NCBI GenBank assembly: GCA_965218435.1
Contig: CBDCKW010000009.1
Location: forward strand, 2,848,001-2,912,000
DNA from: Truepera sp.
GTDB taxonomy: Bacteria; Deinococcota; Deinococci; Deinococcales; Trueperaceae
Direction of reading: 5' to 3'
Length of the DNA stretch: 64,000 bases
Positions 1 to 64,000 of this stretch are shown piece by piece. A model generated the notes under the pieces. It did not search any database, had not been told where the DNA came from, and worked only from the letters and a program-made list of their open reading frames with translations. A program made the position numbers and the translations under genes. The stretch's first letter is position 1. Each line of letters starts with the position of its first letter.

Positions 1-1185
1 CTCGGCTTGAATGCCGATGTCGGCCAAGTACGAAGCAATGGCGGACGCGACCGGCTCAGCTGAGGGAAAATACGGGCGTGAGACGGGCATGTACCACATC
101 TGGGTCGAGAACCCGTCTGCGAAGCCAGCTTCGCTGAGGAGCTGTTTGGCCATCTCGGGGTCGTAACTGTAAGGCTTTAAGTCTTCGCTGTACCCGATTA
201 GACCCGGCGGGATAAACTGCGACGCGACCTGTGCGCCGTCACCAAAAAACGCCGTCACGACTTCGTTCCAGTCTACGGCGTGCGCGATAGCTTGCCGGAC
301 TTTGACGTTTTGCAGTGGCTTATTTCCCTGGTGCAACCCGATGTAACCGATGTTGAGGTTCGAGTCGGCTACAGCGGTCTCGAGGCTATCGTCATTTTCA
401 ATCGTCTGCGCGTCGTCGGGCGAGAGGTTGACAGCGATGTCAATGCTGCCCGCTTGGAGTTCAGCGAGGCGAGCGGTCGAGTCTTCGATGCCGCGAAACA
501 CGAGACGCTCAACGCCCGCGGGCTCACCCCAATAGTCAGGGTTGCGCTCTAGGGTGAGCTGACTGCCGTCTACCCATTCGACAAACTGGAATGGCCCGGT
601 CCCGACCGACCCGACCGCAGGCTGACCGTAGTCCGCCCCGGCTTTTTTGACCGCCGTGGGGCTGTGAATCCCGAAGTAAGACGACGACATCGCCGCAGGC
701 AAAAAGCCCATCGGTTTGGTGAGGTCGAGCTCAAGGGTCAGGTCATCAATCACCTTCGCGCCCTCGACGACCGCAGCGTCGTCGCCCTTAAAACCGCCGA
801 AAACGTAGCCCCACGCTTCGTAGATTTTGCCCTGGTCACGAAACCCATACTCGAAGTTCGGGTCGTTCCAGCGGTCGATGTTAAACTTGACGGCTTCAGC
901 GTTAAAGGGCGTGCCGTCTTGAAAGGTGACGCCTTTACGAAACTTAAAGGTCCAGACGGTGCCGTCGTCGTTTGACGACCACTCAGTCGCTAGGCCGGGT
1001 TGGAGGTCGGTGCCGCCGGGTTCGACGAAAACCAGGTTTTCAACGATCTGATACGCCGCTGTCAGCGAGTTACCGTCGGTCGCGTCGTCCAAGCTGACGG
1101 GTAGGCCGCTGCCACCAAAAACCAGCGTTTGGGCCGAGCCCAAGCCTAAGAAGAGCAAGAGGGTTACGATTAGCAGTTTCTTCAT
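1..1185 (-). CDS. ABC transporter peptide-binding protein (family 5 SBP), 3' end runs off the window
   Basis: Not in the ORF track. Reverse strand from ATG 1185 reads MKKLLIVTLLLFLGLGSAQTLVFGGSGLPVSLDD...PGLATEWSSNDDGTVWTFKFRKGVTFQDGTPFNAEAVKFNIDR, a family-5 signature. GGAGG RBS at 1190-1194. Confidence 0.9.
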   Translation of the reverse strand, partial: MKKLLIVTLLLFLGLGSAQTLVFGGSGLPVSLDDATDGNSLTAAYQIVENLVFVEPGGTDLQPGLATEWSSNDDGTVWTFKFRKGVTFQDGTPFNAEAVKFNIDRWNDPNFEYGFRDQGKIYEAWGYVFGGFKGDDAAVVEGAKVIDDLTLELDLTKPMGFLPAAMSSSYFGIHSPTAVKKAGADYGQPAVGSVGTGPFQFVEWVDGSQLTLERNPDYWGEPAGVERLVFRGIEDSTARLAELQAGSIDIAVNLSPDDAQTIENDDSLETAVADSNLNIGYIGLHQGNKPLQNVKVRQAIAHAVDWNEVVTAFFGDGAQVASQFIPPGLIGYSEDLKPYSYDPEMAKQLLSEAGFADGFSTQMWYMPVSRPYFPSAEPVASAIASYLADIGIQAE

Positions 1186-1411
1186 GTCACCTCCAAAAAT
1201 TACATCGGGGCGGCGTCGGGTCTTTCAGAGACCTAACCGTAAACCTGGCTACAACCCAACACCGCGCAATGCTCATCAAAGCTTAACATAAGGTCATCGC
1301 AAGCTCGTGAGGACAAATCTGGGAGAAGGTTTGAGTTTTGTCTTTGTGGTAGCCGAGAAGAAAAGAGCAAGGAGGCAGTAAATAGCTTGGTCTTAATGCT
1401 CAATTCCTGCT

Positions 1412-2125
1412 TTAGGCAGGAACTAGCACGCCCTGCTCGAGCCTAAACCGCCCGTCTACGCCTTTGACCAACCCCTCGTCGTGTGTGACCATTACCACGG
1501 CGCTCCCCTCTTCGCGGGCGAGCTGCGCCAACAGCGCGTACACGTCGGCGGCCGAAACACGGTCTAAACTGCCGGTCGGTTCGTCGGCCAAAATCACCTG
1601 CGGGCGGCTGTAGAGCGACCGGGCCACCGCGACCCGTTGCCGCTCACCCCCGGACAAGCGTTTAGGTAAAAACGTCGTACGTTCTGAAAGACCCACCCGC
1701 GCCAACAGCTCTTTCCCTCTCGCTTCGTCCGGCTTTCCACCAATACGCCCCGGCAAGGTCACGTTTTCTAAGACGGTGAGGTCCTCGAGGAGATAGTGCT
1801 GCTGAAACACGAGCCCTAACCGCTCCGCCCGTTTCGCCGCCAAGACCCGCTGCGGCAACGCGTCAATTCGGCGCTTACCCCAATAGATTTCTCCGGCTGT
1901 GGGCCGGTCTAACCCGCCGAGCAGGTGCAAAAGCGTGCTTTTTCCTGAACCCGAAGGTCCCAAAATGGCGATCACTTGCGCCGGATACACGCTCAGGTCA
2001 ACGCCCCGGAGAATCTCCAAGTTCGCCCCCGGCGTCGTAAACGTTCGGGTCAGCCCCGTGCAAGAGAGCGCCGCAACGCCCACAAAATCTGCGGGTGACG
2101 GTTGCAGCATTTGAGAACGGGTCAC
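1412..2125 (-). CDS. ABC transporter ATP-binding protein (LolD/MacB-like)
   Basis: Walker A GPSGSGKS, LSGGERQR signature, ILADEPTG. TATAGT 6 nt before the GTG (leaderless). Confidence 0.88.
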   Translation of the reverse strand: MTRSQMLQPSPADFVGVAALSCTGLTRTFTTPGANLEILRGVDLSVYPAQVIAILGPSGSGKSTLLHLLGGLDRPTAGEIYWGKRRIDALPQRVLAAKRAERLGLVFQQHYLLEDLTVLENVTLPGRIGGKPDEARGKELLARVGLSERTTFLPKRLSGGERQRVAVARSLYSRPQVILADEPTGSLDRVSAADVYALLAQLAREEGSAVVMVTHDEGLVKGVDGRFRLEQGVLVPA

Positions 2126-2352
2126 GCCGCTACTATACCGCTGACCCTACCGACTTCTGCGTCGCACCTGACCTGCTTTTGTAGCGGCGCTCAACCAGGC
2201 AAACGTCAAAAAGGTCACCTGTAACGAGCGTCTAAACGTCTACTGTAGAACCCTTGGCTACGGAGCCGCTTGCGAAACATTTGTAAGACGGTTGTAAGAC
2301 TTCTGTCAGAGAGGAGGCGTCATAGTGGTCATGAGCACCCAGGAGGTCTCTC

Positions 2353-3294
2353 GTGAACGGGGTCATGAGTAAAACCGAAAAAGAAACGATACAAACGCCC
2401 TCAGGCTTGACGATTCGGCGTCAGGGTGAGGCTCTGGAGACAGTTAGCTCGAAGGCTGGCTTGTTTAGGCTTCTGGTCTCTCATTCACGCTCTGAAATAA
2501 CCGAAATAAACCTCAATGAAGGGAGTCGGTTCATAATTACACCCGCTGACTCAGTAGTTGAAACGTTTTATGTACTTTCAGGGCAACTAATCAGTGAGCA
2601 ATTTGGAAACCATGATTTTATCAATCAGGACAACTATATAGTCACTGAGAAGCTTTCAGAAGATTGTATATTCACAGCGTCTACAGATACGAGGCTGTTA
2701 CACATTACAGAAAGGCCACAGTTTCATACCTTTAGCGAGGACATAGGCCAACTCAGAGAGCTTGCAGTCGAAGTAGAAGTTAAAGACGGCTACACCGCAG
2801 ACCACTGTGAAAGGCTGCAAAATCTGTCTTATGCTACTGGCCAAGAACTCGGACTGAGTCCGGCAAACTTATATCTTCTAGATATTGGGGCTTATCTTCA
2901 CGACGTAGGCAAGATACGTGTGCCGCTCTCTATCTTAAATAAACCCGCTAAACTGACTCCTAAAGAATGGGAGATAATTAAACAGCACCCTCTATATGGC
3001 CGTGAGCTTTTGGACCAAACGTTTATGAGAGAAGCGAGTACAATTGTAGAGCAACACCATGAACGCTTGGATGGTAGCGGATACCCCTATGGGTTATCTG
3101 GTAGTGAGTTACTGGTTGAAGCCTCTATCGTTGCGGTAGCTGATACGTTTGACGCCATGACGACAAACCGCCCATACCATAAGGCAGCAACACAGGCCGA
3201 GGCACTTGCTGAAATTTGCAGATGCGTAGGAATTCACTATCCTAAAGAAGTCGTCAAGGCTTTCTATTCGGCATTGAGAGCGGGTAAGATATAG
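2353..3294 (+). CDS. Cupin-like N-terminal domain + HD-GYP cyclic-dinucleotide phosphodiesterase
   Basis: HDVGK and HHERLDGSGYPYGL motifs. N-terminal beta-rich segment (ETFYVLSG) is cupin-like. Visibly more AT-rich than the flanks. Confidence 0.85.
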   Translation: MNGVMSKTEKETIQTPSGLTIRRQGEALETVSSKAGLFRLLVSHSRSEITEINLNEGSRFIITPADSVVETFYVLSGQLISEQFGNHDFINQDNYIVTEKLSEDCIFTASTDTRLLHITERPQFHTFSEDIGQLRELAVEVEVKDGYTADHCERLQNLSYATGQELGLSPANLYLLDIGAYLHDVGKIRVPLSILNKPAKLTPKEWEIIKQHPLYGRELLDQTFMREASTIVEQHHERLDGSGYPYGLSGSELLVEASIVAVADTFDAMTTNRPYHKAATQAEALAEICRCVGIHYPKEVVKAFYSALRAGKI

Positions 3295-3365
3295 AAGAGA
3301 AAAGAAATAGCAGCCTCTCTTATATCTATGGTTTACACTAGCGACCATTTTGAGGAAGTGTATGT

Positions 3366-3427
3366 CGTGAAATGTGCCACTTTTCGTATCGTATGATATT
3401 GACGTGAGACTTCTATTCATATAGACT
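3366..3427 (+). promoter_or_regulatory. Sigma70-type promoter TTGACG-N17-TAGACT with an upstream Crp-like box
   Basis: -35 at 3399-3404, -10 at 3422-3427. CGTGA-N6-CCACT at 3366-3381 is centred about 61-62 nt upstream of the expected +1. Confidence 0.55.
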
Positions 3428-3506
3428 TGCCCCAAGAAGGCAAACGCCAGAGTGTCTTCTTCAAGAGCGTTACTCGACGTTCTACTCAAAAGTATAGGGG
3501 TGAAAA

Positions 3507-3551
3507 ATGGTCCGAAAAGTCGTTTGCGAAGGCTTCAAAGTCACCAAATAA
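3507..3551 (+). CDS. Putative 14-aa micropeptide MVRKVVCEGFKVTK
   Basis: RBS AGGGGTGA just upstream, own promoter upstream, terminator directly downstream. Confidence 0.55.
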   Translation: MVRKVVCEGFKVTK

Positions 3552-3570
3552 GTAGTTCTCCGTCGTAAAG

Positions 3571-3603
3571 AGCAGACTGTGCATATCTCCAGTCTGCTTT
3601 TTT
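3571..3603 (+). terminator. Rho-independent terminator
   Basis: AGCAGACTG-N10-CAGTCTGCT followed by a T run. Confidence 0.8.
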
Positions 3604-3913
3604 GTTGCCTTTACGCCGTCAGCCTCGAGTAAGAATCTTGTAAGAGCCCTTGGTTTATCTTCTGTTCATAAGGCGCATCCGGACCATGCGCTTTACGCCC
3701 CTGCACGGTGACTCTGGCGATGAACCGTGTGGGGCACCCCTGTTTGTCCTCTCTTTGTCGTTGTTTCAGCTGCCAAACCACCCCTAATAACGTTCGTAAA
3801 CACGCGGTTTATGGGCTGAAAGTGTAGCTCAGCACCTCTGCAAAACTTCTCATATGGTGTGGTAGGCTTTTCTCTAATGAAGCGTTTAGGTTTCTCTTTT
3901 AGCGGGGCCGCTC

Positions 3914-4606
3914 GTGGCTGAACTCGAGCAGTTTCTCGTCCAAGTTCCGCTCTTTAACGGTGCGCCGCAGCGGGCGCTTGAAATTGCCGCTCAAGCTTTG
4001 CAGCCTCGCACCTTTCCACCTGACACCGTGCTCTTTCAGGAGGGCGACCAAGGCGAAGTCCTATATATTCTCAACAAAGGTATCGTCAAACTCTTTAAGA
4101 TTGACTTAGAAGGTCACGAAAAAACGCTCGCCATCCTTAAACCACCCGAATTTTTCGGTGAGATGGCGCTGTTAGGTGAGCAGGGCCGGAGCGCCACCGC
4201 GCTCTCAATCCGCGAAACGCTCGTCTATTTGCTGTTCAAAGACGATTTTCAGCGGCTCCTAAAAGAGTATCCGAGCATCAGTATGAACGTTGCCAATACG
4301 CTTTCACAGCGGCTTTACGGAGCCAACGACGAGGCGCAAGTCTTGTCGTATAAAGATGCGCAGGGGCGCGTGGCGTATGTGATTTTGCGGCTCTATTGGG
4401 GCGGCCTGATTGACTTTAACGACGAAGGCAAGGCGCTCTTACGGCTGACCCACCAAGAACTCGCCAGCCTCGCCGGAACGAGCCGCGAGACGGTGACGCG
4501 GGCGCTTAAAGCTTTGGAAGAAGAGCACGTGATCAGTACGCGGCCTAAAGAGGTCTTGATCCAAGACCCCGAGGGCTTAGAGGAGATCTTGCACGGCGTT
4601 CGCTGA
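3914..4606 (+). CDS. Crp/Fnr-family transcriptional regulator
   Basis: cNMP pocket FFGEMALLGEQGRSATA. Crp-type HTH LTHQELASLAGTSRETVTRAL. Confidence 0.92.
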   Translation: MAELEQFLVQVPLFNGAPQRALEIAAQALQPRTFPPDTVLFQEGDQGEVLYILNKGIVKLFKIDLEGHEKTLAILKPPEFFGEMALLGEQGRSATALSIRETLVYLLFKDDFQRLLKEYPSISMNVANTLSQRLYGANDEAQVLSYKDAQGRVAYVILRLYWGGLIDFNDEGKALLRLTHQELASLAGTSRETVTRALKALEEEHVISTRPKEVLIQDPEGLEEILHGVR

Positions 4607-4670
4607 TTCTGCAACCCTCGAGGCGTTTCAAGCTGTTCCATCGCCCAAAGGCCGCGAGCACCTAGCAGCG

Positions 4671-5900
4671 ATGCAGCTCGCGGGCCGCGACATCAACCGA
4701 GCCGTTTCTGAGCTGTATGAGGTCTACGGCCCGGTGTTCGCCTTTGGTGTGGGGCCGGTGCGTTTTATCTGGTTGGTCGGGCCGGAGGCGAACAAGTTCG
4801 TCTTGGAGGACGCCGCCGAACACTTTCAACTCGGTCCGGCTTACGGGTTTTTACGCACCATCGGCGGCGACACCGCGCTGATTACCAGCGATGAACCCGA
4901 GCATTTGCGGCGGCGGCGGCTCGTCCAACCCGCGTTTCACCGCTCGCGTTTGGCGCTGCTAGATACGCTGTTGCAGACACGACTTACGGAGCTGTTTGAA
5001 AGCTGGGTCGGGCGCAGCGTAGACCTCTACCAAGAGGTGCAGGGACGGGTGCTCGCCATCATCTGCGAGGTGCTGTTGGGGCAGGCGGCGCTTACGACCC
5101 CTCTGACCGCCGACATCGCCCGGATGATGCGTTACGCCAACCTGCCGTTTCAGTTCCAGCTCGTCAAACTGCGCGTGCCCGGTAGCCCGTGGGCGAAGTT
5201 TTTAGCAGCCAGAAACCGCGCCGACGCCGCTATCTACCGTGAAATTGCGCGGCGGCGTAAAAGCGGCGACGTTGGTGACGACGTACTCGGCCTGCTCTTA
5301 GAAGCGCGTGATGAGACCGGGCAGGGCCTCAGCGAGGTTGAGATGCGCGACCAAGCGATCAGTCTGGTTTCCGCCGGTTTCGATACGACGAGCGCGGCGC
5401 TGACGTGGGCGGCCTATGAGTTGCACCGGCAACCTGAACTGTTAGCTGAGTTGCGAACCAAACTTTCAGGTACAGCCGAACCGCCACTACTTGCGCAGAC
5501 CATCAAAGAGACGCTGCGCCTCTACCCACCGGCCCCCGCAGGATTACGGCAGACGACGAGAGATTTAACCTTTGGCGGCTATCACCTTCCGGCGGGGCAC
5601 CGAGCCGCATTTTCGATCTACGCGTCGCACCGTTTGGCGTCGGTTTACCCGGAACCGCTGCGGTTTCACCCACAACGTTGGGAGACGTTTTCACCGTCGC
5701 CCCACAGTTATCTACCTTTTGGTAACGGCGCACGTTACTGCATCGGCTCAGGTTTGGCGACCAGGATTTTGACGTTGGGACTGGGAAAACTCGTGCGAGA
5801 TTACACGCTGACGCCGCTCCGGACTGAACCTGTCCAAGAGGCCGGGAACACGCTGCATCCGCGTGGCGGTTTGCCGGTCAGGGTTGAACGGGTGGGCTGA
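4671..5900 (+). CDS. Cytochrome P450
   Basis: AGFDTT I-helix, ETLR K-helix, heme motif PFGNGARYCIG. Confidence 0.93.
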   Translation: MQLAGRDINRAVSELYEVYGPVFAFGVGPVRFIWLVGPEANKFVLEDAAEHFQLGPAYGFLRTIGGDTALITSDEPEHLRRRRLVQPAFHRSRLALLDTLLQTRLTELFESWVGRSVDLYQEVQGRVLAIICEVLLGQAALTTPLTADIARMMRYANLPFQFQLVKLRVPGSPWAKFLAARNRADAAIYREIARRRKSGDVGDDVLGLLLEARDETGQGLSEVEMRDQAISLVSAGFDTTSAALTWAAYELHRQPELLAELRTKLSGTAEPPLLAQTIKETLRLYPPAPAGLRQTTRDLTFGGYHLPAGHRAAFSIYASHRLASVYPEPLRFHPQRWETFSPSPHSYLPFGNGARYCIGSGLATRILTLGLGKLVRDYTLTPLRTEPVQEAGNTLHPRGGLPVRVERVG

Positions 5901-6540
5901 GACGCGCCGAAAGCTGAGTCTCGAGTCCACGTTTCACTTCGGGCCAGTCGGAGTAGATTACCGAAAAGAGCAGCGTATCGCGGATATGCCCGTCTTTCAT
6001 CACGCGTTCGGCGCGCATCGTGCCCTCAAAAACCGCGCCCAACTTGCGAATCGCCCTTTCAGAACGGGTGTTCCGGGCGTCGGTATAGAAGTAGACGCGT
6101 AACAAGTCGAGGGTTTCAAAGGCGTAGGTAAGCATGAGGTATTTGCTCTCTAAGTTGACCGCGGTTCCCTGTGCAGAAGGCGCAAGCCAGGTAAAACCCA
6201 ACTCACAGTTGCGGTTGGCAGTGTTGAGACTCGAGTACCGGCTCGTTCCGACGATTTGACCGTCTACGAGCAGCACGAACGGGTAGGCTGTACCCGCGTC
6301 GCGTTCACGAAAGGCCCTGGCAAAATAGGCTTCGGCTTCGGCGGCGGTTGTCGGCGTTGAGGTGAAGCGGTACACTTCCGGGTTCGCTGTGGCAATCTCT
6401 AAGAGCGGCCCCAAGTGCTCTTCACCTAACGGCTCAAGCCTCACCACCTGACCTCGTAACACGAGGGGATGCTGAACCGGTAAGCTGCTAGACAACCCGG
6501 ACTCAACCAACCTGCAAATCTGCCTTGGGCAGCGTGGCAA
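5878..6540 (-). CDS. GNAT N-acetyltransferase (RimJ/RimL-like); true start probably slightly downstream
   Basis: ELGFTWL...QGTAVN, NTRSERAIRKLGAVFEG. Confidence 0.85.
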   Translation of the reverse strand: MPRCPRQICRLVESGLSSSLPVQHPLVLRGQVVRLEPLGEEHLGPLLEIATANPEVYRFTSTPTTAAEAEAYFARAFRERDAGTAYPFVLLVDGQIVGTSRYSSLNTANRNCELGFTWLAPSAQGTAVNLESKYLMLTYAFETLDLLRVYFYTDARNTRSERAIRKLGAVFEGTMRAERVMKDGHIRDTLLFSVIYSDWPEVKRGLETQLSARLSPPVQP

Positions 6541-7180
6541 CGTCAGACTCTAGCGGTTGCGCGGCGAGGTCGAGGTCGAGCGGGACGATCTCCGCGTGTT
6601 CAATCGGGCGCTGCACGCCGAGCATACTGCTGATCACGACCGCGTGCGAGACGACGATTAGACTATCTAAATGCTTGTAACGCCGCAGCACGTTCAGCAC
6701 GCGTTCACGCACCTCTTCGACGCTCTCCCAACTCCGCGCTTCAGGGGGCGGCGGTTGTCGCTCAGCGACCGGTACACGCCGATCCTCCGAAGGTTTGTAC
6801 GCCGCTCGGCTCCGGGTACGCCGGTCTGCAAACGGAATAAAACCCGTGTAGTAAGAGAGCTGCTGATTGGCGTGGCGGATGATGTCGTCGTCCATCTCAC
6901 CGAGGGGGTCTTTTTGCGGTAGCCACTCGTGCAGGTCGTATTCGACGTGCAGGGGTTTGTCGAGCGCCCGCGAAAGCCGCGCCGCCGACTCTAAAGCCCG
7001 CGCGTAAGACGAACTGAGGATGCCCTGGGCCGCTTCTAACCGGTAATCGCTGGCGATCACGTCAATCTGCACGCGGCCTTTAGGGGTTAAGGGCGCAAAT
7101 GAGCGCGCCCAGCCGCGTACGCCGCGCGTCTCGAGCGCATCCCAATCAGTTTCACCATGACGGATAAAAAAAAGTTTCAT
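6503..7180 (-). CDS. Histidine phosphatase family protein
   Basis: N-terminal RHGET motif, SSYARALESA, C-terminal VSHA. Confidence 0.85.
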   Translation of the reverse strand: MKLFFIRHGETDWDALETRGVRGWARSFAPLTPKGRVQIDVIASDYRLEAAQGILSSSYARALESAARLSRALDKPLHVEYDLHEWLPQKDPLGEMDDDIIRHANQQLSYYTGFIPFADRRTRSRAAYKPSEDRRVPVAERQPPPPEARSWESVEEVRERVLNVLRRYKHLDSLIVVSHAVVISSMLGVQRPIEHAEIVPLDLDLAAQPLESDVATLPKADLQVG

Positions 7181-7276
7181 GTCACATGCCTTTGGAGCGT
7201 ACTCCAGGAGAAGTTAGACGCGCCAGCATGGTCCAGATTAGCATAAGGCTGCGGCTGGCAACAGTCATCAAGAAAT

Positions 7277-7450
7277 AGCGAGGCAACATCGTATATTGTC
7301 TGGTGCATTGCGTCTCGAGGGGCCCCGGCGCCTCCCTTTCGCAGTCGTCGAGTTGTGGGTGCAGCCTGACAAACAGTAGGGCTCAGGCAACGAACAGTTG
7401 CAGCGTAGCAAGCCTCGGGGCAGACGAATATACGATGCTTAACTTTCGCT
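7277..7450. other. Intergenic element closed by a long inverted repeat (structured RNA or MITE-like)
   Basis: CATCGTATATTGTCTG (7287-7302) pairs with CAGACGAATATACGATG (7421-7437) with one bulge. Internal hairpins GCCTGA..TCAGGC and GCAAC..GTTGC. Confidence 0.45.
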
Positions 7451-7615
7451 CCGGTAGCCTTGATCTTTTACTCAGCGAGTGCTTGGGTTGCAAGTCTTGA
7501 TAGAAGCAGAGGAACGTTTTGCGTGCATGTTTTTGAGGTTTGAACCTGACTCTACCGATCAGTATTACGCTTATATAATGCTGTGACAGGGCGCAATCTG
7601 TACTACCATAGACGG

Positions 7616-8548
7616 GTGCAAACACTAGACAGTTTTTACCGACGCGCGGTGCTTTCGGTGGCCGACGCACCGCCCATCACCAAGTTTATCAAGCAGCGAG
7701 GATTTAATCTGGGCGTCTCGAGGTTTGTCGCCGGTGAACAGCTGCCCGAAGTTCTAGGGGCGGTGCGGGCGCTCCGTCAGGACGGCTTGGAAAGTATCCT
7801 CGACCTGTTGGGCGAATTTGTTGACACCGAAGCGGGCGCGGCGGCGATGACCGAGGAGGTTTTGGCGACGTTGGAGGCCCTCAGGGGCGTCCCCGGCGAA
7901 CCCTACATGAGCGTCAAACCGACCCAGCTCGGGCTCGGCGTCAGCTTTGAGCTCGGCCTGCAGAACGCCACCAAGGTGGCTGAGAAGGCTAGAGACATCG
8001 GCGCACGGCTCTGTTTAGACATGGAAAACGTCCCTTATGTAGACGGGACTTTAGAGCTTTTCGGTGCGCTACAAGACAAGGGTTATAGCCACGTCTCGAC
8101 GGTGCTGCAGAGTTATTTATACCGGACGATGGACGACCTCGAGGCTCTGTTAGAACGCACGCCCAAACCCACGCTGCGAATCGTCAAGGGGGCGTACCGT
8201 GAGAGCGAAGGGGTCGCCTATCAGAACAAAGCGAAAGTAGACGAAACCTACCGGGAGCTGGTCTACCGAGGGCTCGAGGGCGGCGCTCAAATCGGGGTGG
8301 CGACCCACGACGAGAGTATCTTGAGCGAAGTCGAAGCGTTCGTACGCGGGGCCGGAATAGGGCCGGAGCGTTACGAGTTCCAGTTTTTGTACGGCGTCAA
8401 ACCGGCGCTGCAGCGCCGCCTGGTCGCCAAAGGTCACCGGGTGCGTATCTATATCCCCTACGGTCACGACTGGTACGGTTACTTCAGCCGCCGTTTGGCC
8501 GAACGCCCCGCCAACTTGCTCTTTGTGGTACGCGGCCTTTTTGGTTAG
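7616..8548 (+). CDS. Monofunctional proline dehydrogenase
   Basis: SVKPTQLGL, DME, RIVKGAY, VATHD, YIPYG, YFSRRLAERPAN. TACCAT 6 nt before GTG 7616. Confidence 0.93.
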   Translation: MQTLDSFYRRAVLSVADAPPITKFIKQRGFNLGVSRFVAGEQLPEVLGAVRALRQDGLESILDLLGEFVDTEAGAAAMTEEVLATLEALRGVPGEPYMSVKPTQLGLGVSFELGLQNATKVAEKARDIGARLCLDMENVPYVDGTLELFGALQDKGYSHVSTVLQSYLYRTMDDLEALLERTPKPTLRIVKGAYRESEGVAYQNKAKVDETYRELVYRGLEGGAQIGVATHDESILSEVEAFVRGAGIGPERYEFQFLYGVKPALQRRLVAKGHRVRIYIPYGHDWYGYFSRRLAERPANLLFVVRGLFG

Positions 8549-8743
8549 ACACAGTTGCCGCGCAGCTGAAGGTTGAAGTGAACGCTTTCGGTTTACAAAC
8601 TTCCGGTTGTAGTCTGACTTCTAGATTCTCTATGCCAATCTAGAGAAGCGTCTTATAGCTGACACCTAAGCGTTCACAAAACTGAGTACAGTCGTATTTG
8701 AGTATAGTTGTGCATATATACAGCAGCCATGTTAAGGAGCGTT

Positions 8744-10297
8744 ATGGAACTATTTGAACCCTATCAGGTCGAGCCGTATTCGGATTTTTCGCAGAAAAGC
8801 GTACAAGACGCCTACAAAGAGGCGTTAGAACAAGTTCGTGGCCAACTCGGGCAAGCTTATCCGCTCGTTATCGGCGGCGAAGGGGTCACGACGACGCACG
8901 GGTGGCTCGAGTCCGTTAATCCGTGCAACACCGAGCAAGTTGTCGGGCGCAGCGCCAAAGCGGGGCGCAAAGAGGTCGAACGGGCGATGAACGCGGCGTG
9001 GACCGCGTATGAAAGTTGGTCGCAGTTGCCGATGAGCACCCGTGCGCGGACACTCGTCAAGCTCGCAGCAGTGCTGCGCCGCCGCAAATTTGAACTCTCG
9101 GCGTGGGAAACGTTTGAGGCGAGTAAAAGTTATCTCGAGGCCGAGGCTGACGTAGCCGAAGCGATTGACTTTTGCGAATACTACGCGCGGCAGGCGTTAA
9201 AACTAGACGGGCCGCTCGAGACCTACGATTACCCCGGCGAAGAAAACACTTCGTTTTTAGTCCCGATTGGCGTCGGTGTGGTGATTCCGCCGTGGAACTT
9301 TTTGCTGGCCATTTTAGTTGGCACGGCGGTCGGGCCGGTCGTCGTCGGCAACACGGTGATCGTCAAGCCCTCACCCGATACCCCGATTATCGCGCAGAAG
9401 TTTATGGAATGCGTTGCCGAAGCGGGGTTTCCGCCGGGTGTGATTAACCTCGTCACCGGGGCAGACGCCGACATCGGTGACCTGCTCGTAGACCATCCAC
9501 GCACCCGGTTTATCAACTTTACGGGGTCGCTCGAGACGGGTTTACGGATTCATGAACGCGCGGCCAAGCTCCAACCGGGGCAGAAGTGGCTAAAAAAGGT
9601 CTATACCGAACTCGGCGGCAAAGACGCGCTCATCGTTGACGAAACCGCCGATCTGGACTACGCCGCCGCCGCTGCCGTTGCCAGCGCGTTCGGGTTTCAG
9701 GGGCAGAAGTGCTCGGCGCTCAGCCGTCTGATCGTCGTGGACGAGGTCTACGACGCGCTCTTAGAGAAAGTCGTCGAGCGTACCCGGCAGCTCTCGTTCG
9801 GCCCCGCTGAAATTAACAGCGATGTGGGCGCGGTTATCAACCAAAAAGCCGTAGACAAGATCATGGGCTATATCGAAAACGGTAAGACCGAAGCGAAGCT
9901 CGTATTGGGCGGCAACCGGGGCGATGAGGCGGGCTTCTTTATCGAGCCGACCATCTTTGCTGAAGTGCCGCAGAGCGCGTCTATCGCCTGTGAAGAGATT
10001 TTTGGGCCGGTCTTGTCGGTGATGCGGGCGAGGGACTTCGACCACGCTTTAGAGCTAGCCAATTCAACCGTTTACGGGCTGACGGGCGGTGTGATCAGTC
10101 AAGACCGCACCCGCTTAGAACAGGCGCGGCGCGAGTTTCACGTCGGCAACTTGTACTTAAACCGCAAGATTACCGGGGCGCTCGTCGGCGTGCAACCGTT
10201 CGGCGGCTTTAACCTGTCGGGTTCAAACGCCAAAGCCGGGGGGCCGGACTATCTGCGGCTGTTTATGGAGATGAAAACGGTCGCTGAGCGGTATTAA
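8744..10297 (+). CDS. pruA: L-glutamate gamma-semialdehyde (P5C) dehydrogenase
   Basis: ALDH motifs PPWNF, FTGS, ELGGK, GQKCSA, EEIFGP, KAGGPDYL. AAGGAG RBS before ATG 8744. Adjacent to proline dehydrogenase. Confidence 0.92.
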   Translation: MELFEPYQVEPYSDFSQKSVQDAYKEALEQVRGQLGQAYPLVIGGEGVTTTHGWLESVNPCNTEQVVGRSAKAGRKEVERAMNAAWTAYESWSQLPMSTRARTLVKLAAVLRRRKFELSAWETFEASKSYLEAEADVAEAIDFCEYYARQALKLDGPLETYDYPGEENTSFLVPIGVGVVIPPWNFLLAILVGTAVGPVVVGNTVIVKPSPDTPIIAQKFMECVAEAGFPPGVINLVTGADADIGDLLVDHPRTRFINFTGSLETGLRIHERAAKLQPGQKWLKKVYTELGGKDALIVDETADLDYAAAAAVASAFGFQGQKCSALSRLIVVDEVYDALLEKVVERTRQLSFGPAEINSDVGAVINQKAVDKIMGYIENGKTEAKLVLGGNRGDEAGFFIEPTIFAEVPQSASIACEEIFGPVLSVMRARDFDHALELANSTVYGLTGGVISQDRTRLEQARREFHVGNLYLNRKITGALVGVQPFGGFNLSGSNAKAGGPDYLRLFMEMKTVAERY

Positions 10298-10310
10298 GGA
10301 TAAGTTTACG

Positions 10311-10337
10311 AGAGCGGCTTTCGCTACCGCTCTTTTT
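10311..10337 (+). terminator. Rho-independent terminator after pruA
   Basis: AGAGCGG...CCGCTCT followed by a T run. Confidence 0.7.
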
Positions 10338-10347
10338 ATGAGGCGAT

Positions 10348-11187
10348 ATGGACGTAGCAGCGCAGTACGCTCTAGCTGAAGAACTTGCAGAACGCTTGGG
10401 TTGGATTCCCGGCGTTCGGGCGGTCACGTTGGGCGGGTCGTTGGCTAGAGGCCGAGGGCAACCGGGAAGCGATATTGATTTGGGCGTTTACTACCACGCG
10501 GCTACGCCCCCCGATATTTGGGCGTTTAAGGCGCTAGCTAGGGCCGTTGACGATAGCGGTTCAGACGAAACCGTAACGGGTCACGGCGGTTGGGGAACGT
10601 GGGTCAACGGCGGCGCATGGCTGAGTGTCGGCGGTCAGCGCGTTGACTTCATCTACCGCGATTTGGACAGAGTTACGAAAGTGTAGGCACAGTGCCGTGC
10701 GGGTGGGCCGGAAAGACACCTTCACGGCGGTCATCCCCACGGGTTTCACAGCCCTATCTATCTGGGCGAGGTCTATTACGCCCGGATTCTTTACGACCCG
10801 GCAGGAGAGCTACGCGCTTTGCAAGAGCAACTTGCCGTCTATCCTTCTAAGCTCAAAAAGGCGCTGATTCCCACGTTTTTACACGAAGCTGAGTTCGCCC
10901 TAGCAATCAGCGAAAAGTCTGTTCAACGTGCCGAGAGTTCCTACGTTGCCGGGTGCTTTTTCGAATGCGTATACAGCCTCGTGCAGGTACTTTTTACGCT
11001 GAACGAACACTATTTTGTCAACGAAAAAGGCGCGGTCGCCGAAACGCGCACCTTTGAGAAAAGTTTAGAAGGTTTTGCCGACGAAGTGACGGATATTTTA
11101 GGTTGTGTGGGCCGGACGGCAGAGGAACTAGAGCGCAACCATAAGCGTTTAGGCAGTCTCGTCAGAGAGGTTAAGCTACTCACATAG
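10348..11187 (+). pseudogene. Nucleotidyltransferase (GS-x-DxD, DUF4037-like C-terminus) interrupted by one in-frame TAG at 10684-10686
   Basis: LGGSLARGRGQPGSDIDL. After the TAG the same frame continues AQCRAGGPERHLHGGHPHGFHSPIYLGEV...DPAGELRALQ into ORF 10819..11187. Confidence 0.8.
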
Positions 11188-11284
11188 TACGTCGTGTCAA
11201 GCCGAACCTCGAGCCGCAAGTCTAGTAAAGAAAGGTTCCAGAAGAAAACCTCTGGAACCTACGAAACTAGTTTCAAATCTTGAC

Positions 11285-13585
11285 TTAGCGTTCAACCGTT
11301 CGGAGCGGCCTTTCGGGAACCCGTTCCGCAGACGTTTTAGTTGGTGTGTGGCGTTTACGCGCTTTGAGCCGTTCAGCCAAAAAGTAGCTCCCAGTGACAA
11401 AAGTTCCGGCAACTGCTTGCAAGGCGAGCCCTTCCCAGGTGGCGTAAAGGCCAAACCAGAGCCCAGCCCAGTAAGGGAACTCTAAAAACCGTAGCGGATG
11501 CGTCGGCAACCATCCGACAACTTGCAGTGCGTGCGCGGTATTGCCGACCATGACGAGTAGCACCGCGCCCAGCATTACTGCCGTGACGACGAGCATCTTC
11601 TTGTACGGCAGCTTGGTCTGCACCTGAAAGACGATCAAGCCGACGGCAAACGTCGCCGCGAGACCGAGGGCAACGCCTGCAAAAACGCTGAGGCTGCCCG
11701 CCTCTAAGACCAACGCCTGCAAAAACAAGGCCGTTTCAAAGCCTTCACGGTAAACGCTCGTAAATCCCAAGAGCGCCAACCCGACGAACTGCCCGACCCC
11801 TGCCCCGATAATCCGGGCTTTCTTTTTGTGAAAACCGGCCATCCAGTCCGTCCAATAGGTATCGTGAAAAAACCAGTTGGTAATGAGCAGCAAAACGCCG
11901 ATAGCGACGACCGAAACGACGGCCTCGAGCTTCTCCCCAAACTGCGCAAACGCTAACAGAGCGCCGCGCATAATCAGAAACGTCACGGCGCTCGCCAGCA
12001 GCGCACTCCACACCCCGACCCAAAGAGGTTTACGAAAGCGTTTCATCGAGGCCATCTTGAGACTACCGAGCAGCGACGCCAAGATGAGAACGGCCTCGAG
12101 CCCTTCCCGAAAGACGATAATTGCAGCGTTCGTCGCGACCGACCCCGGCGCTTTCGAGCCGCTGATGGCGGTTTTCGCCTCAGCAAGTCGAGCTGAAAGC
12201 GCCGCGCGGGTTGCCTTGACCTCAGCCAGCGGTGCGTGACGGCTCAGCAAGTAGGCGAGTCCTTTGGGGCTGTCGCCGTACCAGAAGAGATTTTCGATCT
12301 CCGGCACAAAGCGTGGGGCAAACGCGGTCAATTTCGCTTCGGGGCCGCTTTCTAAAATCGCGTACGCTTCAATGCGGGAGCTTTCAGCTTGAGCATACGC
12401 ACCCGTGGCGACGGCAGCCTCGAGCTGTGACAAGGCTTCTTCGATCACGTCAAAATCGGCGGAGCTGTTTTGCTGGAGCCACGCTGCAGGCATCGTGCTT
12501 TTGAGCGTGTCGGTCAGAGTTTGAACGTTGCCCTTCACAACATCCGGCGCGGCGACGGCGGTGTGTTTACTGGCGTCGTCTAAGGTTTGGGTCAGTCCGG
12601 CAAAAAGCTCGGCGGCGCGTCCGGTGGCGGCAGCGTCTCGAGTGCTCAGTTCACCTTGGAGATCGGCAAAGGCAGCGGTGGCAGCCTCTTGAAAGCTGAT
12701 CGCTTCACGAATCTCGAGATCAACAGCCACATCTCCCCCGCGTATGCCGCGACCATACTCGAGCGGCACGAGCGACAAAAAGCGGAACAATTGACCGGCG
12801 CGGCGGGCCTGTTCATCGGCGCTGAGAGGCGCGGCGCGAAACCCGGCTAAGGCGGTCTGAACGGGCGCAACTTCACCTTTCGCTAACCCGGCAAAAACAG
12901 TTTGAGCTTTTCGTAACGCCTCAGTACCACGCTGGGCCTCAAAACTCGAGGCCAAAATCGCAAAGTAACCTCTGGCTAAAGCTGCAGCCTCGGCGGTGCG
13001 TACTGAAAAGTCTTGCGCGTGCGCCGCACTGACGTCGGCCAGGGTTTCCTGAAGCCGCGCCCCGTAGGTGTCGAGCAGGTCGGCACGTACCGCTTCTAAG
13101 GCTTTTTCTTGGGACAGCTCGCCAGCCTGCCACTGCCTTAGTGCCAAGGTTGCGTCGGCGTCGGGACGAGAAAACCGAGTCGCCTGCCGAAACTCACGTA
13201 AAACGAGCCATGACGCGGCGGCTTCGGGGTTGTCTTGCCGGATGGCTTTAGTGGTTTGCCTAAACCCGGCATCTAACAGTGCCGTCCAGAGTTGAGCTTT
13301 GGCGGCAGCAAAGGCAGCTTCATCACCCTGATTTACGGCCTGTTCTGCACGCGCTAAGGCATTTTTGGCGCGGGTGTCGAGGGTAGGCTCGAGCCCAGCC
13401 AAGCCCAACTTCGCATAAGCCGCCTTTGCTTTTTGTAGCGGCGCACGGGCAGAGTTAGGTGCAAGCATCAACCCCAACTGCGCGTCAACAAGATTGCTCC
13501 GCACGGTTTCGGCAAGCGTTGCAGGAGACGCAGCTAAAGTATTTGAGATCAACATAAGCGCGAAAAGTATAGTCAGGCGTTTCAT
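11285..13585 (-). CDS. FTR1-family iron permease with a large N-terminal extracytoplasmic region
   Basis: Signal peptide, then a C-terminal multi-TM domain with REGLE and REGFE iron motifs. Confidence 0.9.
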   Translation of the reverse strand: MKRLTILFALMLISNTLAASPATLAETVRSNLVDAQLGLMLAPNSARAPLQKAKAAYAKLGLAGLEPTLDTRAKNALARAEQAVNQGDEAAFAAAKAQLWTALLDAGFRQTTKAIRQDNPEAAASWLVLREFRQATRFSRPDADATLALRQWQAGELSQEKALEAVRADLLDTYGARLQETLADVSAAHAQDFSVRTAEAAALARGYFAILASSFEAQRGTEALRKAQTVFAGLAKGEVAPVQTALAGFRAAPLSADEQARRAGQLFRFLSLVPLEYGRGIRGGDVAVDLEIREAISFQEAATAAFADLQGELSTRDAAATGRAAELFAGLTQTLDDASKHTAVAAPDVVKGNVQTLTDTLKSTMPAAWLQQNSSADFDVIEEALSQLEAAVATGAYAQAESSRIEAYAILESGPEAKLTAFAPRFVPEIENLFWYGDSPKGLAYLLSRHAPLAEVKATRAALSARLAEAKTAISGSKAPGSVATNAAIIVFREGLEAVLILASLLGSLKMASMKRFRKPLWVGVWSALLASAVTFLIMRGALLAFAQFGEKLEAVVSVVAIGVLLLITNWFFHDTYWTDWMAGFHKKKARIIGAGVGQFVGLALLGFTSVYREGFETALFLQALVLEAGSLSVFAGVALGLAATFAVGLIVFQVQTKLPYKKMLVVTAVMLGAVLLVMVGNTAHALQVVGWLPTHPLRFLEFPYWAGLWFGLYATWEGLALQAVAGTFVTGSYFLAERLKARKRHTPTKTSAERVPERPLRTVER

Positions 13586-14631
13586 CAGTCGGCCACCGTG
13601 ACGCCTAAAGCGCCCGCGACCTGCACCACTTGCCCGGTAATCGCCGTCGCCCGGTCTTGCGCTTCAGCGCCCAAAACGTCGGCCTGTTCGGGTGAAAACC
13701 GCTTACCGGCACGCTCGGCGGCGTAGATGTCGGCGACGTAAGCTTTAAGCTCCAACAGGCGCGTCTCGAGCTGTTCGCCCTGCGCAGGGTCTACGGTGGC
13801 AATCTGCGGCGCGACACCCTCTAAAACGACCTCGAGCCCCGACAAGATGTCCTGAATATCGGCCAAGCGGGAGATCGCAACAAAATCGCGCTGCTCGGAG
13901 GCTGCCCCGACGACAAAGCGCGAGTCGCGCCACGAGGCGAAGTATTCGCTCATCGTCGGGACCATCACGACGAGCGCAGTAAAGGCGTCTTGTTCGGTCG
14001 GATTCCAAGCCGTACCCGCAGCTTTGAGGTCGGCAGCTTTTTGCGCGAGCAGCGCCGACGCGCCTCTTAAGACGTTGGCGTTTGGGAGAACTTCGCCGAA
14101 CTCGAGTTGTCCGTTCCTATTGAGGTCAGCTTGGACACCGCTCGAGTACGCCGCGAACGTTCCCCAGAGTGTACTTTCCGTAACGCCGAAGAGGTTACCG
14201 GGTTTCTCCAGCACCTGCCCGTCAGGAAGCGTAAGGTCAAATGAAACGGCATTTTGCGGGTCTTCAGCGGCGCTCGAGCCTGCGTCCAAATCCACATCGA
14301 ATTGCGCCAAGCTCGGTGTTCCGGCGACGATTCCTTCGACCTGCTCGTAGAGCGGGCTCGCCGTCGTCCAAACGTCACGGGCACTTTTTATCAGTGCAGC
14401 AACTTCATCCTCACGCTTTTGCCAGAGCGCCGCGTAATCAAACGCTTCACCCTCAGCCAGCGCGTAATAACGCTCGCTCAGCCGCTCTAACTCAGCGGTT
14501 TGCTCAGCGAGCGTCCCGGTTTTTGCGAGCAGATAGGTTTGAATCGCGCCGAGGTCGGTTTGGGCGGACGCTACACCTACGAAAGTTAGTAGGCAACTCA
14601 ACCCAAAACACCCAGCCAGTTTGTTGAACAC
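13585..14631 (-). CDS. EfeO/imelysin-like secreted iron-uptake protein
   Basis: GTG 14631 with AGGAGG RBS, signal peptide, YEQVEGIVAG motif. Its stop codon overlaps the FTR1 start. Confidence 0.75.
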   Translation of the reverse strand: MFNKLAGCFGLSCLLTFVGVASAQTDLGAIQTYLLAKTGTLAEQTAELERLSERYYALAEGEAFDYAALWQKREDEVAALIKSARDVWTTASPLYEQVEGIVAGTPSLAQFDVDLDAGSSAAEDPQNAVSFDLTLPDGQVLEKPGNLFGVTESTLWGTFAAYSSGVQADLNRNGQLEFGEVLPNANVLRGASALLAQKAADLKAAGTAWNPTEQDAFTALVVMVPTMSEYFASWRDSRFVVGAASEQRDFVAISRLADIQDILSGLEVVLEGVAPQIATVDPAQGEQLETRLLELKAYVADIYAAERAGKRFSPEQADVLGAEAQDRATAITGQVVQVAGALGVTVAD

Positions 14632-14664
14632 GCATGAACCTCCTGTATGACCTGCAATTCTTTT

Positions 14665-14748
14665 AATCCCTAGCAGCAAGGTCGGATTTAGAGGCAGTCT
14701 AGCGTCCCTCGAGTATCGTGTCAATACCCGAGTGAGTTACTCGGAATA
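14665..14748 (-). promoter_or_regulatory. Promoter TTGACA-N17-TAGACT of the iron-uptake operon with two 25-bp dyad operators
   Basis: -35 at 14724-14719, -10 at 14701-14696. Dyads ATACCCGAGT-GAGTT-ACTCGGAATA (14724-14748) and AATCC...GGATTT (14665-14689). Confidence 0.65.
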
Positions 14749-14883
14749 GTTCCTAAGTTGGCTCCAGAACGTTCTTTTGCAAAAAAGGCTCGAGCTCGAG
14801 CCGCAATATTGATGAGACAGCTGTGATAGAGCAAGTCACAACGACTGCGGCGTTGCAACACTAAAACCTGTTACCTTGACCTT

Positions 14884-15678
14884 ATGAAGCCAACCTCGCT
14901 GGGCTACCGGACCGACCTCATTTTCCACCGTTTCGAAGGCGACGTGCTTGACCGAGGTCACTACCTCGTGATTCGCACACCGAGTAATCCAGGCTATCAT
15001 TGGGGTAACTTTTTAATTTTTGGCGCACCACCGAAGCCGGGAGATTTCGCGCGATGGAACGAACTTTTTACGCGTGAAGTCGGCACCCCGCCGCTGATTA
15101 ACCACAAGGTTTTCGCTTGGGACACCGTAGACGGTCGTCACGGTGACGTATCTGACTTTCTCGCCGCAGGTTTTGAGCTGGGCGAAGAGGTCGTGATGGC
15201 GACCGGCACGCTGACACCGCCGCGCCGCTACAACCACAAGGTTGAGCTTCGGACCCTCGAGACTGACGCCGACTTTGCCGCACACGTTGACTTGCACGTC
15301 CTCGGCCGCAACGAAAAATATGATGAGGTGAGCTACCGGCCTTTCTATGAGGCGAGCACGAAAAGCTACCGAAAGATGATCGCGGCGGGTCTCGGACGCT
15401 GGTTCGGGGCTTTTTTAGACGGAAAACTCGTGGCCGATATGGGCATCTTTGCCGCAGGCGACCTAGCCCGGTATCAGTCGGTGGTAACGCACCCGGACTT
15501 TCGGCGGCGCGGCATCTGTAGCACGCTGCTCTACGAAACCGGACGTTTTGCGCTCGAGACACTCGGCGCAAAGACGCTCGTGATTGTTGCCGATGACCAC
15601 TACTTTGCCAAACACATCTACGGCTCGGTAGGTTTTACGGTGCAGGAAAAACAGGGATCGCTCGAGTGGCACTCTTAG
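14884..15678 (+). CDS. GNAT N-acetyltransferase
   Basis: VVTHPDFRRRGI acetyl-CoA motif. Leaderless TACCTT-N6-ATG. Confidence 0.85.
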   Translation: MKPTSLGYRTDLIFHRFEGDVLDRGHYLVIRTPSNPGYHWGNFLIFGAPPKPGDFARWNELFTREVGTPPLINHKVFAWDTVDGRHGDVSDFLAAGFELGEEVVMATGTLTPPRRYNHKVELRTLETDADFAAHVDLHVLGRNEKYDEVSYRPFYEASTKSYRKMIAAGLGRWFGAFLDGKLVADMGIFAAGDLARYQSVVTHPDFRRRGICSTLLYETGRFALETLGAKTLVIVADDHYFAKHIYGSVGFTVQEKQGSLEWHS

Positions 15679-15993
15679 ACCAGTACCCATAAACCAATAT
15701 CAGCTGTTGGCTCTGTCGGCGTGCTGGCAAGCATAAGGTGCTCGTCGTCGCAGCCAAACTGCGTTGGCTCATTTGAAACTATTGGGAAGGGTTACGGCCT
15801 TTAAGCTTACATTTAAGCTTCGAGAAACGCGGCTGCAAGCTCGAGCTGATTAAGAAAGGTCACTAAAAATGTCATGCAAAAGGCTCGGACAACTTAGACT
15901 CAGACATTCCAGTCTCTAAGCAGGCGGTCTTAACAGCAAACTTAACGGCAAACAAAAGCTGCAAGGTTTGGCTAGGGTTTGACTGAGGTAGCT

Positions 15994-16995
15994 TCAAACA
16001 CGCCAGTGATCCATCAGCGCGACGACAACGGCGTGAGGGACGGTCAGGGCGCTGATCAAAATGAGGTAAAGAGCGACAAACCCCTCGAGCGTCGTCACCC
16101 GCGCGGCGTTCGCCAGGTACACTCCGGCGAGTAAAGCCAGCGCCAGCAGGGTCAGCGGGAGCAGATCAACAGAGAGGCGGCGAACGGCGGCCATCAGGGT
16201 CGGCGGGCGACCTTCACCGCCCTGTTCGCTGAGCAGCAGCAACCGCCCAAGATGCCTGAGCGAATGCCAGAAGGCAAAATAGACACCGACGGCAACGTAA
16301 GCCGGTACGAGCGTAAAAAGCGCCGTAAGCAAAAAGATTTCGGTAAGGTCTACGGCGAGTACGGCACTGCTAGGGGCGGCGCGAACGGCGTTTATCAGGT
16401 AGAGGGCAAAAACCAGCACCACAAAGGTGAGCAGAAGCCCCACAAACCACGGCGACTTTAGGTTGACGGTGTTCACGCTCAGCCCGAGGCCCAGCGCGGC
16501 GTGGTGGTAGAGGCTGGCAGCGGTTTCGGGAAAAGCCAAAAGCGGCAGCGCGATAGGTAACAGCCCCCGTAAAACGAGCGTCGTCAGGGCTCCCCAACGC
16601 GTGGGCCGACGGCGACCCAGTGAAAGCTCGAGAAACCGCCTATCGCCTTGCCCCCAGTGCAGGACGGTGAGGAGCAAAAAACCGACAAACGCGACTTGCG
16701 GCGCGAGCAGCCAGAGGCCGAAATAGAGTGCAGCCAAGCTCAGGTAACCCACGAGGTAAAATGCAAACAGCCACGGCCTGCGTGCCCATAAAAATCCTGA
16801 ACGAACCGGGACGAGGTGGTCGAGCGCCCCGTGCGGCAGGGCAAAAAAGACGGTACCGAGGAGCAAAGGGTAAAGTGCATGGGCGCTGACAAAGTTGGGC
16901 GCAACGGCGTAGAGCCCGAGGGTAGCAAACGCCGCGAACCACGGGATACCTACTAACCAGAGCTCGAGCTGTACGTCAGTTAATCTTTGTGTCAT
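15994..16995 (-). CDS. blh: Brp/Blh-family beta-carotene 15,15'-dioxygenase (retinal synthesis)
   Basis: Multi-TM protein with conserved His motifs PHGALDH, LHWG, WHSLRH, LTVPH. Confidence 0.88.
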   Translation of the reverse strand: MTQRLTDVQLELWLVGIPWFAAFATLGLYAVAPNFVSAHALYPLLLGTVFFALPHGALDHLVPVRSGFLWARRPWLFAFYLVGYLSLAALYFGLWLLAPQVAFVGFLLLTVLHWGQGDRRFLELSLGRRRPTRWGALTTLVLRGLLPIALPLLAFPETAASLYHHAALGLGLSVNTVNLKSPWFVGLLLTFVVLVFALYLINAVRAAPSSAVLAVDLTEIFLLTALFTLVPAYVAVGVYFAFWHSLRHLGRLLLLSEQGGEGRPPTLMAAVRRLSVDLLPLTLLALALLAGVYLANAARVTTLEGFVALYLILISALTVPHAVVVALMDHWRV

Positions 16996-17028
16996 CTAAT
17001 CTTTGTGTCATCTAATCTTTGTGTCATC
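16981..17028. repeat. 16-bp tandem repeat x3 (TAATCTTTGTGTCATC) covering the blh start codon
   Basis: Three exact copies. Minus-strand ATGs at 17027, 17011 and 16995. Confidence 0.95.
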
Positions 17029-17291
17029 GGCAAGGTGCGCGTCACCAGCTGTCTCCCGACAGCAGCCCGTTTGAAGGCTGCACTCGGCCAGTCATAACTC
17101 AGTTAGTCATAAAGGGTCTTAGGGTTGCGAAACTGGCTTCAGCACACGTTCGTAACAGAAGAGCTTTCAGAGACGCGTAAGAACCGTGACGCAGCACTAG
17201 GTAGCCCCGCCTTTACGTCTCCATAATCAGAGGAACGCCGCAGTGCGACGCCGAGCTTAGTGGCTCATACCTAACGACCATGGGGGGAACG

Positions 17292-19148
17292 ATGACCGAG
17301 CAGCAAGCAGTCCTTTCTTGGCTTAAAGACGCGCACGCGATGGAGGTTGGTGCGCTGCCGACCCTGCAACACCACGCGGACGCGGCGCAAAACTATCCCG
17401 AAGTCCGCGAGAAACTCTTGCAACATCATGAGCAAACGCGCCGCCACGCCGAACTTATCGGGGGGTGCCTCGAGCGTTTAGGCACCAACCCTTCGGCCCT
17501 TAAAGAAACCGTCGGTACAGCTTTCGGCAAGGTGACCGGGCTCGTTAACCTGCCGACCAAAGACCCGGTTGTTAAAAATGCACTCGGCGACTACGCCGCT
17601 GAACATTTCGAGATTGCCTCGTACAAATCGTTGATCGCAGGCGCTGAAAAGGCCGGAGATTTAAGCACCGCCGACGTCTGCAGACAGATTCTCCAAGAAG
17701 AAGAAGAGATGGCCGGTTGGCTGGGGGGACACATCCCCACGATGACGCAAAAATTTTTAGATGAGCAGACCGGCGAGTCTGAAAGCTCAGACGGAGCCCT
17801 CAGCAAGGTAGGCCAGACCGTCACTGAACTAGGCGAAAAGGGCAAAGACGCGGCGACCAACGTCGGCCCGAAAAACGCGTTGCTGGCAGGGGGTGCGCTG
17901 CTAGCCGGTGCGGGCGCAGCGATGCTGATCGGTCAAGCCTTGCGCCGTAACGATGACAAAAACAGCGAGCAAACCGAGTGGAACGACCTCGGCGACACGA
18001 ACCTCGGCAGCGCCGAATACGGTGCGGCGGAAGCTGATAGTGCGCTTGCAGACGGCACGGTTATAGATGACATGGTTGTAGACGACATAGCTGTAGACGG
18101 CACAGTGATAGACGCGGTCATGGAAACAGACATGGGCCTAGATGACTCAGACCTAGATGACTCATTTGTAGCGGCGAGTGACCCGCTGGGAGCTGAGCCG
18201 CTAGAAATTGAAACGGACGCCGCAACGATGCAAAGTTTAGACGATTCGGCGCTACTAGCCGACTTAGCGGCCGACCTACCCTTAGAAGAGGAGACCGGCG
18301 GCTTGGTCTACACTGAGGTCTGGCTCGAGCCGGGGCTTTACAGCGGTTTTGGGCCGAGCTATGACAGCGCCGGCGACCCCGTTGGTCAAGAGGTCGCGTC
18401 TCGGCTCACGCAGCACGGACAAGTTGACGCCTCAAATATCGAGATTACGGTTGAAAATGGTGATGTGCTTCTCGAGGGTACCGTGGCCGACGAAGAGACC
18501 AAACGCCTGGTAGGTGAGGCGGTCCAAACCGTCACCGGGGTCAATCAGATAGAAAACATGCTGCAGGTGCAAACTGTGCAAACCGGCATGGGTCAAGATA
18601 GTGCAGGTCAAAGCAGTATGAGTCAAGACGGTGCAAGTCAAGGCAGTACAGATCAAAGTAGCAGTGGAGGAAATGACATGAGTGAGTTCGAGCACAGCAC
18701 GACGATTGACGCTTCGCCTGACGACGTTTACGCATTTATGTCGAAAGTTGAAAACCTACCTAAATATCTGCCGACGACCCACAGCGCACAGCCGCAGCAA
18801 GGTGACCGCGTTCGGGTACAGGGCGAAGCGCAAGGGCATGAATACGACGCTGACGGGTTTTTTCGCACCGACAAAGACGCGCACCGCATCGAGTGGGGTG
18901 CGGACGAACAGTACTACTCGGGGTGGCTCGAGGTTACCGGTCAAGGCGAGAACTCAACGATGACCGTCCACCTGTCGTTTTCGGGTGGACCGCCCGCCGG
19001 TGAAGGGGACGCGCCCAGCGACGAGAGTAACAACGCGCCCAACCGAGACGAGATTCAAGAAGGACTGGTCAAGTCGCTCGAGTCGATTAAAAACTTTGTC
19101 GAAGAAGGGCGCTCCGGCGGCAAAGAAGAGCCGAGCGCCGCAACCTAA
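17292..19148 (+). CDS. Ferritin-like DUF892/YciE + acidic linker + BON + SRPBCC fusion protein
   Basis: WLKDAHAME...EHFEIASY...ILQEEEEMA (ferritin-like), ITVENGDVLLEGTV (BON), HSTTIDASPDDVYAFMSKVENLPKY (SRPBCC). Internal GGAGG-N7-ATG at 18678. Confidence 0.8.
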   Translation: MTEQQAVLSWLKDAHAMEVGALPTLQHHADAAQNYPEVREKLLQHHEQTRRHAELIGGCLERLGTNPSALKETVGTAFGKVTGLVNLPTKDPVVKNALGDYAAEHFEIASYKSLIAGAEKAGDLSTADVCRQILQEEEEMAGWLGGHIPTMTQKFLDEQTGESESSDGALSKVGQTVTELGEKGKDAATNVGPKNALLAGGALLAGAGAAMLIGQALRRNDDKNSEQTEWNDLGDTNLGSAEYGAAEADSALADGTVIDDMVVDDIAVDGTVIDAVMETDMGLDDSDLDDSFVAASDPLGAEPLEIETDAATMQSLDDSALLADLAADLPLEEETGGLVYTEVWLEPGLYSGFGPSYDSAGDPVGQEVASRLTQHGQVDASNIEITVENGDVLLEGTVADEETKRLVGEAVQTVTGVNQIENMLQVQTVQTGMGQDSAGQSSMSQDGASQGSTDQSSSGGNDMSEFEHSTTIDASPDDVYAFMSKVENLPKYLPTTHSAQPQQGDRVRVQGEAQGHEYDADGFFRTDKDAHRIEWGADEQYYSGWLEVTGQGENSTMTVHLSFSGGPPAGEGDAPSDESNNAPNRDEIQEGLVKSLESIKNFVEEGRSGGKEEPSAAT

Positions 19149-19173
19149 GCTAACTGGTAACTAAGCAGTTCTA

Positions 19174-19198
19174 AGAGGCGCAACTGCGCCTCTTTTTT
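19174..19198 (+). terminator. Rho-independent terminator
   Basis: AAGAGGCGCA-AC-TGCGCCTCTT followed by a T run. Confidence 0.8.
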
Positions 19199-19244
19199 AA
19201 TAGTTTATAGAGGTAGCGTACGGCGACACAGCTTGCGAACACGC

Positions 19245-19904
19245 TTAGGCAAACGGCGACGTCTCGTAGTTGGCCAGTAGGTCCTGAGGACCGTCATAAA
19301 CGGTGAGGGCTCCCTTGAAGTCTTCGTCATCCCAACCGCCACAGCGAAACGCGATGACGCCGAGGCCGAGGGGCGCAGCAGCTTGCAGATCGTAAGGGGT
19401 GTCGCCAAGCAGCAGGGCTTGATCGGCCGGTAACGAAAGCTTGTCAAGCGCCACCGTCAAGATGTCGGGGTGCGGTTTCGACGCGTTGGCGTCGCTCGAG
19501 GAGGTCTGCTCGCTAAGCAGATCGCTTACGTCGGCCAGCTCGAGGAGCGCCGCCAGCGTATCTTGTCCCGAGGAACTCGCCGCAATCAAGCTCAGTCCGT
19601 CTTCAGTAAACCGCTCTAACAGCTCCCGAACTCCGGGAAACGTGCTTACTTCAGGCAGATAACGCGTTTTGAAAATCTCACTGCGGCGGGCGTCGATGTC
19701 CTGGCGCAGTTTAGAGTCGCCGGTAACCCCGATAACTCTGGGCAGCAGTTCGTCGCCACCCATGCCGATCAGCGGCCGCACCCGCTCAAAAGCTACGTCG
19801 TAGCCAAACGCTTTAAGCGCGTCCACATAAGCGCGTGCGTGCGCGTCGTTGCTGTCTACCAGGGTACCGTCTACATCGAGTAAGACGCCTTTAAGTGTGG
19901 TCAT
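19245..19904 (-). CDS. HAD-family hydrolase
   Basis: DVDGTLVD, SKPHPD, GDTPYD motifs. Confidence 0.9.
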   Translation of the reverse strand: MTTLKGVLLDVDGTLVDSNDAHARAYVDALKAFGYDVAFERVRPLIGMGGDELLPRVIGVTGDSKLRQDIDARRSEIFKTRYLPEVSTFPGVRELLERFTEDGLSLIAASSSGQDTLAALLELADVSDLLSEQTSSSDANASKPHPDILTVALDKLSLPADQALLLGDTPYDLQAAAPLGLGVIAFRCGGWDDEDFKGALTVYDGPQDLLANYETSPFA

Positions 19905-20138
19905 TATGCCCCTTCGGTTGCCGAGGATTTTCGTTCAGGCTCAGCGACCTTTTGCTCGAGTTTAAGTCGTCCCGGCATCTTTACAAAGTAACGAGCCCCG
20001 TCTTCGGCGGGATGCCTTACAAGCTTTGTGCTGGTTTATTGATACTGTATGTGTGTTTAGCTTGAAATCATTGAGTGACGTAAATTCAAGCATCATGCAA
20101 TTAGCCAATGCAACACTAATTATTTTGGACGGTGCAAA

Positions 20139-21488
20139 ATGGATTCTACGACAACTATAGCGAAGAATTGTGATTGTGTATACTGCAAAAACAATAATGA
20201 GTTTAGTTTGTCTAATGAACTATTAGATGCTTTGTTGACTGGTAGAGTTGCGGTTTTCGCAGGAGCTGGAATCAGTACAGAATCTCGGACTGTTTTACCT
20301 GATACGTTTTATGATTTGATAGCAGACCAGCTTGGGCTAACAGGAACATCATTAAGTTTCCCTGAGCTTATGGAGACCTATTGCAGCCAACCGAATGGGA
20401 GATTCAAACTATTACGCGAGATTGAAAATAGATTGGAGTATATTGACTCCTTTCCCGAGTTAAAGGAAGTAGCCTGTAAGTTTCACAACGAGTTAGCAAC
20501 GTTCTTCCCTATGAAGACTATTATAACGACAAATTGGGATACCTATTTTGAAGAGCGTTGCAAAGCTACCCCTTTTGTAGTCGACTCGGACTTAGCATTT
20601 TGGGAAGTTGCTGATAGGCGCGTATTGAAAATTCATGGTTCGGTAAGCAATCTAGGAACTTTGGTCGCAACTACGAGTGACTACGAGGGTTGTCGGGAAA
20701 GACTTAGCACAGGTTTAATCGGTGGACTACTAAAAACTATTTTGGCAACCCAGACAATTATGTTCATTGGCTACTCTTTCTCCGATTCTGACTTCAACGT
20801 CATTTATAATTTTGTCAAGAATCAAATGGCAGGTTTACACAAACAAAGTTATGTAGTAACCCCTTTTCCCAACGATGCTGAAAGATTTAAGGAGATGGGG
20901 CTCATTCCAATACTGACTGACGGAGCGTACTTTTTTGAGCAGATTAAAGAGCATGCAGTAGCTAATGAGCTTATGCTCCCAGACTCAATTTTCGATTCAG
21001 CAGGAGAATTATACGCAGTAGTAAGCGCAGAGCATAACTTGATGCACAAAACAATCAAACTTAAAGATAATCCACAGACAATTTTTTCCGCCTTTTATCA
21101 GGATGGAATCATGCACGCTCTAAGTAGAGCTATTAGGATGAGAGGCACGGGAAAATATTCCAATCCTTCAGAAGTAGTGGGTCCTATCGAAGCTTATCAA
21201 TGCATAAAGAAGGAGAAGAAAAGTCAGGGAGCATACGGGGATGTTGCTTATATTGAGGGGTATGTAAATGCTCTATTTTACCTGGTACTTGACGAAGAGG
21301 CACGTGAACAAATCCCCCTTTACTATGCCTTCGGTTGTAAAGAAGACCTGTATGAGCTTGACGACCTAATAGAGTTCTTACAGGAACATCCAAATGTTCA
21401 TAAAGCTTCACTCAAGCATGCAACTAAAATCTTAAAAACAGTCTCGAATCCCGATTCAATTACATTTCACCACCCTCCCTTACTGTAG
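20139..21488 (+). CDS. SIR2-family (SIR2_2-type) NAD-binding protein, probable anti-phage effector
   Basis: FAGAGIS, TTNWD, LKIHGS, FIGYSFSDSDF motifs. N-terminal CxCxxC. Strongly AT-rich relative to the host. Confidence 0.85.
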   Translation: MDSTTTIAKNCDCVYCKNNNEFSLSNELLDALLTGRVAVFAGAGISTESRTVLPDTFYDLIADQLGLTGTSLSFPELMETYCSQPNGRFKLLREIENRLEYIDSFPELKEVACKFHNELATFFPMKTIITTNWDTYFEERCKATPFVVDSDLAFWEVADRRVLKIHGSVSNLGTLVATTSDYEGCRERLSTGLIGGLLKTILATQTIMFIGYSFSDSDFNVIYNFVKNQMAGLHKQSYVVTPFPNDAERFKEMGLIPILTDGAYFFEQIKEHAVANELMLPDSIFDSAGELYAVVSAEHNLMHKTIKLKDNPQTIFSAFYQDGIMHALSRAIRMRGTGKYSNPSEVVGPIEAYQCIKKEKKSQGAYGDVAYIEGYVNALFYLVLDEEAREQIPLYYAFGCKEDLYELDDLIEFLQEHPNVHKASLKHATKILKTVSNPDSITFHHPPLL

Positions 21489-21688
21489 AAAAGGCAGCAC
21501 ACCCAGCTCGCTGCTATGTTTTTGTCAATAGCATAGATAACTAAGCCTTGCACCATTCCTTGAGCCGACGCCAATAGTAGGTTAAGGTCGCAGGCCGGTG
21601 TCCTTTCCTGCACTCGTGACTAGAAAGGACACCGACAATAAGAAAGCCGCCCTGCTTATCTTTTAACGTGTCGAGGACGGCCTTAGTT

Positions 21689-21735
<47 letters not shown>

Positions 21736-21792
21736 ATGTGCGGATGGGTAAAGTAGCGAAAGCTAACACAAGGCAGGTGAAACGTCAGGCAC

Positions 21793-21875
21793 GGCATAAC
21801 CCCCTAAACAGGGCATAAAGAGGAATAGAGCGAAAATAGGCATAAAAGACCGCTGTAGCTGTACTTAAGCTGTAC
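21793..21875. repeat. Putative Xis/integrase arm-type sites
   Basis: GGCATAA x3 (21793, 21812, 21839) and AGCTGTAC x2 (21857, 21868) just inside the att. Confidence 0.45.
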
Positions 21876-21898
21876 GGTGGTTTATGTGCAGGACATAA

Positions 21899-22909
21899 TT
21901 AAGGGCTATTTTTCAGTGCATCTCGCGTCCGCTTTGCTGCCATACGGCACGCTGACCTTTTGGGGTCGCAGACAGTTTGTTTGCCGCGCTTAAAGAATGG
22001 AGTACCGCAGCCTTCGCATATCCCGATAGCAGATACCCCGTTGACTGCCAAGGCGAGTTCGTACCGTACCCACGCCTCCAAGCCGCAGACAGCGTTAAAA
22101 CATCCCGCCCCAAGTGTTATGCGAACATCAGAGTTCTGAAAGTAGCTCCAGTGGTAGGCGTAGAGCTGTTGTGCGGCGCTCTCAGGCGTTTTAGGTAAAT
22201 GCTGATAGCTAAACAAAGAGGCGTTCTTTAGCGCCTCTGCCAGTTCCGGCTCGAGCTTTTTCAACCGTCGTCTACGCAAGTACAGCGACTCGAGTACGGC
22301 CTCTTGAAGCGCCCCATCACGGGCGTTCTCCGGCATCGCCATGTCCGCATAGTCGAACGCCTGTTTGATACGGTAGCGTTCCGGTTTTTTCCCTGCCTTC
22401 CGGGTTATCTCGTCCTCCGCTCGAGCGGCGTTGATGTGCTGAATCAAGAACAGGTGAAACGCAGTCTGCTTAGCGAATCTCTCCCAGCCTCTTAACGTAT
22501 CGCCCCGCTCCGGGTTCATAAGTGCATATGCCGACGACGCCTTAGACACCCGTTCTGGAAATGATGCGTCACCAATATAGCGAGTGAGTCCGGCAACCGC
22601 TTGTGACGGTTTGACCTTTGCTGTGATGTCACCGCTCAGCAGATGAGGTTTTGCGGCGACAAGACGCGGGTAAGAAGCTGAATCCGCAGGAGCGGCACCA
22701 CCGCCCCAACTGAGCGCCGCGTCTGCCGCCGTGCCGTTAGTGAGCGCACTTTCTCCTTTTGGAACTGGGTATTCCTGCCAGAAGCCCGTGAGCTTCACAC
22801 CTCTCGAAACATCCCAGGCCGGAACCTCGTCCGGCGTCTGCGCCCATTTGACCGGGTAGCGGTGGGGTAGGTATGTGACGGTTTGTGTGACGATTATAGC
22901 GTTTTCCAT
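21899..22909 (-). CDS. Hypothetical regulator with C-terminal CGNR-like zinc finger
   Basis: C-terminus CEGCGTPF...CDPKRSACRMAAKR. TATGAT-N6-ATG at 22909. Divergent from the xis-like gene. Confidence 0.65.
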   Translation of the reverse strand: MENAIIVTQTVTYLPHRYPVKWAQTPDEVPAWDVSRGVKLTGFWQEYPVPKGESALTNGTAADAALSWGGGAAPADSASYPRLVAAKPHLLSGDITAKVKPSQAVAGLTRYIGDASFPERVSKASSAYALMNPERGDTLRGWERFAKQTAFHLFLIQHINAARAEDEITRKAGKKPERYRIKQAFDYADMAMPENARDGALQEAVLESLYLRRRRLKKLEPELAEALKNASLFSYQHLPKTPESAAQQLYAYHWSYFQNSDVRITLGAGCFNAVCGLEAWVRYELALAVNGVSAIGICEGCGTPFFKRGKQTVCDPKRSACRMAAKRTRDALKNSP

Positions 22910-22950
22910 CGTCACATCATACAGCACAATACAGGAGAAGGAGGCGAAAC

Positions 22951-23166
22951 ATGACAAAAGTTTTGCAAAGAGAAACCGGCGCAGAGAATATGAGCCAGAG
23001 GGAATTAGCGCGTTACTTGAAAGTCAGCGAACCGACTTTGCGCCGCAAGCTAACACAAGCAGACTGCGACCTACCGCACCGCCGATTTGGGAGCCGGTAC
23101 GTTTTCTCTAAAGCCGCTGTGGATGCTTGGCTGGCACGACAGGATGAAAGCGTAGGTCAGAGATGA
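22951..23166 (+). CDS. Excisionase/AlpA-like HTH protein
   Basis: SQRELARYLKVSEPTLRR...LPHRRFGSRYVFSKAAVDAWL. GGAGG RBS. Confidence 0.85.
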   Translation: MTKVLQRETGAENMSQRELARYLKVSEPTLRRKLTQADCDLPHRRFGSRYVFSKAAVDAWLARQDESVGQR

Positions 23167-23504
23167 CAGTGCCCGCGTCGGGCAACGCGGGCGGGGATAT
23201 GTCCAGTCTACCAAAACGGCGCTTATCGCGGGGCCGCTGGAGAAGGATTGATTACGAACGTGAGTGGGCCGAACACGAAAATCTACGCGCCTGTGAACGC
23301 GCTTTAACGGCAGTTAATGAATACTCCCGTTATCTCGAGAGTTCGCAAACCCGCAAATCATCTAAACCGTCACACACCGCTGCAAAGACCTCAACCGCTG
23401 CAAAGCCCATTGCACGCTTTATGCCCGATGGCAAAGGGCATAAACCCGACCCGTGCAAAGGTGCAAAAGGTGTCTGGGGCCGTGCCCGGAGGGGCGTCCT
23501 ATGA
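23163..23504 (+). CDS. Hypothetical protein of the element
   Basis: ATGA-coupled to both neighbours. Confidence 0.55.
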   Translation: MTVPASGNAGGDMSSLPKRRLSRGRWRRIDYEREWAEHENLRACERALTAVNEYSRYLESSQTRKSSKPSHTAAKTSTAAKPIARFMPDGKGHKPDPCKGAKGVWGRARRGVL

Positions 23505-24588
23505 GCCTCTGGGATGTCAGCCGCGTAAGCGACCTACCAACGCAGAGTGAAATCAGTTGGGCGTGGCGTAACTACCTACCGCAAGGGGCCGTTAGCATGT
23601 TAGGCGGCCCCGGCGGTGTCGGTAAAAGCGTTATCGTTGCGGCCCTCGAGGTTGCCATAGCGAGCGGTAAACCGTTCTTAGAGGCTGAAGTGCAACAGGG
23701 CGCAGTGCTACACCTGGACTTTGATACCGACGCACGACTACAGGGGCCGTGGTACGCCCGCGTGTCTACCGGAATGGGAGCGCCGGGAAAGGTTTCTCAG
23801 CTCATTCATTACGCCGCACCTACTGAAGAGGGTTCACCCTTTTTGACGAGAGAACGACTAGAGGCACTTACCGAACTCGTGACGACGCACGCCCCGGTGC
23901 TTATCGTCATAGACGCCTGGACAAGTGCGTTTCCTTATATCCGGTCAAACGATGCTGGGGAGGTCGCTCAGGTGATGGCCGTACTGAGAGAACTCGCTAA
24001 GAGCGGCCCTGCTGTGCTCATACTTGACCATACGCCCAAACCGGTAGCCAACGGCCCCAGCTCCTTAGAGCGTGGCTTACTCGGCTCTACGCTGAAGATG
24101 GCCGGGGCGCGGGCCGTGCATCTGCTCTCACGGGTGCAACCGCGTGAGGTTGACGGGAAAGATGTGCAGCGCCTCGATACCGTAAAAAATAACCTCGCCG
24201 CGATTGGCGAGCCGCTAGGGATAGAACGCATCTGGGGAGACGACGGCGCGGTTACGTTTGCTGTAACCGACCTACCCGAAAGCGAATCACGTACCCCCGC
24301 GCTCGAGCGTGCGGCCCGTTGCATCCGAGACAGCTTGATACAAGAAACGCCCCGGAAAGACCTGCTGAAGCAGGTCATCTATGAAGCTAACGTTTCCGAG
24401 CGCACCGCCGCTTCAGCCTTAGCGCGACTCATCACAGCGGGCGAAATTGAGAAAACTGTGCAAGGGCGTGAAACCCTTTATACACCTATTGCAGCTTTGC
24501 AGAGGTCGCAAAAAGACGATGAGCAAGGGCAGAAAAGCGTGCAAGAGGGTTTGCAGATGTCACTGGATTTGCAGCGGTTTGCAGAGGT
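23376..24588. repeat. Inverted iteron clusters (ACCGCTGCAAA-like) at both ends of the helicase gene; putative origin
   Basis: ACCGCTGCAAAG at 23376 and 23394. Reverse copies TTTGCAGCGGT 24568, TTTGCAGAGGT 24496 and 24578, TTTGCAGATGT 24550. Confidence 0.6.
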
Positions 24589-24781
24589 TCCGAGCCGTCC
24601 TGCTACGGACACGACCCCGCCGCCCGCAATCCAAGAACTTTACTGCCGCCTGAAAGCTGGCGACTTCAGCGACCGGCCCGACCTGCACCGCGAACTTGGA
24701 GAACTCTTTAGCGCACGCCCTACTGACGCTGCTCAAAAAGCGCGGTTACTCGAGCTGGCCCGACAGACGGGCGTCAACTGA
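23501..24781 (+). CDS. AAA (RecA/RepA-like, AAA_25-type) replication helicase with C-terminal winged helix
   Basis: Walker A GPGGVGKS, Walker B LIVIDAW, ILDHTPK, VKNN, wHTH VSERTAASALARL. GGAGG RBS before ATG 23501. Confidence 0.82.
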   Translation: MSLWDVSRVSDLPTQSEISWAWRNYLPQGAVSMLGGPGGVGKSVIVAALEVAIASGKPFLEAEVQQGAVLHLDFDTDARLQGPWYARVSTGMGAPGKVSQLIHYAAPTEEGSPFLTRERLEALTELVTTHAPVLIVIDAWTSAFPYIRSNDAGEVAQVMAVLRELAKSGPAVLILDHTPKPVANGPSSLERGLLGSTLKMAGARAVHLLSRVQPREVDGKDVQRLDTVKNNLAAIGEPLGIERIWGDDGAVTFAVTDLPESESRTPALERAARCIRDSLIQETPRKDLLKQVIYEANVSERTAASALARLITAGEIEKTVQGRETLYTPIAALQRSQKDDEQGQKSVQEGLQMSLDLQRFAEVPSRPATDTTPPPAIQELYCRLKAGDFSDRPDLHRELGELFSARPTDAAQKARLLELARQTGVN

Positions 24782-25017
24782 TGGCCCGCCCAAAGAAACT
24801 CACACAGCCTCGTTTGTTGCCCCGGCTCGAGCCCATCAAACCGGGTGACGGCATCCCTTTTGAATCTCTCGCACCCTACCGTTACCAATGCCTGTGCGGA
24901 CACCGCGCCACAACCCGAACGCCGCTTCCAGCTGTTCAATGCGCCCGTTGCGGCGGCACGATGCGACCCACAGACGATGCCTCACCAAGAGGCCGTGAGC
25001 CGCCGCACCGCCCCTGA
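24781..25017 (+). CDS. Small zinc-ribbon protein
   Basis: CLCGH...CARCG. Start overlaps the helicase stop. Confidence 0.55.
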   Translation: MARPKKLTQPRLLPRLEPIKPGDGIPFESLAPYRYQCLCGHRATTRTPLPAVQCARCGGTMRPTDDASPRGREPPHRP

Positions 25018-25062
25018 TTCGCCTATCAACCCTTCGCCTCTCATACCTTTTGGAGAAATCTT

Positions 25063-25389
25063 GTGAACGAACAGCAAACTTTTGAAACCCGTCACGCCGA
25101 ACTTGACGCCGCACTTACCGACCTTGTTCGGGTCGCCGCAATCCGCGCCCCGGATTCACCGGCCCTCACGACCGCGTTACTCTTGCGTAACTCGGTAAAC
25201 GTTTCGGCTAGAGCCGCAGACCCGGTTCAGCACCGTCAAGCGATGAGTCTACTCGAGTCTTGTCTCTCGCAGGTTCAAGCGGGCAAAACCGAGCTTGACT
25301 TGACCGCACCAAAAGGTCAGCCGACCGTAGGCAGGATAAAAAGCGACCTCCAGCGCACCCTGCCACGCGGCCCCGGTCAACGGGGGTAG
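25063..25389 (+). CDS. Hypothetical protein of the element
   Basis: GGAG RBS, co-oriented in the operon. Confidence 0.6.
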   Translation: MNEQQTFETRHAELDAALTDLVRVAAIRAPDSPALTTALLLRNSVNVSARAADPVQHRQAMSLLESCLSQVQAGKTELDLTAPKGQPTVGRIKSDLQRTLPRGPGQRG

Positions 25390-25453
25390 CCTGTGCTCTG
25401 CTCTCACATACTCCTTAACCCCCTGGCACTGAGGCCGGGGGGGGTAGTGTCTC

Positions 25454-25702
25454 ATGAGCGATAAGAAACGCCGCCCTAGACGTGGTAAAGCTGGCGACCT
25501 TGACGGCTTGAAACGTCACTTATGGGCGGCAGTCCTAACGGCTTCCGAGTTGCTAGATGAGCCTGATTCCGGTGTCCGGTTAAAGGCTTGCCACGCTCTT
25601 TCACAGGCCGCTGCTTCTTACCGCGCTGTGTATGCGGATAGCGACCTAGAGCAAAGGCTGACAGCCCTTGAAGGCAAACTTTCGGAGGACGACGATGGGT
25701 AG
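25454..25702 (+). CDS. Small helical protein ending LEQRLTALE (possibly packaging-related)
   Basis: Basic N-terminus and coiled-coil C-terminus. Position after the replication module. Confidence 0.55.
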   Translation: MSDKKRRPRRGKAGDLDGLKRHLWAAVLTASELLDEPDSGVRLKACHALSQAAASYRAVYADSDLEQRLTALEGKLSEDDDG

Positions 25703-26129
25703 CTTGAAGGGGCGCTTAAACCGCCTCGAGCAAAGGAACCGCGCCGCCGAACCCGACCCTCACGCTCGTTGCCGCGAGCTATTTCAAGCTCGTCACTCAA
25801 TTAGCAACCCCTGCGCAACCTGGACACCGCAAACCATTCTCCCTGAATCACGTCCTATTGATGACCCCGCCCTTTATCCACTGCTCTCGTGCTTTGTCGG
25901 AGTTGATTCCGCATGTCCGCACAACCGTTGGGCTGATTACAGCTTCAGGCGTGATAAGCACCTATTCGGGCTGCGTCACCTCAGTGAAGCTGACCTTGAC
26001 GAAGCAGGCCCGCCGGTGTCGCCGGAAGTTCTGGAGCGTCAGCATGAAGCTGTTGCTGCTTTGAGGGAACGGATTACGTTAAACCTGTCTCGCCTCGAGG
26101 CCCGCCTTATCAAAGTAAAAGGAGAGTAA
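25695..26129 (+). CDS. Hypothetical protein (MGSLKGRLNRLE...)
   Basis: GGAGG RBS before ATG 25695. Overlaps the previous gene. Confidence 0.6.
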   Translation: MGSLKGRLNRLEQRNRAAEPDPHARCRELFQARHSISNPCATWTPQTILPESRPIDDPALYPLLSCFVGVDSACPHNRWADYSFRRDKHLFGLRHLSEADLDEAGPPVSPEVLERQHEAVAALRERITLNLSRLEARLIKVKGE

Positions 26130-26131
26130 GA

Positions 26132-26452
26132 ATGCTTCAATTTCAGCTTGACCGTCTCAAGAACGAAGCCAGAGCTGCACTCGAGAGCTATCTAGACCGC
26201 TTGACCTTACCGGAACTTCAAGGTTTTGACCCGACTCGTCCGCTCGAGCTGACCCTACACGCCTCACTTCGCACGTCCGGCCCGTTACCGCTACAGACGC
26301 TCGAGCTTGTGGCAACGCCGCTTCAGACTCACAAGGTGACGAACCTACTCACATCCGGCGCGACCCCAGAGGAACCGGAGAAGATACAGCCTTTAGAAGC
26401 CTACGTTTCGTCTGAAGACCTTATCCGTTTGGACGACCTCCTAAAATCGTAG
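26132..26452 (+). CDS. Hypothetical protein of the element
   Basis: AAGGAG RBS, followed by a hairpin at 26471-26500. Confidence 0.6.
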   Translation: MLQFQLDRLKNEARAALESYLDRLTLPELQGFDPTRPLELTLHASLRTSGPLPLQTLELVATPLQTHKVTNLLTSGATPEEPEKIQPLEAYVSSEDLIRLDDLLKS

Positions 26453-26546
26453 ACGCACCAGAGAACGGACGAAGCCTCGGTACGATAACCGGGGCTCTTC
26501 AGTTATGTAAGGCTACTCCTCAACCGGGGGCATGTCCGGGTACGGT

Positions 26547-27170
26547 TTATCTTTGGATAACTGGCAAGTCACTTATTTTTGTAAAAGTGAAAGTACCGTT
26601 TTCGGGGTCGCCAACTGACGTAATTGTAAATTGCCCTTGTCCGGTTATGACCTGCTCACCTCGGCTGTTCGTACTAATCTGACTGTCAGTGTCGAAACCA
26701 ACAAGTTGCACGTAACTGTCGCCGCCCAAATCATTGACCAAACCGACGCCTAGACTGTCACCTGAGTTTAGTTTGTAGGTGCCGATAAGCCCGGTGCCGA
26801 AGGACACGGCGGGCGGTTCACAACCATCTATCCCACATAGCTGATATGCGCCTCGGCTGCCTGTAAACCCGTCAGTTGTGACACTCTCGGTGATGCTGAC
26901 TTGTCCCTGAAGTGAAGTATTAAGCCGGTCAAAATCAAACTCCCAGCGCCATTCGCCGTAGTAGTCCGCCGTAGGCGTCGTGGGGGGTTGTGTCGGCGGG
27001 GTCGTAGGTGGCGTGGTCGGCGGCGTTACGGGCGGCGTGGGTATTGTCGGCGGTGCGGGCGTTGTCGGTGGTGCAGGGTCAACCGGTGGGGTGGGTGTTG
27101 GGTTGCCACCTCCACATGCTGCCAAGAGCAGGGCAAGCGTAAGAGGTAAAGCGATAAGAAAACGTTTCAT
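26547..27170 (-). CDS. Pro/Thr-rich lipoprotein (cargo)
   Basis: Lipobox LLAAC, PT-rich linker, beta-rich C-terminal domain. AAGGAG RBS. Confidence 0.8.
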   Translation of the reverse strand: MKRFLIALPLTLALLLAACGGGNPTPTPPVDPAPPTTPAPPTIPTPPVTPPTTPPTTPPTQPPTTPTADYYGEWRWEFDFDRLNTSLQGQVSITESVTTDGFTGSRGAYQLCGIDGCEPPAVSFGTGLIGTYKLNSGDSLGVGLVNDLGGDSYVQLVGFDTDSQISTNSRGEQVITGQGQFTITSVGDPENGTFTFTKISDLPVIQR

Positions 27171-27470
27171 GCAAACTCCTTTGTGTAGGTCTGACCCTCT
27201 GGCATCTTAACTTAATATGAGCAGCTTATGAAAGCACGATAACGCATCTCTAGCTATTGGTTATCAAGTTTTTTCACATGACGTGTTTGAAATGCCTACC
27301 GTCACCTTTAGCGTTCGTGTTGGTACGGCTGCATGGAAGAGCCCCAGCCAAATGTTGGGGCTCTTTCTCTGTTGGAGGAGCTACGCTTTGGCCTTACCGA
27401 CGCCAAGCATCACCGTATCGCTAAGCTTACGACCGTAGCTTTCGGCCTCGGCATTAAGCTAGAATCACGT

Positions 27471-27956
27471 ATGCGCCGAAACAACGTCATACTGTCACTG
27501 CTGTTTATCCTTGCGGGCTGCCTACCTACCACCCAAAGCGACGGCTATAAATATCAAACGGATATTGAAAGCCTTTACAACGCGGTTCAGTCCATCGCAC
27601 AAGATTTGGTAGACCAAACTGAGGGTTATAAACTCGAAATCCGGTCGTTTGACGCCTACACCAACCTCGTTATCGGTTTTAGTGCTCCCCAGTCAAGGGT
27701 AGACATACCCTTCTCAATTAACGGTGTTCCGGGCGGCAACATCCCAGTAAGTCTTAGTGGCAGAGGCGGCGAAATCACCTCTATATTCACTGCTACAGCA
27801 AATGATGAGGCAGCAGTAGATTTTTCCATACGTGACCCCAACAGACCGCGTAGAACATCTGAAGGGTCGTTTTATCAAGATAGGGTGCGAGATGCCGGAC
27901 GGCCCTTTGTCGAAGAGATTATCAGGCGTTTGGACGCTCAGTTTAAGCGACTGTAA
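27471..27956 (+). CDS. Lipoprotein (cargo)
   Basis: MRRNNVILSLLFILAGC lipobox. TAGAAT just before ATG 27471. Confidence 0.75.
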   Translation: MRRNNVILSLLFILAGCLPTTQSDGYKYQTDIESLYNAVQSIAQDLVDQTEGYKLEIRSFDAYTNLVIGFSAPQSRVDIPFSINGVPGGNIPVSLSGRGGEITSIFTATANDEAAVDFSIRDPNRPRRTSEGSFYQDRVRDAGRPFVEEIIRRLDAQFKRL

Positions 27957-27988
27957 AAAGACCGTCTGCATAGCTGCAAACATAGGCA

Positions 27989-28022
27989 GACCCCCGGTTC
28001 GTCACCGGGGGTCCTTCTTTCT
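27989..28022. terminator. Terminator hairpin between convergent genes
   Basis: GACCCCCGGT-TCGTC-ACCGGGGGTC followed by a T-rich tail. Confidence 0.7.
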
Positions 28023-28028
28023 TAAGTC

Positions 28029-28367
28029 CTAAGCCGCTTCTCTATAGCTTCCTGTCTCGAGCACTCTTACGCTATACTTTGCCAAATCCCACTCGAGCCG
28101 CGCTCCCTCAAACGCACACCGGGCCTCTGTCAGCGCGTCCTCAGCTTCAGCAAGCGCGGTGTACTCAGCACCCAGCTCGAGCCTAAGCTTAGCTGTCCGC
28201 TCCCGTTCGTTCTTACCATCAACGCCTTCACACGGCTTCAGGGCTTCACGCAGCTCGAGCCCGCGCTTGGCTTCAGCATGGGCTGTGACCGCGCCGCACA
28301 GGTTGATTTGAGCATCCTCTAAACCGTTCTTAGCGGCTGTCAGTTGAGATAAGAGAGGGGCAATCAT
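28029..28367 (-). CDS. Coiled-coil hypothetical protein
   Basis: ATG 28367 is ATGA-coupled to the upstream acidic ORF. Ala/Glu/Leu-rich helical sequence. Confidence 0.65.
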   Translation of the reverse strand: MIAPLLSQLTAAKNGLEDAQINLCGAVTAHAEAKRGLELREALKPCEGVDGKNERERTAKLRLELGAEYTALAEAEDALTEARCAFEGARLEWDLAKYSVRVLETGSYREAA

Positions 28368-28528
28368 GCCGCCTCTCCCCAAAAATCATAGTCAGGCAGC
28401 TCGTCTTGAATGATAGGGGGCAGCTCATCCTCTGCCCCGTCCTCTTCAGCCAGTTCTGCGTAAAGCGCCTGCAAATCCTCTTCACGGTCGCTATACATCT
28501 CGACATCGGCAAAGGTAAAGGGGCTCAT
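28364..28528 (-). CDS. 54-aa highly acidic protein (not in ORF track)
   Basis: MSPFTFADVEMYSDREEDLQALYAELAEEDGAEDELPPIIQDELPDYDFWGEAA. TAATG-coupled upstream, ATGA-coupled downstream. Confidence 0.72.
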   Translation of the reverse strand: MSPFTFADVEMYSDREEDLQALYAELAEEDGAEDELPPIIQDELPDYDFWGEAA

Positions 28529-28734
28529 TAAAGAGCCCTCGCTGCGACACGTACCGCTGCTTTAATCGTCGTGTGCTTGGAAACGCAGGTAAAGGTAGCG
28601 TCTAAAACCTCCCAGACCGTGCCCCAAGTTTGCAGCGTGCCGACCGTAACGCCGTTACGCTCTAAGTCATACGCCTTGACCGGGGTGCGGTAGCTTGCGC
28701 CGTCTTGCTTGTGGAGGGTGATGGTATTGTTCAC
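28528..28734 (-). CDS. Small hypothetical protein, first gene of the leftward operon
   Basis: 68-aa ORF downstream of a near-consensus promoter. Confidence 0.65.
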   Translation of the reverse strand: MNNTITLHKQDGASYRTPVKAYDLERNGVTVGTLQTWGTVWEVLDATFTCVSKHTTIKAAVRVAARAL

Positions 28735-28804
28735 GTTGAACCAACTTTCTCTGTGGGTTTTTAGAGGGCGCTCATCTTGGCGGGTGTACGTCCTCTAATG
28801 CCTT

Positions 28805-28833
28805 ATAGTATCATGTCTATAGACATATGTCAA
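28805..28833 (-). promoter_or_regulatory. Promoter TTGACA-N17-TACTAT with a palindromic operator
   Basis: -35 at 28833-28828, -10 at 28810-28805. Perfect palindrome ATGTCTATAGACAT (28813-28826) in the spacer, overlapping GACATATGTC. Confidence 0.75.
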
Positions 28834-28875
28834 CATTTGTGCTATTATCGTAATTAAGAACAGGGAGGTGCTAAC

Positions 28876-29127
28876 ATGACGGCGATGCCGCTCAAATGGA
28901 AAGTTAGACCGCTGTTAGATTCGCACGGGGTTACGCCCTACCGCCTCATGGTGCAATCGGGTTTGTCTCGAGCTGTCACCTACGCCATAGCGAACGGAAC
29001 GCACACCGCGCTCGACTCCGGGGTGATAGACAAACTGATTCCGGCGTTGCGTGAATTGACCCGGAACGAAGGGTTACAGATTGGCGACGTAGTAGAGTAC
29101 GCGCCTTCAAAGAGTGGGGAGGCGTAG
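28876..29127 (+). CDS. Cro/CI-type HTH regulator
   Basis: VRPLLDSHGVTPYRLMVQSGLSRAVTYAIANG. GGAGG RBS. Directly upstream of the integrase. Confidence 0.8.
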   Translation: MTAMPLKWKVRPLLDSHGVTPYRLMVQSGLSRAVTYAIANGTHTALDSGVIDKLIPALRELTRNEGLQIGDVVEYAPSKSGEA

Positions 29128-29129
29128 CG

Positions 29130-30281
29130 ATGCCAAGACGTAAAAGTTCAAGACGCGGACGCGGTGAGGGTACGGTGTTTGAACGTGCAAACGGCACCTG
29201 GGCCGGTGAGGTCACAACCGGGTATGACGAGCACGGTAAACAGAAGCGCAAGACAATCTACGGCAAAACGCAGGCTGAAGCCCTGGCTAAGCTGGCAGAG
29301 GTCAAGCAGCGGTTAGCAAACGGCACTTATACCGACACTAAGCTCACCGTAAAGGAATACCTAAAGCGTTGGAAAGACGAAAAAGCACGGCATGTCAAAC
29401 CGAGCACGGTAGATACCTATGACCGCCTTATAGAGAAGCACATCACTAAGAAGCTAGGCCGCAAGAATCTCGACAAGGTGACGCCCCTTGACGTGCAAAC
29501 GCTTATGGGTGAACTGGCAGACAGCACCGGGATAAGAACCGCGAACGCTGTACGCACGCTGCTCTTCAGCGCCTATAAACAGGCTATCCGCTGGCAACTC
29601 GTCAGCCGGAACCCGGTAGAGGCCACCGACCCACTACGGGCAAACCGTAAGGATATGGAACTCTGGACAGGCGCACAGGCCGCGCACTTTCTCGACACCG
29701 CACGCCCTCACCGCCTTTTTGCCGCGTTCTATCTCGTGATGGCGACCGGCCTACGCCGTGGGGAGTTGCTAGGGCTACGTTGGGCCGACATATCCGAGCG
29801 AGAGCTATACATAAGGCAACAGCTCACCTACCGTAAAGGCGCGTTCGTTTTCACGCCACCTAAGACCGCACAGGGCACCCGGCGCATTGCTATCACCCCA
29901 GATGTGTACGCAGTACTCGAGGCTCACCGGAAAGCGCAAGAAGCGCAGCGTGCGGGCATGGTTGGGCTGTGGCCTGATACCGGGCTCGTGTTCGTCTCTG
30001 AAGCCGGAACGCCGATACACCCCCGCAACTTTGAACGCTCGTGGGGACAGCTCAAAAAAGCCGCTAAGATGACGGACGCCCGTCTACACGACTTGAGACA
30101 CTTGCACGTCTCGCTACTCGTGAAGCAAGGCATAGACCCCCAAGCGATAGCCGACCGGGTAGGCCATACCGACGCCTCGTTTACCTTGCGGCGCTACTCG
30201 CATATGTTTGAAGAGCACCGGGAGCGTACTGCGATTAGCTTAGATGTGCTGCTAGGTAGACAGAGCACCGGAACGAACTAA
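29130..30281 (+). CDS. Tyrosine recombinase / phage integrase
   Basis: Catalytic residues TGLRRGELLGL, PKT, HDLRH, VGH, YSH are all present. N-terminal arm-binding region GEGTVFER. Confidence 0.95.
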   Translation: MPRRKSSRRGRGEGTVFERANGTWAGEVTTGYDEHGKQKRKTIYGKTQAEALAKLAEVKQRLANGTYTDTKLTVKEYLKRWKDEKARHVKPSTVDTYDRLIEKHITKKLGRKNLDKVTPLDVQTLMGELADSTGIRTANAVRTLLFSAYKQAIRWQLVSRNPVEATDPLRANRKDMELWTGAQAAHFLDTARPHRLFAAFYLVMATGLRRGELLGLRWADISERELYIRQQLTYRKGAFVFTPPKTAQGTRRIAITPDVYAVLEAHRKAQEAQRAGMVGLWPDTGLVFVSEAGTPIHPRNFERSWGQLKKAAKMTDARLHDLRHLHVSLLVKQGIDPQAIADRVGHTDASFTLRRYSHMFEEHRERTAISLDVLLGRQSTGTN

Positions 30282-30378
30282 AAATCCTGTAGGTGCAAAT
30301 AAGGTGCAAACCCGGCTCTAAGGAGATAGCCCCCGCTAAGTGCGAGGGCTTCTTTTTGCGTCTCTGACTGTATTTCTC

Positions 30379-30455
<77 letters not shown>

Positions 30456-30538
30456 GGACACTGCTCGGCTCGAGTGCTCGAACTCTAAGATGCTAACACA
30501 AATCGCACGTCTGTAAAGGCGTACATGCCGCCCTTTGG

Positions 30539-31456
30539 TTAGCCCAGATAAAGATAACCCACATAAAAGACGTAGAGCACCAATAGCAACACCCCTTCAC
30601 GCCTTCCTAACCGTAACCCGGTAAGTAGAAGCGGGAGCAGCAGCAAGCTGAGCCCGACCATCAACCAGAGGTTGAGCGCGACTGCGCGGTAGGCGATGTG
30701 AATGGGCCTAACTAGAGCGGTCGCGCCGAGGATAAAAAGGACGTTAAAGATGTTTGAACCGACGACGTTGCCGAGCGCGATATCGGGTTCGCGTCTCAAG
30801 GCAGCGATTCCAGCAGTGGCTAGTTCCGGAAGACTTGTTCCGACAGCGACGAGCGTCAGGCCAATCACGAGTTCCGGTACGCCGAAGCTCCGGGCCAGCG
30901 AGGTTGCGCCGCTGACGAGGAGTTGAGCACCGCCGACGAGGAGGCCGAGACCTAAGAGCGCCCCTAAGTTACTTACCCAGAGAGGTCTCGAGCTTACGTC
31001 CGACTGTTCCCCAACAGATTCGCGGCGGCTTAGCAGCACCCAGAGGTAGCCGCCCAAACATACGAGGAGCAACCCTCCGTCTACACGGCTCAGGGTGCCG
31101 TCGAGTAAGAGCAGCGGGAGCAGCGCCGCCGAACCGATCATCACCGGAAGTTCGCGGCGCAAAAAAGGTTTTTGGGTTTGGAGCGGATAGATCAGCGCCG
31201 TTACGCCGAGAATCAGGGCAATATTGGCGACGTTGGAACCGATGACGTTCCCTAGCGCAAGTTCAGGCGCGCCGCGCAGCGCCGCCGTAATACTTGCGGC
31301 AAGTTCAGGAGCCGAGGTGCCGAGCGCCACCACGGTGAGGCCGATGACGAGCGAGCTAACCCCCCAACGCCGCGCCAGGAGGCTCGAGTTGTCCACCAGT
31401 AAATTACCGCCAAAATAAAGCAGCACGATACCCAAAATAACAAAAACGACGTTCAC
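30539..31456 (-). CDS. Ca2+/Na+ antiporter (YrbG family)
   Basis: Two alpha repeats GTSAPEL...GSNVANI and GTSLPEL...GSNIFN. Confidence 0.92.
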   Translation of the reverse strand: MNVVFVILGIVLLYFGGNLLVDNSSLLARRWGVSSLVIGLTVVALGTSAPELAASITAALRGAPELALGNVIGSNVANIALILGVTALIYPLQTQKPFLRRELPVMIGSAALLPLLLLDGTLSRVDGGLLLVCLGGYLWVLLSRRESVGEQSDVSSRPLWVSNLGALLGLGLLVGGAQLLVSGATSLARSFGVPELVIGLTLVAVGTSLPELATAGIAALRREPDIALGNVVGSNIFNVLFILGATALVRPIHIAYRAVALNLWLMVGLSLLLLPLLLTGLRLGRREGVLLLVLYVFYVGYLYLG

Positions 31457-31706
31457 AAGGTTACCTTAACGCAGATATTTGGTGAGCTGAACGCGCGGCC
31501 AAGCTACCGAGCGACCCAGATCGGCTTTGGCTAGCTCGAGAAACCTAACGAGTTGCGCAAAACTTACTCGTGGATAGCAACCCTCTTACAAATGGTGTAG
31601 CCGCACGGCTAAAAACAGTCCGTGCCAGCAAAACTTTGTCAACGTTTCTGCAAACGTCACAGTCAGCTGATGTAAGTCTCACCCCGCGCTTTGCTATAGT
31701 GAGCCT

Positions 31707-34061
31707 GTGAAGGTGCTTAAGGGAATCTTTTTGCTGTTTTTAACCGTCGTGCTCGCAGTTGTGGCGCTCCTCGGCGCGTCGGCGTTTAAGTGGGCGAGTG
31801 AGCTGCCGCCGGTCGGTGAGATCGAAAAGCTCGAGTACACCGCAACGTCGCAGTTTTTTGACACGAACGGTCAGGTGATCGGCGAGATTTTGCCCGTTGC
31901 CGGGGTCGGCGGCCCGACCACCAACCGCACCGTGGTCACCTTGGACCGGGTTGCGCCGCCGGTTTTGTGGGCCATTATCTCGTCTGAAGACGACGGCTTT
32001 TTTCAGCACTACGGCTTCGACCTCCCCGCGCTCCTCAAAGCAACGTACGAAGAGTTTTTAGGCGGCGGCGGGCGCGGCGGTTCAACCCTGACGACCCAGG
32101 TTGTCAAAAATACGCTGCTGACCAACCTCGCCGACGAACGCTCGCTTGAACGCAAGATCAAAGAGATGATGCTCGCCGTTGAACTCGAGCGCCGCCTGAC
32201 CAAAGCCGAAATCTTACAGCAGTACTTAAACGTCGTCTACTGGGGCAAAAACTTTTACGGCATCCACGCGGCGGCGCAGGCATATTTTGGCAAAGACCCG
32301 CTCGAGCTGACCCTCGCTGAAGGGCTCTATTTAGCCCGCCTCTTGCCCGCGCCCGAACCCAACTACGAAGACTTTACGGCGACCCGGCAGGCGATGAAAA
32401 ACGTGCTCGCCAATATGGTCGAGCACGGCGTCGTCTCGCAAGCTGCGGCGGATCGGGCGTGGCGGCAACCCATTGAACCGACCGGCTGGCGAGTTCGTTA
32501 CGACGGACGGGGCGAAATGATCGGTCAGCCCGAGCGCACCAAGGTTCAACCGCGCGTTTCGACAACGGTCGCGTCCAACCTCGGCAGTAACGTCGCGTTT
32601 GCGGTGCGCAATGAGGTTCAAAAACACTTGCCCGGTCAGCTTTCTCGCGCAGGCGGTCTACGTATCTATACGACAATTGACTCGCAGGCACAAAAGGCAG
32701 CGAACCGCGTCGCACAGAACAAAAACGGTTACGTCCCCGAAGGCGCGCAGATGGCGCTGGTCAGTATTGACCCGAAAACCGGCGGTATCTTGGCGATGGT
32801 CGGCGGGCGGCTCGACACGGCGCAGGGCGGCGACACCTTTAACCGCGCGATGAGCGCCAAGCGGCAACCGGGCAGCTCGTTTAAGCCGATTGTCGTGGCT
32901 ACCGCTTTAGAGCAGGGCGGTTATACGCAGGCGACACTCCTATCGGACAATAAAACGACCTTTGACGACCCCGGTCAAGCGCCGTGGACCCCGCGCAACC
33001 ACGACGATACCTTTGACGGCATCAAAACGCTCCGCAGCCACCTAGATAGAAGCCGCAACATCCCGATGGTTAAACTTGCCGAGGCAGTGACGCCGCAAGC
33101 TGTGGTCACCCGCGCGACACAACTGGGCTATGATGTCCTCCCGGTTCCGGCGATTGCGCTCGGCTCATTTGAAGTGACCCCGGAAAAACACGCCGCCGCG
33201 CTTGCCGCCTTTGCCAACGGAGGCGTTTACATCGAACCGCACCTGATCAAAAAGGTCACCGACGCCGAAGGTAACGTGCTCTACGAGGCCGAACCGCTTC
33301 ACACGAAAGTCTGGAGCAGTGCGACGGCGTATCTGATGCTCGACTTGCTCCGGGGTAACGTCGTTGACAAGAATCCCGTTGGTTTCTCCAACCGTGCCGC
33401 AATCGAAGGGCGCTGGGTCGGCGGCAAGACCGGCACCACCAACGACGAACACGATATCTGGTTTGTCGGCCTGACACCGGAAGCGGTCTCAGCGGTCTGG
33501 ATCGGTTATGACGCTCCGAAGAGTCTACCTAAAGCGACGCCGGACGGCGAGCTGATCAACTCGTCGCGGCAGCCCATCTGGGTTTGGAAACAGTTTGCGG
33601 AGGAGGCGTTCGCTGGCCGCGCGGCAAGGCCGTGGCAAGCGCCGCCGAACATCATGTTTGAGCGTGTTGACCTCTCGACCGGGGTCCCGAGCGCCCAGGG
33701 AACGCGCGTTGCGTTTGTCCGGGGGACGCAGCCGGGGGCTAGGGGTCAACAGGTGGCAAGTTACCTCAATATCACCATTCCGGTAGATACCCGTACCAAC
33801 AAACGAGCGACAGCCGAAACGCCGCAAGAGGACCTCGAGTGGCGCGAAATCAGTCCGAGCGAAGTGCAGCAGTTTGCCCTGCCGCTACCCCAAGGTGCGG
33901 CGTTGACCCAGGGACAAACCGGGCAGCAGACACAGGGGCAAAACGGACAAACAGGGCAAGCGCAAACTGCTGGGCAAGGAAACACAGGGAGTTCACAACC
34001 CGACCCCAACGCACCTGCTGGCGATAACAACGGCGTCGGCTGGCTCGACTGGCGCAACTAG
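31707..34061 (+). CDS. Class A penicillin-binding protein (PBP1A-like)
   Basis: Transglycosylase EDDGFFQH, GGSTLTTQVVKN, RKIKE. Transpeptidase SSFK, SRN, KTG. Confidence 0.93.
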   Translation: MKVLKGIFLLFLTVVLAVVALLGASAFKWASELPPVGEIEKLEYTATSQFFDTNGQVIGEILPVAGVGGPTTNRTVVTLDRVAPPVLWAIISSEDDGFFQHYGFDLPALLKATYEEFLGGGGRGGSTLTTQVVKNTLLTNLADERSLERKIKEMMLAVELERRLTKAEILQQYLNVVYWGKNFYGIHAAAQAYFGKDPLELTLAEGLYLARLLPAPEPNYEDFTATRQAMKNVLANMVEHGVVSQAAADRAWRQPIEPTGWRVRYDGRGEMIGQPERTKVQPRVSTTVASNLGSNVAFAVRNEVQKHLPGQLSRAGGLRIYTTIDSQAQKAANRVAQNKNGYVPEGAQMALVSIDPKTGGILAMVGGRLDTAQGGDTFNRAMSAKRQPGSSFKPIVVATALEQGGYTQATLLSDNKTTFDDPGQAPWTPRNHDDTFDGIKTLRSHLDRSRNIPMVKLAEAVTPQAVVTRATQLGYDVLPVPAIALGSFEVTPEKHAAALAAFANGGVYIEPHLIKKVTDAEGNVLYEAEPLHTKVWSSATAYLMLDLLRGNVVDKNPVGFSNRAAIEGRWVGGKTGTTNDEHDIWFVGLTPEAVSAVWIGYDAPKSLPKATPDGELINSSRQPIWVWKQFAEEAFAGRAARPWQAPPNIMFERVDLSTGVPSAQGTRVAFVRGTQPGARGQQVASYLNITIPVDTRTNKRATAETPQEDLEWREISPSEVQQFALPLPQGAALTQGQTGQQTQGQNGQTGQAQTAGQGNTGSSQPDPNAPAGDNNGVGWLDWRN

Positions 34062-34066
34062 CACGC

Positions 34067-34990
34067 GTGACTCTAACAGCAGTTTCCGGTATTCGGGTGG
34101 GTCATTGGCGAGACGTTACAGCGCAAACCGGGTGTACGGTTGTCCTTTGCCCTGAACCGGGTTGCGTCGCCTCGGGAGATGTACGCGGCAGTGCGCCGGG
34201 AACGCGAGAGACGGCGCTGCTAGAACCAGAAAAAACGGTGCAACAAGTTCAGGCTGTACTTTTGACGGGCGGCAGCGCGTTTGGGCTCGGGGCGGCGGCT
34301 GGTGTGATGCGTTACCTCGAGGAGCGTGGACTGGGTTTCGCTACGCCGTTCGGCGCAGTGCCTATCGTTCCGGCAGCGGCGCTCTATGACCTCAGCCGAG
34401 GCAATCCAAAGGTTCGCCCCGACGCCGAAGCCGGTTACCGGGCTTGTAAAGCAGCTACGACCGAACCTGTGCAGCAAGGCCGAGTGAGAGCAGGCGCAGG
34501 CGCAAGTTGCGGTAAATATTTAGGTTTCGAGCGGGCACAGGTCAGTGGATTGGGAAGCGCGTCCGCACAGGTCGGCGGCGCGGTTGTCGCCGCGCTCGTG
34601 GTCGCCAATCCGGTCGGTGACATCGTAGACCCGAATACGGGTCAGGTCATTGCCGGGGTCGCGGGTGAAACGGGGTCTTATCTGGAGCGGTTTACCCGGG
34701 CCCCCTTTGACCCGGCTGATACTGACATCGCTGGCAGTAACACCACGCTCGTGGTCGTCGCTACCGACGCGCCGATCAGCAAAGCCGAGGCTAAAGCTCT
34801 AGCAGGGAGCGCCCACATCGGGATCACTCGGGTGACGCGGCCCTCGCACACCGTTTCAGACGGCGACACCGCGTTTTGCCTGAGCACGGGCACCGGCCCA
34901 CAAGTTCCGTTGATGCTTCTCTCAGTTGCCGTACAAGAGGTTGTCGCAGAGGCGATCTTACGTGGGGTAAGAGCCGCACACGAGGACTGA
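34067..34990 (+). CDS. P1/S58-family peptidase (DmpA-like)
   Basis: GSAPGTRET, LTGGSAFGL, NTTL, HTVSDGD. Confidence 0.88.
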   Translation: MTLTAVSGIRVGHWRDVTAQTGCTVVLCPEPGCVASGDVRGSAPGTRETALLEPEKTVQQVQAVLLTGGSAFGLGAAAGVMRYLEERGLGFATPFGAVPIVPAAALYDLSRGNPKVRPDAEAGYRACKAATTEPVQQGRVRAGAGASCGKYLGFERAQVSGLGSASAQVGGAVVAALVVANPVGDIVDPNTGQVIAGVAGETGSYLERFTRAPFDPADTDIAGSNTTLVVVATDAPISKAEAKALAGSAHIGITRVTRPSHTVSDGDTAFCLSTGTGPQVPLMLLSVAVQEVVAEAILRGVRAAHED

Positions 34991-35023
34991 GTTTACATTT
35001 GAGTGACGTGTCATGATGTGACT

Positions 35024-35593
35024 ATGAAGGTCGGGGTTTTGGCTCTGCAAGGGGCATTTCGGGAACATAAACAGGTTTTGGAGCGGCTCGGCGCAGACGT
35101 GACCGAGGTACGACTACCGGCACAGCTCAGCGGTCTTGCAGGTATCATCATCCCCGGCGGCGAATCTACCACGATGGTTAAACTCATGCAGCTTTACGGG
35201 TTGGACAGGGCGCTTAAAGACTTTTACAGCGGGGGTGGCGCGGTTTGGGGCACCTGCGCCGGAGCGATTGCGATTGCTCGAGACGTTGCCGGACGACCCG
35301 AGCAACCGCGCTTGGGTTTGTTAGACATCGAGGTCGCCCGTAACGATTACGGGCGGCAAGTGGCGTCGTTTGAAACCGAGTTAGACGTCGAGGGATTTAC
35401 AAGTCCCTTTCATGCTGTCTTTATCCGCGCACCCCGAATTATCCACGTCGGCCCGGATATCGAGGTGCTGGCCAGCTACCAAAATGACCCGGTGATGGTG
35501 ACTCGAGACCGTCTTTTAGCTACCGTCTTTCACCCTGAACTCTCCGGCGACGACCGCGTTCATAAACGGTTTCTAACCCTATCAGGCAGCTGA
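35024..35593 (+). CDS. pdxT: PLP synthase glutaminase subunit
   Basis: GVLALQGAFREH, PGGESTT, GTCAG, FIRAP, FHPE. Confidence 0.95.
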   Translation: MKVGVLALQGAFREHKQVLERLGADVTEVRLPAQLSGLAGIIIPGGESTTMVKLMQLYGLDRALKDFYSGGGAVWGTCAGAIAIARDVAGRPEQPRLGLLDIEVARNDYGRQVASFETELDVEGFTSPFHAVFIRAPRIIHVGPDIEVLASYQNDPVMVTRDRLLATVFHPELSGDDRVHKRFLTLSGS

Positions 35594-35714
35594 GTTTGGC
35601 TAAACGCAAGTAGTAGGAAGTAAGGAGCAAGAATCAGAAAGGTTTTCTCATACTAAGATTTAGGCGTGTAACACGAAGATAAAAGCATTTCTTAAACCTT
35701 TCAATATAACTTGG

Positions 35715-35921
35715 TCAGCGTCTACTCAGGCGTTCGTTGCCCCGTTTGAAGTTTCCTGTCACCCGTTGCAACGCCTTTTGCACACTTTGGTTATCAGCTT
35801 TCGAGAGTTCAGCAGCAAGCTTGTCTCCGCGCACGCCGCCCAACGTCATGACGCAGCGTCCTTCCCAAAAGATACGCACTCCCCTTTTGGTAAGTTGGTA
35901 AGCGAATACCTCGTGACCCAT
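35715..35921 (-). CDS. Small hypothetical protein
   Basis: Leaderless TAGACT-N6-ATG. C-terminal TGNFKRGNER. Confidence 0.6.
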   Translation of the reverse strand: MGHEVFAYQLTKRGVRIFWEGRCVMTLGGVRGDKLAAELSKADNQSVQKALQRVTGNFKRGNERLSRR

Positions 35922-36062
35922 ACCGCCAGTCTAACGCTCTCAGCTAAGCACAAATCCGAACGAGGCGGCGCTCTCTGCAAATGCGTCTATTAGACCGTCG
36001 GACTCAGCTGTTATAGTGGTCGGCGGACGCGCTTTAGGCGCACGTGAACCTTTAGGAGCTTT

Positions 36063-36599
36063 ATGAAATACTATCAACTACCCGCTGGACGCAACGTCCC
36101 TGAAGTCTTAAACGCAGTCATCGAAGTGCCGAAAAACAGCTCGAACAAGTACGAGTACGACGCTGAATTTGACGTGATGCGGCTCGACCGCGTGCTTTAC
36201 AGCGCCATGCACTACCCCGGCGACTACGGCTTTATCCCGAGCACCCTGGCCGAAGACGGTGACCCGCTCGATGTCGTAGTTCTGATTGGCGCACCGAGTT
36301 TTCCGGGTGTCGTTTTAGATGTGCGGCCGATCGGATTTTTAGAAATGACCGACGACAAGGGCCGTGACCAAAAGATTTTGGCTGTGCCTGTCTACGACCC
36401 ACGTTTTGAGCAGCACACTTCGCTCAAAGATGTCGGCGAGCACTATCTTAAAGAAGTCGCCAACTTTTTTGAAGTGTATAAGCAGCTCGAGAATAAAGAG
36501 ACCCAAATCGAGGACTGGCACGATGTGGACGAGGCGCACACGCTTATTCAAGAGTGCATCGAGCGGTATAAAAAAGACAAAGGCAGTATCGAGCAGTAG
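36063..36599 (+). CDS. ppa: Inorganic pyrophosphatase (family I)
   Basis: KYEYD, YGFIP, DGDPLD, DQKILAV. Confidence 0.95.
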   Translation: MKYYQLPAGRNVPEVLNAVIEVPKNSSNKYEYDAEFDVMRLDRVLYSAMHYPGDYGFIPSTLAEDGDPLDVVVLIGAPSFPGVVLDVRPIGFLEMTDDKGRDQKILAVPVYDPRFEQHTSLKDVGEHYLKEVANFFEVYKQLENKETQIEDWHDVDEAHTLIQECIERYKKDKGSIEQ

Positions 36600-36613
36600 C
36601 AGCAGACTTTCTA

Positions 36614-36643
36614 AAAAGCCTCACACGATGTTGTGAGGCTTTT
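36614..36643. terminator. Bidirectional-type terminator after ppa
   Basis: AAAAAGCCTCACA...TGTGAGGCTTTTT. Confidence 0.8.
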
Positions 36644-36809
36644 TGCGTTCAGGGACGCGGTATATCGGCGAGACACCTCATAAGAACTTGGCGGTTCAGA
36701 CCTTAATCCATCCGTCACAAAACGGTCACAACTGAGGGCTAAAACTTGGATTTGAGCGTTGCTCACCTAACACCGCCCCAAGTTTTGGGGCATATCAACG
36801 GAGGCCGTT

Positions 36810-38015
36810 ATGAACGTCAACCGCCAGCTCACCGCCTTATGCGCCTGTAGTTTGCTTTGCTTTACGGGGCTAAGTTTCGCGCAAAGCAGCAGTGCGAGCC
36901 CAACCTCACAGGCGAGCAGCCAAACTGCCAGTTCATATCAGGGTTTAGCTTTTACCACCCCCTACCCGGCAACGAGCGTCAGCTTAAACGAGACGACGAC
37001 GCTCAACCTCACCTTGCACAACTACGGGTTGCCCCCGCAGCTCCTTAAACTCTCGGTCACCCAGGCCCCCAAGGGTTGGACGACGAGCTTTTTGGGGGAC
37101 GGCGTACCGGTCGGTGAAGTTGCGGTCAACCCCGACGACAGTGCGGACCTCAGCTTGCAAGTTCAGCCCCTGACAAACGCCAAAGCAGGCGATTACGCCG
37201 TCACGCTGCTCGCTCAGGGCAAAAATGAACAGGTGACGCTGCCGCTGACCCTCACGCTGGCCAAACTCCTGCCGCCCAAACTGACGCTCACAAGCGACCT
37301 GCCCGCGCTGACCGGTTCGCCGAGCACACCGTTTAGCTTTAACGTCTCGCTGAAAAACGACAGCGGCACCGACGCGACTGCCAACCTTCAGGCGCAGAGT
37401 GAACCCGGCTTTCAGGTCAAGTTCGAGAGTGCAGGCAACGAGGTCACGAGTGTGCCGGTCGCCGCAGGTGAAACGCAAAGCCTGACGGTGAGTGTGACGC
37501 CGCCGTCCGACGCCCAGGGCGGCGATTATCAGGTTCAGGTCAAGGCGGTATCGGACAAGGCGCAAGCCGAGCTGCCGCTCAAGTTGACGATTACCGGGCA
37601 ACCGGCGCTCAGCTTAAGTGGACAGAACGGCGTCTTGTCGGCCCGCGCTGCGATGGGCAAAGACACCCCGCTCGAGCTCGTCGTCAGCAACGACGGCAGC
37701 GCCCCGGCCGACAACGTGACACTCTCCGCGACCGCCCCTGACGGGTGGAAAACCACCTTTACGCCTGACACCATCCCCACTGTCGCGCCCGGTCAGCAGC
37801 AAGCGGTCAAGCTCGACCTGACGCCCTCAAACGACGCCATCGCCGGGGACTATGTGGTCTCGCTCAAAGCTGCGAGTGCCGCGGGGCTCGCGCAGTCCGC
37901 CGACTTCCGTATCACCACCACGACCTCAACCCTGTGGGGCATCGTCGCGGTCATCGTCATCGCCGCTGCACTGCTCGTGATGGGCGGCGCGGTCGCACGT
38001 TTTGGCAGGCGCTAA
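36810..38015 (+). CDS. NEW3/Ig-like domain secreted, membrane-anchored ABC-associated protein
   Basis: Signal peptide, three beta-sandwich repeats (APxGW...AGDY), C-terminal TM helix ending FGRR. Confidence 0.8.
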
Positions 38016-38017
38016 TC

Positions 38018-38989
38018 ATGACGAGCGTCGTGATCGAAACCAAGGCGTTGCAGAAGCGTTACGGCAAGTTCGTCGCGGTCGAAGGGCTTAACCTCACCGT
38101 CGAAGAGGGCGAAGTTTACGGGCTGCTCGGGCCGAACGGCTCGGGTAAAACGACCACCATCCTGATGCTCTTAGGGCTGACCGAACCGAGTTCGGGAAGC
38201 GTGCGCGTCCTGAGTTTTAACCCGGCGCGGGAACCGCTCGAGGTCAAACGCCGGGTCGGTTACCTACCCGACGCCGTGGGCTTTTACGACGAGCTGAGCG
38301 CACGGGCCAACCTGCACTACAGCGGGCGACTGTTGGGCCTCGCCGAAAAAACCGTGCGTGAACGCACCGATGACGTGCTCACACGGATGGGCCTCGCCGA
38401 AGTCGCGGGCAAACGCGTCGGGACCTTTTCACGCGGGATGCGCCAGCGCCTCGGCCTCGCCGATGTGCTCTTAAAAAGGCCGCAGGTTGCTATTTTAGAC
38501 GAACCGACTGCGAGCTTAGACCCGAGTTCGGCGAACGAGTTTTTAGAGCTGATCCGCACACTCAAACGTGAAGGGTTGACGGTGCTGCTCTCGTCGCACC
38601 TGCTCCATCAGGTGCAAGCGGTGTGCGACCGGGTGGGGCTTTTTCGGCACGGACGGCTCGAGCTAGAAGGCACCGTACCCGAATTGGCGCGGCACGTCCT
38701 TGGCAGCGCCTATAACCTCGAGGTCGAGGCGCGGGGCGAGCGTGTCCAAGAGGCGCTGCAAAGTGTTGATGGGGTGCTGAGTTTACAGGCCCGTGACGCC
38801 ACGCACTACCGCGTTGAAGCGCGGGAAGATTTGCGGCCCCAGCTCGCCGCCGCCGTTGCGAGAAGCGGAGCCGAACTCTACAGTTTGCGGCTCGAGGAAC
38901 GCTCGCTCGACGACGTGTACAGCCATCATTTTGACGCTGACCAAAGAGCTGACAAGGGAGCCGAGCATGACTTCGCCAGCGTTGCCTAA
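38018..38989 (+). CDS. ABC transporter ATP-binding protein
   Basis: [22 protein letters not shown]. Confidence 0.9.
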
Positions 38990-39959
38990 GGCGACTAACA
39001 GAGCCGCGCCGAAAGTGCGGCGCGGTTCACCTTGGACAGGACTTGGCGCGGTCATCCGCAAAGAGATGGCCGACCACTTTGCGAGTGTGCGGGTACGGCT
39101 GCTCGAGGGTCTGATCTTGCTGACCGCTATCGGCACCGTCTACGCTGCCAGCCAGAGCCTCAAAGGGGCCGACGCAGGCTCGTTTCTGTTCCTCCGCTTA
39201 TTCACCTCAGCACAAGACCCCCTCCCCTCATTTGTCGCGTTTTTAGGTTTCCTCATTCCCATCGTCGCTATCGCACTAGGTTTCGACGCCATCAACGGCG
39301 AGTTCAGCCGGGGCACGCTGAGCCGGGTGTTGTCGCAACCTATCTACCGGGACGCGCTCCTGTTCGGCAAGTTTTTAGCCGGTCTTTTTACGATTGGCAT
39401 TATGCTCTTAGCCTTGTGGCTCTTGGTCACCGGAATGGGCATCTTTTTGCTGGGCGTGCCGCCGAGCGCCGAAGAGGTCGCACGCGGGCTCCTCTTTTTG
39501 TTCGGGACGCTGGCCTACGCCGGGGTCTGGCTGGCCGTCGCTCTGTTCTTCTCCACCGTCTTTAAGCAGAGCGCGACGGCAGCGATGGCGGCGCTCGCGC
39601 TGTGGCTGCTTTTTGCCATCTTCTGGCCGATTATCGTCTCGCTCTTGACCCCGCTCTACCCGCTCAGCGACAACCCGTTTACGGCGCAGCTCGGGCAAGT
39701 CCATTTTCAGCAGACGCTCAGCCGCATCTCGCCTAACACGCTCTTTAGCGAGCTGACGCTGGTGCTCTTAAACCCTGCCACCCGGACGCTCGGCCCGGTG
39801 TTTTATTCGCAGGTGCAAGGGGCCATTATGGGTGCGCCCTTGCCGCTGTCGCAAAGCCTGCTCATCATCTGGCCGCAATTTACCAGCCTCATCGCCACGG
39901 TGATTTTGCTCTTTACGCTGACCTACGTCATTTTTCAGCGTCAGGAGATTCGGGCGTAA
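38967..39959 (+). CDS. ABC-2 type permease
   Basis: Multi-[17 protein letters not shown]-terminal FQRQEIRA. Confidence 0.88.
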
Positions 39960-39966
39960 CCTTGCG

Positions 39967-39988
39967 CCTTTACAGCTCCTTTACAGCT
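39967..39988. promoter_or_regulatory. 11-bp tandem direct repeat upstream of the response regulator (OmpR-type site candidate)
   Basis: CCTTTACAGCT x2, shortly before TAGAGT-N6-GTG. Confidence 0.5.
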
Positions 39989-40019
39989 ACCTGTAAGGCA
40001 GCGGTGCTAGAGTTTCGAC

Positions 40020-40685
40020 GTGGCGACACTGTTACTCGTTGATGACGACGCCGCAATTCGTGAGGTGCTCCGGGCGTACCTCACGCACAGCGGCTTTGCG
40101 CTGCTCGAGGCCGCAGACGGCCCCAGCGCCCTCGAGCAGGCTCCGCAAGCCGACGTCGTGATTCTCGACCTGATGCTGCCGGGGCTGAGTGGCCTCGAGG
40201 TCGCCCAAACGCTGCGCGCTGAACGTCCCGAGCTGCCGATTTTGATGTTGACCGCCAAGGCTGCCGAAGATGAGCGCGTCGCGGGTCTCGAGCTGGGCGC
40301 GGACGACTACGTGACCAAACCCTTTAGCCCGCGTGAGGTCGTCGCCCGGATCAAAGCACTGTTGCGCCGTAGCGGGCACCAAGACACGCTGCAGCACGGC
40401 GACCTAAGTATCAACAGTGCCTGTCACCAGGTCACGGTTAGCGGACAGATGCTCGAGCTGACCCGGCTCGAGTTCGATCTACTTTTAACCCTCGCTCAGC
40501 ATCCGGGTTTGGTCTGGAGCCGCAACCGGTTGCTCGAAAAAGTCTGGGGGCCGGATTTTTCCGGGTTTGAACGGGTGGTTGACGCCCGCATCAAGGCGCT
40601 CCGCAAAAAACTCGGTGACGACCCTGACGAGCCGCGTTATATCGAGACCGTTCACGGCGTCGGCTACCGGATGCGCGATAAGTAA
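40020..40685 (+). CDS. OmpR/PhoB-family response regulator
   Basis: LVDDD, ILDLMLP, GADDYVTKPF, ETVHGVGY. Confidence 0.93.
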   Translation: MATLLLVDDDAAIREVLRAYLTHSGFALLEAADGPSALEQAPQADVVILDLMLPGLSGLEVAQTLRAERPELPILMLTAKAAEDERVAGLELGADDYVTKPFSPREVVARIKALLRRSGHQDTLQHGDLSINSACHQVTVSGQMLELTRLEFDLLLTLAQHPGLVWSRNRLLEKVWGPDFSGFERVVDARIKALRKKLGDDPDEPRYIETVHGVGYRMRDK

Positions 40686-40901
40686 CCCGTAAGCTGGAGG
40701 TACCCGAAAAGTAGGTTGGGGCAACTTGAACTCGAGGAGAATACAGGAGGCAGAAGGGAGAATAAGGGCGGCTTTGAGCTATCTGCATGCCGTGTTCTAC
40801 CTTCTTTTGTAAATCTTAAAAAACTTACACCACCTCGTTAGGTGAACGAGCTATAAACCAAATAGACCATAAAGTAGCGCCCGAGATGGTGAAATAAGAC
40901 T

Positions 40902-41999
40902 GTGCGGCTCTTTACCAAACTCTTCCTCAACACGCTTCTCGCTATCTTGGTCGCTGAAACCGTGCTGCTCATCGTCGCTAGCATCTTGCCGGGCCGAGAA
41001 TTCGAGAGTGACCTCGAGGCGTTTCGTACCCTTTCCGAACCGACGCGGCGTGAACTCTTCACCGAAGTGAGCCGCGACAGCCGCCGAGGACTCACCGAAG
41101 GCATCCTCATTTCGCTGCCGGTAGCAACTGCCGTCGCCGCGGTTGTTACCCTGCGCGAATCGCGGCGCGTCGGGCGTGGGGTGAGGCGTCTGGCCGAAGT
41201 CAGCAACGCCGTTGCCGCGCGAAGGTTCGGAGAACGGGTCGCTATCTCGGGCCATGACGAGCTGAGCGACCTCTCCCGCAATTTCAACGCCATGACCCAG
41301 GCCCTCGCCCACGCCGAGCAGGACCGGGGTGAACTCATCAGCACCGTCACCCACGAACTCCGGACGCCGCTGGCAGCGCTGCAAGGCTACAGCGAGGCGC
41401 TCAGTGACGGGATTATCCCCGCTGAGACGGCGGCGCAGGCCATCAACCGTGAAGTGGCGTCGCTCAGAAAAATCGCGTCCGACCTGACGCTGGTCTCGAG
41501 CGCCGAAGCCGGGACGCTCCTCGTACACCCTGCCCGGCTGAGCGTAACCACGCTCATAGGCGACGCCGAAGACCGCTTTAAGGGCGCTTTTGAAGCGGAC
41601 GGTACAGGCTTTTGCAGCGTTGTGCAGGTGGGTTTACCAGACCTCGAGGCCGACCGCGAACGGGTCGGGCAGGTGCTCGCCAACCTGCTCGGCAACGCGC
41701 TCAAATACACGCCCGCCGGGGGAGCTGTTACTCTCCGCGCCGAACGCACGCCGGGGTGTGGATGTGTACTCTTTTCAGTCCAAGACACCGGGCCGGGGAT
41801 TTCGGCGGAGCACCAGGCGCATGTCTTCGAGCGTTTTTACCGCGTCGATGCGTCTCGGGGCCGGAGCGCAGGCGGGTTGGGCGTCGGCCTGACCGTGAGT
41901 AAAACCTTGGTCGAGGCGATGGGCGGGAGCATCTATCTGGAGAGCAATCCGGGAGCGGGGACGACCTTTTTCTTTACCCTGCCCGAAGCCAAGAGCTAA
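40902..41999 (+). CDS. HAMP-domain sensor histidine kinase (BaeS-like)
   Basis: HELRTPL, NLLGNALKY, DTGPGI, FERFYR, GVGL. Confidence 0.92.
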   Translation: MRLFTKLFLNTLLAILVAETVLLIVASILPGREFESDLEAFRTLSEPTRRELFTEVSRDSRRGLTEGILISLPVATAVAAVVTLRESRRVGRGVRRLAEVSNAVAARRFGERVAISGHDELSDLSRNFNAMTQALAHAEQDRGELISTVTHELRTPLAALQGYSEALSDGIIPAETAAQAINREVASLRKIASDLTLVSSAEAGTLLVHPARLSVTTLIGDAEDRFKGAFEADGTGFCSVVQVGLPDLEADRERVGQVLANLLGNALKYTPAGGAVTLRAERTPGCGCVLFSVQDTGPGISAEHQAHVFERFYRVDASRGRSAGGLGVGLTVSKTLVEAMGGSIYLESNPGAGTTFFFTLPEAKS

Positions 42000-42011
42000 A
42001 ACGTTGTTTCC

Positions 42012-42365
42012 CTAGCTTGCTTTTACCAAAGCCGTCTCTCTATCCGGTACGAAAGCGACCTGACGGCCTCGGTTGCTCTCGAGCATGAACGCTTTTAGAC
42101 TCTCGCTCTTAAAAGCAAACTCACCGATAATGACGAGCTTCATACGGTAGTTCGCGTACTTTTGCAGTATTTCGCCTGCCAACCCGGTTTTCAGATCGAA
42201 AAACTCGGCGGGCAGGTGCCTTTCGCATAAGATGAGGCAGTCTGCGCCCCCATACTGGGCCGTCGCCATAAGGTTTAGGGCGTCTCGAGCCGTGTTGATG
42301 GCGACATCAGCCGACACGACTTCAGCAATTTTGTAGCCGCTGACTTCAATGATGTCGAGTTTCAT
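42012..42365 (-). CDS. DUF4180-family protein
   Basis: FFDLKTGLAGEILQKYANY...FMLESNRG. Confidence 0.8.
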   Translation of the reverse strand: MKLDIIEVSGYKIAEVVSADVAINTARDALNLMATAQYGGADCLILCERHLPAEFFDLKTGLAGEILQKYANYRMKLVIIGEFAFKSESLKAFMLESNRGRQVAFVPDRETALVKAS

Positions 42366-42956
42366 TTACGGCGTTTCGCTGATGGGTCGCCCAACAGTCA
42401 AAGCTTGACGGAGACCAGGCTCCAACTCCAAATAATGTGCGTCGGGTTCTGCGCCGAGGGCGTCTAGTAATTTACTAAAAAAGCAGCGCGCCGAAGCTGC
42501 GGCGGCAATATCGAAAATCTCTTCATTGGAAAACCCGTGAGTTCGCAGCTCTTCGGTGTCCCGCGCCGTGACCGAGGTTGCGTCACGGGCAATCTTTTCG
42601 GCGAAGGCCATCATCACCACGTCTTCGGGGTTTAGTCCTGCCTGCTCGTAATCTTCGGCGATTTTCGTAAGCTCTGCGTCGTCGTAATACTCGAGCAACA
42701 CCGAGCCGTGCGCCAACATGCAGTAAGAACTTTTGAGCGCCCTCGCCGCTGCCAGCGTAACGAGTTCATAGCGCCTCGAGTCTAGCGTGCTGCGAATGCT
42801 GCCGAGTAGACTTGCCCAAGCCTCCATCACCTGCGGGCGGTGACTAAACGCCTTGACGTAATTGGGAACATACCCCTTCGCCACGCGGTTCTGCTCATAC
42901 ATCCGCGCTACGTCGCCGTGCGCCTGGTCTTCGGGAACGATATCAATTAAAGCCAT
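42366..42956 (-). CDS. AhpD/CMD-like peroxidase-related protein
   Basis: ELVTLAAARALKSSYCMLAHG (CxxC degenerated to SxxC). Confidence 0.8.
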   Translation of the reverse strand: MALIDIVPEDQAHGDVARMYEQNRVAKGYVPNYVKAFSHRPQVMEAWASLLGSIRSTLDSRRYELVTLAAARALKSSYCMLAHGSVLLEYYDDAELTKIAEDYEQAGLNPEDVVMMAFAEKIARDATSVTARDTEELRTHGFSNEEIFDIAAAASARCFFSKLLDALGAEPDAHYLELEPGLRQALTVGRPISETP

Positions 42957-43014
42957 GTCAATCTCCTCGTGCTGAATTATGCACGCGGAAGCTGAAAAAT
43001 GCTACGGGTAACAG

Positions 43015-43701
43015 CTAGGCCACCACACGCCTGTCCAGACGTTGTAAAGCTTTCTCCAGATAAGCGTTGAACTCGGCTTGGGCGCGAAACGTCTCGACAA
43101 CTTTATCCTTAAAGCCCTCGTCTAAAACCTGCTCATCAGCAAAGGGCCGAAACGCAGCAAAACTTTTAAGCTTCAGGAGTGAGATGGCCGGATGGTCGGC
43201 GCTGTAGTCTCGAGGCGCAGTCTTCAGCTCGTGCGTGCGGTCTAAACCTTCCGGGTAGATACGCCTAAACGCGTCAGCCGCTAAAATACGCTCCAACTCC
43301 GGGTAGGTTTCATCTATTTCTCCGCGGATAGCTTTAAGCACCGGCGCAGGAGGCAAATAGAGACCACCGCCCGCCATACTGTGACCCGGTTCAATCTGCA
43401 GATAGTACGCCGGACGCTCGCCCCCGGCAGAGATAAACCCGCTCATGCTCGTTTTAAGCGGGTCTTTGTTTTTGCCGAAGCGCGTGTCCCGGTAGATACG
43501 AAAGACTTTGACCGTCGTCGGGTCATCAATACGTTGAGCTACGGTACGGTCAAACTGCGCGATCTCCATCGCAATATCGTTCAAGCCTTCTTCAAACGCT
43601 CCACGCATCGCCTTGTAAGCGGGTTTTCGCCCCCCGAACCAGTCTTTGTTGTTGTTGAGTTTAAGTTCACCGAGAAACGCCAACAGGTCTGGAGTGATCA
43701 T
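43015..43701 (-). CDS. DUF2461-family protein
   Basis: FLGELKLNNNKDWF, FRIYRDTRF, LKTAPR. Confidence 0.85.
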   Translation of the reverse strand: MITPDLLAFLGELKLNNNKDWFGGRKPAYKAMRGAFEEGLNDIAMEIAQFDRTVAQRIDDPTTVKVFRIYRDTRFGKNKDPLKTSMSGFISAGGERPAYYLQIEPGHSMAGGGLYLPPAPVLKAIRGEIDETYPELERILAADAFRRIYPEGLDRTHELKTAPRDYSADHPAISLLKLKSFAAFRPFADEQVLDEGFKDKVVETFRAQAEFNAYLEKALQRLDRRVVA

Positions 43702-43735
43702 GGGACTCCTCGAGCGTCTTTCAAGGTTTGAAAAA

Positions 43736-44590
43736 TCATATACTCGTAAACCAGGTCTGGTTTATTGAGACTTGCTCTACTTCGATTACCTTAGTTTCGA
43801 TACCCAGACTAAGCTCTTTGAGCTTGTCTACAAGTAAATCCCCGTCAATCAGGTCAATTGCAGGTGCGCCGTCCCTAGTAGCCTCACGCACGGCGTCTCT
43901 AGTGAAATTACCGGTGGTAATAAGAAGACCTTTGTCAGCACGTCCAACCATCGCGCCCCGGAAGTCGCGTACTTGATTTGCTGATACAGAACCTCTATAT
44001 CGTTTGCACTGGAAGATTACATGAAAAGAGAGTAAACCGCCAAGACGCATAATGCCTTTTCCGTCTATACCACCATCACCGCTTTGTCCAGTCACCTCAA
44101 CCTGAATAAAGCCGGATTCTCTAAGCAGTCTTTGTACTAACCGTTCAAATGCCGAAGGGTGCAGCTTCAAAAGTACGTCTAGCAGTTCCTCACGCCAGAG
44201 CCCACCAGGTTCGTCACCATTAGATACTTCGTTATCAACTTGAGATTGCTTTTTGTTTTGGTGTTCGCGCATAAAACGCTTGACTTTAGTAGGATCAACT
44301 TTTTCGACTGTTCTGCCTGTAGTTGTCAATGCCCAAACACCGCGTCCGGAGTTCTCGAGCACACCGAATTGCTTTAAGTACGTTCTGGCCCAAGCCATCC
44401 GGTACTCAACTTCAGTCTGTCCACCCTTTTTAGGATTGTGCAAAACCTCAAGCTGTTCGTCAGAAAGGTTCGCTACGTCAGAAGCAAGGTTGTTTATCTC
44501 TTCGATTGTCCCAGAGCCGCCAAGTTGTTTTAACGCCTCAATAATTGGATTCATCAGATGGTCATATGAGGGGAGGCGTACACGGGACAT
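43736..44590 (-). CDS. mrr: Mrr-type (type IV) restriction endonuclease
   Basis: Mrr_N domain (YRMAWARTYLK) plus catalytic domain FERLV...DGGID...QCKRY. More AT-rich than its neighbours. Confidence 0.9.
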   Translation of the reverse strand: MSRVRLPSYDHLMNPIIEALKQLGGSGTIEEINNLASDVANLSDEQLEVLHNPKKGGQTEVEYRMAWARTYLKQFGVLENSGRGVWALTTTGRTVEKVDPTKVKRFMREHQNKKQSQVDNEVSNGDEPGGLWREELLDVLLKLHPSAFERLVQRLLRESGFIQVEVTGQSGDGGIDGKGIMRLGGLLSFHVIFQCKRYRGSVSANQVRDFRGAMVGRADKGLLITTGNFTRDAVREATRDGAPAIDLIDGDLLVDKLKELSLGIETKVIEVEQVSINQTWFTSI

Positions 44591-44648
44591 CTATTTCTAG
44601 CTTACCTTGCCCTTAGAAGATCAACCATCGTGCGCTAAAATCTCTGTA

Positions 44649-45632
44649 TCAGTCGGCTGCCATCCCTACATTATTTTTCTCTAACGCCCGCTCTGCTCGG
44701 TACGAGGAGCGTACCAGCGGCCCCGAGACAACCTCGAGAAATCCCTTTTTAAGCCCTAACTCGCGGTAGTGGTTAAAGTCTTCGGGCGGCACATACCGCA
44801 CGACCGGCAGGTGCGACGCGGTAGGGCGAAGGTACTGCCCAAAGGTCACGATGTCTACCCCGGCAGCGCGTAAATCGTCCATCGCCTCCAAAATCTCAGC
44901 GTCGGTTTCACCCAAACCCAGCATCAAGCTTGTTTTAGTGAGCACGTCGGGCCGGGATTTTTTCGCGTAGGCAAGGACGCCTAAGGTTTGGTCGTAGCCT
45001 GCGCGGGGGTCACGGACGGGATGGGTGAGGCGGCGGACGGTCTCGAGATTCTGCGCGTAAACTTCAACCCCGGCATCTAAAACCTTTTGGACGTTGTCGG
45101 TGACGCCGCCGAAGTCGGGCGTCAACGCCTCGACTGCCGTGTCCGGATTGACCCGTTTGATCTCGCGGATACACGCGGCGTAGTGGCCTGCGCCGCCGTC
45201 CGGCAGGTCGTCGCGGTCAACCGAGGTCAAGACGACGTATTTGAGGCCCATCAGTTGGACCGAACTCGCAGCTAAACGCGGTTCAGCCGGGTCGAGGCGG
45301 CCTCTAGGATTCCCGGTGTCTACCGCACAAAAGCGGCAAGCACGGGTACATACCGAACCCATCAGCATAATCGTGGCAGTCCCGGCGTTCCAGCATTCGC
45401 CGATATTCGGGCACATCGCCTCTTCGCAAACCGTAGACAAGCGGTTTTCGCGTACGGTGGATTTGACCTCGCTGTATTTAGCGCCGGAGGGCAGCGCGAC
45501 CTTGAGCCAATCGGGTTTACGCTCACGGGGGACGTTGGCGGCATCTTTGCGAAACACGCCGTTTTTAACGACCTTGATGTCGGCCAGAGAAATATCTATA
45601 GGCGGGAGGTCGGGAGTTTTGGGTTGCGTCAC
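44649..45632 (-). CDS. lipA: Lipoyl synthase
   Basis: [24 protein letters not shown]. Confidence 0.96.
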
Positions 45633-45648
45633 TAGATAACCTTGCTTT

Positions 45649-46353
<705 letters not shown>

Positions 46354-46417
46354 ACTCTATGGTAGCAGCTTTCGTCATTTTCCCCTGCACCCCAGCTGTC
46401 AGAATTAGAGAGAACAA

Positions 46418-47650
46418 CTAGATCGTCTCGTCTAACCCCTCTATCAGCTGTGCTACATCGTCTTCGCTCGTATAGTGAACAAACGACAACCGGAGCACGC
46501 CGTCGCCGCCTATGCCGAGGGCGTCCAAGAGCCTTGCGGCGTAAAAGTGGCCGTGGGCGCACATGATACCGCGCTCGGCCAGGGCTTCGACCAGCTCGGA
46601 TGAGGCGCGACCTTCGACCAACACTGAAACGGTCGGCGCACGGTTCTCTAGAGTTTTCGGGCCGATGATACGGACTTTGCGGTGCGCGGTGAGGTACTCA
46701 AGCAACGTCTCCAACCGCGCCAGCTCTGCGTTTCTAAAAAGGTCGTGTACAGCTTTAGTTTTGACCTGTGTGTCAACGCCCTCGCCGTAATGATGTGCGT
46801 ACACCGCGTCAAAATAGTCCGTCACGCCCCGCGCCGCCGCAATCTGCGCGTGATCCGGGCCTGCCGGGGTCAGGCGTTTGGTCGTATTACCCCCGTTGAA
46901 GTAATGCCCCTGATTCGTCAGTTTTTGCGCTGTGTCCTTACGCACGACCATTACGCCCTGGTGCGGCCCATAGGTTTTGTAGGTTGAAAAAAGGTAGATG
47001 TCCGCGCCCAACTCCTCTACATTTGGAAACCCGTGTCCCGCATAAGAAACACCGTCTACTACGGCAACCGCGCCGACCTTATGCGCGAGTTCGGCAACCT
47101 CACGCACCGGATTGATCTCCCCGACGATGTTCGAGCAGTGCGGAAACGCGACGATTTTGGTTTTGTCTGACAAGAGCGCCTGCAAGTCTTCTAGGTGCAA
47201 CCGGCCCTCAGCGTCAACTCGCCACTCTTTGACGGTCACGTCATCTTTCGCAAGCCGCCGCCACGCGCCGCTGTTCGCCTCATGGTCTTGATTCGTGACG
47301 ATGATTTCATTGCCGGGTTTGAGATAATCGCGGAACGCCTGCGCCAGAACATAGGTATTTTGCGTCGTCGAGGGGCCGAAGTGGACTTCATCGGGCTGAA
47401 CGCCCAAGTAGGCGGCGAAAGCGGGGTAGCTCGAGTCCATCTCTCTACCCGCCTCCTGGGAAACCGGATACCGGTGATGTGGTTGCACTTTGAGCTTGGT
47501 GTAGAAGTCGTGCAACCTGCCGATCACCTGAGCGCAAGCATACGAACCCCCGGCGTTTTCAAAAAACGCTTGCCCTTTTAAGCTGGGTTCGCTAAAGGCG
47601 GGAAATTGCTGCCGGACGAAGTTGAGGTCCAGCGTGTGCATAGCTGTCAT
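46418..47650 (-). CDS. Class V aminotransferase / cysteine-desulfurase-like protein
   Basis: DHEAN, VVDGVSY, FSTYKTYGPH, RLSFVHY. GGAGG RBS before ATG 47650. Confidence 0.88.
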   Translation of the reverse strand: MTAMHTLDLNFVRQQFPAFSEPSLKGQAFFENAGGSYACAQVIGRLHDFYTKLKVQPHHRYPVSQEAGREMDSSYPAFAAYLGVQPDEVHFGPSTTQNTYVLAQAFRDYLKPGNEIIVTNQDHEANSGAWRRLAKDDVTVKEWRVDAEGRLHLEDLQALLSDKTKIVAFPHCSNIVGEINPVREVAELAHKVGAVAVVDGVSYAGHGFPNVEELGADIYLFSTYKTYGPHQGVMVVRKDTAQKLTNQGHYFNGGNTTKRLTPAGPDHAQIAAARGVTDYFDAVYAHHYGEGVDTQVKTKAVHDLFRNAELARLETLLEYLTAHRKVRIIGPKTLENRAPTVSVLVEGRASSELVEALAERGIMCAHGHFYAARLLDALGIGGDGVLRLSFVHYTSEDDVAQLIEGLDETI

Positions 47651-47669
47651 AATCCTCCAATGCAAAAAG

Positions 47670-48428
47670 TTAAGAACGCAAGTAAGACGCACCGTTCACA
47701 TCAATGATCGTCCCGGTAGAAAACTCAGCGCCTGCAGACGCGAGGAACAACACCGCGTAGGCGACCTCTTCGGGTTTGGCGACGCGCCCCAGCGGACTCT
47801 GCGCACGGATTTCTACACCTTGCTCCCCGGCCAAAGACGAGGCGGCCATCTCCGTCTCGACAAAACCGGGCGCGACCACACCCACGAAGATGTTGTGCGG
47901 TGCGAGCTTTTGCGCGAGCGATTGACTCATGGCGTTCATCCCGGCTTTACTGGCACCGTAAGCGGGACTTTCCGGTTCCCCCCGAAACGCACCCCTCGAC
48001 GACACATTGACGATGCGTCCACCGCCACTCTCCAGCATGTGCTGCGCCGCTAAGTAACAGAGGTTAGCCGCTGCAACAAGGTTGGTGCCGAGCGTCCGCT
48101 GCCACGCCTCACGCCACGCGGCAAAATCAACTTTATCTACCGGATGCGCTTCAAAAATACCCGCGTTGTTGACCAAAATATCTAACCCGCCTAACTCCTG
48201 AACCGTTTGGGTGACCAGCGTTTCGCAGAAGTCCGGGTCAGAAATATCACCGGCGAGGCTCGAGTGTGGCCCGCCCGGTAAAGCAGCCAAGGTTGCCTCA
48301 GCCGCGTCATGATTGCTCAAGTAGCTGAGCACCACCCGCGCGCCTCTCTCTGCAAAACTCTGAGCAATTGCTCGACCGATACCCCGTGCGCCGCCCGTGA
48401 CGAGTACGCGTTTGCCGTTAAAGTCCAT
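47670..48428 (-). CDS. Short-chain dehydrogenase/reductase
   Basis: TGGARGIG, NNAG, YGASK. TAGAGT before ATG 48428. Confidence 0.92.
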   Translation of the reverse strand: MDFNGKRVLVTGGARGIGRAIAQSFAERGARVVLSYLSNHDAAEATLAALPGGPHSSLAGDISDPDFCETLVTQTVQELGGLDILVNNAGIFEAHPVDKVDFAAWREAWQRTLGTNLVAAANLCYLAAQHMLESGGGRIVNVSSRGAFRGEPESPAYGASKAGMNAMSQSLAQKLAPHNIFVGVVAPGFVETEMAASSLAGEQGVEIRAQSPLGRVAKPEEVAYAVLFLASAGAEFSTGTIIDVNGASYLRS

Positions 48429-48682
48429 GCCCAACTCTACCTGGTAATGACCTGCTAAGGTGACTACGCAGAGCGAGCCGAGCGAGACCTCTTCACAGTA
48501 CAAGCCAAAGCTAGGCCAGTAGACCGCTTCTAGCGGACTGCACAAGCCTACTGACCCCGTGGTGCTCAAGCCCAGCTTTCAACCGTTACTAAAAGGACAC
48601 TGTGAGTCAGCCCCAGGAAAACCCCTCAGCGCCTCGCTGAGACGCCCGTCGCCAAGGGTATATTTACGCGGCCTCGAGAGTC

Positions 48683-48841
48683 GTGAACTACACCGTGCGC
48701 GGCGTGGCAGAAGCGTTGGGCGCGTCGCCGCCCTCAGTTGCAGCGGGGATGAAACGGCTCGAGGCCCTTGGGCTGCTGTGCTACGTCGGCGAGCGGCAGA
48801 CCTGGCAGCGTAGAGCGTTCGAGGTTTTAGGAAAACCCTGA
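48683..48841 (+). pseudogene. Truncated/frameshifted paralogue of the winged-HTH gene at 49814
   Basis: VNYTVRGVAEALGASPPSVAAGMKRLEALGLL aligns by eye with VSYTVRELAELLGVTPPSVEAALTRLRELGLI. In-frame stop upstream at 48638-48640. Confidence 0.6.
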
Positions 48842-49190
48842 CTCTCAATACTTCGGATATTTATATAGAAAGCGCGTCAGGGACGGCATTTCTCAATACA
48901 ACTTCTGCTCAAAGGAGTTGCGTCACAGACGGACAAAGCGGATTTTGCGTCAAAACCTGTCCGGAGTATTGGACTCTTATAACAGCGTTAAAGTTTGACA
49001 GAGCCGTAACCACCGCTGTACTGTGCATGAGTCCTATGATGATTTTCGTTACCTGCTAATTTCTGCACCGAATACGGTTCTCCGACCCTACTAAGCGGTC
49101 GGTCACCCCTTCGTATCTCGGTTCAGCCCTACGACACTTCGATGTTGAGGTTCGTTTGAGCTGTACCAGAAAGCTAGCTGGTATAGATTT

Positions 49191-49391
49191 ATGTCAGGAC
49201 CTTTGCAATCCCTTTTGCTCTACCTCGTGGCAGAACAAAAACTTACAGATTTCCGCCAAGAAGCCCTCGTCTGTCGTCAACTACGCGCCGCTCGTGTCGC
49301 ACCTTCTGAGCTGCGTCATGTTCTAGCCTTGAAGCTGCTGCGGCTCGCGTATCGCCTTTCGCCGAGCCTAGCTACAGTACAGGGCCGCTAA
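49191..49391 (+). CDS. Small hypothetical protein
   Basis: 66-aa ORF whose stop overlaps the next start. Confidence 0.5.
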   Translation: MSGPLQSLLLYLVAEQKLTDFRQEALVCRQLRAARVAPSELRHVLALKLLRLAYRLSPSLATVQGR

Positions 49392-49801
49392 TGGACAAGA
49401 TTATAAACACCGTTGACGAGAAGGATGTGGAACAAATCATTGATAGCCTCGTCTACTACAACGAGACCAATTCCGATGTGGGTGATTGGCACCAGAAAGT
49501 GTTCGTCATTCGAGACGAGCATGAAGGGGTCGCCGCAGGCATCATCATCAACATCCACTGGTACTGGTTGCACATTGACGTTCTCGCTGTGCAACCTTCA
49601 TACCGACGCGCGGGCTTGGGAACCCGGTTGTTAAGGGAAGCTGAAGACTATGCCAAGGCGCAGGGCTGTGTCGGCGCTTATCTCGATACGATGAGCTTTC
49701 AAGCACCTGAGTTCTACGTCAAGCACGGCTATGAAGTTCTGGCGAAGCTCGAGGGCTTGCCAAAAGACATGCACAAAATCTACCTGTTTAAGCGCTTTTG
49801 A
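49391..49801 (+). CDS. GNAT N-acetyltransferase
   Basis: LAVQPSYRRAGLGTRLL, TMSFQAPEFYVKHGY. Confidence 0.88.
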   Translation: MDKIINTVDEKDVEQIIDSLVYYNETNSDVGDWHQKVFVIRDEHEGVAAGIIINIHWYWLHIDVLAVQPSYRRAGLGTRLLREAEDYAKAQGCVGAYLDTMSFQAPEFYVKHGYEVLAKLEGLPKDMHKIYLFKRF

Positions 49802-49813
49802 GAGGCGTCTTGT

Positions 49814-50083
49814 TTGCCGAGTAAACTCATCCGTGACCGTCCTTACCGACCTGCCCCCACTCCCCCGGCCCTCAAAGACAAAGCACCCACAACTAAGCTG
49901 CTCTTTGTCTGGTTGGGGCCGCAGGGCGAAGTGAGTTACACCGTCCGGGAGCTTGCCGAGCTGCTAGGCGTCACGCCACCTTCGGTTGAGGCAGCCCTGA
50001 CCCGTTTGCGCGAGTTGGGGCTGATTGATGACGTAAAACTCGCCCGTGGCAGTGCGCCGGGGCACTACCGCGTCAAAAGGTAG
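49814..50083 (+). CDS. Small winged-HTH protein
   Basis: TVRELAELLGVTPPSVEAALTRLRELGLI. Confidence 0.7.
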   Translation: MPSKLIRDRPYRPAPTPPALKDKAPTTKLLFVWLGPQGEVSYTVRELAELLGVTPPSVEAALTRLRELGLIDDVKLARGSAPGHYRVKR

Positions 50084-50088
50084 TGCGC

Positions 50089-50123
50089 TTGACCCATAGT
50101 AACGTTTGGCGTTACTATGGGTC
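50089..50123 (+). promoter_or_regulatory. higBA promoter with a 14-bp-arm palindromic operator
   Basis: TTGACC (50089) and TACTAT (50113). GACCCATAGTAACG-TTTGG-CGTTACTATGGGTC at 50091-50123. Confidence 0.8.
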
Positions 50124-50405
50124 GTGATTAAGAGCTTTGCTGACAAGGAGACCGAGAAGATTTTCGGCGGTCAGCACTCGCGTAAACTCCCCGTTGACCT
50201 TCAGCGCCGCGCCAAGATGCGCCTTGACCGTATTGACGCCGCAACCGAGCTTAGCGACCTGCGCGTCCCACCCTCTCACCGCCTCGAGAAACTTTCGGGC
50301 GACCGTGCCGAGCGGTACAGCGTCCGTATCAATCAGCAGTGGCGCGTCTGTTTTACGTGGTCAGCTGGCGACGCGCACGCCGTTGAGATCGTTGACTACC
50401 ACTAG
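50124..50405 (+). CDS. higB: HigB-family (RelE-like) toxin
   Basis: MIKSFADKETEKIF...PPSHRLEKLSGDR...SVRINQQWRVCF...IVDYH. Leaderless GTG. Confidence 0.9.
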   Translation: MIKSFADKETEKIFGGQHSRKLPVDLQRRAKMRLDRIDAATELSDLRVPPSHRLEKLSGDRAERYSVRINQQWRVCFTWSAGDAHAVEIVDYH

Positions 50406-50412
50406 GAGACCT

Positions 50413-50715
50413 ATGTCCCGAATGTCCCGAGCCATCCCCCCCATTCATCCCGGTGAGCACCTAGCCGAGTTTTTAACCGAGTACGGCGTCAGCGCCTACC
50501 GGCTTGCCAAAGACACCGACATGCCCAAAACCCGTGTCAGCACCATCCTCAAAGGCCAGCGGGCGATTACCGCCGATACCGCCCTGCGTTTGGGGCGCTT
50601 TTTCGGCGTCACGCCGCAGTTCTGGCTCAACCTGCAGACGCGCTATGACTTGGAAACAGCGCAAGAGGCCATCGGCCCGGGGCTCGAGCACATCAAGCCT
50701 TTGCAAGCTGCTTGA
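50413..50715 (+). CDS. higA: HigA-family antitoxin
   Basis: PIHPGEHLAE...ITADTALRLGRFFGVTPQFWLNLQTRYDL. AGGAG RBS. Confidence 0.9.
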   Translation: MSRMSRAIPPIHPGEHLAEFLTEYGVSAYRLAKDTDMPKTRVSTILKGQRAITADTALRLGRFFGVTPQFWLNLQTRYDLETAQEAIGPGLEHIKPLQAA

Positions 50716-50932
50716 AGCCTTCAGGCACCGGGGCGCTACCGTATCAAGAAGAGCTGAGCGTGCCTACAACACTAAAGTGTTGACATGACGCTCTTTCTTG
50801 TTCTGCTCGCACTAGCTACAGCTCTCTATGGGCTGTCTGAGCTGCTCTTTAGTAGCGAAACCCGAAGTATATTTGGATGGCTGAGGGCGGAGGAAACCCG
50901 AAAGCGTGGGGCGAGTAGACTCGAGCAACTCT

Positions 50933-51454
50933 TTACGGAATAAGAGCTTCATCTTCCTCTAACTGCCTTATCCGATTTTCTAAATACTCTGTGCGAGCTG
51001 TGGGTCTTAGGAGCCGATAGAGGCGCAGAGCAGCAGGTACAAGATAAGACAGTGCGTTTCCAAACACGAAGAGTAGATTAAATGCGATAGCTGAAGGCGG
51101 AACAGGTTTTCGGAGAGATGTGGGGAAGAAACTTACTAGCTCCCTATCTATCAGATAAAGTGTTGTTAAAAGAGCAAAATAACTGAACCAGAGGATTGTT
51201 TGAAGCATCAGTAACCAAATTACGAGTGTGGTTGTCCTACCAGGGGTTTCTTGGTCGTCTAAGTGCTGTTCGAGCTTGGCCTCGAGTCGCGCTTTCCTGT
51301 CTCTAAATGATTTCCTCTGCCGAAAAGTGTTTGGAGCTGCCTGACGGGAGATAGCCACGTTTATCAAAGTTACGATCACGCCCCCGATTACCGTGACCAG
51401 TAAGGTTTCACGATTGTTCAGCCACAGATTGACGATCCACTCAGGCAAAGACAT
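50933..51454 (-). CDS. Hypothetical membrane protein
   Basis: Three hydrophobic segments, somewhat AT-rich. Confidence 0.55.
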   Translation of the reverse strand: MSLPEWIVNLWLNNRETLLVTVIGGVIVTLINVAISRQAAPNTFRQRKSFRDRKARLEAKLEQHLDDQETPGRTTTLVIWLLMLQTILWFSYFALLTTLYLIDRELVSFFPTSLRKPVPPSAIAFNLLFVFGNALSYLVPAALRLYRLLRPTARTEYLENRIRQLEEDEALIP

Positions 51455-51772
51455 ACCTCCTACTCGATATGTCGTCAAGTCTACCGAACAATTTAAGCGT
51501 TGGAGGGCAAAAGATTTACTCGAGCACAACCGTTCCTACTTAGCAGTGAACGCCGCACTGCCCCGGTAGTTACCAAAGCGTAAATTTATAGTAGGCTGAC
51601 CTTACCCTGGCACGATAGAACTCGAGTACAGAGACTTGTGAGCACGGCTTACTGTGTTGAGCTCGAGCAATAAGGATTGGCTGAGCTAATCTTGTGACTC
51701 TGCTAGAATTTCTACCAAACTTTTCAGTTATGGTTCGCCGACCATACTGCTCAGCTGCTATCAGCTACTTAC

Positions 51773-52633
51773 TCAGCGTAGAATCACAAACGTGACAAAG
51801 TAGTACGCGACCGGTACCGCGAAGAGCATCCCGTCAATCCGGTCTAACGCGCCGCCGTGACCGGGCAAAAAGAACCCGGCGTCTTTAACTCCGGCCCAGC
51901 GTTTGATCAATGACTCGAACAGATCGCCAAGCTGCGCCGCGCTCGAGACCAGCACGCTAAAGAGCAGGGTGTCGTCAACGTCTATGTGCAGGCCGTAAAG
52001 CCGCCCGAGACCGTAAGTTGTCAGTGACACGATGACAACCGCGAGCCCGAGACCGCCGAACGCGCCCTCGAGCGTCTTGTTGGGGCTGACCCGCGGCGCG
52101 AGCTTATGTTTGCCGAAGAGCTTGCCGATCACATACGCGCCTACATCGCTGGCAATGATGGCCAAAATAGGGATGACCAGATACCAGAGTCCCTCAACCC
52201 CATTGGGCGTGTACCGCAGGGTAATCGCGTAACCGGCGAGCCACGGAATATAGATATAGCCAAACAAGGTGTAGACAACGCTCTCAACCGAGCGGTCGTT
52301 GGGATGGATGACCTCTAAGCCGATCAGATAGAGTGCCAACAACCCTAAAAGCGCCTCACGCCAGCTCATACCGTCAAATAGGGGTTGCATATCAAAGATG
52401 CCTTGATAGGTCACGGGCAGTGACGCGGGCAGTGTGAGAACCGTGGCGACGTAGAGGCTGCGGCGGCGAATCGGAATCCCGCGCAGGTTCATCAGCACCG
52501 AGTATTCACGTAAAGAAACGAGCGTCAAAATAAGGTAGGCAGGCGCGAGTAGGGGTAAGCCGACCCACATAATCAGCACTGCCGCCAAAAAAGCGAGCAG
52601 CCCGAAGACGACGCGGGTGTAGGGTGGACGCAC
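51773..52633 (-). CDS. cdsA: Phosphatidate cytidylyltransferase
   Basis: SDVGAY, SPNKTLEG, GDLFESLIKR..KD.G..LPGHGGALDRID. Confidence 0.94.
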   Translation of the reverse strand: MRPPYTRVVFGLLAFLAAVLIMWVGLPLLAPAYLILTLVSLREYSVLMNLRGIPIRRRSLYVATVLTLPASLPVTYQGIFDMQPLFDGMSWREALLGLLALYLIGLEVIHPNDRSVESVVYTLFGYIYIPWLAGYAITLRYTPNGVEGLWYLVIPILAIIASDVGAYVIGKLFGKHKLAPRVSPNKTLEGAFGGLGLAVVIVSLTTYGLGRLYGLHIDVDDTLLFSVLVSSAAQLGDLFESLIKRWAGVKDAGFFLPGHGGALDRIDGMLFAVPVAYYFVTFVILR

Positions 52634-52932
52634 GCCCCTCAGTATGACCTATTGCGCCGCCGGTAAGGAACAAAATCAGGCTAAGGTCACAGCGTTCTCT
52701 ACAAATAGCTCTTAAAGACAAACCTCCGCCTACGCCCCTGATTTTCTAGACCGCATTGACCTTTGCTTTTACTGTTATAGCTTGAAGTGCTTGAGGGACA
52801 ACATTTTTATCAAAACAGCGGCCCCACATTCTGACTATTGACTTCTGTATTCTTCGTTCTGTATTCCGACTTTCCCCTGCAGCACATAGCAACTGCCACC
52901 AGCTGAACCGTCAACCCGGATATGTCCAGAAT

Positions 52933-52951
52933 TAGTTGCATAATCCAACTA
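52933..52951. promoter_or_regulatory. Probable MarR operator
   Basis: TAGTTG-CATAATC-CAACTA dyad just upstream of the MarR gene. Confidence 0.6.
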
Positions 52952-52974
52952 CTAGGGTGTACAACTATTGAGTT

Positions 52975-53478
52975 ATGCACGATCCCCCCGAAACACCGCC
53001 CCTACAAACCTCCGCAGCTTCCCGCTTTTTTGTCGCGCACTGGCGTATCGGCCGCGCCGTTCACGAATACGTCAGTCCACTGCTCGAGCAGACCCACGGC
53101 CTCTCATACCGAGATTTTCTCGTCTTAACAGCGGTTATGAGGGAGGTCCATTATCCGACTGAACTCTCTGAAAAGCTCAAGCTTCCCAAAGACACGATAA
53201 GCCGGATTGTCCAAACGCTCCTTCAAGCTGAACTACTGGCGCGAACGATTGACCCGGATGATTCGCGCCGGACTCGCCTGGGGGCAACCCCAAGCGGGCA
53301 AAAGCTGCACGCCGAAGTTAAAAAAAGTATCGAAGGGTTGCTCGAGCCTCTGCTCGAAGGCTTAGGCTGGGCGCAAAGAGAGCAGTTTCTAGGGCTGCTC
53401 GAGACGCTCAGCGACCGCCTTGCTCTGCCTCCAGCCACCTTACAAACGTCCGACCTCAAACCCGTAGGAGAAAGATAA
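52975..53478 (+). CDS. MarR-family regulator
   Basis: [19 protein letters not shown]...DPDDSRR...TPSG. Confidence 0.88.
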
Positions 53479-55379
53479 TGGCTCAACCCACAACACCCCA
53501 AGTTTCAGTAGCCCGACCTGCGTTTACCAAAAGTGAACGCAACCTCACCCTCGGCGCGGTGCTCGTCGTTTTTTTGCTCGGCGCACTCGACAACACGATT
53601 GTCTCGACCGCCATGCCGAGGATTATCGCCGACTTAAACGGTTTGTCGCTCTATACCTGGGTGACGACCGCGTACCTGTTGGCCTCGACGGTGATGGTGC
53701 CGATTTACGGCAAGTTATCCGACATGTACGGCCGCAAACCGATTTTAACCTTCGGCGTGTCGCTCTTTTTAGTCGGCTCGATGCTCTGCGGGCTTGCAGG
53801 TGAGTTCGGCCCCCTGCCGCTGCTCGGTTCGGGGATGACGCAGCTGATTCTCTTCCGGGCGCTCCAAGGCTTGGGCGGCGCGGCGCTGTTTTCGAGCGCC
53901 TTTGCTATCATCGCCGACATCTTTCCCCCCGCCGAACGGGGCCGCTATCAAGGACTTTTCGGCGGTGTGTTCGGCCTCGCGTCGGTTTTAGGCCCGATTA
54001 TCGGCGGCTTTTTTACCGACCACGGCACGGTAACGCTGCTTGGTCACCTGGTCGCGGGGTGGCGCTGGGTCTTTTATGTGAACGTTCCTCTCGGGCTCAT
54101 CGCGCTTTACCTGATCGCCACACAGATGCCGCTCCTTAAAGCGGGTTCGGGCGGCGGCAAGATCGACTTTGCCGGGGCCGGACTTATCTTGAGCGCGTTT
54201 GTGCCGCTGCTTTTAGCCCTGACCTGGGGCGGGTCAACCTACCCGTGGGCTTCGCCGACGATTCTCATTTTGTTTGGCGTTGCGGCACTTTCACTCGTGG
54301 CCTTTGTGGTCGTCGAACTCCGCGTCAAAAATCCGATCTTACCGCTCGAGCTCTTCCGCCTGCCGGTTTTTAGCATCGCCAACGCCGCGTCGTTTATTAT
54401 CAACATCGCGTTCCTGGGCATCATCATGTTTTTGCCGCTCTTTATGCAGCTGGTGTTAGGGATCAGCGCGACCAATTCGGGCTTTACGCTGCTACCGCTG
54501 ATGGCTGGCCTGATCGTCAGTTCGACCCTAACCGGACTTTTAGTCACGCGCACCGGACGTTACAAACCCTTTATGATCTTCGGCGCGCTCGTCTTGCTCG
54601 TCGGCGTCTTTACCCTGACGAGCATCAGCTTGGCAACCACACAGCTCGGTCTCTCGTGGCGGATGGTCATCGTCGGGATCGGCCTCGGTCCGGCACAGAG
54701 CCTCTTTACCCTGGCGATTCAAAACGCCGTACCGCAGGCGCAACTCGGCACTGCGACCGGCGCAAGCCAGTTTTTCCGGCAGATCGGCTCAACCATCGGT
54801 TTAGCGGTGTTCGGCTCACTCTTGACGCTCAGCGTCGGTACGGCGATTCCCAAACATCTGCCGAATATCCCGGCGCTCCAGTCACAAAAGTTTGACATCG
54901 GTGCGCTTCAGGGTGCGGGGGCCGGGGGCGACATCACCAAGAGCATCACCGCAGGGTTTAACCGGCTCTACGCGCAAACCGAGGCGGCAGTAGGCGGCAA
55001 CGCGGCGGCGCGTACGGCGCTCTTAAACAGCACGCAGACCCCGGCCCAGGTCAAAGATTTGGTACAGGCTGCGCCGTCACTCCCAGCCGCCGCGCAGACG
55101 CAAGCACTGGCGCAGCTTAAAGCGGGACTTAATGCACAAGCACAAACGCTGTCGGCGCAGGTCTCGAGCGCCGTCAAACAAGGGTTTGCCGAGAGTATCC
55201 GTCTGCTCTTCTGGGTCAGCTTGGGGATTATTGCAGTCGGCGCACTGATCATCTTCTTTATCCCCGAACTGCCGCTTCGCAAAGGGATTCCAGACGAAAG
55301 CGCCCTTCAAGAAGCCGTCCCGCAAAATGCCGGCGCGATTGGTGAACCTGCGTTCGTGGCAGGTACCACGCCTAAGTAA
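53478..55379 (+). CDS. DHA2/MDR-family MFS efflux transporter
   Basis: [31 protein letters not shown], 14-TM pattern. Confidence 0.92.
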
Positions 55380-55440
55380 CGCGCTGGGCACAACTCGTCT
55401 ACTCAAGTCTGCTCACCACCCAGCCTATTCATAGCTAACG

Positions 55441-55476
55441 ACGCGCTCCTGCTGGACTCAGCCGGGAGCGCGTTTT
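55441..55476 (+). terminator. Rho-independent terminator
   Basis: ACGCGCTCC...GGAGCGCGT followed by a T run. Confidence 0.7.
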
Positions 55477-55637
55477 GTAAACGTAGCAAACACCCGACAC
55501 GTTTACCTCGAGCAAAACCGCCGCCATACCAAAAGCAGTTCAAGCGGCCTATTCGGTGACCCTACGACGTATAGACGAGACTGTAACGTCAAGTCAGCAA
55601 AACTGTTGTATGGTGACCCAAAGATTAGGAGATTTAG

Positions 55638-56552
55638 GTGGCCAATCCCTCAGGCAGTGTGGCAGCAGTTTACGGTGCGATGGGCGCAAACTTTATTATC
55701 GCCGTGACCAAGTTTGTCGCGGCGTTTTTAACAGGCAGTTCGGCGATGCTTTCAGAAGGCATTCATTCGCTCGTTGACACCGGCAATCAGCTCCTTATCT
55801 TGCTGGGTATTCGCAACAGTCAACGGCCCGCCGACGCAACCCACCCTTTTGGATACGGCAAAGAACTTTATTTCTGGAGCCTGATTGTCGCCATGCTGCT
55901 TTTTGGTCTAGGCGGCGGCATGTCGTTTTACGAGGGTATCCGTCACCTGCGTCATCCGAGCGGCCTCGAGGATCCGACCTGGAATTACGTCGTCCTGGTC
56001 GTTGCTGCTGTGGTCGAGAGTTTCGCTTGGACCATCGCCTTTAGAGAGCTGCGTAAAACTCAGGGTCAACGCACGTTTTGGCGAACGCTCAGGGCGAGTA
56101 AAGACCCGGCCGTCTACACCGTGCTGGCAGAAGACACGGCCGCGCTCCTCGGACTGTTCGTGGCGTTTATCGGTATCTTTCTCGGCCACCGCTTTAACAA
56201 TCCCTACCTTGACGGCGTGGCGTCGGTGGTGATCGGCCTGATTCTGGCTGCCGTCGCTGTTTTTCTAGCCTATGAGAGCAAGGGGTTACTGGTAGGAGAA
56301 AGCGCCGACTTAGACGTAACCCAGAATATTCAGGCGCTCGCCGAAGCTGAACCGGGCGTTGAACGCGTTGGCCCGCCGCTAACCATGCACTTTGGCCCCG
56401 AGCAGGTGCTGCTTAACCTCGAGGTGCAGTTTCAGCACAACTTACCCGCCGCTGAAGTGATGCTCACCGTTGACCGTATCGAGCAGGCCATTCGCAGCGC
56501 ACACCCCGAGATCAAACGGATTTTTATCGAAGCGGAGGCGCTTAAAACTTAG
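55638..56552 (+). CDS. Cation diffusion facilitator transporter
   Basis: SSAMLSEGIHSLVD, HPFGYGKE, EDTAA. Confidence 0.9.
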   Translation: MANPSGSVAAVYGAMGANFIIAVTKFVAAFLTGSSAMLSEGIHSLVDTGNQLLILLGIRNSQRPADATHPFGYGKELYFWSLIVAMLLFGLGGGMSFYEGIRHLRHPSGLEDPTWNYVVLVVAAVVESFAWTIAFRELRKTQGQRTFWRTLRASKDPAVYTVLAEDTAALLGLFVAFIGIFLGHRFNNPYLDGVASVVIGLILAAVAVFLAYESKGLLVGESADLDVTQNIQALAEAEPGVERVGPPLTMHFGPEQVLLNLEVQFQHNLPAAEVMLTVDRIEQAIRSAHPEIKRIFIEAEALKT

Positions 56553-56572
56553 CCCGAAACTTGGCCTAAGTT

Positions 56573-57313
56573 TTAGGCCAAGTGCTGGCATATGAGCCCC
56601 ATGCTGCCGCCTTCCTCATGGTGCCACAGCGTGTTGAAACCTGCTTCTCTAAGTTCTTTGATCAAGCTTTGCGGTTTAAGGTGTCTACGGTTTGGAAAGT
56701 ACCAACTACCGGAAAGTTCCACAGCATCCTCAAAGCCTTCGTCAGGCTCGAGCTCGGTATAGACTATCCCGGTCTCTTTATCAACTACTTGGTCGCCGTA
56801 GTCCCTTTCTTCGGCAAATATGGCGGTGCCGATGAGGTAATAGCCTTTGGGCTCGAGCCCCGAACGCACCGCCGAAAACACCTTCCCTCTATCTGAGTCG
56901 GTGACAATACATTGGAGGCAAAAACTGTCAACGATAAGGTCGTAAGCGTGACCCACTGAGCGCAAATTGCAAATATCTGCAACCGCGTAGGTAATGTCAA
57001 GGCGGCGCTCGGCAGCGAACTGCTTCGCCATGTCAACGGCGACGGGAGAGATGTCAATACCGTCCACCCGGAAACCTCTCGCTGCCAGGAAACACGCGCC
57101 CGGCCCTGTACCGCACCCGTATTCCAGAGTTCGCGGCTGGGGAACGGAAAAATTCAGCAGCGGCAGCGCCCGCTCAAAAATAGGGCGCATGGCAAAGTCG
57201 TCGAAACCGGACAGACCGTGCAACTCGTCCCAGTTCGTTTTACCTTCTGCTCTGATTTTTCGGTAGCCTGCTTCGTGTTCTTTGACGTAATACTTGGCCA
57301 TGTCCCTAAACAT
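56573..57313 (-). CDS. Class I SAM-dependent methyltransferase
   Basis: LEYGCGTG, GIDIS, YDLIVD. Confidence 0.85.
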   Translation of the reverse strand: MFRDMAKYYVKEHEAGYRKIRAEGKTNWDELHGLSGFDDFAMRPIFERALPLLNFSVPQPRTLEYGCGTGPGACFLAARGFRVDGIDISPVAVDMAKQFAAERRLDITYAVADICNLRSVGHAYDLIVDSFCLQCIVTDSDRGKVFSAVRSGLEPKGYYLIGTAIFAEERDYGDQVVDKETGIVYTELEPDEGFEDAVELSGSWYFPNRRHLKPQSLIKELREAGFNTLWHHEEGGSMGLICQHLA

Positions 57314-57393
57314 AATCCATGACCAAGTTGTGTGCAGCGAAAAGCTATGTGAAGCTATTGAGCGGTCTTAATTAAATCGTTTGAAGACGAGAG

Positions 57394-57957
57394 CTACACC
57401 GCCATGATGTCTTCTTCTTTGGCCTTGACCCGCTGGTCAATCGCTGCGACAAAGCTGTCGGTGATCTTTTGCACTTCACTTTCGCCCTGCCGCACATCGT
57501 CTTCGGTTAAGAGGTTTTCTTTGCGGTACTCTTTAAGTTCATCGTTGGCGTCGCGGCGCTGGTTGCGCAGGGCGACTTTGGCCTCTTCCGCCATGTTTTT
57601 GACCTGTTTAACGAGCGCGCGGCGGCGCTCGTCGTTGAGCGCCGGCACGCTGATAAAGATATTGTCACCACGGTTGTTCGGGTTAAAACCCAGGTCGCTC
57701 TCGGTGATAGCGCGTTCAATCTCGCGGATGGCACTCTTGTCAAACGGCGTAATCAGCAGCGTGCGGGCGTCGGGGCTCGAGACCGTCGCCAGCTGATTTA
57801 AGGGTGTGCTCGCGCCGTAGTAGTCCACCTGCACCCGGTTCAAGACCGCTGGGTTCGCGCGGCCTGTGCGCACCATGCCGACATTGTTGCCAAACGCCTC
57901 GAGCGTCTTTTCCATCCCCGCCCGTAGCCCTGAAGTGATGCTTCCTAGTTCGCTCAT
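57394..57957 (-). CDS. frr: Ribosome recycling factor
   Basis: RTGRANP, VDYYG, RNQRRDA. Confidence 0.96.
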   Translation of the reverse strand: MSELGSITSGLRAGMEKTLEAFGNNVGMVRTGRANPAVLNRVQVDYYGASTPLNQLATVSSPDARTLLITPFDKSAIREIERAITESDLGFNPNNRGDNIFISVPALNDERRRALVKQVKNMAEEAKVALRNQRRDANDELKEYRKENLLTEDDVRQGESEVQKITDSFVAAIDQRVKAKEEDIMAV

Positions 57958-57993
57958 GTCCTCTCCTTTAGCTTGACCTAATTTTAACTTGAC

Positions 57994-59314
<1,321 letters not shown>

Positions 59315-59417
59315 TGGTTTTCCTTTCAGGGCGCTGCGTCCCCATAGATTTTAGGGATGGGTAGGCAGCGTACAGGCGAGACCCTAAGGCCCCGCCAGAG
59401 TTCGGGGTTAAGCGTAT

Positions 59418-60239
59418 TTAATCGTCAGAGGGTCCGGAACCGCGCTGCGCAGCTTCGGTAATCGTACGTTCAGGTGACGAAAGCGGGGTCGGAATCGTCT
59501 GGCGCACCTCTTCATCGGAAACAGCTGTAGCTTCACTCGGCGCAGGTGCGTCCGCTGCGCCGCCGCGTACTTCGACGATAGTGTCGGCGAGCCGCGCCGT
59601 CACCAGCTGAATCGAACGAATCGCGTCGTCGTTACCGGGAACGATGTAGTCGAGCACATCTGGATCGGAATCGGTATCGGCTAAAGCCACAACCGGAATC
59701 CCGAGCTTGTTCGCCTCGCGTACCGCAATCGCCTCTTTGGTCGGGTCAACGACGAAGAGCACGTCAGGCAAACGGGTCATATCTTTGATACCGCCCAGGT
59801 AACGCTGCAAGCGTTGCAACTCTTTACCGAGGTCAATCTGCTCTTTTTTACCGTAGCGGAGAATGGATTCGTCTTCAAACATCGCTTCTAACTGCTTGAG
59901 CCGTTCGACGCGGGCGCGGATCGTTTTGAAGTTGGTCAAGGTGCCGCCCAACCAGCGTTCGTTTAAGTACGGCATTCCGGCGCGTTTCGCTTCGGCTGCG
60001 AGGATTTCCTGCGCCTGCTTTTTGGTGCCGACGAAGAGAATCGTACCGCCACGGGCCGCAGTATTTTTTAGGTATTCAAATGCCTTGTCCGACTCGACCA
60101 ACGTTTTTTGCAAGTCAATAATAAAGATTCCGTTGCGTTCGGCGAAGATGTAACGCTTGAACTTCGGGTTCCACCGTTTGGTCTCGTGACCGAAGTGAAC
60201 CCCGGCCTCTAACAGTTGTTTCATTCCTAGATACGGCAT
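59418..60239 (-). CDS. rpsB: 30S ribosomal protein S2
   Basis: [29 protein letters not shown]. Confidence 0.97.
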
Positions 60240-60345
60240 ATGCCTCCAAAGCGGGACGTTAAGGGAAAATTGGTTACAAAGTCAGGCGTAAAGCAGACAT
60301 CCCGCTGCTGCTTCGGCCCTCTGAAAACCCGTTAGGGGTGTTGCC
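60240..60345 (-). ncRNA. Putative structured rpsB leader (S2 autoregulatory RNA candidate)
   Basis: 9-bp stem GCGGGAUGU/ACGUCCCGC ending just before the GGAGG SD of rpsB. Confidence 0.4.
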
Positions 60346-60350
60346 TATAC

Positions 60351-61460
60351 CTACTGCCGTGCGCTCAGCGCGTCTTGCGCCGGGGTGTAACTGGGGTCTA
60401 ACTCGAGCGCCCGCTGATAAGAGTCGGCGGCTTTTTCACTGTCGGACTTGCCGTCACTCGCAGTTTCGCCGCGCGCCGCGTACGCTTGGCCGAGCCAGTA
60501 GTACGCTTCGGCGTTGGCGGGGGGCAAGAGCGCCCCTTTGGTCGCCTGGGTGACCGCGCTGCTGTCGTCGCCAGCCTCGAGGTCAATCCGCGCTAGATAA
60601 GTATACGCCGGGGCGAACGCCGTCGGCTCTAACGCGACGACCTTTTCAAAGTACGGCCGCGCCGCTTCAAAATCTTGGCAGTCAAAGTGCGCGATCCCTA
60701 AGTTTAGGTTGACCGCCGCCTCGTTGGGGGCGAGCGTCGCAGCTTGTTCTAACTCAAACACCGCGTCGTCGCAGCGGTCTCCGAGCAGGTAAGCCTGACC
60801 GAGTTGATTATGCCCGAGCGCGTTTTCAGGCTCGAGCGAAACCGCCCGCCGGAGCGTCCTAATCGCCGCTTCGGTGTCGCCTAACTGTACATATACAAGC
60901 CCCAAGTTGCGCTGATAGTCAGCGACCTTGGGAGCGAGCTGAGTCGCCTGCTCGAGCGCACCTTGCGCCCGCTGCAGATTACCCTGCCGGTAATAGATAA
61001 CGCCGCGCAGGTTGGTCACCGCCGCTGCGTCCGCACCCTGCGCGTCGGCTTGGTCGAGCACGTTGAGCGCGTCCGCGAGCCGCCCCTGATGCGTCGCTGG
61101 GTCCGCTTTGTACTGCTGCAGATACGCCTCGGCCAGCTGCGTATAAACCCCCGGCGTGTTGGGCGTTAGTTTGGCGACTTGCTCGAGGGCGCGGATACCC
61201 TCGTCAAACGAGCCTTCGCAGACCAACGCCCGCCCTTTACCCGAGAGCGCCTCCTGATTTTTAGGCTCACGCTCTAACACCTGTTGAAACAAGTAGCGCG
61301 ACGAAAAGCACTCACCACGTTCAAAAAGTGCTTTGCCGTAGCGGAGCAGTTCAGGGGTCGAGCGTTCGGCAATGTCTTGCGCCGCACCTAGCGGTAGCAG
61401 ACAAAAGAGCCCTACGAGCGCCACAACTACGTGGGACACGCCCATCCGAGATACGGTCAC
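60351..61460 (-). CDS. Secreted tetratricopeptide-repeat protein
   Basis: Signal peptide and multiple TPR motifs (NLG...A...P). Confidence 0.88.
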   Translation of the reverse strand: MTVSRMGVSHVVVALVGLFCLLPLGAAQDIAERSTPELLRYGKALFERGECFSSRYLFQQVLEREPKNQEALSGKGRALVCEGSFDEGIRALEQVAKLTPNTPGVYTQLAEAYLQQYKADPATHQGRLADALNVLDQADAQGADAAAVTNLRGVIYYRQGNLQRAQGALEQATQLAPKVADYQRNLGLVYVQLGDTEAAIRTLRRAVSLEPENALGHNQLGQAYLLGDRCDDAVFELEQAATLAPNEAAVNLNLGIAHFDCQDFEAARPYFEKVVALEPTAFAPAYTYLARIDLEAGDDSSAVTQATKGALLPPANAEAYYWLGQAYAARGETASDGKSDSEKAADSYQRALELDPSYTPAQDALSARQ

Positions 61461-61724
61461 AACATCCTCTTAGCTGAGGTTATAGTTTGGTAGATACTTA
61501 CGCAGATACTCACAACGCCTCCACACGTCAAACCTGTGCATTCTAACAGTCTGGGTTTTAATAGTCGAGGCTTCAGCAGTTTAAGCGCAGCAAAACGAGC
61601 TGCAGATAGTGCAGATACTATGGGAATTACTGTGGGAATACAGACAACCATAGAGGTATCATGACGATACAGCGTGAGAGAGCCGTGTGCAGGTGACCCA
61701 AAACGCTTAGTGTTCGAGGCAAGT

Positions 61725-62414
61725 CTAGGGTAGATAGCTCCGCGCCCGCACAAAACGCCCGCGAAACTGAAACGCCTCGGCGAACTTGACCCCGGCTTCA
61801 ATACCGCGCATCGTCAGGTTGCGCTTAAACCATTCCGGGTTAGCCTCCCAACCGTAAAAGTCGCGGTAGTAAGCGAAGATGCGTTCGCTCACTTCGGCGT
61901 ACTCCGACACATCAACGTGCAGCGTCGGGTACGCCGAGCCCGCCGACGGGTACTGATAAAACCGTACCGGTTTGCGGTGGGGCTCGAGCCGTTCTTCTAA
62001 CTCCTCATTGATAATTTTCGGAATCCGCGCCAGCGTAATCGCGTCGAAGGCGATTTTGGCGCTCATCCGGTGGTCGGGGTGCGCGTGGTCGTCGCTCCAG
62101 CTGATTACGGCGTCGGGCTTAAAAGTGGCGTAGAGGCGGGCTAGCCCCAACCCTTCACTACGGCTCCCGGTCATCCTCGAGTCGCCCATATCGAAAAACG
62201 TATACGACGCCCCGATTTGCTCAGCGACCCAGCCGCCGTGTTCTTGCCGGACGCGGCGCACCTCGGCGTGTTCGGTGTCGCCGAACTGACTCGCTAGTTC
62301 ACCGTGGGTCGTCCAGACGAGCATCACGTTGTCGCCACGCGCCGCGTGTTTAGCCAAAGTACCGACACAACCGAGTTCATCGTCAGGGTGAGCAAAAACA
62401 GCCATGAGGTTCAT
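61725..62414 (-). CDS. PIG-L/LmbE-family deacetylase
   Basis: AHPDDE, HPDH, AEAF. Leaderless TAAGAT-N6-ATG. Confidence 0.88.
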   Translation of the reverse strand: MNLMAVFAHPDDELGCVGTLAKHAARGDNVMLVWTTHGELASQFGDTEHAEVRRVRQEHGGWVAEQIGASYTFFDMGDSRMTGSRSEGLGLARLYATFKPDAVISWSDDHAHPDHRMSAKIAFDAITLARIPKIINEELEERLEPHRKPVRFYQYPSAGSAYPTLHVDVSEYAEVSERIFAYYRDFYGWEANPEWFKRNLTMRGIEAGVKFAEAFQFRGRFVRARSYLP

Positions 62415-62595
62415 AGGGGTATCTTACCGAGCAGGTTCGGAGGGTACGTCTCGGTGAGTACAGGCGGTCGTGCGAAAAACGTAGCTAAGGTCGTCGTAGT
62501 TGGTTTTTTATTTTACGAAACTGCGCACTACCCACTTGATCGGACTCGAGAAGCCTAAAATAAGACCGCTACTCAAGTACACAGCTTGACCCCTC

Positions 62596-62637
62596 TTGAC
62601 AGCTCTTGAGATTAAGACTACATTTGTCTGTACAAAT
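62596..62637 (+). promoter_or_regulatory. Promoter TTGACA-N17-TACATT with a GntR-like operator
   Basis: ATTTGT-CTGT-ACAAAT (62622-62637) overlaps the -10/+1 region. Confidence 0.6.
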
Positions 62638-62731
62638 AAAAGGGGCTTATTCGTCCGCTAAGCCGGTACAAAAATGTGTCATGAATATCGCGCTATTTCT
62701 GTGCCAACGCCCTCGAGCCTAAAGGAGAGAC

Positions 62732-63871
62732 GTGATGAAGCGAAATATGACGTGGCAATTGGCAGGTTTGTGCCTTTTTAGTCTAGTGGTCGTCAGCTGC
62801 GCCAACCTTCAAGATGCCCCCGAGGTAGCCCCGCAAGCGGCAGGCAAAAAACACAACCTCGAGCGCGCGACGCTGGCTTATAACGCGTTGCAGAGGTATT
62901 TTCTAACCGACCAAGGGTTATACTTAGAGGAGTACCCCAACACCTCTGAGAACGCCTACTCGTATGTCTGGCCCTTTTCGCAAGCCCTGAGCGCCACCGC
63001 TGATATGACGAACTTGAGTTCACGGTATCAGGATGATCTAACACGCAGTTTGGACGCGCTCGAGCTCTACTGGAACGACACGACAACGCCCCCCGGCTAC
63101 GACTCTTACGTGCGCCCGCCCCTCGGTCAAGGCGGCGACAAGTTCTACGACGATAATGAGTGGCTTGGACTCGAGTTTTTACGGCTTTATAACACGACTA
63201 AAAACGACGCTTACCTGAGCAAAGCCAAAGAGATTTTTGAGCTGATCGTTTACGGCTGGGACGACGACAACTCGCATCCCTGCCCCGGCGGAGTGTTCTG
63301 GACGCAAGCTCCCTGGAGCCAAGACCGCAACACCATCTCCAACGCACCGGGGGCGCAGATCGGGGCGCAGCTCTACGAGCTTACCGGCAAAGCCCGTTAC
63401 TTAGACTGGGCCAAACGCATGGTGAGCTGGGTTGACGGCTGTATGCTCGCGCCGAACGGTCTTTATTGGGACAACATCAAACTCGATGGGTCAATTGACA
63501 AAACCCAGTGGAGCTATAACCAGGGTATGATGATCGGCGCGAAAACGCTTCTCTACCGGGCTACCGGTGAACGAAGCTATCTGCAGCAGGCCCAGGAAAT
63601 CGCTACGGCGGCGCTCGAGTACTACGGCAACGTCGGCCGCTACTACACGCAGCCTGCCCGCTTTAACGCCATCTTTTTCAAAAACCTTTTGCTGCTAGAC
63701 GCCGAAGCGCCCAACCCCCGTTACCGCAAAGCCGTGCAACGCTACGCTAACGAGGTCTGGTACGGTGCCCGCGAGCCGCAGACGAACCTGTTCAAATTTG
63801 AAACCTATAAACCGGTAACGCTCTTAGAGCAGGCGGCGATGGTGCAAATTTACGCGGCGCTGGCAAAATAG
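62732..63871 (+). CDS. Glycoside hydrolase family 76-like lipoprotein
   Basis: Lipobox VVSC, FYDDNEW catalytic motif, GGVFW, WSYNQG. Confidence 0.85.
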   Translation: MMKRNMTWQLAGLCLFSLVVVSCANLQDAPEVAPQAAGKKHNLERATLAYNALQRYFLTDQGLYLEEYPNTSENAYSYVWPFSQALSATADMTNLSSRYQDDLTRSLDALELYWNDTTTPPGYDSYVRPPLGQGGDKFYDDNEWLGLEFLRLYNTTKNDAYLSKAKEIFELIVYGWDDDNSHPCPGGVFWTQAPWSQDRNTISNAPGAQIGAQLYELTGKARYLDWAKRMVSWVDGCMLAPNGLYWDNIKLDGSIDKTQWSYNQGMMIGAKTLLYRATGERSYLQQAQEIATAALEYYGNVGRYYTQPARFNAIFFKNLLLLDAEAPNPRYRKAVQRYANEVWYGAREPQTNLFKFETYKPVTLLEQAAMVQIYAALAK

Positions 63872-63937
63872 GCTTTAGCTGAGTTGCAACGAACCCACGC
63901 CGTAAAAGTACCGTAAAAACACCGTAAAAGCTTCTGT

Positions 63938-63966
63938 ACTCCCTACCTTGAGGTAGGGAGTTTTTT
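63938..63966 (+). terminator. Rho-independent terminator
   Basis: ACTCCCTACC-TTGA-GGTAGGGAG followed by a T run. Confidence 0.75.
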
Positions 63967-64000
63967 AGGTATCACAACTTCTCGAGCAGTAGCTCACGCA

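What the first reader, a model, noticed from the sequence alone, without database searches (positions are those of the whole stretch)
2353..4606. Unannotated Crp-box-driven 14-aa micropeptide between a cupin-HD-GYP phosphodiesterase and a Crp regulator
Seen: a complete ~170-nt transcription unit too small for the ORF track. It consists of TTGACG-N17-TAGACT (3399-3427), a 5' hairpin (GAAGGCA..TGTCTTC), RBS AGGGGTGA, ORF 3507-3551 (MVRKVVCEGFKVTK) and an intrinsic terminator (3571-3603). A Crp-like site CGTGA-N6-CCACT (3366-3381) is centred about -61.5. Established: -61.5 is the class I CRP activation position; HD-GYP domains hydrolyse cyclic dinucleotides; the neighbouring Crp has an intact cNMP pocket and an RE..R recognition helix. 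Inference: a compact nucleotide-signalling circuit in which a Cys-containing peptide is the output, or the ligand/inhibitor of the cupin sensor domain. The HD-GYP gene and peptide unit are both AT-rich and lack CTCGAG, suggesting they were acquired together. I do not recognise this as a described system.
Basis: partly seen in the sequence, partly recalled or inferred. Interest (0 to 1): 0.8.

Follow-up and report, generated by a model that had tools for sequence, protein, structure and literature searches.

The report
Antisense-silenced peptide for c-di-GMP enzyme
A tiny conserved gene beside an enzyme of the type that destroys the bacterial lifestyle messenger c-di-GMP encodes a cut-down, non-exported version of a peptide that accompanies this enzyme in two bacterial phyla, and an overlooked small RNA next to it is predicted to switch the peptide off, which points to a likely new form of peptide control of this messenger.

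Summary
All listed elements are present, and the 14-codon ORF is kept with constant length and mostly third-position changes in 4 related loci. The Crp story is weak: the cassette was inserted beside crp in one lineage, the box is 7/10 (376 of 1242 random intergenic windows reach that), its spacing varies, and the genome has at least 8 Crp paralogues.

The 14-mer is a signal-less derivative of a secreted partner found beside 46 of 56 Trueperaceae and 38 of 45 Bacillota cupin-HD-GYP loci (0 of 79 other HD-GYP loci). The partners share a short C-terminal tail, and 10 of 55 Trueperaceae loci carry a c-di-GMP-II-type riboswitch.

It is complementary to the peptide's start codon, ribosome-binding site and leader loop, with three compensatory double changes. 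It shares a TGTAAGA direct-repeat box with the enzyme's promoter.

Best model (inferred): the peptide inhibits the enzyme from inside the cell, and one activator turns on both the enzyme and the anti-peptide sRNA. Binding and expression are untested. It works like Rap-Phr plus csRNA-comC but belongs to neither family; I did not find it in the library searched.

The parts
2282..2326 (+). Three direct repeats (TGTAAGA, TGTAAGA, TGTCAGA; 11-bp period) 10 bp above a CATAGT -10 element: predicted activator-dependent promoter of the enzyme gene
   Evidence: same arrangement in G004, G005, L076; not found upstream of the G001 gene, G003 flank missing
2353..3294 (+). Cupin-HD-GYP phosphodiesterase, 313 aa; His-free cupin (res. 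29-119) with invariant E48, E70, G77; binuclear-type HD-GYP with all metal ligands; RPYH in place of RxY[K/R]
   Evidence: Pfam; AF2 pLDDT 90; Foldseek 4mcw, 4r8z, cupins 8hjy, 1y9q, 6b8w; column counts in 79 homologues
3366..3381 (+). Crp-family-like site (7/10), possible input of an unidentified Crp paralogue
   Evidence: 8/10 in G004, G005, L076, spacing to -35 17/15/15/13; no good site in G001, G003
3399..3427 (+). Sigma-70-type promoter of the peptide gene (TTGACG-N17-TAGACT)
   Evidence: TTGACG kept in 5 of 6 loci
3436..3483 (+). Two-hairpin 5' leader; the hairpin-1 loop shows GCCAGAG, invariant in 6 of 6 loci
   Evidence: z -2.4; 7 of 15 pairs with double changes, 2 of 500 shuffles; no Rfam match
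3496..3551 (+). RBS and 14-aa ORF; a signal-less derivative of the secreted partner; last 7 residues (EGFKVTK) match the family tail
   Evidence: tail ranks 8 of 4858 genome C-termini on a profile built without the 14-mers
3567..3604 (+). Intrinsic terminator of the peptide mRNA
   Evidence: z -4.2; hairpin plus U tract in the relatives
3628..3661 (+). Direct-repeat box (AGTAAGA-N4-TGTAAGA) 10 bp above a TATCTT -10: predicted promoter of the sRNA
   Evidence: box and TAnnnT in 6 of 6 loci
3668..3745 (+). Antisense sRNA, ~78 nt (ends predicted): 3680-3687 pairs with the start codon region, 3697-3702 with the RBS, loop 3711-3719 with leader loop 3445-3453
   Evidence: 88-93% identical to the three closest loci against 47-50% for the spacer behind it; one copy in each of 5 genomes of the genus
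3863..3921 (+). Separate crp promoter (extended -10) and leaderless uORF 3877-3921 overlapping the crp start; not part of the cassette
   Evidence: same layout in 7 of 7 loci, including those without the cassette
3914..4606 (+). Crp-family regulator; conserved core gene next to the insertion site
   Evidence: (36 of 46 genomes)

Best explanation
The window encodes a conserved 14-residue peptide, a shortened signal-less form of the secreted partner that accompanies cupin-HD-GYP enzymes, which likely binds and inhibits the neighbouring predicted c-di-GMP phosphodiesterase from inside the cell, while an adjacent ~78-nt small RNA is predicted to block the peptide's translation.

Steps:
(1) Shown by comparison: cupin-HD-GYP genes travel with a signal-peptide gene whose constant part is a 5-8 residue tail.
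(2) Shown by tree: the 14-mer lineage is nested among secreted forms and kept the RNA-paired start and the tail.
(3) Predicted from compensatory changes: the sRNA kisses the leader loop and covers the RBS and AUG.
(4) Shown as sequence, inferred as function: one direct-repeat activator box drives both the enzyme and the sRNA, within a regulon of c-di-GMP enzymes and pilins.
(5) Inferred: the tail docks on the acidic, metal-free cupin.
(6) Inferred from logic: making the enzyme while silencing its peptide is a coherent switch only if the peptide inhibits.
For: Partner gene at 46 of 56 Trueperaceae loci. An automatic rule gives 34 of 56 against 2 of 66 control HD-GYP loci. A partner profile hits 38 of 45 Bacillota rows, 30 of them not in the training set, and 0 of 79 non-cupin HD-GYP loci. 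Two named plasmid loci agree.

Short forms keep or repeat only the tail (L073, L163, L057, L283). In the model of the long partner the tail is unstructured, pLDDT about 52. The 14-mer clade (100/98) lies inside the G001/G003 clade (97/94). Tail ranks are 8, 71, 1 and 136 of 4858.

The sRNA duplex is beaten by 0, 0, 0, 13, 1 and 1 of 500 shuffles, and there are three double changes in the AUG helix. The peptide leader is the only dual-seed site in the genome besides the sRNA's own antisense strand.

The box is intergenic in 23 of 34 hits against 12% intergenic DNA, and lies before GGDEF/EAL/HD-GYP and pilin genes. c-di-GMP-II-type riboswitches occur at 10 of 55 Trueperaceae loci scanned and c-di-GMP-I at 3 of 20 Bacillota loci.
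Against: The sign (inhibitor) rests on logic alone. The 14-mer tails score low against family members (5.6, 0.2, 11.0, -1.5 against mostly 8-23), and two have lost the aromatic residue. Codons 1-4 can be explained by RNA pairing. The AUG helix has two breaks, one in this genome. The cognate sRNA is the best partner in only 4 of 6 rows, and raw duplex energy ranks the peptide's start only 251 of 5920 sites. Ten of 56 Trueperaceae loci show no partner. The enzyme has RPYH where 58 of 79 homologues have Arg, so its substrate may differ. The six sRNA loci are one genus and not independent.
Confidence: 0.5

Rival explanations
1. The peptide is a decaying remnant: loss of the signal peptide ended its role as a ligand, and the transcript is kept as an RNA partner (decoy) of the sRNA.
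For: Tail scores drift and F is replaced by V in 2 of 4. Codons 5-15 are only 58-79% identical while the sRNA is 88-93%. The N-terminal codons are explained by pairing.
Against: Length and stop position are fixed although the stop codon differs, changes fall mostly on third positions and are conservative. The sRNA has no second dual-seed target that a decoy would protect.
Confidence: 0.2
2. The peptide binds the enzyme but activates it, or acts on another receptor (for example the sensor upstream of the direct-repeat activator).
For: The sign could not be read from the relatives' riboswitches (inconclusive). The long partners are exported proteins or lipoproteins that could meet a membrane sensor.
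Against: A signal-less peptide cannot reach an outward-facing sensor, yet the lineage kept it beside the enzyme. An activator silenced whenever the enzyme is made would be incoherent for a cell-internal peptide. No kinase gene was seen in the cassette.
Confidence: 0.17
3. One reading: the neighbouring Crp activates the peptide from -61.5 and the peptide is its output.
For: A Crp-like site is kept in 4 of 6 loci amid diverged DNA (8/10 in three; 56 of 1242 random windows reach 8).
Against: Spacing varies by 4 bp; no good site in G001 or G003; crp is not adjacent there and sits at an empty site; at least 8 paralogues could bind. This reading also does not explain the sRNA or the family pairing.
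Confidence: 0.08
4. A type I toxin-antitoxin pair: a toxic peptide held off by a dedicated antisense RNA on a mobile cassette.
For: A one-to-one antisense RNA with two pairing sites; a low-GC cassette that changed position.
Against: The 14-mers have no hydrophobic stretch (maximum 10-residue hydropathy 0.3-1.0). The hydrophobic part in G001/G003 looks like a signal peptide shared with the family. The sRNA promoter looks activator-dependent, not constitutive.
Confidence: 0.05

Closest known systems
RRNPP peptide signalling (Rap-Phr, NprR-NprX, PlcR-PapR); PMC13220807, passages read; Phr inhibiting Rap is recalled
   Same: A cytoplasmic protein is encoded beside a small precursor whose short C-terminal piece is the conserved part; export and Opp re-import would fit the secreted relatives.
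   Different: The receptor has a cupin fold, not TPR. The output is a cyclic-dinucleotide hydrolase. Many partners are 90-240 aa proteins of no known family. The window's peptide has no signal peptide. The phylum is Deinococcota as well as Bacillota.
CiaR-csRNA-comC of Streptococcus pneumoniae; PMC4507080, passages read
   Same: An activator-driven sRNA of similar size pairs with the RBS and AUG of a peptide-signal precursor mRNA.
   Different: Here there is one dedicated sRNA encoded directly behind its target, with an added loop-loop contact; no sibling copies were found. The peptide's likely target is a cytoplasmic enzyme, not a histidine kinase.
HD-GYP c-di-GMP phosphodiesterases (PmGH 4MCW, PA4781 4R8Z); bioRxiv 10.1101/2021.11.05.467447, passages read
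   Same: Fold, metal ligands and GYP motif; lacks the third-metal Glu, so binuclear type.
   Different: N-terminal cupin domain ('cupin' and 'peptide' occur 0 times in that main text; supplements not seen); RxxH in place of RxY[K/R].
Type I toxin-antitoxin loci with two-site pairing (par/Fst type; recalled)
   Same: A neighbouring antisense RNA acts at the translation start and at a loop.
   Different: The peptide is hydrophilic, derives from a secreted ligand-like family, and the RNAs are in tandem on one strand.

Membership tests
RRNPP peptide systems | TPR-type cytoplasmic receptor | tested here: not met
   AF2 model is a beta-barrel cupin plus HD-GYP; no TPR in Pfam
RRNPP peptide systems | Adjacent gene for a small peptide precursor | tested here: met
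   46 of 56 and 38 of 45 loci
RRNPP peptide systems | Precursor is exported by a signal peptide | tested here: not met
   Not met for the window's 14-mer; signal-type N-termini (hydropathy rule, not a signal-peptide predictor) in 41 relatives
RRNPP peptide systems | Re-import by an oligopeptide permease | tested here: inconclusive
   16 family-5 binding-protein matches in the genome, one at window 1-1185; no test of substrate
RRNPP peptide systems | Peptide binds its receptor | not testable with these tools
HD-GYP phosphodiesterase | Metal ligands (H, HD, H, HH, D) and GYP motif | tested here: met
   H151, H183, D184, H212, H235, H236, D264, G243-Y244-P245 invariant in 79 of 79
HD-GYP phosphodiesterase | RxY[K/R] guanine-binding motif for c-di-GMP | tested here: inconclusive
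   RPYH here; Arg in 58, His in 8 of 79; the paper read notes RxxH variants without an activity
HD-GYP phosphodiesterase | Hydrolyses c-di-GMP | not testable with these tools
   Needs an assay
Cupin superfamily | Double-stranded beta-helix barrel | tested here: met
   Foldseek hits 8hjy, 1y9q, 2q30, 6b8w at E 3e-6 to 6e-6
Cupin superfamily (metal-binding) | His-based metal motif (recalled) | tested here: not met
   No conserved His within residues 29-119; E48, E70, G77 invariant
csRNA-comC type control | sRNA pairs with RBS and AUG of the peptide mRNA | tested here: met
   Predicted pairing with three compensatory changes; not tested in cells
csRNA-comC type control | Several sibling sRNAs under CiaR | tested here: not met
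   One copy per genome, no Rfam match; activator not identified
c-di-GMP-II riboswitch (for the window's leader) | Rfam RF01786/RF03169 match | tested here: not met
   No match in the window or L053-L057, although 10 relatives match
Class I Crp-activated promoter | Crp site fixed at -61.5 | tested here: inconclusive
   True in this genome only; 2 to 4 bp closer in three relatives, no good site in two
Type I toxin-antitoxin | Small hydrophobic membrane toxin | tested here: not met
   Maximum hydropathy 0.3-1.0 in the four 14-mers

The most novel reading that the evidence does not exclude
Cupin-HD-GYP enzymes are a new class of peptide receptor that couples a short C-terminal peptide directly to c-di-GMP breakdown in at least two phyla. 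This lineage privatised the signal: it deleted the export signal, leaving a 14-residue intracellular inhibitor that a dedicated, co-evolving antisense RNA removes whenever the pilus/c-di-GMP activator switches the enzyme on.
Probability: 0.4. Interest if true: 0.87.

Novelty: new variant of a known kind. Interest (0 to 1): 0.72.

Why it matters
Known cytoplasmic peptide receptors are TPR proteins that act on phosphorelays or transcription. A cupin that reads a peptide and gates a second-messenger enzyme would wire cell-to-cell signalling straight into the biofilm/motility switch.

This locus is the easiest member to test, because the whole ligand is a 14-mer needing no export or processing and nature supplies compensatory mutants for the RNA pair. 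It also catches a secreted signal turning into a private intracellular regulator, and a switch of control from riboswitch to antisense RNA, within one family.

Tried and rejected

Expression: no RNA holder listed. The laid DNA contigs (3 of 4 listed runs) cover the unit but say nothing on transcription.

Rfam on window 1-10000: nothing up to E 1.

The remnant-of-a-cold-shock-gene idea (recalled resemblance) was dropped once the homologous slot held secreted peptides.

Paralogues of leader or sRNA in the genome: the BLAST hits lie inside coding genes. The covariance models found only the genus: leader 5 of 128 genomes; sRNA 5 strong plus 2 weak hits of 22-25 bits, not followed. The pattern scan of genome contigs gave 32 loci, 31 without either RNA; the one match was left out of the counts as not independent.

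A mirror ORF on the sRNA's minus strand (10 codons here) lacks the ATG in G003, and the box, -10 and U tract lie on the plus strand, so it was rejected.

ON/OFF logic of the relatives' riboswitches: inconclusive.

Longer homologues as natural fusions: they have N-terminal extensions only. L194 is a deletion that truncates the enzyme.

Partner proteins reach no curated cut-off in Pfam or NCBIfam. No solved fold above Z 2.9, which does not show that the fold is new. The Atlas lists only hypothetical-protein clusters and a weak lead for the cupin (0.76). A profile search for more partners could not be made.

The metagenome scan gave 1 full-length relative among 80 loci; the other 79 served as controls.
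Full report
1. OBSERVATION. Promoter, leader hairpin, RBS, 14-codon ORF, terminator and Crp-like site are all at the stated coordinates. The terminator folds far better than shuffles (z -4.2). The promoter consensus by itself is at chance level, and Rfam finds nothing in 1-10000. The genome belongs to the Trueperaceae, judged from a source's name for a homologue.

2. THE ORF IS CONSERVED. The intergenic DNA has strong matches in 2 of 60 other genomes, and a metagenome contig adds a fourth locus. All four read a 14-mer behind the same RBS: MVRKVVCEGFKVTK, MVRKIVCEGVRVNA, MIRKTVCEGFRVNG, MVRKIVCEGVRINA. Over the six pairwise comparisons, differences fall 19, 14 and 32 times on codon positions 1, 2 and 3, the stop stays in place though its codon changes, and replacements are conservative (pairs not independent).

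3. WHAT THE PEPTIDE DERIVES FROM. The full-length enzyme was found at 61 places in 33 of 128 family genomes. I examined 55 of these, leaving out six weak or partial ones, plus L076. At 46 of 56 loci a partner gene follows: 16 secreted-type peptides of 41-65 aa, 25 longer secreted proteins or lipoproteins ending in Asp-Pro plus 5 residues, the 4 signal-less 14-mers, and 1 fused remnant. Ten loci show none; for most of these only about 500 nt upstream were held. A fixed automatic rule scored 34 of 56 against 2 of 66 non-cupin HD-GYP loci. The tails read, for example, QKFRVNR, QKFEVNK, NGFKISN, DPFRFNR. Some short peptides repeat only the tail (L073, L163, L057). A 7-position profile built from 32 distinct tails without the 14-mers ranks the four 14-mer tails 8, 71, 1 and 136 among 4858 C-termini of this genome, but their scores (5.6, 0.2, 11.0, -1.5) are lower than most members'. 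In the enzyme tree (54 of 56 rows; two partial ones dropped) the 14-mer clade (100/98) is nested inside the clade of G001 and G003 (97/94), whose peptides begin with the same MVR start but carry a signal peptide (midpoint root). The 14-mer is therefore best read as an internal deletion that kept the start and the tail.

4. BEYOND THE PHYLUM. Full-length cupin-HD-GYP proteins are numerous among 50%-identity representatives. Two named Bacillota plasmids have a signal-peptide gene 15-25 nt behind the enzyme. In samples of 401 and 401 Bacillota genomes I held 45 rows after dropping one duplicate. A partner profile hit 38 of them at E up to 1: 8 downstream genes that were in the training set and 30 that were not, nearly all upstream (E 2e-7 to 0.3, all ending in Asp-Pro plus a short tail; L313 and L322 share one gene). 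Three more long partners and one 41-aa peptide were seen by eye; L301, L303 and L318 had none. The same profile gave no hit in 79 non-cupin HD-GYP loci. A Trueperaceae-only profile found four Bacillota partners at E below 1e-9. No partner reaches a Pfam or NCBIfam cut-off. The model of the paralogous partner in this genome is folded up to the Asp-Pro and disordered after it. Riboswitches tie the partners to c-di-GMP: class II types at 10 of 55 Trueperaceae loci scanned and class I at 3 of 20 Bacillota loci scanned of 45.

5. THE ENZYME. AF2 gives a confident model (pLDDT 90) with a cupin barrel and an HD-GYP domain. All metal ligands and GYP are invariant in 79 homologues. The third-metal Glu is replaced by Tyr147, which by the paper read (10.1101/2021.11.05.467447, passages) marks the binuclear type. 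The specificity motif is RPYH (Arg in 58 of 79), so the substrate should be tested. The cupin has no conserved His but invariant E48 and E70, which would suit a basic tail (inference).

6. THE MISSED sRNA. Behind the terminator lies a second unit: direct-repeat box, -10 element, two hairpins and a U tract, in 6 of 6 loci of the genus. It is 88-93% identical to the three closest loci, against 47-50% for the spacer behind it. It is a colinear mirror of the peptide mRNA's 5' end: 3680-3687 pairs with the AUG region, 3697-3702 with the RBS, and its loop with the invariant leader loop (7-9 pairs in all six). In the AUG helix both strands change together three times (+4 in G005, +6 in G001, +9 in G003) and the pair breaks twice (+9 here, +2 in G003). 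Duplexes beat all but 0, 0, 0, 13, 1 and 1 of 500 shuffles, and the cognate sRNA is best in 4 of 6 rows. Against this, raw energy ranks the peptide start only 251 of 5920 intergenic starts. The two seeds together occur only here and on the sRNA's own antisense strand. The leader's two hairpins covary (7 of 15 pairs, 2 of 500 shuffles; related sequences inflate this). Both RNAs were found only in this genus.

7. SHARED ACTIVATOR BOX. TGTAAGA repeats with an 11-bp period sit 10 bp above the -10 of both the enzyme gene (4 closest loci) and the sRNA. Genome-wide, 23 of 34 hits are intergenic against 12% intergenic DNA. Among 15 downstream genes scanned were two GGDEF-EAL, one TPR-GGDEF, one TPR-HD-GYP-GGDEF, one HD-GYP, PilA4, a GspH-like pilin, a receiver and a LuxR protein. 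Another box precedes a c-di-GMP-II riboswitch. The geometry is that of OmpR/PhoB- or SARP-type activators (recalled); I did not identify the protein.

8. CRP. In G001, G002 and G003 crp sits head to head with the ABC ATPase gene, with no cassette between, and in G001 and G003 the cassette lies elsewhere. crp has its own promoter and a leaderless uORF in 7 of 7 loci. The box scores 7/10, as do 376 of 1242 random intergenic windows. Three relatives score 8/10 (56 of 1242) at other spacings. At least 8 Crp paralogues are present. A Crp-family input remains possible; a circuit with this neighbour is not supported.

9. MECHANISM. Shown: pairing of the genes, descent of the 14-mer, sequence complementarity with compensation, and shared boxes. 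Inferred: translation, repression by the sRNA, binding to the cupin, and the inhibitory sign. With the activator off, the peptide would be made from its own promoter and hold any enzyme silent. With the activator on, enzyme and sRNA would rise together, the peptide would fall, and c-di-GMP hydrolysis would start: a coherent feed-forward switch. I put 0.5 on this, 0.2 on a vestigial peptide, 0.17 on activation or another receptor, 0.08 on the Crp circuit and 0.05 on toxin-antitoxin.

10. KNOWN SYSTEMS AND NOVELTY. It works like RRNPP signalling (PMC13220807, passages; 'HD-GYP' and 'cupin' occur 0 times there) and like csRNA control of comC (PMC4507080, passages), but it fails the defining tests of both. 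Searches of the held library for the combination found nothing describing it (listings only). Subscription papers and the bioRxiv supplement of the HD-GYP survey, which may list cupin fusions, were not seen. Earlier notes of this scan, read only after my own comparisons (some searches were blank), report the same enzyme-peptide pairing in other genomes and the same box in this one. They are unchecked and are not counted as support. In the listings I saw, none mentions the signal-less form or its antisense RNA.

11. VERDICT. A real and richer feature than reported: new variant of a known kind, interest 0.72.

Noticed in passing
window 3863-3921: Leaderless uORF (14-24 codons, sequence not conserved) whose stop overlaps or closely precedes the crp start in 7 of 7 loci; likely translational coupling of crp.
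   Followed up: partly
L068:1495-2909 (G000:C9:2188175-2189586): Second cupin-HD-GYP paralogue with a 105-aa lipoprotein partner ending in the Asp-Pro tail; the only long partner in this genome.
   Followed up: partly
L210:43-170 (G000:C9:3274042, +): Another box-driven sRNA candidate with CU-rich, anti-RBS-like stretches and a terminator.
   Followed up: no
L211, minus strand from G000:C9:3566051: Box-driven sRNA candidate that contains a 12-nt stretch like the 3' core of c-di-GMP-II aptamers; may be chance.
   Followed up: no
L216 (G000:C9:1747912-1747995, -): c-di-GMP-II riboswitch directly under a direct-repeat box, before a ~770-aa ORF with no Pfam match.
   Followed up: no
L057:981-1175; L073:783-911; L163:1008-1133: Precursors with 7, 2 and 2 copies of the tail, like multi-copy pheromone precursors.
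   Followed up: partly
L277-L322 partner genes: Invariant Asp-Pro just before the tail in all long partners; could be a cleavage site (acid-labile or self-cleaving; recalled chemistry, untested).
   Followed up: no
L157, L160, L162: Two tandem peptide genes behind one enzyme, some tails ending in Cys instead of Arg.
   Followed up: no
L194 (G130:C51): Deletion or assembly error that joins a truncated enzyme in frame to its partner.
   Followed up: yes
window 1-1185 (-): Family-5 (oligopeptide-type) ABC binding protein 1.2 kb upstream of the cassette; the same order in G004 and G005 reflects general synteny.
   Followed up: partly
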